Positions 1 to 25,320 of a stretch of 25,320 nt of DNA are shown here, piece after piece (position 1 is the first letter of the stretch; every line of letters starts with the position of its first letter). The notes under the pieces are model-generated. The model saw only the letters and a list, made by a program, of their open reading frames with translations. It made no database searches and was not told where the DNA came from. The stretch is from a virus. Its lineage: Duplodnaviria > Caudoviricetes. The translations under genes and the position numbers were made by a program. The stretch is from IMG/VR virus record IMGVR_UViG_3300020374_000851, positions 1-25,320 of that record, one strand, 5' to 3'.

Positions 1-1098
1 AAAGAAAAATTTTCAAAGAGAGTACAGAACATCTACATTGTAGAGATGATCATATTGGCCACTTGTGCCTTTGCAATCAATCTACTTGCAGGATCTAAAA
101 CTCTTGAAGTGCTAACAGGCATACCATTCACGTACACTGCAATTGCTATGGCGGCGATTGCTTTGCTATATTCATTTAGAACAGGTCTAAAAGCAACTGT
201 CATAACAGAAATGTTCAAGATAATTGTTGTATGGACAGGTGTCATTCTAATTGTACCAGCAGTGATCTACATTGCAGGCGGTTGGGAAACTGTGCAAGCA
301 GGACTAGGTGGTATGAGAGGTGACGGTGCCAGTATCATTGGAACTGAACGTGCCTGGGTAGTATTTGCCACATTTGGTGCGGCGGCATTCCTTGGACACT
401 TAGGTGGACCATGGGGTGACAATTCATTCTATCAAAGAGCATTTGCAATACAAAAGAAGTCTGTTTTTAAATCATTTGTGATTGCGGCCTTTATATTTGG
501 TATTATTCCTATCATGATGGGACTGCTTGGTTATATAGGAGCAGGATCAGGTATGGAGATACCAGGCAATATGGTTGGAACAACTAATGCCATTGTGATT
601 GCAAACTTCTTACCAGCATGGGCAAGTTTGTTCTTTGTGTTTTTAGTGTTTGCAGGACTAGTTGCTATATTAGACTCGCAGTTTAGTTCTATTGCAAACA
701 TGACTGGACATGACATCTACAACAAATACAAGAAGAAAGTTGATGACAAGACTGTGATCAAATATGCTAGGGTTGGTATGGTAGTACTGGCAATAGCTGG
801 ATTTTTAATTACACAGATTCCAGGCATTACACTTTTATACATATTCTTATTCTTTGCAACACTTAGAGCCGCTGTATGGCTGCCAAGTTTAATTGCTATT
901 GTTAAACCTAAATTATTATCTGAACAAGGAATGTTCTATGGAATGGGTACAGCTATCATAATTGGTGTGCCTATGTTTGTATACGGCAAATTGGCTAAAT
1001 CTTTACCTTATACATTATCAGGAACACTAGTTGCAATCTTTGGTTCAGTTGTGTTAGTATTAGCAATCAGCAAATGGAACAAGAAACAAATATCATAA
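1..1098 (+). CDS. Sodium:solute symporter (SSS) family membrane transporter, 5'-truncated by the window edge
   Basis: The frame is open from base 1 (KEKFSKRVQNIYIVEM...). It has many hydrophobic TM segments and SSS-like motifs: YS..TGLKATVITE..K, W.DNSFYQRAFA, AILDSQFSSIANMTGHDIY. Confidence 0.85.
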   Translation, partial: KEKFSKRVQNIYIVEMIILATCAFAINLLAGSKTLEVLTGIPFTYTAIAMAAIALLYSFRTGLKATVITEMFKIIVVWTGVILIVPAVIYIAGGWETVQAGLGGMRGDGASIIGTERAWVVFATFGAAAFLGHLGGPWGDNSFYQRAFAIQKKSVFKSFVIAAFIFGIIPIMMGLLGYIGAGSGMEIPGNMVGTTNAIVIANFLPAWASLFFVFLVFAGLVAILDSQFSSIANMTGHDIYNKYKKKVDDKTVIKYARVGMVVLAIAGFLITQIPGITLLYIFLFFATLRAAVWLPSLIAIVKPKLLSEQGMFYGMGTAIIIGVPMFVYGKLAKSLPYTLSGTLVAIFGSVVLVLAISKWNKKQIS

Positions 1099-1715
1099 AA
1101 CCTAAATTATTGATCGTTACCGGGCCGCAAGGCTCCGGTAACCATCTCTTTGCAAAACTACTTTCATTGCATCCAGCCGTGATAGGATGGCCAATGTTAA
1201 AGGACGAATGGCAAGGACATCACCAAGAGCCATTCGCCGATGCATGGAACAATCCTCAACTACTAAAAGATAGAACATGGAGCAAGGACATGGTGTATAT
1301 GACTTCAATTAGTTGTCCTTATATCAAAGGCAACAAACCACATACGCCTAAGTATCAAGAATTTATTACAGAAGCCAAAAAATATTGTGATGTTGCTATT
1401 GCAATTATTGGCAGAGACAGAAACATTTTAGAAACACAACAGAATAGACTACGTGGTGGCCACACAACACCACTAGCCATTGAACAGTTTGAACAATTGC
1501 ATAGCATGGCGCCTGTGCATTATGTATCACAGGAATTATTCTTTCTGTATGGCGCAGATTATATCAAATCAATTGGCAAACAAATGAACTTTCCAATACT
1601 TTGTCCTACAGATGTTTACAGAGATTACTTGAGAACAGATACAAATAAGAAATATATTCAACCAGCAGAGGGCAAGTTTGACAAAGAAGTAAGACAAGCC
1701 TGTGCAGAATCATGA
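1074..1715 (+). CDS. Sulfotransferase-like / degenerate P-loop fold protein
   Basis: N-terminal LLIVTGPQGSGNHLFAKLLSLHP resembles the sulfotransferase 5'-PSB loop (GxxRSGTT..ll..Hp), and IIGRD resembles the 3'-PB motif. Overlaps the upstream transporter. Confidence 0.55.
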   Translation: MEQETNIIKPKLLIVTGPQGSGNHLFAKLLSLHPAVIGWPMLKDEWQGHHQEPFADAWNNPQLLKDRTWSKDMVYMTSISCPYIKGNKPHTPKYQEFITEAKKYCDVAIAIIGRDRNILETQQNRLRGGHTTPLAIEQFEQLHSMAPVHYVSQELFFLYGADYIKSIGKQMNFPILCPTDVYRDYLRTDTNKKYIQPAEGKFDKEVRQACAES

Positions 1716-2359
1716 TCTCAAATTGGCAAGAAGCAAAAGCCAGAAGCACATATCATTTTAACAAATGGCATAAAGACACTGACATTGTTCAACATCTAGG
1801 AAAGTTTACAGGTGGATGGCAAACTGAAGTTCAGGCAGTAATCAATGATGCCAAGCCATTGAACTGGAGCAACCGTAGACAAGGCACAGGCAGACCCGAT
1901 GGTGATGTGGAGGCAGAAGAACATGACTTACGAGAAGCAGGTGCAGACCCTAAGATGACCATTTACCGAGGTTTGAAAGACTTTACAAAATGTCCTACCT
2001 TACAAAAAATGACAGACTACTTTGCTCTTGAACCTGTAAAATCTAAATTACATATACAGTTTACAGGAGAGGTGTTAAACATGCACATTGATAAACTATA
2101 TGATTTGGATGCAGATCCAAACAACGTGATCAGAATAATGGTCATGTTGCAGGATTGGGAACCAGGACAGTTCTTGATATACGGCAACCAACAGTTTGAT
2201 AGGTGGCGGGCAGGAGACATACACAAATTTGATTGGCCCAACATACCTCATGCAACAGCGAACGCCAGCAACAAACCTCGACCCATGTTGGTTGTGACAG
2301 GTGTCAAAAGCAAGACTACTAATAAAATATTAACAAAGGAAATAAAAAAGAGGATATGA
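1712..2359 (+). CDS. 2OG-Fe(II) oxygenase / aspartyl beta-hydroxylase-like cupin
   Basis: HxD (MHID) plus distal His (IPHATANAS..PRPML.VTG) and W.AGD, the usual facial-triad pattern. ATGA coupling to both neighbours. Confidence 0.75.
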   Translation: MISNWQEAKARSTYHFNKWHKDTDIVQHLGKFTGGWQTEVQAVINDAKPLNWSNRRQGTGRPDGDVEAEEHDLREAGADPKMTIYRGLKDFTKCPTLQKMTDYFALEPVKSKLHIQFTGEVLNMHIDKLYDLDADPNNVIRIMVMLQDWEPGQFLIYGNQQFDRWRAGDIHKFDWPNIPHATANASNKPRPMLVVTGVKSKTTNKILTKEIKKRI

Positions 2360-2910
2360 ATACAGTGGAAACAGAATACTTTAAAAACAATTGGAAGCCT
2401 GACTATGACAAGTTTGAATATTCGGGTTGGAAATTGTTACAACAATTTAGGCATAAGGACAAAATACTTGATATTGGTTGTGGTTACAATTTGTTTAAAG
2501 AACGATTGGGTGATAGATTGTATGGCATTGATCCAGCTATCGCAGAAGCTGACGAAATAGTAAGTTGGGAAGACTATGTGCCTAAACAAGAGTTCAATGT
2601 ATATTTGGCATTAGGCAGTTTAAATTTTGGAACTGAAGAAGAAGTAGAAGCACAGATCAAAAAACTAGCAGATGTTTGCAAAAAAGGTGACAGAATATAC
2701 TGGCGACAAAATCCAGGCACAGGAGATCACCCGTGGAAAGGTGTTGAACAGGTAAGATTCTATCCATGGACAATTGAAAAAAACTATGAATGGGCAGACA
2801 AGTATGGTTTTTGGGTGCGTGAATGTAGGGAAGATACTGGCAACAGGATTTATGCAGAATGGTTTAAGGGCAATGAACTGGAATACTACGCTTTTAAAGT
2901 ATCAGATTAA
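2356..2910 (+). CDS. Class I SAM-dependent methyltransferase
   Basis: Motif I ILDIGCG, motif II YGIDP, then ALGSLNF. Confidence 0.75.
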   Translation: MNTVETEYFKNNWKPDYDKFEYSGWKLLQQFRHKDKILDIGCGYNLFKERLGDRLYGIDPAIAEADEIVSWEDYVPKQEFNVYLALGSLNFGTEEEVEAQIKKLADVCKKGDRIYWRQNPGTGDHPWKGVEQVRFYPWTIEKNYEWADKYGFWVRECREDTGNRIYAEWFKGNELEYYAFKVSD

Positions 2911-2922
2911 GCATTAACGACG

Positions 2923-2950
2923 TTGATTTATATAAGACTTATGTTATAAT
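2923..2950 (+). promoter_or_regulatory. Sigma70-type promoter (TTGATT-16-TATAAT, extended -10 TG)
   Basis: TTGATT 2923-2928 and TGtTATAAT 2942-2950 in the intergenic gap. Confidence 0.55.
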
Positions 2951-2956
2951 AAAGTG

Positions 2957-2962
2957 TAAATA
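2957..2962 (+). promoter_or_regulatory. TAAATA late-promoter-like box, 6 nt before ATG 2969
   Basis: Same motif and spacing recur before many genes in the window. Confidence 0.65.
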
Positions 2963-2968
2963 GTTAAA

Positions 2969-3265
2969 ATGCAAAAACACACTAAAAGTATATTAGAAGA
3001 ATTAACCAATGTGTCTTATAAAAAAGACAAAGAAAATGTGGTTGAAAGTCGGGCTTCTCACATATTAGAGAGTGCGATTAGATTAATGCAATATATTAAA
3101 GAGAACTTCGAGCCTGAAACTGCATACAAATTAGAAAAAAAATTTCATAGTGCAATAAAGAATATGGATGCTTCTAGATTTTCTAAAGGTGTTGCAAGAA
3201 TCAAAGAAAATAAAGAAGTAAAACAAACTTTAAAAACTATTACTGGCGAATATAAAGAGGACTAA
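2969..3265 (+). CDS. Phage hypothetical helical protein
   Basis: Clean 98-aa ORF behind a TAAATA box, no recognisable enzyme motif. Confidence 0.7.
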   Translation: MQKHTKSILEELTNVSYKKDKENVVESRASHILESAIRLMQYIKENFEPETAYKLEKKFHSAIKNMDASRFSKGVARIKENKEVKQTLKTITGEYKED

Positions 3266-3267
3266 CA

Positions 3268-4488
3268 ATGTTGATAGAAGATGTCCTTACAGAATTCAAA
3301 AGGACTCACCTTGAACATATTGAAGATATTATTATCACAGACGGTTTTGAAGGTGGAAAAGCAGTTGTAGAATATTTTCGAGGATTGCTACTTACATTGA
3401 AAGGAACCAGCTCTGAAGCAATTCAAGTGTCTGTCAAATGGGATGGTGCACCTGCTGTGGTGTGTGGAATCAATCCTGACAACGATAAGTTCTTTGTTGG
3501 TACAAAGTCAGTATTTGCTAAAAATGCCAAAGTCAACTATACTAAGAAAGATATAGCTGCCAATCACGGCACAGATACGCTAGGACAAAAACTATTAAAA
3601 TGCCTTGTGCATCTAAAAAAACTAAACATGCAAGGAGTTTTTCAAGGAGATCTTTTATTCACCGACGAAGACATTACAAGGAAAAACATTGACGGCAAGC
3701 CACATTTAACTTTTACACCAAACACAATCACATACGCTGTTCCTGAACAAAGCGAATTAGCAAATAAAATTGATACAGCAAAGGTTGGAATAATTTTCCA
3801 TACAACCTATAATGGAGAAAACTTAGCAGACATGACAGCATCTGGTGGAGCAGATATTACAAATTTCAGTCAAAGCAATGACGTTTTCTTTGACAACGCT
3901 TCCTATAAAGATGTTAGTGGTAGTGCCAAATTCACTGATGATGAAACAAAAATGTTTCTTAATGAACTAGATAAACTAGAGTCATTGCTTACAAATGTGC
4001 CAAGAAATATTTCAAACTTGTTTGGTGCTAATCAAGACTTTGTACCTTTTTTTCAAATGTATATCAATGCTATGGTTAAAGAAGGCACACTGCCAACTAA
4101 CAGTAATCAGTTTATGCAAGGCTTTCAAAAATTTTATATTGATAGAATGCAACAACAAATCTCAGGACTTAAAGCACAAAAGGCATTGGCATTAAGACAA
4201 GATAAAATTAAACAGATGCCACAGTTTCTTAATAAATTGAAAGCACCGTTACAAAGGATGTTGTCTTTTTACAAACAAGTGCAAAAAATGAAAGCAATGA
4301 TTCTTAAAAAAATGAATCAAGCAATGGCAATAGGATCATTCGCACAGACAGAAAATGGATTGGTGGTTACAGATCCTGAAGGCTTTGTCGCTGTAGATAA
4401 AACAGGAAATGCTGTTAAACTTGTTGATAGATTAGGATTCTCAAGGCGTAATTTGACTGCTGTCAGCAAATTCAAGAAAAACATTTAA
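3268..4488 (+). CDS. DUF6267-like phage protein with ATP-dependent ligase/nucleotidyltransferase motifs
   Basis: HLEHIED; motif I SVKWDGAP (KxDG); QGDLLF; motif IV EGFV; motif V VKLVDR. SD GAGG upstream. Confidence 0.65.
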   Translation: MLIEDVLTEFKRTHLEHIEDIIITDGFEGGKAVVEYFRGLLLTLKGTSSEAIQVSVKWDGAPAVVCGINPDNDKFFVGTKSVFAKNAKVNYTKKDIAANHGTDTLGQKLLKCLVHLKKLNMQGVFQGDLLFTDEDITRKNIDGKPHLTFTPNTITYAVPEQSELANKIDTAKVGIIFHTTYNGENLADMTASGGADITNFSQSNDVFFDNASYKDVSGSAKFTDDETKMFLNELDKLESLLTNVPRNISNLFGANQDFVPFFQMYINAMVKEGTLPTNSNQFMQGFQKFYIDRMQQQISGLKAQKALALRQDKIKQMPQFLNKLKAPLQRMLSFYKQVQKMKAMILKKMNQAMAIGSFAQTENGLVVTDPEGFVAVDKTGNAVKLVDRLGFSRRNLTAVSKFKKNI

Positions 4489-5484
4489 AGTTTCGTTTAC
4501 CTGCTTACTAAGCTGTTCAGAATCAAAAAATAAATCTTTGTTATGTTTTCTTAATGCTTTAGTCTGCAAATACATATCTCTCCAATCAAAATTTTTTAGA
4601 TCCTTACATAGTTGTACAATTTTCTCAATACGTTTGTTTCTGTCAATTTCTAAATCATAACTTTCGTTGAAGTAATTTGAAAATGTTTTAAAACCAAGTT
4701 CTTTTAATTTTTGCAGATACAAATAATTGCCATGAACTATAAAAATTTGTTCAGCAATAATTGGTTTCCATATTTTTTCAGTCATAAACACATCTGTTGA
4801 GTTGTCATTTGTTTCACTTATAAGACTAAATTTAGTATCGTTATAAGGCTTTTCATAAATGTCTTGGTCAAGTCCTCGGAATGGATATTGATTTACTCCT
4901 GGTAATTCATAATCTTTACGCAAAGATGTTTTATCATATTGGTGGAAACAAAATAAACTTTGATCTAACACATTATCTTTATGTAAATTTTTATATAATT
5001 TTAATCTATGTTCTCTTTTACATTTGTTTAGATATAGAAAATCAAAGTTTTTAAGGGTATGGTTAAAATTGTATTTTACATCCTTATGTTTTTGATACAT
5101 ATAAAACCAAAACCAGCTGACTCCACCTGTCCATTTAATGTGAGGCAAGTCTATATCTGGATAAATTGTTGTCAGTTCTATATTCTCTAATGATTCCCAT
5201 GGATTTGCTTTAACAAAAACAAAGCCTTGACTATGCAAAAGCTTACAACGTTTTGTTAGTTCTTGTGCAAAATCTGGATTATCTTTTATTCTAATATTCC
5301 CTGCTCTGCAATCCAAAATTGCAAATTTACGGTCGTATGAATCTAAATTGTACTGATGTAAAGTATAATATTCACCGGTAATATCAAATTTTTGTTTTTG
5401 TAAACTATGCATGTTTATAAACTGTTCAAGGTCAACATGATTACCAGTTTTCATGACATCGGTTAATATAAAGTTATGTTGCAT
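4441..5484 (-). CDS. GT10 (fucosyltransferase)-like putative glycosyltransferase, paralog A
   Basis: C-terminal FSLISET..VFMTEKIWKPI..FIVHG..YLQKLKELGFKTF..FNESYD is shared with 14377 and 16317. The E...TEK segment resembles the GT10 motif. Confidence 0.55.
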   Translation of the reverse strand: MQHNFILTDVMKTGNHVDLEQFINMHSLQKQKFDITGEYYTLHQYNLDSYDRKFAILDCRAGNIRIKDNPDFAQELTKRCKLLHSQGFVFVKANPWESLENIELTTIYPDIDLPHIKWTGGVSWFWFYMYQKHKDVKYNFNHTLKNFDFLYLNKCKREHRLKLYKNLHKDNVLDQSLFCFHQYDKTSLRKDYELPGVNQYPFRGLDQDIYEKPYNDTKFSLISETNDNSTDVFMTEKIWKPIIAEQIFIVHGNYLYLQKLKELGFKTFSNYFNESYDLEIDRNKRIEKIVQLCKDLKNFDWRDMYLQTKALRKHNKDLFFDSEQLSKQVNETLNVFLEFADSSQITP

Positions 5485-5490
5485 TAGTAC

Positions 5491-5498
5491 TATAAATA
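5491..5498 (+). promoter_or_regulatory. TATAAATA T4-type late promoter
   Basis: Exact T4 gp55 consensus, 5 nt before ATG 5504. Confidence 0.7.
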
Positions 5499-5503
5499 TG
5501 TGT

Positions 5504-6349
5504 ATGTTAACACCTTTTTTACAGTATGTATCCGAAGGACGTGTCGTTAGACGACAAAGCGACCTAGGTAGATATACCTTTCAAGAGATCACTGAAAGAA
5601 TATATTTGTCGTTTTTGGCACTTACGCTTCTTAGGAGTTTTGATCAAACAGTTGGATTTGTTAATGCATATGCTACGGCCACACTTTCATATGGTAGCTT
5701 TGACAGAGTAAGAACAACCTCAAACGATCTTCATAATATGCTTGCTGTTGTAGCAGGCGATCCTTCCATCTCACAAAAACTAGCAAACAAGAATGCGGCA
5801 ATGGCACAAAGACAACGTCAAAGTGTTCCGGTGCTTGCAATCAGAAGATATCTAAAGGACTTTAAAAATGCCTTTTCTTTTCTATCAAAACTAGAAAGTG
5901 CTTTAGGAATCACAAATGGTGATTATAGAAATCTTAGAAGAGCAATTTCTGACTATGCTAGATTAGATACTAAAAGAAAAAAAGCAACCACAACTAGATT
6001 ACTTCAGGCTCTGAAGGCAAAACTAGGTGGTACAGACATACAGCGAAAAGCACAAGAGTTTGCAGACAAACAAAAATTAGAATTAGACAATGTCATAGAT
6101 GCAGAAAGAACTGTACCTGGCGTGTCGATGAGCTCAGATGAATTAAGTGCATATAGGCTTTTAGTTGGATCTAACAATGTAAGGCGAGCAAAGGTTGCCG
6201 CTGACATGATAAGACAAGGTAAAGCTGTACCAGCACCAATACTACAAGCCTATGCACCGGTTGTCAAAATGATTGATGACATTGCTAAAGGAGGATATAG
6301 TTTTGTAAGACTACTACAATCAATACATGACCGAGCAAAGAAAAAATAA
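5504..6349 (+). CDS. Phage hypothetical, basic helical protein (start revised to 5504, MLTPFLQYVSE...)
   Basis: The track start 5453 overlaps the divergent gene. ATG 5504 fits TAAATA-N5-ATG. Confidence 0.7.
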   Translation: MLTPFLQYVSEGRVVRRQSDLGRYTFQEITERIYLSFLALTLLRSFDQTVGFVNAYATATLSYGSFDRVRTTSNDLHNMLAVVAGDPSISQKLANKNAAMAQRQRQSVPVLAIRRYLKDFKNAFSFLSKLESALGITNGDYRNLRRAISDYARLDTKRKKATTTRLLQALKAKLGGTDIQRKAQEFADKQKLELDNVIDAERTVPGVSMSSDELSAYRLLVGSNNVRRAKVAADMIRQGKAVPAPILQAYAPVVKMIDDIAKGGYSFVRLLQSIHDRAKKK

Positions 6350-6455
6350 GTGTTTAAGATGTGGCTGTGATCCACACTGTAAAAAAGATCCTTGTACAAA
6401 CTGTGATCTTTGCAATACCTGTGATTGTTCTAAATGTTTGCAGAAATCTCAGTAG
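6327..6455 (+). CDS. Small Cys-rich metallothionein-like protein (42 aa, 10 Cys)
   Basis: Manual translation MTEQRKNKCLRCGCDPHCKKDPCTNCDLCNTCDCSKCLQKSQ*. It fills the gap between two + strand genes. Confidence 0.65.
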   Translation: MTEQRKNKCLRCGCDPHCKKDPCTNCDLCNTCDCSKCLQKSQ

Positions 6456-6476
6456 ACTCACTGATTAAATATTAAT

Positions 6477-6854
6477 ATGCCTATTACACCTAACAATTTT
6501 AAAGTCACTGATGCAATTGGAGAAACAGACAATTTTGCAGGTGCTGACGTACAGTTTTTTCATATCACTTTAATTGGTAATGATTCATCAGCAGTTGATT
6601 TAAGAACTGAATTAGGCTTTGATGAAACAATGCACAACATCACAAGAACTATTTTACAACGTGGTACGATCATATATCAAAGGATTGACAATGCGGCTAC
6701 AGGTAGAATAGACGTCACTATGGAACGTTCTGGTTGGACAGCAGACACATTAGAAACAGCGATTAGAGCCATGGGCACCACCGTTGGAGTAAACAATAAA
6801 GACGTTTCTGAATCACATGTAGTTGAAACAGGCCTAAAACTGGATAATTCATAA
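6477..6854 (+). CDS. Putative small virion structural protein (paralog family 1/4)
   Basis: TAAATA (6466-6471)-N5-ATG. Acidic and Thr-rich, with motif TLETAIRAMGT shared with 7653 and 8112. Confidence 0.6.
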   Translation: MPITPNNFKVTDAIGETDNFAGADVQFFHITLIGNDSSAVDLRTELGFDETMHNITRTILQRGTIIYQRIDNAATGRIDVTMERSGWTADTLETAIRAMGTTVGVNNKDVSESHVVETGLKLDNS

Positions 6855-6858
6855 TATC

Positions 6859-7560
6859 ATGCGACAAACTATTTGGCAAGACAAATGGATTAGTCTATAT
6901 AATCCAGAGCATGAACACACAAATATATTTTACGCTAGTGTGAAAGGAGTCAAAGGAGAACAGGTCGTAGATCATGGTCCAAAAAATATACATAGGATAT
7001 TATACGAGGAGTCTTTAAGATATATTACCAAGAAAATAAATGCTGTGGATGTTGGTTGCAGAGATGGCGAGTTTACTAGATATCTTCAATGGAGTTTTAA
7101 TCACGTGTATTGCTTTGACTATCGTGCAAGAAAACAATTTCCAATGAACATTGATTTAACTAAAAACAAGGTTTCTCATTACACCTATGCTTTGGGAGAT
7201 TCTATAACACGTGAGTATGCCAGTGGCCGTGGAAACTTTAGAAGCCGCACAGTCGATCCTAGATGGCCAAAAAAGAAAACAAAAATTTACACATTAGATT
7301 ATTTTAATCTAGTGGATATCAATCTGATTAAGATTGATGTTGATGGCATGGATGAAGAAGTGATTAAAGGTGCTGTTAATACAATTGAGAAATATAAGCC
7401 TATAATTATAATTGAAGAGCTAGAGTCTGATAACGGTACTCCAAATCACAATGGAGTTGAATTAATTAAAACATTTGGATATAAAGTAGCATATCTACAT
7501 AAAAGCCCTGGTTTAATCCACAAAGACTACATTATGGTGCCAAAAAACATTATAATATAG
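6859..7560 (+). CDS. FkbM-family methyltransferase
   Basis: AVDVGCRDG, TLD, and LIKIDVDGMDEEVIKGA..TI.KYKPIIIIE. Confidence 0.8.
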   Translation: MRQTIWQDKWISLYNPEHEHTNIFYASVKGVKGEQVVDHGPKNIHRILYEESLRYITKKINAVDVGCRDGEFTRYLQWSFNHVYCFDYRARKQFPMNIDLTKNKVSHYTYALGDSITREYASGRGNFRSRTVDPRWPKKKTKIYTLDYFNLVDINLIKIDVDGMDEEVIKGAVNTIEKYKPIIIIEELESDNGTPNHNGVELIKTFGYKVAYLHKSPGLIHKDYIMVPKNIII

Positions 7561-7582
7561 CATAATTTACCAACCTTTACCA

Positions 7583-7646
7583 TAAATATAAACAAATGTC
7601 TTCGGAGCGAGGACATTGTCATAATATCAGAGAAAAAAAAGGAGGA
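7583..7646 (+). promoter_or_regulatory. Late promoter TAAATA, 5' leader hairpin (7595-7617) and strong SD GGAGG
   Basis: AATGTCTTCG-GAG-CGAGGACATT forms a 10-bp stem just after the expected TSS. GGAGGA at 7641-7646. Confidence 0.65.
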
Positions 7647-7652
7647 TATAAT

Positions 7653-8093
7653 ATGGCATATACAGGAAGCAGTGTTGCTGGTGGAGAAGGTAACACAACT
7701 CACGTAGTCACAGATGAAACTTTTTTAGGAAAACCTTTAGAGTTTGTTATTGTAGATATGATCAGTGCAGTTAACGCTAAAACTGCAAAAGATTCTACAA
7801 GAGATCTAGTGCAAAAAACAATCGGTACTTACGCTAATATAGTTGGCGCAGGTGCATTGATTAACTCCAATACTGAACAAAACTTTATCGTTGAGCAAGC
7901 AGATTCATTTGTTGGATCTCCTGCAACTTCAGGTACAGGTGCGTTCACATTAACAACAACAACTGATGGTTCTTCTGTTGGCACATTACAAACTGCAATC
8001 AGAGCTTTAGGAACTGTAGACTCAGTTAACTTATCTACTGCTACTGCAACGGCTACTAAATTAGGTGTTGCTTTAGGTAACGTAGTATCATAA
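7653..8093 (+). CDS. Putative abundant virion protein (paralog family 2/4; start revised to MAYTGSS)
   Basis: SD GGAGG precedes ATG 7653. Ala/Thr/Gly/Ser-rich, with motif TLQTAIRALGTV. Confidence 0.7.
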   Translation: MAYTGSSVAGGEGNTTHVVTDETFLGKPLEFVIVDMISAVNAKTAKDSTRDLVQKTIGTYANIVGAGALINSNTEQNFIVEQADSFVGSPATSGTGAFTLTTTTDGSSVGTLQTAIRALGTVDSVNLSTATATATKLGVALGNVVS

Positions 8094-8111
8094 TCATAAG
8101 GAGAATTAATT

Positions 8112-8531
8112 ATGGCATACGACGGAACAATATCAGCAGGTGGACCAGGAAACTTTCAATCACCTAACCTTGCACATGAAGGTGAGGGTTGCAGAGTTGA
8201 CTTTATAACTGTGGATTACATCAACGGAATGAATGCGGAAGTTACGCATTCAACTGCATCAGCGGCAACCGCTGGACTTAAACTATCTATGGAAGCTATC
8301 CAAAACCAAGGTGTTAACATCTTAGGTCACGGTACTCTAGGTAACTCAAACACAGAGCATACTTACATGGTTAGAGCGGATGCTTTAGATACAATCAGTG
8401 GCACTACAACAGTAGCGGCTATACAAGCGGCAATCAGAGCACTCGATGCCTTGACTCCAGACAAAGTTACAGCAGATATTAGTTCTGCAACAGCGGCTGA
8501 CAGAGACATGAGTGATACTCAGGTAGCATAA
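8112..8531 (+). CDS. Putative abundant virion protein (paralog family 3/4)
   Basis: SD AAGGAG. MAY start as in 7653, VDFITVD resembles LEFVIVD, and AIQAAIRALD motif. Confidence 0.7.
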   Translation: MAYDGTISAGGPGNFQSPNLAHEGEGCRVDFITVDYINGMNAEVTHSTASAATAGLKLSMEAIQNQGVNILGHGTLGNSNTEHTYMVRADALDTISGTTTVAAIQAAIRALDALTPDKVTADISSATAADRDMSDTQVA

Positions 8532-8554
8532 TAGGTTAATATAGGAGAAAACAA

Positions 8555-9097
8555 ATGCCCATTACAAGTAACGCAACAACAAACATGTCAAGAAGACAGG
8601 CATTCAATGGTAAAGGTCTTACTTTTATCGAGTGTATCTTCAATGACGGTATAACTTCAACAGCAAGCACTCCAGACACTAAAGACTCTACTTTTCAAAA
8701 AGTAAGAGACGCAGTGTTAAACACTGGAACTTTACTTGCTCAGTCATACAGACTAGCGGCAAAAGCAACAGATGATGATGCATCAGAAGTTGCACAAGTA
8801 ACTGCTAACGACTCTATTGATTCTTATCAATTCATAGTTGAAGGAACACCAGGTCAATTTAACGACGCAGACTCAGCTGGTGACATTAATTTAGATCCAG
8901 ACCAAGCGGCAGCAAGTGATCCAGGAGTGATCGCGGCGGCTGAAGCTGACATCGAAACAGACATTCTAGCTAGAATAGACGTTGGAGATTCAGCAGGTGC
9001 AGTTCAAGTTAAAGTTAGATTCCTTCCAGCAGACGGTGTAACATCAGCAGGTGTTAACGCTGTATTTGGAATGTTTGACCAAAGAGGTGATGCATAA
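8555..9097 (+). CDS. Putative virion protein, very acidic (divergent family member 4/4)
   Basis: SD AGGAG. MPIT start as in 6477, GKGLTFIE resembles GKPLEFVI, and FIVE is shared with 7653. Confidence 0.6.
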   Translation: MPITSNATTNMSRRQAFNGKGLTFIECIFNDGITSTASTPDTKDSTFQKVRDAVLNTGTLLAQSYRLAAKATDDDASEVAQVTANDSIDSYQFIVEGTPGQFNDADSAGDINLDPDQAAASDPGVIAAAEADIETDILARIDVGDSAGAVQVKVRFLPADGVTSAGVNAVFGMFDQRGDA

Positions 9098-9127
9098 TAT
9101 TTTATAATATTAGCATCTAATATTACC

Positions 9128-9166
9128 AAAGGGCGGATCTTTAATTAGGTTCGCCCTTTTTCTTTT
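9128..9166 (+). terminator. Rho-independent terminator closing the structural operon
   Basis: GGGCGGATCT-ttaatt-AGGTTCGCCC stem (2 G-U pairs) followed by TTTTTCTTTT and preceded by AAA. Confidence 0.85.
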
Positions 9167-9180
9167 GAGTAAATATTCTT

Positions 9181-9855
9181 ATGCCAACACCAATAGAACA
9201 AACCATTGCAATCATATTAGATCCTGCAAGCAAATTACGTGAAACAAATCCATTAGTATATTGTGTTCCACCTGATAGTGTAGATGAACATGAACCTCGC
9301 ATGAGATATTTTGATCTACCTGATGGTGATCTATCTAAAACAATGAGAAGATGGATGATGACTGAATATGGGGATGCACATTTACAAAGCGAACCAATTG
9401 AGGATAACCTTGATCAATCTGAAATATTTGCAGTCATCAGAGAACCAAAGACTCGTTGGTGGCAAGGAGTCAAAGAGTGGATGACTTGCTTACCGTATTA
9501 CTCATGGTGGGACAATAAAAAAATTATGGAACAGTGGCCTCACTTTGATAGATTTACAATTGCTCAACATACAACATTAGATCAAGTAAAAGGTATCAAA
9601 CATTTTATAAAGGGCGATCATAAATTGGCAGAAAGGTTTTCAAAGTTTTGTCGTAGGCATAGATTAAGACAGTATGGAAAATTAGAAATGGTGCATAACT
9701 TAGAAGATACTTTTCCTGATAGAAAAAAAATGCTTGATCAAGGTATAAAACAATTACGTGCCTGGCTTAAGAAAAATCCTGAATATGAAAAAAAGTTAGA
9801 TGATTATCTTGCACCAGACTACGCTTATTGGGAGAGGGTAGAAAATCAAGTCTAA
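9181..9855 (+). CDS. Sulfotransferase family 2-like protein (degenerate)
   Basis: FAVIREPKTRWWQGV resembles F.fvRnP..R..S. PHFDRFTIAQ and C-terminal LAPDYAYW resemble Y..D+.lf. TAAATA (9170)-N5-ATG. Confidence 0.5.
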   Translation: MPTPIEQTIAIILDPASKLRETNPLVYCVPPDSVDEHEPRMRYFDLPDGDLSKTMRRWMMTEYGDAHLQSEPIEDNLDQSEIFAVIREPKTRWWQGVKEWMTCLPYYSWWDNKKIMEQWPHFDRFTIAQHTTLDQVKGIKHFIKGDHKLAERFSKFCRRHRLRQYGKLEMVHNLEDTFPDRKKMLDQGIKQLRAWLKKNPEYEKKLDDYLAPDYAYWERVENQV

Positions 9856-10385
9856 TGTATGAGTTTAGAGTACACACCTTAGTAGACATCACTCAAAACA
9901 GTAAACTGCAACAACAGTTTCCTTTTGTAGGAGATGATGGAGAACTAATACATAACAAAGACACTCTACAAATTGCCAAAAGCCAAAACTCCAATTTCAA
10001 TACATTGATACAGCTTCTACAAATAAGAGGAAATATCACATGGGAGGAACCTCCTATAAAAATTAAAAACACTTTGGGTAACACTGCTTTTGGTGCATAC
10101 TATGAAGGCACGCACAGTAGCTGGCACTTTAAATTTTTTGTTGAACAATCTAGTATCTATGGAGACGAGCGAGATCAGACAGGACAACTCAAAGATGATT
10201 TTAATCTAGTCCCTGTAATTAATAAACTTAAAGAGTCGGCTAATTTTCCAATCAGCACATTCATAACAAAAAATTTAACGCAACCAACTCTTAATCCTGT
10301 TACACAGAAGCAAAAAGTCATAAACGCACTTACAGGTGATATAATAAACACCTACTTTTCATACGCTGGTTATAGCGATAAATAA
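9855..10385 (+). CDS. Phage hypothetical protein (start revised to MYEFRVHTLVDIT)
   Basis: TAATG stop/start coupling at 9853-9857. Confidence 0.65.
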   Translation: MYEFRVHTLVDITQNSKLQQQFPFVGDDGELIHNKDTLQIAKSQNSNFNTLIQLLQIRGNITWEEPPIKIKNTLGNTAFGAYYEGTHSSWHFKFFVEQSSIYGDERDQTGQLKDDFNLVPVINKLKESANFPISTFITKNLTQPTLNPVTQKQKVINALTGDIINTYFSYAGYSDK

Positions 10386-10393
10386 CTATGATT

Positions 10394-10456
10394 ACGGCAC
10401 ATAGTATAAATTTAAAGGCACATTCAGGCAATGACTCAGGCTCAATTTCAGGCTCT
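10394..10456 (+). repeat. Five phased GGC(A/T) repeats (consensus about tcAGGC(a/t)c) downstream of a TAAATA box
   Basis: GGC at 10396, 10417, 10427, 10439 and 10451 (spacing 21, 10, 12, 12). TAAATA at 10379-10384. Confidence 0.55.
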
Positions 10457-10736
10457 AATATTGGAGGTGCAAAACCTCAAAGGTGAGATAAGAAATTATA
10501 TGAGTACAACAGATTTAGAAAAACAAAATTTAGAAGCACACGTTGATCTTTGTAGTGAAAGATACAAAGGTTTACACGATCGACTATCTGCGATTGAAGT
10601 TAGATTGGGGAAGATGAATGAAGAAATGACTCAAGGCCATAAGTCCCAATCAAAAACTATTATAGCCACGGCAGGAACAGTGGTTGCAGGATTACTTTCC
10701 ACAGTTGCAGTGATCCTTATGAAGTTTCCTGGTTAA
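10431..10736 (+). CDS. Coiled-coil protein with a single C-terminal TM helix (holin/XhlA-like topology); alternative start 10500
   Basis: Heptad-like LEKQNLEAHVDLCSERYKGLHDRLSAIEVRL followed by IIATAGTVVAGLLSTVAVILM. In-frame ATG at 10500 with AGGTGAG upstream. Confidence 0.55.
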   Translation: MTQAQFQALILEVQNLKGEIRNYMSTTDLEKQNLEAHVDLCSERYKGLHDRLSAIEVRLGKMNEEMTQGHKSQSKTIIATAGTVVAGLLSTVAVILMKFPG

Positions 10737-10762
10737 TATAACTAATATTACCAATCATTTTT

Positions 10763-10996
10763 ATGTTTATACAAATAGCCCCTAAGGTAAAAGTTTATGT
10801 GACGGATTCACAGCTAAGATTTATAAAAAAATATTCTAAGGCAACTTTTAAAAATACAGATTTATTACCAGAAGAAATGGAACTTGCTAAGACATTGGCT
10901 GACAAAGCCATATTTGTAAGGAAAAAACTTGACATTGGGGTACAATATGCTTTAAATAAACGCATAAGATTTGTACACAATGGCACTACAAAATAA
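10763..10996 (+). CDS. Small basic hypothetical protein
   Basis: 77-aa ORF in operon context. Confidence 0.6.
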   Translation: MFIQIAPKVKVYVTDSQLRFIKKYSKATFKNTDLLPEEMELAKTLADKAIFVRKKLDIGVQYALNKRIRFVHNGTTK

Positions 10997-11483
10997 AAAA
11001 GAATTTGTTAAACAGATAGAAGCGTATGGCCTTAAGAATAAACTGGCCGAGCTTATCCGTAAGCAAGAAGCCAAAAGACCTTTTAGACACTTACCAAAGC
11101 AATTTTCGAAAGGAATACTTATTGGCAACATTGCAATTGTCCCAAAAAAATCCTCAGGCACTAGATATGTGTATGTGGTAGCAGACATGCTTGAAGCTAG
11201 TATTTTGTACGAGGATGTGTCACTTAAACAAAGTGCAATAATGATTGCACACCATATGGCAGAAGGCAAAACTCCTCCGCAAGATGTGATAAGTTATGAC
11301 ACACATTTTGCATCCAAACTATTTGAAATTCATAGTGCTAAAAGTATGATCAAGCAAGCACAAAAAGAGCATAATGATGAGATGGAAACTATCTATTTGC
11401 AAAGATTAGAAGATGCACACAGGCTCGCAGACGATTATAAGGGCAAGATACAGCAAATATTCCAAGATACCTTTGGCGTATGA
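10980..11483 (+). CDS. Phage hypothetical protein (ATG 10980, MALQNKK...)
   Basis: ATG preferred over TTG 10971. Overlaps the upstream gene end. Confidence 0.65.
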   Translation: MALQNKKEFVKQIEAYGLKNKLAELIRKQEAKRPFRHLPKQFSKGILIGNIAIVPKKSSGTRYVYVVADMLEASILYEDVSLKQSAIMIAHHMAEGKTPPQDVISYDTHFASKLFEIHSAKSMIKQAQKEHNDEMETIYLQRLEDAHRLADDYKGKIQQIFQDTFGV

Positions 11484-11498
11484 TAACTAAATAATGTT

Positions 11499-12362
11499 AT
11501 GCAGAGCATAGAATTAACAAAACCCATAACTACTGAATCTTTATTAGGCGAATTTGAATCTAGATTCAATCAAACTATGGATCTTACCAAGTTTACTAAG
11601 GAAGAACTTGAAGATACTGCAAACCATATTAGAACTAAAATCCATAACATTACACAAAACACGCACTTTGGTGAAGAATTATCAGACGATGGGTATCAAA
11701 AAAATCAAATGATGTTAGACATTGTGAATCAAGCAATTAAAGAATACAAAACAGACATGGATACGCAACAAACTGTTGCTAAAGTTGAGAAAGCAAGTAT
11801 ACCACCAAAAGATAAAAAAGAAATCATAGGTGCACTTGTTACTAAAGAAATGAAAAAAATGCCAAAAGGCACAGGAACTATGCAAGGTGTGAAAGAAGGT
11901 GTAGAAGAACAATCAGAATTAATATTAGCGGCCAAGGACATGATGGATAAAGTCACAGGTTACTTGGAAGATCTAGCATCAATGAAAACAGAAGGCATGT
12001 TAGAACTAGCAGACAGAATCAGAGATGAAATGGGTGCAGACAAAGCAGATGCATTCTTACAAAAAATCCAGCCGGCTATTGAGCAGGCAGAAGCAACACT
12101 GACTACTACTAGACAGGAACTTGACAACGGTGTAAGAATATTGACCGGAGAAGAAGTTGCTGCTGATACCATCGGCGCAGATGACTCAATGAATATGGAT
12201 GCAGACCTAGACTCACTAGATACTGACGATGAAGAATCAGATGAGTTTGGGGCCTCTGATGCTGAAGCAGGTGGAACAGAACCAGAAGGCCGAGAACAAA
12301 GAGAATCAAGAGAAGTGTTTGAAACTTCTAATAGAATCTACGGCAAACTAGCAGGGAAGTAG
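11499..12362 (+). CDS. Acidic coiled-coil protein, candidate prohead core/scaffold-like
   Basis: TAAATA (11488)-N5-ATG. Long helices, D/E-rich tail, and several (I/L/V)xE sites. Confidence 0.5.
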   Translation: MQSIELTKPITTESLLGEFESRFNQTMDLTKFTKEELEDTANHIRTKIHNITQNTHFGEELSDDGYQKNQMMLDIVNQAIKEYKTDMDTQQTVAKVEKASIPPKDKKEIIGALVTKEMKKMPKGTGTMQGVKEGVEEQSELILAAKDMMDKVTGYLEDLASMKTEGMLELADRIRDEMGADKADAFLQKIQPAIEQAEATLTTTRQELDNGVRILTGEEVAADTIGADDSMNMDADLDSLDTDDEESDEFGASDAEAGGTEPEGREQRESREVFETSNRIYGKLAGK

Positions 12363-12366
12363 TCCT

Positions 12367-12720
12367 GTGAGATTTCAAGAATTTAATCAAGATAAGGATT
12401 TAGAATCAGCTTTGGTTAACACTTTGTTGAATATGCAAGGTGATGCTGATGAAAAAGATCAAAGCAGTGAAATAAGTTTTGATGCTGTGCAAAGCCTAAT
12501 GACAAACACTGGCTATCCAGCTTTTAACTATGATGTTTTTAAAAAACTTTATGATCAAGGCAAAGCACTAAAAAATATAGTTGCAGATTTTAATCAAGAA
12601 AAAATTGTTATCAAAACAGATCAAGAGTCAGAAGACGATCCAGAAATGGATTTTGATAATCAAGGATCTACCGACAAAGTCAAGCAGATGGCCAAGTCTG
12701 CAATGAATCGCAGAAAATAA
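12367..12720 (+). CDS. Acidic hypothetical protein with capsid-targeting-like N-terminus (MRFQEF)
   Basis: GTG start 4 nt after the upstream stop. Basic C-terminal KQMAKSAMNRRK. Confidence 0.6.
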   Translation: MRFQEFNQDKDLESALVNTLLNMQGDADEKDQSSEISFDAVQSLMTNTGYPAFNYDVFKKLYDQGKALKNIVADFNQEKIVIKTDQESEDDPEMDFDNQGSTDKVKQMAKSAMNRRK

Positions 12721-12735
12721 GCCATAATTATATAC

Positions 12736-13116
12736 ATGTTTTATAAAAGTAGGATTTACCAATTAAACTCTTTGCGACTTGGTTTAATCAACGAAGATAA
12801 CATATTTGGTAAGCCTACTATCTTTATTGTAATGGGCTCACAAACATCTGAAGTAACCAAGTTGGCCAAGCGATATCAAGACCTCCACGCTGAAAATAAA
12901 GTAAATCTTGTCGCCATACCTTTCGATCATAACGGCACAGAGCCTGGCGACAATTATGAAATATATACATACTATGAAAACATCCTAGGCTTTAAATTTT
13001 ATGTTACAGAAAAAATAAGTGCTGATCATGTTTTTTTTACAGACTTTGGTGCACCCACTAAAAATTTCACAGAATATCATTTTGATAAAAAAACAAAATT
13101 CATAGAAAAAATATAA
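12736..13116 (+). CDS. Cysteine-free glutathione peroxidase-like thioredoxin-fold protein
   Basis: GKPTIFIVMGSQT resembles GKvvLivNtAS.C, LVAIPFDHNGTEPG..EI resembles lgFPCNQFg.QEPG..EI, plus F.VTEK and KNFTEY. TAATTA-N5-ATG. Confidence 0.6.
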   Translation: MFYKSRIYQLNSLRLGLINEDNIFGKPTIFIVMGSQTSEVTKLAKRYQDLHAENKVNLVAIPFDHNGTEPGDNYEIYTYYENILGFKFYVTEKISADHVFFTDFGAPTKNFTEYHFDKKTKFIEKI

Positions 13117-14384
13117 TGAGTAGAGTATTTTGCGACAAGCCTTTTGATCACAACTACATTCATACCAACGGCAAAATGCGATTATGTTGTACCACGGTCC
13201 AAGACATACCCACAGATAATCAGTATAATTTATTTGATGCAGGCAAGCATGGTATTGACGACTATTGGAACAGCAATAGAATGAAAGAAATACGCAGACA
13301 CATGATTGCTGGCAAAAAAATAAGAGACTGCGAAAGATGTTATAGACAGGAAGAACAAGGTGTTGAAAGTCTAAGATCAACAAATGGCATGTCAGACTTC
13401 ATTAAAGATACAAAAATAGATGGCACATATTTGAAAGCGGCCACATCCATGCAGATACAGATGGGTAATATCTGTAATTTAAAATGTAAAATGTGTAGTC
13501 AAATGTATAGTCACATGCACGGTATGGAAACTAGAGATATAGGAAAACAAGACCCTGAATGGTTGCATTGGGTAAAGGAACAAGGTGCCAATGTCAACAA
13601 TTGGACTAACGAACTTGGACAAAAACAGGAGTGGTATAAGAACAAAAATTTGAAGTATAAGTTGTTCAAACACATAAGTGATAATATTGTTGATCTAAAT
13701 GTTATAGGAGGTGAGCCCACACTTATTCCAGAATTCTACGAACTGTTTGAATTTTGTGAAGAACAAAATACTTTACACAAAAAAGATGTTACAATTGTGA
13801 CCAATTGCACAAACACAAACAACAAACTTACACGTTGGTTGCCAAAGGTCAACAGTTGGAGAATATGGGCTAGTGTGGATGGTGTTGCCCAAAGAACCGA
13901 ATACATCCGCTATCCAAGTAAATGGCCAGTGGTGCTTGAAAGTTTAAACTTTTACAAAGACATGTTGAAATATAAAAACGGTGCTATAACATTAAGTCCT
14001 GCTGTGCAATTGTTAAACATAGATCAGCTGGACGATATGATCAAATGGTGGATTGACTGGTGTGGTGGAGAATTGAATGACACATTTGGTTGGACTTGGT
14101 TGGCTGTGGTTTGGTACCCAAAAATATGCAATCCTAGTATTGCACCACGTGAATGGAGATTAGCTGTGGCCGATAAATTATCACGTTTTAAATTTGACAC
14201 ATACTACGATAATATTATTGCTGAACTACGAAGAGATAAACATGATTCTAATGAGTACAGACTTTTACAACAAGCTTTTATCAAATACAATGATAGACAG
14301 GATAAATTTAGGAATGTGCCATACACATGGCGTGAACTTTTACCTGATCTTGAAACAAAAATATTAGATAATTTACATGAATAA
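13116..14384 (+). CDS. Radical SAM protein with N-terminal twitch/SPASM domain
   Basis: CDKPF...NGKMRLCC...CERC (SPASM/twitch), CNLKCKMC (CxxxCxxC), GGEP, VTNCT, ASVDG, EYIRYPSKW. Confidence 0.9.
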   Translation: MSRVFCDKPFDHNYIHTNGKMRLCCTTVQDIPTDNQYNLFDAGKHGIDDYWNSNRMKEIRRHMIAGKKIRDCERCYRQEEQGVESLRSTNGMSDFIKDTKIDGTYLKAATSMQIQMGNICNLKCKMCSQMYSHMHGMETRDIGKQDPEWLHWVKEQGANVNNWTNELGQKQEWYKNKNLKYKLFKHISDNIVDLNVIGGEPTLIPEFYELFEFCEEQNTLHKKDVTIVTNCTNTNNKLTRWLPKVNSWRIWASVDGVAQRTEYIRYPSKWPVVLESLNFYKDMLKYKNGAITLSPAVQLLNIDQLDDMIKWWIDWCGGELNDTFGWTWLAVVWYPKICNPSIAPREWRLAVADKLSRFKFDTYYDNIIAELRRDKHDSNEYRLLQQAFIKYNDRQDKFRNVPYTWRELLPDLETKILDNLHE

Positions 14385-15408
14385 ATTTCAACTGTACATT
14401 GATGCAGACATAGAAGACACTTCACTAAAGAACGAAGGTGAGTGGATGGCAAAAATTACTGATGCAGGCCACAAATATAATGTAGTAGAAATATTTTTGA
14501 AAGAAGGAGTGGCGCTAGAGGAGATAGGTTACAAAGGAAAAAAATTATTAACCATCTTACGAGAATTATGTAACGTAAATGATTGGCCTCAAACTAAGTT
14601 CCAATTTCATATAATTAATCTTGATCAAGATAAAAATGTGTGGCCTAATACTAAATTTACAGAATACCCTGTCTGTTTTTTACATGGCCAAAAATTTAAA
14701 TTTGCCATACAAAAAGATATTACAAATATATTTGGCATGTTTGTTGGCCGTAGCAGTTGGGACCGTTTGATTATTGCTTCTCATTTATTTAAAAACTATC
14801 CACAACAGACGATGCAGACCTATAGGAATTATCTTGATAATCCTTCCACAATGCTTAATATAGATTTAGATAGATTATTATGGAAAATAAGCTCTGCAAA
14901 ATTTGGATTTGGAAACACATTATCAAATGTTACTAATTTGATAGAACATTTACCTTTGCTAATAAATGAAGAACATGAAGGAATTACTCACATACAATGG
15001 AATAATGGTGCATGGGGCAAAGATTTAATTCAAAGCTACAATAAAATTTTTGTTGATATTGTGTGTGAAAAAACAATTACTGGTAGAACATTTTTCCCAA
15101 CAGAAAAGACTGGGCGTCCATTAGCTACTAAAACACCGTTTATAATAATGTCGGCACCAAACTATCTAAAAAACCTACGTAGGCTTGGCTTCAAAACCTT
15201 TAAAAACTTTTGGAACGAAAGTTATGATTACCAAGAAGGTGTTGAAAGAGTATTATCAATACAAAAAATTATTGATAATCTAGCAAATTTAAACAACAAA
15301 CAAGCATTGAGTCTATATAATGAAATGCTTCCAATATTGGAACATAATTACAACCTCTATCATGAACTTACGAATGAAAAGATGTATTCTGTTTTTCTAA
15401 AAATATAA
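14377..15408 (+). CDS. GT10-like putative glycosyltransferase, paralog B
   Basis: FVDIVCEK...FFPTEKTGRPL..KTPFII....YLKNLRRLGFKTF..FWNESYD. Confidence 0.55.
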   Translation: MNKFQLYIDADIEDTSLKNEGEWMAKITDAGHKYNVVEIFLKEGVALEEIGYKGKKLLTILRELCNVNDWPQTKFQFHIINLDQDKNVWPNTKFTEYPVCFLHGQKFKFAIQKDITNIFGMFVGRSSWDRLIIASHLFKNYPQQTMQTYRNYLDNPSTMLNIDLDRLLWKISSAKFGFGNTLSNVTNLIEHLPLLINEEHEGITHIQWNNGAWGKDLIQSYNKIFVDIVCEKTITGRTFFPTEKTGRPLATKTPFIIMSAPNYLKNLRRLGFKTFKNFWNESYDYQEGVERVLSIQKIIDNLANLNNKQALSLYNEMLPILEHNYNLYHELTNEKMYSVFLKI

Positions 15409-15454
15409 TTCTTTATTAATTGTTTGATATTGATGAATTATTTTTTTGGTATAA

Positions 15455-15592
15455 TCAGTAACGGAATATGTCCTTGTCTATGTCTATGCCGGTAACCGCG
15501 TGTCCTTGCTCCTGCATGTACCGATATGTGTGTTTTCCAAGGAAACCATCACTGCCGGTGACGAGTATTTTTTTATTATTTGCTTTTTTCAT
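15455..15592 (-). pseudogene. Truncated NAD-dependent epimerase/dehydratase (N-terminal Rossmann unit only, 45 aa)
   Basis: Manual translation MKKANNKKILVTGSDGFLGKHTYRYMQEQGHAVTGIDIDKDIFRY* shows the extended-SDR GxxGxxG and acidic beta-2 end. No room for the remainder. Confidence 0.75.
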
Positions 15593-15608
15593 TATATACA
15601 TGTATAAT
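15580..15608 (+). promoter_or_regulatory. Sigma70-type promoter TTGCTT-17-TATAAT for a leaderless exonuclease mRNA
   Basis: TTGCTT 15580-15585, TATAAT 15603-15608, ATG at 15616. A perfect palindrome TATACATGTATA (15595-15606) overlaps the -10. Confidence 0.6.
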
Positions 15609-15615
15609 TATCTAT

Positions 15616-16320
15616 ATGAAAATACCTAAAGATGTCCTTGTGAATAAAGGCATTGCTTATATACAAAAATATCCTTACGGTGAGCTTGCTCGAGTTACCA
15701 AAAATCACAAGCGTCATTACGAAACACCCGACGGACGTCAGGTACCATCAGTGACCACTGTGCTGAGTGCCACAAAGGACATGACACATCTGCATGCATG
15801 GCGTAAAAGAATTGGAGCAGAGAAAGCCCAACAGATTACAACTGAGAGTGCCAACATAGGAACTGTGATGCACAGGAGTTTAGAAAAGCATGTCAAAGGT
15901 GAGGACAGGACACCTGGATCAAATCTCATACAGCAGAAGGCCCACAAGATGGCCAACGTGATAATAGACAATGGACTCAACGATGTGAGTGAGGTGTGGG
16001 GTTCAGAAGTATCACTTTACTATCCAGAACTTTATGCAGGCACTACCGATCTTGTTGGAGTATACAAAGGAGCCCCCGCAATAATGGATTTCAAACAGGC
16101 AAGGAAATTAAAGAAGAAAGAATGGGTTGAAGATTATTACTTACAACTTGTGGCCTATGCCGAAGCTCACAACAAAATGTATTCTACAAATATTAGTACA
16201 GGACGTATTTTTATATGCACGCAAAAAAATGAGTATCAGACTTTTGAAATAGACAACTATAACGAATGGGTTGGCAAATGGTATGCTAAATTGGAACAAT
16301 ATTATAAGGTTACTTTATGA
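15616..16320 (+). CDS. PD-(D/E)XK exonuclease (MGME1/Cas4-like phage exonuclease); start revised to MKIPK
   Basis: PSVTTVL, GTVMH..LE, YAGTTDLVG, IMDFK, YYLQLVAYA. Confidence 0.85.
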   Translation: MKIPKDVLVNKGIAYIQKYPYGELARVTKNHKRHYETPDGRQVPSVTTVLSATKDMTHLHAWRKRIGAEKAQQITTESANIGTVMHRSLEKHVKGEDRTPGSNLIQQKAHKMANVIIDNGLNDVSEVWGSEVSLYYPELYAGTTDLVGVYKGAPAIMDFKQARKLKKKEWVEDYYLQLVAYAEAHNKMYSTNISTGRIFICTQKNEYQTFEIDNYNEWVGKWYAKLEQYYKVTL

Positions 16321-17474
16321 TTAACTCAAAAGATATAATACTTGTTGATGAAAATAAAAGTGGTGTTAATAGAGATGCATTTTTTGAATATCTAAATACA
16401 CGTGGATTTGAATTTGACTGGCTTCAAAATGTTCCAAATACAAAATTAATAGATGTAATTTTATATAAAAGAAAAGATCCTGCTCAACGAATAGTGTTGA
16501 TAATGCATAGTGAAAATATTATAAGACTTTGTAAAGAATGCAATAAACCAGATACTGATAATTTCCTAAAAGAAAAAAATATTTTCCTTGTACATTTTGA
16601 CGGAGATGACGAATGTTACAACCTTTGCAAAATGAAAAAAGAGGATCGTGAACACATAGAACGTTTAACTGTATTGAGTCTAAATGATGGATTAGCTGGA
16701 GAATTTTTAAAACAAAGATATCCAAATTTTACGTTTACAAACTTACGCAATGGACACATCAGTCATCCAATTTACCATGGTGAATTAGGAGAAAGTAAAT
16801 TACCTAGAAATAAAACTTTTATAGGATTTTGGAATGCAGTAGGAGAACACAGAAAAATTAGGAAAAAAGTGTATGATAAGTTAAAAGAAAAAAACTTACT
16901 TGCCAATTCTTTAACTAAAGTACACATCAAAGATAGTGTCCAGAATAATCATGATTTGGCAGTGACTAGTAATTCATATCCAGAATCATTTTTCAAAAAC
17001 ACATTTCTATCATTTCAGCTACCTGATCTTAAGTCTTATGAAATGACCAATTATGAAATTGTTTGCGAAGTTGTGAATGGCGGAGATAGAGATGATACAC
17101 TTTACTTTACTGAAAAAACGTTGAAGCCTATAATAATGAAACACCCGTTTGTAATGTTTGGCCCAAAAAATTATCTTAAAAACTTAAGAAGTTTTGGCTT
17201 TAAAACGTTTGGTGACTTTATTGACGAATCATATGATAGCTATGAAAATTGTGAGGATAGAATACAAAGTATAGTGGCTAATGTGGCAAAATTGAATCAG
17301 GATAACGGACGTAGCTTCTATAATGCCACTCGTGACATTTGTCAGCACAATTTGGACAATTTATATTATCTTAAAGGCAAATTAAAAAGTACATTGTGGC
17401 GAAAACTCAACACAGTGTTTGAACGCCCAGTTCTTAATAACAATACTGAATTTTTTGACTCTTTAGACAGTTAA
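16317..17474 (+). CDS. GT10-like putative glycosyltransferase, paralog C
   Basis: YEIVCE...YFTEKTLKPIIMKHPFVMFG..YLKNLRSFGFKTF..IDESYD. Confidence 0.55.
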   Translation: MINSKDIILVDENKSGVNRDAFFEYLNTRGFEFDWLQNVPNTKLIDVILYKRKDPAQRIVLIMHSENIIRLCKECNKPDTDNFLKEKNIFLVHFDGDDECYNLCKMKKEDREHIERLTVLSLNDGLAGEFLKQRYPNFTFTNLRNGHISHPIYHGELGESKLPRNKTFIGFWNAVGEHRKIRKKVYDKLKEKNLLANSLTKVHIKDSVQNNHDLAVTSNSYPESFFKNTFLSFQLPDLKSYEMTNYEIVCEVVNGGDRDDTLYFTEKTLKPIIMKHPFVMFGPKNYLKNLRSFGFKTFGDFIDESYDSYENCEDRIQSIVANVAKLNQDNGRSFYNATRDICQHNLDNLYYLKGKLKSTLWRKLNTVFERPVLNNNTEFFDSLDS

Positions 17475-17495
17475 TCACTGTAATAAATATAGTAT

Positions 17496-19115
17496 ATGCC
17501 TATAGTACAGATATCTAGAATACAACACAGACGCGGTCTAAAAACTGATTTGCCACAGCTAGCGGCAGGTGAATTAGGTTGGGTAGTAGACGAACAACGG
17601 CTTTACATTGGGAATGGAACTGTAGCGGACGGTGCGCCTGCGGTGGGTAACACTGAGATTATGACATCAGGCACAGGTACATTTACTGCGGCACTATCTG
17701 TTGTATATCAAGGATATCTTGGACACTCTACTCCGATAGTAACTGGAGCATCGGGAGATATCACTAGAACACTACAGGAAAGACTAGATGACTATGTTTC
17801 TGTGAAATCCTTTGGTGCCAAAGGTGATGATTCTACAGCAGATGTTGGTGCTATACAAAGAGCTATTGATGAATTGTACAGAGACACAGATAAAGATGAC
17901 ACACGGGCTAGAAGAATTTTATATTTTCCTGCTGGAACATATAGAATAAACACATCATTAACTATACCACCTTTTGCACATTTAGTAGGCGATGGCCCTG
18001 ATAAAACAATAATACGAAATTCAGGCAACAATGCAGTTGCGGTAACAGAGGATGACGAAGGCGGCACATTTGGAAGTATAGGAAGTAGTAGTGCAACAAC
18101 TCCTAATCAAATACAGATAGAAGGAATCACATTCAAAAACACAGTAGCTTATGGCGGAGTGTCAATTGATAATGCCACTAATGTATACTTCAACAATTGT
18201 AAATTTCATGGCACATATGCTACAACAACAAATTCAGATACAAGCACATCCAAAGGTGTGACAGTAAGAGCAACGACTGCCTTACCTTGTAAAAATATTA
18301 CTTTTAACCAATGCCAATTTACAGGCTTTTGTAGATTAGTCGATCTAAGTTACGATGTCCTTAACACGAAGTTTATTAATTGTGATTTTTCTATAGGATA
18401 TTATGGTGCTTTAATTGGGGCAGAAATGGATGGCTCAACATCAGGACTTGTCAATGGACCAAGAGATGTCCAGTTTGTAAGTTCAAGTTGGAGTCAAATA
18501 AGTCAGCAAGCTATTTTAGTCGCGCCAGCCACAGGTGCAAATGCAGGCACTGGGCCAAGAAATATTTTATCTTCTCATAACTTTTATGCATCCACAGTAG
18601 GAAACAATCACGAAGGTGTTGGTTCAATACTAGAAGTTCCTGTTATTCAATATGATAATGACGAATGTGGATCTATACAAGACTTCTTTGAAAGATCTGA
18701 TCTAAGAAGAGATGACGGAAGCTCTGAACTTAACATTGCCCCTGAGGTGCAAGGTATTGCAAGATACAGTAATAGAATCAAACAAATTACACTAGAAGAC
18801 AACAAATCGGCCACCACCACTACATTGGAATTTGCAGGAGGTTCAGGCAACCTTGGCAAGTCAATTGTATTAAATTACAAAATTGAAAGAGGCTCAACTG
18901 TAAGAGTTGGTACTTTTACAATTAGTATGTCTACCAATGGAATTACACATAATGATGATTTTCTGGAGAGTAATGGAGATGCAGGAGTAACTTTGACTGC
19001 TGTTATTGGAAGAGAAGATAGTACATCATTAGATAAATCTGTAATTGTGAAATATGCTACTACAAGCACTGGTAGTGACGCCACTATGGACGTGGAATCT
19101 ACTACAATTGTCTAA
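17496..19115 (+). CDS. Tail fibre/spike protein: Mtd-like N-terminal anchor plus pectate-lyase-like beta-helix
   Basis: RIQHRRG..LPQLAAGELGW..D..RLYIGNG; VSVKSFGAKGD..D..AIQRAID..LYFPAGTY..LVGDG..TII; repeated F.NC.F beta-helix rungs. TAAATA (17484)-N6-ATG. Confidence 0.75.
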   Translation: MPIVQISRIQHRRGLKTDLPQLAAGELGWVVDEQRLYIGNGTVADGAPAVGNTEIMTSGTGTFTAALSVVYQGYLGHSTPIVTGASGDITRTLQERLDDYVSVKSFGAKGDDSTADVGAIQRAIDELYRDTDKDDTRARRILYFPAGTYRINTSLTIPPFAHLVGDGPDKTIIRNSGNNAVAVTEDDEGGTFGSIGSSSATTPNQIQIEGITFKNTVAYGGVSIDNATNVYFNNCKFHGTYATTTNSDTSTSKGVTVRATTALPCKNITFNQCQFTGFCRLVDLSYDVLNTKFINCDFSIGYYGALIGAEMDGSTSGLVNGPRDVQFVSSSWSQISQQAILVAPATGANAGTGPRNILSSHNFYASTVGNNHEGVGSILEVPVIQYDNDECGSIQDFFERSDLRRDDGSSELNIAPEVQGIARYSNRIKQITLEDNKSATTTTLEFAGGSGNLGKSIVLNYKIERGSTVRVGTFTISMSTNGITHNDDFLESNGDAGVTLTAVIGREDSTSLDKSVIVKYATTSTGSDATMDVESTTIV

Positions 19116-19330
19116 TAAAATACATTAAAATTTGTAGTTGTAGATAAATTAATCTATAGACAAAAAACTTTTTTTATCATAATATTAGTATAAAATAAAA
19201 AAGCAAAACGACAACATTGTTATGCATATATGACCTATGGTGAAATTTGGAAATTAACTTATAAAATGAAAAACTGATAAATATGGATACACAAAAGACA
19301 AAAATCAAAACAAAAATAATAAAAGGCGTA

Positions 19331-21715
19331 ATGACAACAACCAACTCGAGTACGATTAAAGTTCAAAAAAGAGATGGTAGGTTAGAGCCATTAGATATCA
19401 ATAAAATTCATTTTGTAGTTGAGGAGGCCTGTGAAGGTTTACCTGGCGTGTCAGCATCACAAATTGAAATGAATGCTAATATTCAGTTTTATGATGGCAT
19501 GACAACTAAGGACATCCAAAATGTTTTAGTAAGATCTGCAAATGATTTAATAAGTTTGGAAGCACCCAATTATCAATATGCCGCGGCAAGACTTTTATCT
19601 TACGATGTGAGGAAAGAAGCACACGGACAATATGAATACATTCCGTTAGTAAAACTTGTTTTAAGAAATATACGACTAGGAGTCTATGACAAAGGTATTA
19701 TTGAAAAATATACAAAGACAGATCTTAAAAAATTTAACACTTGGATAAAAAGAGATAGAGATTTAAATTTTACGTATGCAGGCCTTAGACAGGTTGTCGA
19801 CAAATATCTAGTACAAGATAGAAGTTCAGGACAAATATACGAAACTCCACAGGACATGTACATGATGATTGCGGCAACATTGTTTGCTGATTACCCAACC
19901 AAAACAAGGATGACCTATGTTAAAAAATATTATGACGCTATCAGTCAGTTTAAAATCAATATTCCTACGCCAGTTATGTCTGGTGTCAGGACTCCTATTC
20001 GCCAGTTTGCTAGTTGTGTGCTCGTTGACAGTGACGACACTCTACCTAGTATTTTCTCTAGTGATATGGCCATTGGGTTATATGTTGCTCGGCGTGCTGG
20101 CATTGGTATCAACGCAGGCCGTATCCGCGGGATTAATTCAAAAATAAGAGGAGGTGAAGTACAACACACAGGTGTTATTCCTTTCCTTAAAAAATTTGAA
20201 TCTACAGTAAGATGCTGTACACAAAATGGAGTACGTGGAGGAAATGCCACTGTACACTTTCCAATATGGCATCCTGAAATTGAGGACATATTAGTATTAA
20301 AAAATAACAAAGGCACAGAAGATAACAGAGTAAGACGTATGGATTACTCAATTCAAATATCAAAATTATTTTACGAAAGATTTATGAATGAAGAAGATAT
20401 TAGTCTTATATCTCCACACATGGCTCCTGGTTTATATGATGCATTCGGTACAGAAGACTTTGATGATCTATATCTAAAATATGAATCTGATAAAACCATT
20501 CCAAAAAAGAATGTACCAGCACAAGACTTATTCTTTGATTTATTAAAAGAAAGAGCAGAAACAGGACGTATCTATATAATGAATATGGACCATGCTAATT
20601 CGCACAGTAGTTTCAAAGACAAAGTATCAATGAGTAATTTATGTCAAGAAATAACATTGCCAACAACTCCAATTCAACACATTGACGATGATCAGGGCGA
20701 GATTGCTTTGTGTATTCTTTCCGCAGTGAATGTAGGAACACTTAGAGATGTCAACGAATTAGAAAATTTATGTGATTTAAGTGTCAGGGCGTTAGATCAA
20801 ATAATTGACTATCAGGACTATCCAGTCAAAGCCGCTGAAGTGTCTACAAAGGCAAGACGAAGTTTAGGTATTGGATATATTGGCCTAGCACATTACTTGG
20901 CAAAAAATAATGTTAAGTATTCTGATCCAAAAGCATGGGAACTTGTTGATAGATTATCGGAAGCATTTCAATATCATTTATTAAGAGCAAGTTGTAATCT
21001 TGCAGAAGAAAAAGGTAAATGCACAGCGTTTGATAGAACAAAGTATGCAGACGGCCTACTGCCAATTGATCATTACAAAAAAGAAGTTGATGAAATTGTT
21101 ACACATAAACAAAGAATGGCTTGGGAAAGTTTAAGAAAAGATATTGCCAAACACGGTCTGAGACATTCAACACTATCTGCACAAATGCCTTCTGAAAGTT
21201 CTTCCGTGGTTAGTAATGAAACAAATGGTATTGAGCCACCAAGAGCATTACTGTCGATCAAAAAATCTAAAAAAGGGCCACTGAAACAAATTGTTCCTGG
21301 CTTTCCAAAATTAAAAAATGACTACACTTTGTTATGGGACATGCCAAGTAATGAAGGTTACATCAATGTTGTTGCAATGATGCAAAAATATTTTGATCAA
21401 GCCATATCAGGCAACTGGAGTTATAACCCATTACAATACGAAAACAACGAGGTGCCTCTTTCTGCAATGGCTCAAGACATGTTGACTGCATACAAGTTAG
21501 GATGGAAAACAAGTTACTATCAAAACACATATGATTTCAAAGGCGAGGAAGAAGAAGTGCAACCAGCAGGTCTAAGTGCAGTAAAAGAAGAAGACGAAGG
21601 TGAAGATGTTATATTAGAGCCTGAAAGTCCTACTGTTGTTAACGGCGTAAATGGACATGCGAAGATAAGTACAACCGCAGACGACGAAGGTGAGTGTGAA
21701 GCCTGCACAATTTAA
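19331..21715 (+). CDS. nrdA: Ribonucleotide reductase class Ia alpha subunit with ATP cone
   Basis: VQKRDG ATP cone, FASC, SNLCQEI, LCIL, KTSYY and C-terminal CEAC. Track start 19283 overlaps the TAAATA box, so ATG 19331 is preferred. Confidence 0.97.
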   Translation: MTTTNSSTIKVQKRDGRLEPLDINKIHFVVEEACEGLPGVSASQIEMNANIQFYDGMTTKDIQNVLVRSANDLISLEAPNYQYAAARLLSYDVRKEAHGQYEYIPLVKLVLRNIRLGVYDKGIIEKYTKTDLKKFNTWIKRDRDLNFTYAGLRQVVDKYLVQDRSSGQIYETPQDMYMMIAATLFADYPTKTRMTYVKKYYDAISQFKINIPTPVMSGVRTPIRQFASCVLVDSDDTLPSIFSSDMAIGLYVARRAGIGINAGRIRGINSKIRGGEVQHTGVIPFLKKFESTVRCCTQNGVRGGNATVHFPIWHPEIEDILVLKNNKGTEDNRVRRMDYSIQISKLFYERFMNEEDISLISPHMAPGLYDAFGTEDFDDLYLKYESDKTIPKKNVPAQDLFFDLLKERAETGRIYIMNMDHANSHSSFKDKVSMSNLCQEITLPTTPIQHIDDDQGEIALCILSAVNVGTLRDVNELENLCDLSVRALDQIIDYQDYPVKAAEVSTKARRSLGIGYIGLAHYLAKNNVKYSDPKAWELVDRLSEAFQYHLLRASCNLAEEKGKCTAFDRTKYADGLLPIDHYKKEVDEIVTHKQRMAWESLRKDIAKHGLRHSTLSAQMPSESSSVVSNETNGIEPPRALLSIKKSKKGPLKQIVPGFPKLKNDYTLLWDMPSNEGYINVVAMMQKYFDQAISGNWSYNPLQYENNEVPLSAMAQDMLTAYKLGWKTSYYQNTYDFKGEEEEVQPAGLSAVKEEDEGEDVILEPESPTVVNGVNGHAKISTTADDEGECEACTI

Positions 21716-21727
21716 TTACAAATTACT

Positions 21728-22828
21728 ATGACAAAAACTGTTTTTAACCAGAACAATATCAATTTCTCCAAAGAGCCAATGTTCTTTGGTGCTGATCAAA
21801 ATGTTCAAAGATATGATGTGTTCAAGCATCCACAGTTTGATAAACTTAATCAAACAATGCTTGGATACTTTTGGCGTCCAGAAGAAGTATCATTACAAAA
21901 AGATAGAGCAGATTACTTAACTTTCAGACCAGAACAAAAACACATATTCACAAGCAATTTAAAATATCAAACTTTACTTGATAGTGTGCAAGGAAGAGGC
22001 CCAAGTTTAATGTTTTTACCATATGTATCCAATCCTGAACTAGAAGGTTGTATTGTCACATGGGACTTCTTTGAAACAATACACTCAAGAAGTTATACAC
22101 ACATTATTAAGAATGTATATCCAGATCCTACGGAAGTGTTTGATACAATATTAAACGACAAAGAGATTATTAAAAGAGCACAGTCGGTCACAAAGAACTA
22201 TGACAAGTTTGGCAAAATGGCACTTGATTATACTGCTGGTAAAAAAGTAGACATAATAGAACTTAAACGGCAATTATACCTTGCAATGATGACTGTAAAT
22301 TTACTAGAAGGCCTAAGATTCTACATTTCATTTGCTTGCACTTTTGCATTTGGTGAACTTAAACTTATGGAAGGGTCAGCAAAAATACTTTCACTAATTG
22401 CTAGAGATGAAGCCACACACCTAAACTTATCAACACATGTGATTAAAGCATGGCAAAAAGGGGATGATCCTGAAATGACAAAAGCTATGAAAGGCACGGA
22501 CAAACAAGTTATTCAAATGTTCAAAGACTGTGTTGATGAAGAAAAAGCATGGGCTAAACATCTATTCAAAGATGGATCAATTATAGGACTTAATGAAAGA
22601 TTATTAGGATCATATGTAGAATGGACAGCTAATAAAAGATTAAAAGCTTTGGGCTTTGATCCTCTATATGATATTCCAGCGTCACAAAATCCTTTACCTT
22701 GGACACAACATTGGTTATCGTCTAAAGGTATGCAAGTAGCACCACAAGAAACCGAAGTTGAATCGTATATTGTTGGCGGAATAAAGCAAGACGTCAAAAA
22801 AGGCCAATTCGCTAAATTTAAATTATAA
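21728..22828 (+). CDS. nrdB: Ribonucleotide reductase class Ia beta subunit
   Basis: FWRPEEV, LDSVQ, ETIHSRSY (radical Tyr), EGLRFY, DEATH. Confidence 0.97.
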   Translation: MTKTVFNQNNINFSKEPMFFGADQNVQRYDVFKHPQFDKLNQTMLGYFWRPEEVSLQKDRADYLTFRPEQKHIFTSNLKYQTLLDSVQGRGPSLMFLPYVSNPELEGCIVTWDFFETIHSRSYTHIIKNVYPDPTEVFDTILNDKEIIKRAQSVTKNYDKFGKMALDYTAGKKVDIIELKRQLYLAMMTVNLLEGLRFYISFACTFAFGELKLMEGSAKILSLIARDEATHLNLSTHVIKAWQKGDDPEMTKAMKGTDKQVIQMFKDCVDEEKAWAKHLFKDGSIIGLNERLLGSYVEWTANKRLKALGFDPLYDIPASQNPLPWTQHWLSSKGMQVAPQETEVESYIVGGIKQDVKKGQFAKFKL

Positions 22829-22858
22829 AACACTATTTTTACCTCAATAAATAGTAAC

Positions 22859-23434
22859 ATGTCAGGCAGAACATCATCAGTAACACTAGGAGCAGTCACA
22901 CGTAGGGGTGACAAAGAGATTCCACACTGCACAGGAATGGTGCGTGAAGGTGCTTCTCCTAATGTATTTGCTAATAATAAGCCTATTTCTTGCCATGGTC
23001 ATCATAACACAAAACATTTGTTTCCGCCAAAAGTATGTGCCGGTAAGTGTTGTGAACATAGTAGAGGACTCATCGCTTCACAATTTAGTGTAATGGCCAA
23101 TAGAAGACCTATAGGTAGAAGATTTGATAGAACATGCACTATGGTTATAGAAGGATCACCAAATGTGTTTATTGGTGCGGCGAGAATTTCTGGAGCGGCA
23201 ATGAAAAGCCGTACACGCGAAATATTAAAAAGGTTCCGTAATCAAAAGACTCTAGATCAACTTGATAAAAACAATGCTACTATTGATACATTCTATGGAG
23301 AAATACCTGGAGTCACAATTCCTTCAGACTTGAATTTTGAAAATGTTGATGAAGAAGCTGGTAGAATAAAATCTAGTGGCGGCAGAGGTAACATTACCGC
23401 TACATATGGTGATGACAAGTACGGATTACTATAA
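22859..23434 (+). CDS. PAAR (gp5.4-like) spike tip protein with C-terminal extension
   Basis: AVTRRGD..HC..SPNVFAN.KPISC.G..N..H...C..H...SV.ANRRPIGR..D..C..GSPNVFIG. TAAATA (22848)-N5-ATG. Confidence 0.8.
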   Translation: MSGRTSSVTLGAVTRRGDKEIPHCTGMVREGASPNVFANNKPISCHGHHNTKHLFPPKVCAGKCCEHSRGLIASQFSVMANRRPIGRRFDRTCTMVIEGSPNVFIGAARISGAAMKSRTREILKRFRNQKTLDQLDKNNATIDTFYGEIPGVTIPSDLNFENVDEEAGRIKSSGGRGNITATYGDDKYGLL

Positions 23435-24654
23435 TGGCAAATAAAAATTTGTTATCACTTGCCGAAAGTGATCCTAACTTTTCAAATCAAGCTTTAGAAA
23501 ATGCAATAAACAATTTAAAAATTGGCTGGGTTACCAAAAGTATTACATTAGATGATACAATCACAAGTAATGCTGTGTTAACAAATTCACAAAAAACAGA
23601 TCTTAAAGCCACTATCAACAACCATGCTCATATAAATTTAGGAAGACAACTGAATGACATGTTAAAACACACTAACACTGTGCTTGACGGATCTATAATT
23701 CCTGCTACAAGTATCGCAGAACAAAGGACTTTCCTAGATTTGTTGCAAAATGTTCAAAGTGTACAAGGTTTGGTCATTGACCTATTTGGTGTTGATGCAA
23801 CTGATAAAAATAGAGGAGTAAATGATCATTTCGGTACACTTAATAATTTATTTCTTGAGACTGAAGACAGCAGTAAACCTGTGTTTACCCAATTACAGGA
23901 GGTTATTGATTTTATTACTAGGGCAAATTTGGCAGCCGATACTGCGTATCAAAATTCACTCACAGACTTAACAAACTTTATTAATAGCACAGTAGCAGAT
24001 TCTACAGATTTTCAACAAACACTTGATGCTTTTGCTACATCCGCAGCCTCCGCAGCCACAAGTTTCAACAACGCATTAGGCAGTGAGCCATATTTGACAG
24101 AAAGAACTAAACTTATAAGTGACACAAATAAAATAAACACACAGGTAACTTTAGAAATAAACAATCTTAAATCCATTGAATCTTATGCTACAGACTTAAC
24201 AAACAACATAGCATTCACAAGTTTAGCGGAGGATACAAATCTACGTAATTTAATAGCAAGAGTGGCCCAAAATCCTAACTGGGTTAAATATTTTTCTGAA
24301 TATGAAGACAGCGAGACTGCACTAAATCCTATTTTTGATACCGATACAGATTCAGATAAAAGTTCAGTAATAGAGCAGGCTTTAATTACAAAAGGACTGC
24401 CTGATGTACTAGACCATACAGATATTTTAGCAGTAGCAAAGAAGGCAAAATTAGACGACAGAATAAACACCGCTGGTTTTGAATTATTGACAACAGAGCA
24501 GGTTATAGAAAAATCTTGCCAGCAACTTGGAATAAGTCTTTTTGGAGATGTTTTCAACAGAAGCAAAAGATTGCTGAACAATCTAAATCAGAGAGATAGG
24601 GATCTTATCCTTGCTGACCTTAATGCCAACGAAGACAGTAACACTTTAAGTTAA
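23434..24654 (+). CDS. Helical N/T/D-rich putative baseplate/tail-associated protein
   Basis: TAATG coupling to the PAAR gene, no enzyme motif. Confidence 0.55.
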   Translation: MANKNLLSLAESDPNFSNQALENAINNLKIGWVTKSITLDDTITSNAVLTNSQKTDLKATINNHAHINLGRQLNDMLKHTNTVLDGSIIPATSIAEQRTFLDLLQNVQSVQGLVIDLFGVDATDKNRGVNDHFGTLNNLFLETEDSSKPVFTQLQEVIDFITRANLAADTAYQNSLTDLTNFINSTVADSTDFQQTLDAFATSAASAATSFNNALGSEPYLTERTKLISDTNKINTQVTLEINNLKSIESYATDLTNNIAFTSLAEDTNLRNLIARVAQNPNWVKYFSEYEDSETALNPIFDTDTDSDKSSVIEQALITKGLPDVLDHTDILAVAKKAKLDDRINTAGFELLTTEQVIEKSCQQLGISLFGDVFNRSKRLLNNLNQRDRDLILADLNANEDSNTLS

Positions 24655-24800
24655 TTTTTGTAGTTACGTTTTTTACTACCGCCCATATAATGCTTGCTTG
24701 GTTCATAGTCCCATTTTTTTCCATGGTGGCCACGTATATCAGCGTACATCATTCTAAGTTTCACTAACATTTTTACTAACGGGTTGTGGTTCACTTTCAT
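24651..24800 (-). CDS. Small basic protein (49 aa) missed by the ORF track
   Basis: MKVNHNPLVKMLVKLRMMYADIRGHHGKKWDYEPSKHYMGGSKKRNYKN*. The ATG abuts the upstream stop (TAAATG). Confidence 0.7.
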   Translation of the reverse strand: MKVNHNPLVKMLVKLRMMYADIRGHHGKKWDYEPSKHYMGGSKKRNYKN

Positions 24801-25004
24801 TTATCTTCCAAGTTTCTTCTTTCTACCTAATGGTAATTTTTGTGTTTTGACAAATTCTTCGCCTGCCTTTGTCGTCCACTCAATAGTTACCATTTTTGCT
24901 TTAGAAGACCCTTGAAATGACTTAACAGCTTTTTTATAGGAAAGTGCTTCAACTTCCTTTATTTCTGTTCCATCATTTATTTTAAAAGTTCTCATCTTGG
25001 GCAT
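24801..25004 (-). CDS. Small basic protein (67 aa)
   Basis: Has its own promoter TTGACC-17-TAAATT-N6-ATG and is coupled to the 49-aa ORF. Confidence 0.75.
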   Translation of the reverse strand: MPKMRTFKINDGTEIKEVEALSYKKAVKSFQGSSKAKMVTIEWTTKAGEEFVKTQKLPLGRKKKLGR

Positions 25005-25010
25005 ATATCT

Positions 25011-25054
25011 AATTTAGCATAAACTTGACAAAAGGTCAATCTTATGCTTAAATA
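25011..25054. promoter_or_regulatory. Dyad-symmetric back-to-back promoter pair
   Basis: Plus strand: TTGACA 25025-25030, TTAAAT/TAAATA 25048-25054. Minus strand: TTGACC 25039-25034, 17 nt, TAAATT 25016-25011. Confidence 0.7.
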
Positions 25055-25059
25055 TCCTT

Positions 25060-25320
25060 GTGTACGTTGAAACATTTAGAATAAACGTTACGGACGTCGG
25101 GGCAGTACCGACCACCTCCACCATACTAGGATTGGTGGCTTATGTAATCTCTTTCGGGGGTGAACTAGGATCGACGGATGTGTAAAAAGATGTGGAGTAC
25201 GCCCAGTTGGTTCGAGGTAACGGCCAGTTTTAAATGCAAACACAAAAGCATTAGGATTTGCTGACTTAACAGTTGGTATGTCTGAACTGAGATTAGCGGC
25301 CTAGTCCAATAATTTCGGGG
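25060..25320 (+). ncRNA. ssrA: Circularly permuted (two-piece) tmRNA; acceptor piece about 25060-25123, intervening segment 25124-25155, coding piece from 25156 (3' end at or beyond the window edge)
   Basis: T-arm GTCGG-GGCAGTA-CCGAC then CACCTCC-A-CCA (ends 25123). Downstream GGGGGTG-AACTAGGATCGAC pairs 7/7 with it, including G3-U70. P2 pairings GATGT/ACGTT, AGATGT/ACATTT, GTACG/TGTAC. Tag frame 25236-25304 ends LAA*. Confidence 0.95.

Follow-up and report, generated by a model that had tools for sequence, protein, structure and literature searches.

A phage-borne permuted tmRNA gene with a conserved 22-residue tag in a clade of marine phages

The window analysed here is an entire virus record of 25,320 nt from a large uncultured marine phage. 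Its genes code for two virion structural proteins, for one tail-spike-like and one PAAR-like protein, and for NrdAB, and it ends within a tmRNA gene, about 35 nt before the 3′-terminal hairpin of that gene. The tRNA-like 3′ half of the gene, with its CCA, stands upstream of the 5′ half with an intervening segment between them, the arrangement that distinguishes a permuted tmRNA (Table 1). A 7-bp acceptor stem, a discriminator A, and a G3·U70 pair (G25158 opposite T25117) together give alanine identity at the sequence level, and the frame within the 5′ half has a resume codon, a stop codon, and the hydrophobic Ala-Ala end of a tag. An earlier note made from the letters alone had proposed a permuted tmRNA here, and the T-arm, ACCA, 32-nt spacer, GGGGGTG, and G3·U70 were all read in the sequence where it had placed them. 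Both checks that it had named, ARAGORN and a covariance model, recovered the gene: ARAGORN called one permuted tmRNA in the window, with the tag ANTKALGFADLTVGMSELRLAA*, and the only two Rfam matches within the window were to tmRNA_permuted (RF04321; 93.6 bits, gathering threshold 47, E = 3.2e-17, positions 25061–25268) and alpha_tmRNA (RF01849; 86.7 bits on the cut gene, gathering threshold 50, E = 1.7e-22). RF01849 also matched all three complete relatives across all 355 positions at 99.6–108 bits, in agreement with the alphaproteobacterial type that had been assigned to the gene, and no beta or cyano tmRNA model was listed for these three relatives in the Rfam search, for which the best model of the clan alone was retained. 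The 3′-terminal hairpin is visible in a relative that is 95.7% identical, and the alignment of relatives has compensatory changes at five of its pairs. The 5-bp T-stem is fully paired in 30 of 36 relatives, the other six having a GCUCGAU arm that is one base shorter. The gene is a real permuted tmRNA of the alpha type. That permuted genes are easily missed, as had been remarked, is apparent in this family, since ARAGORN called 33 of 42 members and gave a wrong short tag in four of the 33.

Table 1. Features of the permuted tmRNA locus, in positions of the window.
Feature	Position	Strand	Basis or remark
Divergent promoter-like site TTGACC-17-TAAATT	25011..25039	-	Consensus scan; overlaps the tmRNA promoter, kept in relatives
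Divergently oriented 67-aa ORF without a known family	24801..25004	-	Homologue near the tag in 28/42 viral loci
TTGACA, predicted -35 box of the tmRNA promoter	25025..25030	+	Sequence; 18 nt upstream of TAAATA
TAAATA, predicted -10 element	25049..25054	+	Hexamer shared with the bare boxes that precede several virion genes
Acceptor piece (tRNA-like 3′ half)	25061..25123	+	5′ end predicted; sequence and Rfam
T-arm GTCGG-GGCAGTA-CCGAC	25096-25112	+	Direct sequence reading
Acceptor 3′ strand CACCTCC, then ACCA	25113-25119, 25120-25123	+	Direct sequence reading
Intervening segment (spacer), 32 nt	25124..25155	+	Between ACCA and GGGGGTG
Acceptor 5′ strand GGGGGTG	25156-25162	+	Direct sequence reading
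Coding piece, 5′ part	25156..25235	+	Comprises GGGGGTG (G3 included), a D-loop-like part, a helix partner, and UAAAU ahead of the resume codon
Tag frame ANTKALGFADLTVGMSELRLAA, 22 codons, then TAG stop	25236-25301, stop 25302-25304	+	ARAGORN
3′ region	25305..25320	+	Cut at the record end; in relatives a terminal hairpin with the alpha-type ACCUGGCAACAGAA motif comes next

The genomic context of the gene was then compared across related loci. Forty-two viral loci were collected by tag pattern and searched for homologues of seven neighbouring proteins, at least one of which was found at all 42. The metagenome loci with the tag number at least 120, of which at least 115 have the full tag, and among those listed, 57 of the 58 that are at least 3 kb long have a homologue of a neighbouring phage gene. 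These results bear out the proposal that the tmRNA is phage-borne. The best cultured matches of the window proteins are to pelagiphages and cyanophages, at 41% for the DUF6267 protein and 69% for NrdA, and blastn detected no close copy in a cultured phage, returning short matches only. A 172-kb relative, G129, has matches to 22 of the 28 window proteins and carries DNA polymerase, clamp loader, baseplate, tail, and endolysin genes, according to an annotation scan that covered 103 of its 145 ORFs of at least 150 aa. CheckV completeness is 11–47% for related records of 23–172 kb, from which a genome size of about 200–400 kb may be estimated for the clade. One further candidate, L122, turned out to be a chance match within the gene of an 1821-aa protein and was dropped.

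The location of the tmRNA gene at the end of the record, together with the classification of three related records as provirus, could also be explained by a host ssrA that served as a prophage integration site and was caught at a contig end, and the flanks had accordingly been named as a place to look for continuing phage genes. Relatives run on into phage-like genes on both sides of the tmRNA, two syntenic ones having phage-like small ORFs without housekeeping annotation past it, and the gene sits inside phage contigs of 65–172 kb. In addition, the tag-coding part has no match in 401 alphaproteobacterial genomes (a search run without a positive control), and the 37 bacterial genes that were read have tags of 9–10 residues. 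With no bacterial chromosome on a side and no host-type tag, the integration-site reading is extremely improbable and was rejected. A degenerate pattern of the tag core matched 47 of the 401 genomes, and ARAGORN detected a tmRNA at none of the 29 loci scanned out of 30 listed.

The immediate neighbourhood is rearranged among relatives. The upstream 406-aa gene led to 25 loci, at 13 of which the tag lies within the flank, three in the orientation of the window and ten inverted. In most relatives (10/13 loci; for example, L124:7200-7930), the unit made up of the tmRNA, the palindromic divergent promoter, and the 67-aa ORF thus runs opposite to its direction in the window. Downstream of the 67-aa ORF lies a short ORF beginning MKVNHNPLVKMLV (24654-24771, minus strand), which is shorter than the ORF length cut-off applied and a homologue of which is present in L124. 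At its other end the window contains a sodium:solute symporter family protein (46-1098), cut at the record start, and G129 has a type I secretion-like set (L493:93-3443), in which a cadherin/RTX-repeat protein comes first and is succeeded by a TolC-like outer-membrane efflux protein and by an ABC transporter.

A permuted tmRNA in a marine phage is not in itself new: 53 two-piece tmRNAs have been reported among isolate phage genomes, and another 17 come from a set of 47 Melnitz-like contigs (Buchholz et al. 2022, PMC9004378). Like the Methylophilales phage Melnitz and pelagimyophage-like marine contigs, this marine phage carries a permuted alpha-type tmRNA (Melnitz and the contigs being of lytic phages; PMC9004378), and Melnitz shares the GGCAGUA T-loop and a composite TTGACA-17-TATAAATA promoter-like site. 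In contrast to the window gene, however, Melnitz encodes the ordinary 14-residue tag ANDNYVPVDYALAA; the DNA likeness between the two is confined to 34 nt of the T-arm and acceptor, the glnA (glutamine) riboswitch of Melnitz-like ssrA has no Rfam match in the window or in three relatives, and the Melnitz genome is 141 kb, compared with the 200–400 kb estimated for this clade. With the two-piece tmRNAs of alphaproteobacteria (RF01849/RF04321), the gene shares the permuted order, G3·U70, ACCA, a GGCRGUA T-loop, the UAAAU-GCA resume context, and the 3′-terminal ACCUGGCAACAGAA. The unusual part is the conserved tag of 22 residues.

To place this tag among others, tmRNA genes from bacteria and viruses were read for their tag, spacer, and T-loop. 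The bacterial set of 35 genes represents small-genome marine and freshwater alphaproteobacteria, namely five hand-picked ones, including Ca. Fonsibacter, and the best 30 of 110 matches in the order of the latter. Their tags are 9–10 residues long, their spacers are A/U-rich and of 5–13 nt, and their T-loop is GGCGGUA in every case (35/35), whereas the window gene has a basic tag of about twice that length, a conserved spacer of 32 nt, and the T-loop GGCAGUA. At 120 viral loci found with a general tmRNA motif, ARAGORN made 70 calls, which comprise 68 tags of 9–17 residues, one of the ANTKALGFADLTVGMSELRLAA family, and one that is doubtful. The short AN(D/E)-type tag of the RF01849 consensus is replaced by the 22-residue basic tag; since tag sequences vary across tmRNAs, the long tag marks a variant and is compatible with membership in the family. 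No description of long phage tags was found in the literature searched, which leaves out most subscription papers.

Because a search by tag pattern would select for the tag itself, a second collection was assembled with the spacer motif, which resulted in 62 loci. A complete tag could be read at 55 of these, of which 37 have 22 residues, six have 25 residues, and 12 are acidic with 14–15 residues; the remaining seven loci are cut or lack the required resume motif, and two of them were later called as 15-residue acidic tags. Substitution rates were calculated for the 26 distinct 22-codon frames found in this way, as pairwise counts among related sequences that are not independent. The ratio pN/pS is 0.05 for codons 5–13 (the core of the tag) and 0.00 for codons 19–22 (RLAA), compared with 0.66 for the linker and 1.32 for codons 2–4; third positions vary freely and the amino acids do not (pS 0.31, pN 0.015). 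The tag combines the invariant core (K/R)-A-L-(G/R)-F-A-D-L with an invariant RLAA, joined by a loose linker that is five or eight residues long; the 25-residue tags have a longer middle and retain (K/R)AL(G/R)FAD and RLAA. Judged by these rates, the tag is selected as a peptide, and it looks like a two-part signal. The LGF of the core was considered as a mimic of the IGF loop that docks on ClpP, an idea weakened by the LRF of three of the six 25-residue tags. The acidic tags (ADESYAHEELALAA, ADEYAYEEELALAA, and ANESFIFEEELALAA) belong to sister phages with the same conserved spacer (L400, L403, L409, L431, and their kin G134, G136, and G137), and some of the sister-group genes have the resume codon GAC rather than GCA.

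Part of the conservation of the tag may operate at the RNA level. Codons 7–16 lie within a conserved hairpin (25254-25283), whose six inner pairs over codons 9–14 are held in 29 of 29 sequences with one-sided changes only and whose outer pair changes on both sides in six sequences. The extra codons could thus mainly form a hairpin in the mRNA-like part of the RNA, in which case only the LAA end would matter as a peptide, as an ordinary degron. We regard this as unlikely, as free third positions with fixed amino acids argue for the peptide, the 25-residue variants alter the sequence 3′ of the core but keep (K/R)AL(G/R)FAD, and the folding energy of the region is unexceptional (z -1.3 to -1.5, weak support, with 22 of 200 shuffles as good). 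The RNA and peptide constraints on the core overlap. An Rfam alignment hint raised the idea of an ancestral stop hairpin that is read through after a one-base insertion; this was disfavoured because the 14–15-residue tags of the sister group share the final LAA-stop and the downstream sequence, which makes the extra codons internal. A second hairpin at the stop codon is absent from the alignment consensus.

The remainder of the gene is less uniform than the tag. Among the 36 loci with a 22-residue tag, seven types of T-loop occur, namely GGCAGUA (16), GCUCGAU (six), UUCAAAU (five), UUCGACU (three), UUCGAUU (three), UUCGAAU (two), and UGCAAAU (one). Pairwise identity averages 0.54 in the T-arm and 0.86 in the tag frame, and a single tag sequence is combined with three different T-arms, which points to exchange of the T-arm as a module among relatives. 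A further sign of module exchange comes from L145, L155, and L160, which have the same tag but an acceptor stem GGGGUGG/CCACUCC and a short, unrelated spacer. The usual pattern of conservation is reversed in this family: as the tag is better kept than the T-arm, and the same tag is found with up to three T-arms, the peptide seems to be what selection protects. The spacer motif is kept in 31 of 35 aligned genes. Pairing is predicted between TGGTGG of the spacer (25133-25138) and CCACCA (25118-25123), and between CCC at the 3′ end of the spacer and GGG of the other acceptor strand, and one guess is that the spacer times or guides processing. Folding energy lends the precursor no support (z +1.05).

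Transcription of the tmRNA from the TAAATA box used by late genes had been proposed in the earlier note, and the distribution of this hexamer was therefore examined. TAAATA occurs 15 times in the window, 14 of them on the plus strand, compared with 39.7 expected, and is thus both depleted and strand-biased. Seven plus-strand copies are bare boxes located 5–7 nt before an ORF start (2957, 6466, 7583, 9170, 11488, 17484, and 22848), which would imply nearly leaderless mRNAs, and four of the seven precede genes annotated as virion, tail-spike, or PAAR, which fits the label "late" that we infer for these boxes. In G129, 33 of 71 plus-strand copies have an ATG 3–9 nt downstream. No source for TAAATA as a phage promoter was found in the literature searched. 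The box is indeed present at the tmRNA, but it has TTGACA 18 nt upstream, unlike the seven bare boxes. The window has two copies of this kind, the other being at 10929-10958, upstream of a 170-aa ORF at 10971. In 41 of 43 long-tag relatives, TTGAC[A/T] is followed 17–18 nt later by TAAATA or TATAAT, and nine of all 62 loci have TTGAC[A/T]-17-TATAAT in place of the TAAATA box. Given TTGACA at the tmRNA and TATAAT in nine relatives, a host-sigma70-type promoter, or a dual early/late one, appears likelier than a pure late box. The two oppositely oriented -35 boxes make an inverted repeat, TTGAC-AAAAG-GTCAA; the consensus scan for the divergent site found two sites compared with 1.6 expected by chance and so is weak alone.

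Part of the stretch was present in 19 seawater RNA runs. Three of four runs compared, which come from four studies, have contigs that match the tag-coding part, although such matches record presence only and may include carry-over of DNA. One contig matches 151 nt of the tag-coding part without a mismatch, the spacer is included in several, and one extends across the promoter region; being assembled, these contigs cannot show RNA ends. The upstream 406-aa gene is almost uncovered in the RNA runs, which is evidence neither way. The short contigs with the deepest coverage lie at 25080-25124; their flanks differ from the phage, and they are probably derived from the tmRNAs of other organisms.

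An ordinary working two-piece tmRNA is the most likely explanation of these data. We consider it likely that the RNA would be transcribed from a host-sigma70-type promoter, cut into two pieces by host processing enzymes, and charged with alanine by the host alanyl-tRNA synthetase, that it would free stalled ribosomes with host SmpB and thereby supplement rescue during infection, and that the 22-residue tag would be added to the unfinished protein, which its Leu-Ala-Ala end would send to Clp protease. Of this explanation, the anatomy of the gene, its phage context, the conservation of its family, and the selection acting on the tag peptide were observed; processing, charging, use of host SmpB, and degradation would follow known two-piece tmRNAs. 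For bacterial two-piece tmRNAs, the host processing enzymes, alanyl-tRNA synthetase, and use of SmpB are established (PMC11915505, PMC9004378). Alternatively, the RNA could act as a decoy or competitor, sequestering host SmpB or ribosomes and damping host trans-translation, in the manner reported for phage DS6A, whose tmRNA is tag-less (a precedent noted in PMC11915505). The lower conservation of the tRNA-like part relative to the tag would agree with such a role; however, the DS6A RNA is without a tag frame, and the frame here is intact, under purifying selection, and ends in the standard LAA, which makes a decoy very unlikely.

The earlier note had pointed to smpB in the flanking phage DNA as a gene to look for; SmpB was not found in any of eight phage records, nor ClpP in any of ten, all of them fragments that are 3–47% complete, and the use of host partners is therefore assumed. 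ClpX is encoded in G129 (531 bits, NCBIfam cut-off 359) and in five of five further related records. The phage ClpX proteins are 51–52% identical to ClpX of the SAR11 order and have intact pore-1, pore-2, RKH, and ClpP-docking motifs (GYVG, RDV, RKH, and M/I-G-F), and their zinc domains differ consistently from the host ones. ClpS is present in five of five related records, and G129 encodes a ClpA-like ATPase (882 bits, below the cut-off of 993) as well as bS21, Hsp20, a DnaJ-like protein, and peptide deformylase. In the G129 genome, ClpX, bS21, Hsp20, and ClpS form a gene block (L492:1884-4353), and the ClpA-like ATPase elsewhere adjoins peptide deformylase and the DnaJ-like gene; SufB, superoxide dismutase, and a CHASE2 adenylate/guanylate cyclase are also encoded. 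Huge phages encode tmRNA and SmpB (Al-Shayeb et al. 2020, PMC7162821), and some jumbo phages encode ClpA, ClpX, ClpS, or ClpP (Iyer et al. 2021, PMC7824862). This clade resembles them in having tmRNA, ClpX, ClpS, and a ClpA-like ATPase and differs in that SmpB and ClpP were not found in its fragments; the parts of PMC7162821 and PMC7824862 considered here describe neither tag sequences nor a link between tag type and Clp genes.

ClpX recognises tags that end in LAA. The most likely reader of the tag would be ClpX, which the clade itself encodes, working with host ClpP, and a second contact with a protease component is probably made by the selected core. A stronger version of this idea is a private degradation channel, in which the core would dock a phage unfoldase (ClpX through its zinc-binding domain, or ClpA) so that tagged products bypass the host pathway without an SspB adaptor. 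The invariant core, the linker of variable length, and the invariant RLAA would suit such a channel, as would the phage ClpX, ClpS, and ClpA-like genes and the consistently different zinc domains. A tag spaced for SspB was also considered and rejected, as SspB was found in none of five SAR11-order genomes and none of five phage records in a search with Caulobacter as positive control, an absence that also agrees with a channel free of the adaptor. ClpX binds C-terminal residues, and in engineered tags the distance that separates the adaptor site from the ClpX site is known as a feature of their design (PMC8138137). On the other hand, the phage ClpX retains standard pore and RKH motifs, and a function in assembly or translocation has been suggested for the ClpX and ClpA of jumbo phages (PMC7824862). 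The phages with acidic tags, which form a sister group (16/45, 23/54, and 12/34 ORFs match the window or G129), also have ClpX and ClpS homologues, in two of three records, and the long tag is thus not tied one-to-one to phage ClpX. We consider the private channel possible but improbable.

The host was reexamined, as the GGCAGUA T-loop had been taken to indicate an alphaproteobacterial one. This argument did not hold up: no more than 16 of the 36 relatives that have the 22-residue tag show this loop, the sampled alphaproteobacterial genes all have GGCGGUA instead (35/35), and Melnitz carries an alpha-type ssrA and infects a gammaproteobacterial OM43 host (PMC9004378). As part of a module that is apparently swapped, the loop is not a host marker. 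Full-length cytochrome b of the bc1 complex is encoded in relatives on the plus strand (L123:4565-5815, L494:13489-14748, and L516:5121-6398), and this respiratory-chain auxiliary gene is inserted in L123 between nrdB and the PAAR gene. Among 600 matches listed, the best for a relative's cytochrome b is Ca. Fonsibacter, at 70%; within the order of Ca. Fonsibacter, three of 61 genomes match at 70–73% and the rest at 58–63%, and among 301 genomes sampled from the phylum, the match that follows is at most 62%. With Ca. Fonsibacter and two further genomes of that order as the nearest matches to the cytochrome b of relatives, a SAR11-like host seems reasonably likely, bearing in mind that a phage may have acquired an auxiliary gene from an organism other than its present host. 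A homologue search with bS21 gave no host name.

For phage biology more broadly, this family warns against predicting a host from the T-loop type of its tmRNA. The reversed pattern of conservation makes the question of what phage tmRNAs do directly testable. The data might conceivably reflect a worldwide clade of marine jumbo phages with its own disposal channel, in which a long, basic, two-site tag would be read preferentially by phage ClpX/ClpA without a host adaptor and the T-arm would be swapped freely for compatibility with host enzymes or escape from nucleases, although we hold this full picture to be unlikely. Should a phage unfoldase prove selective for the tag, the latter would constitute a natural orthogonal degradation signal.
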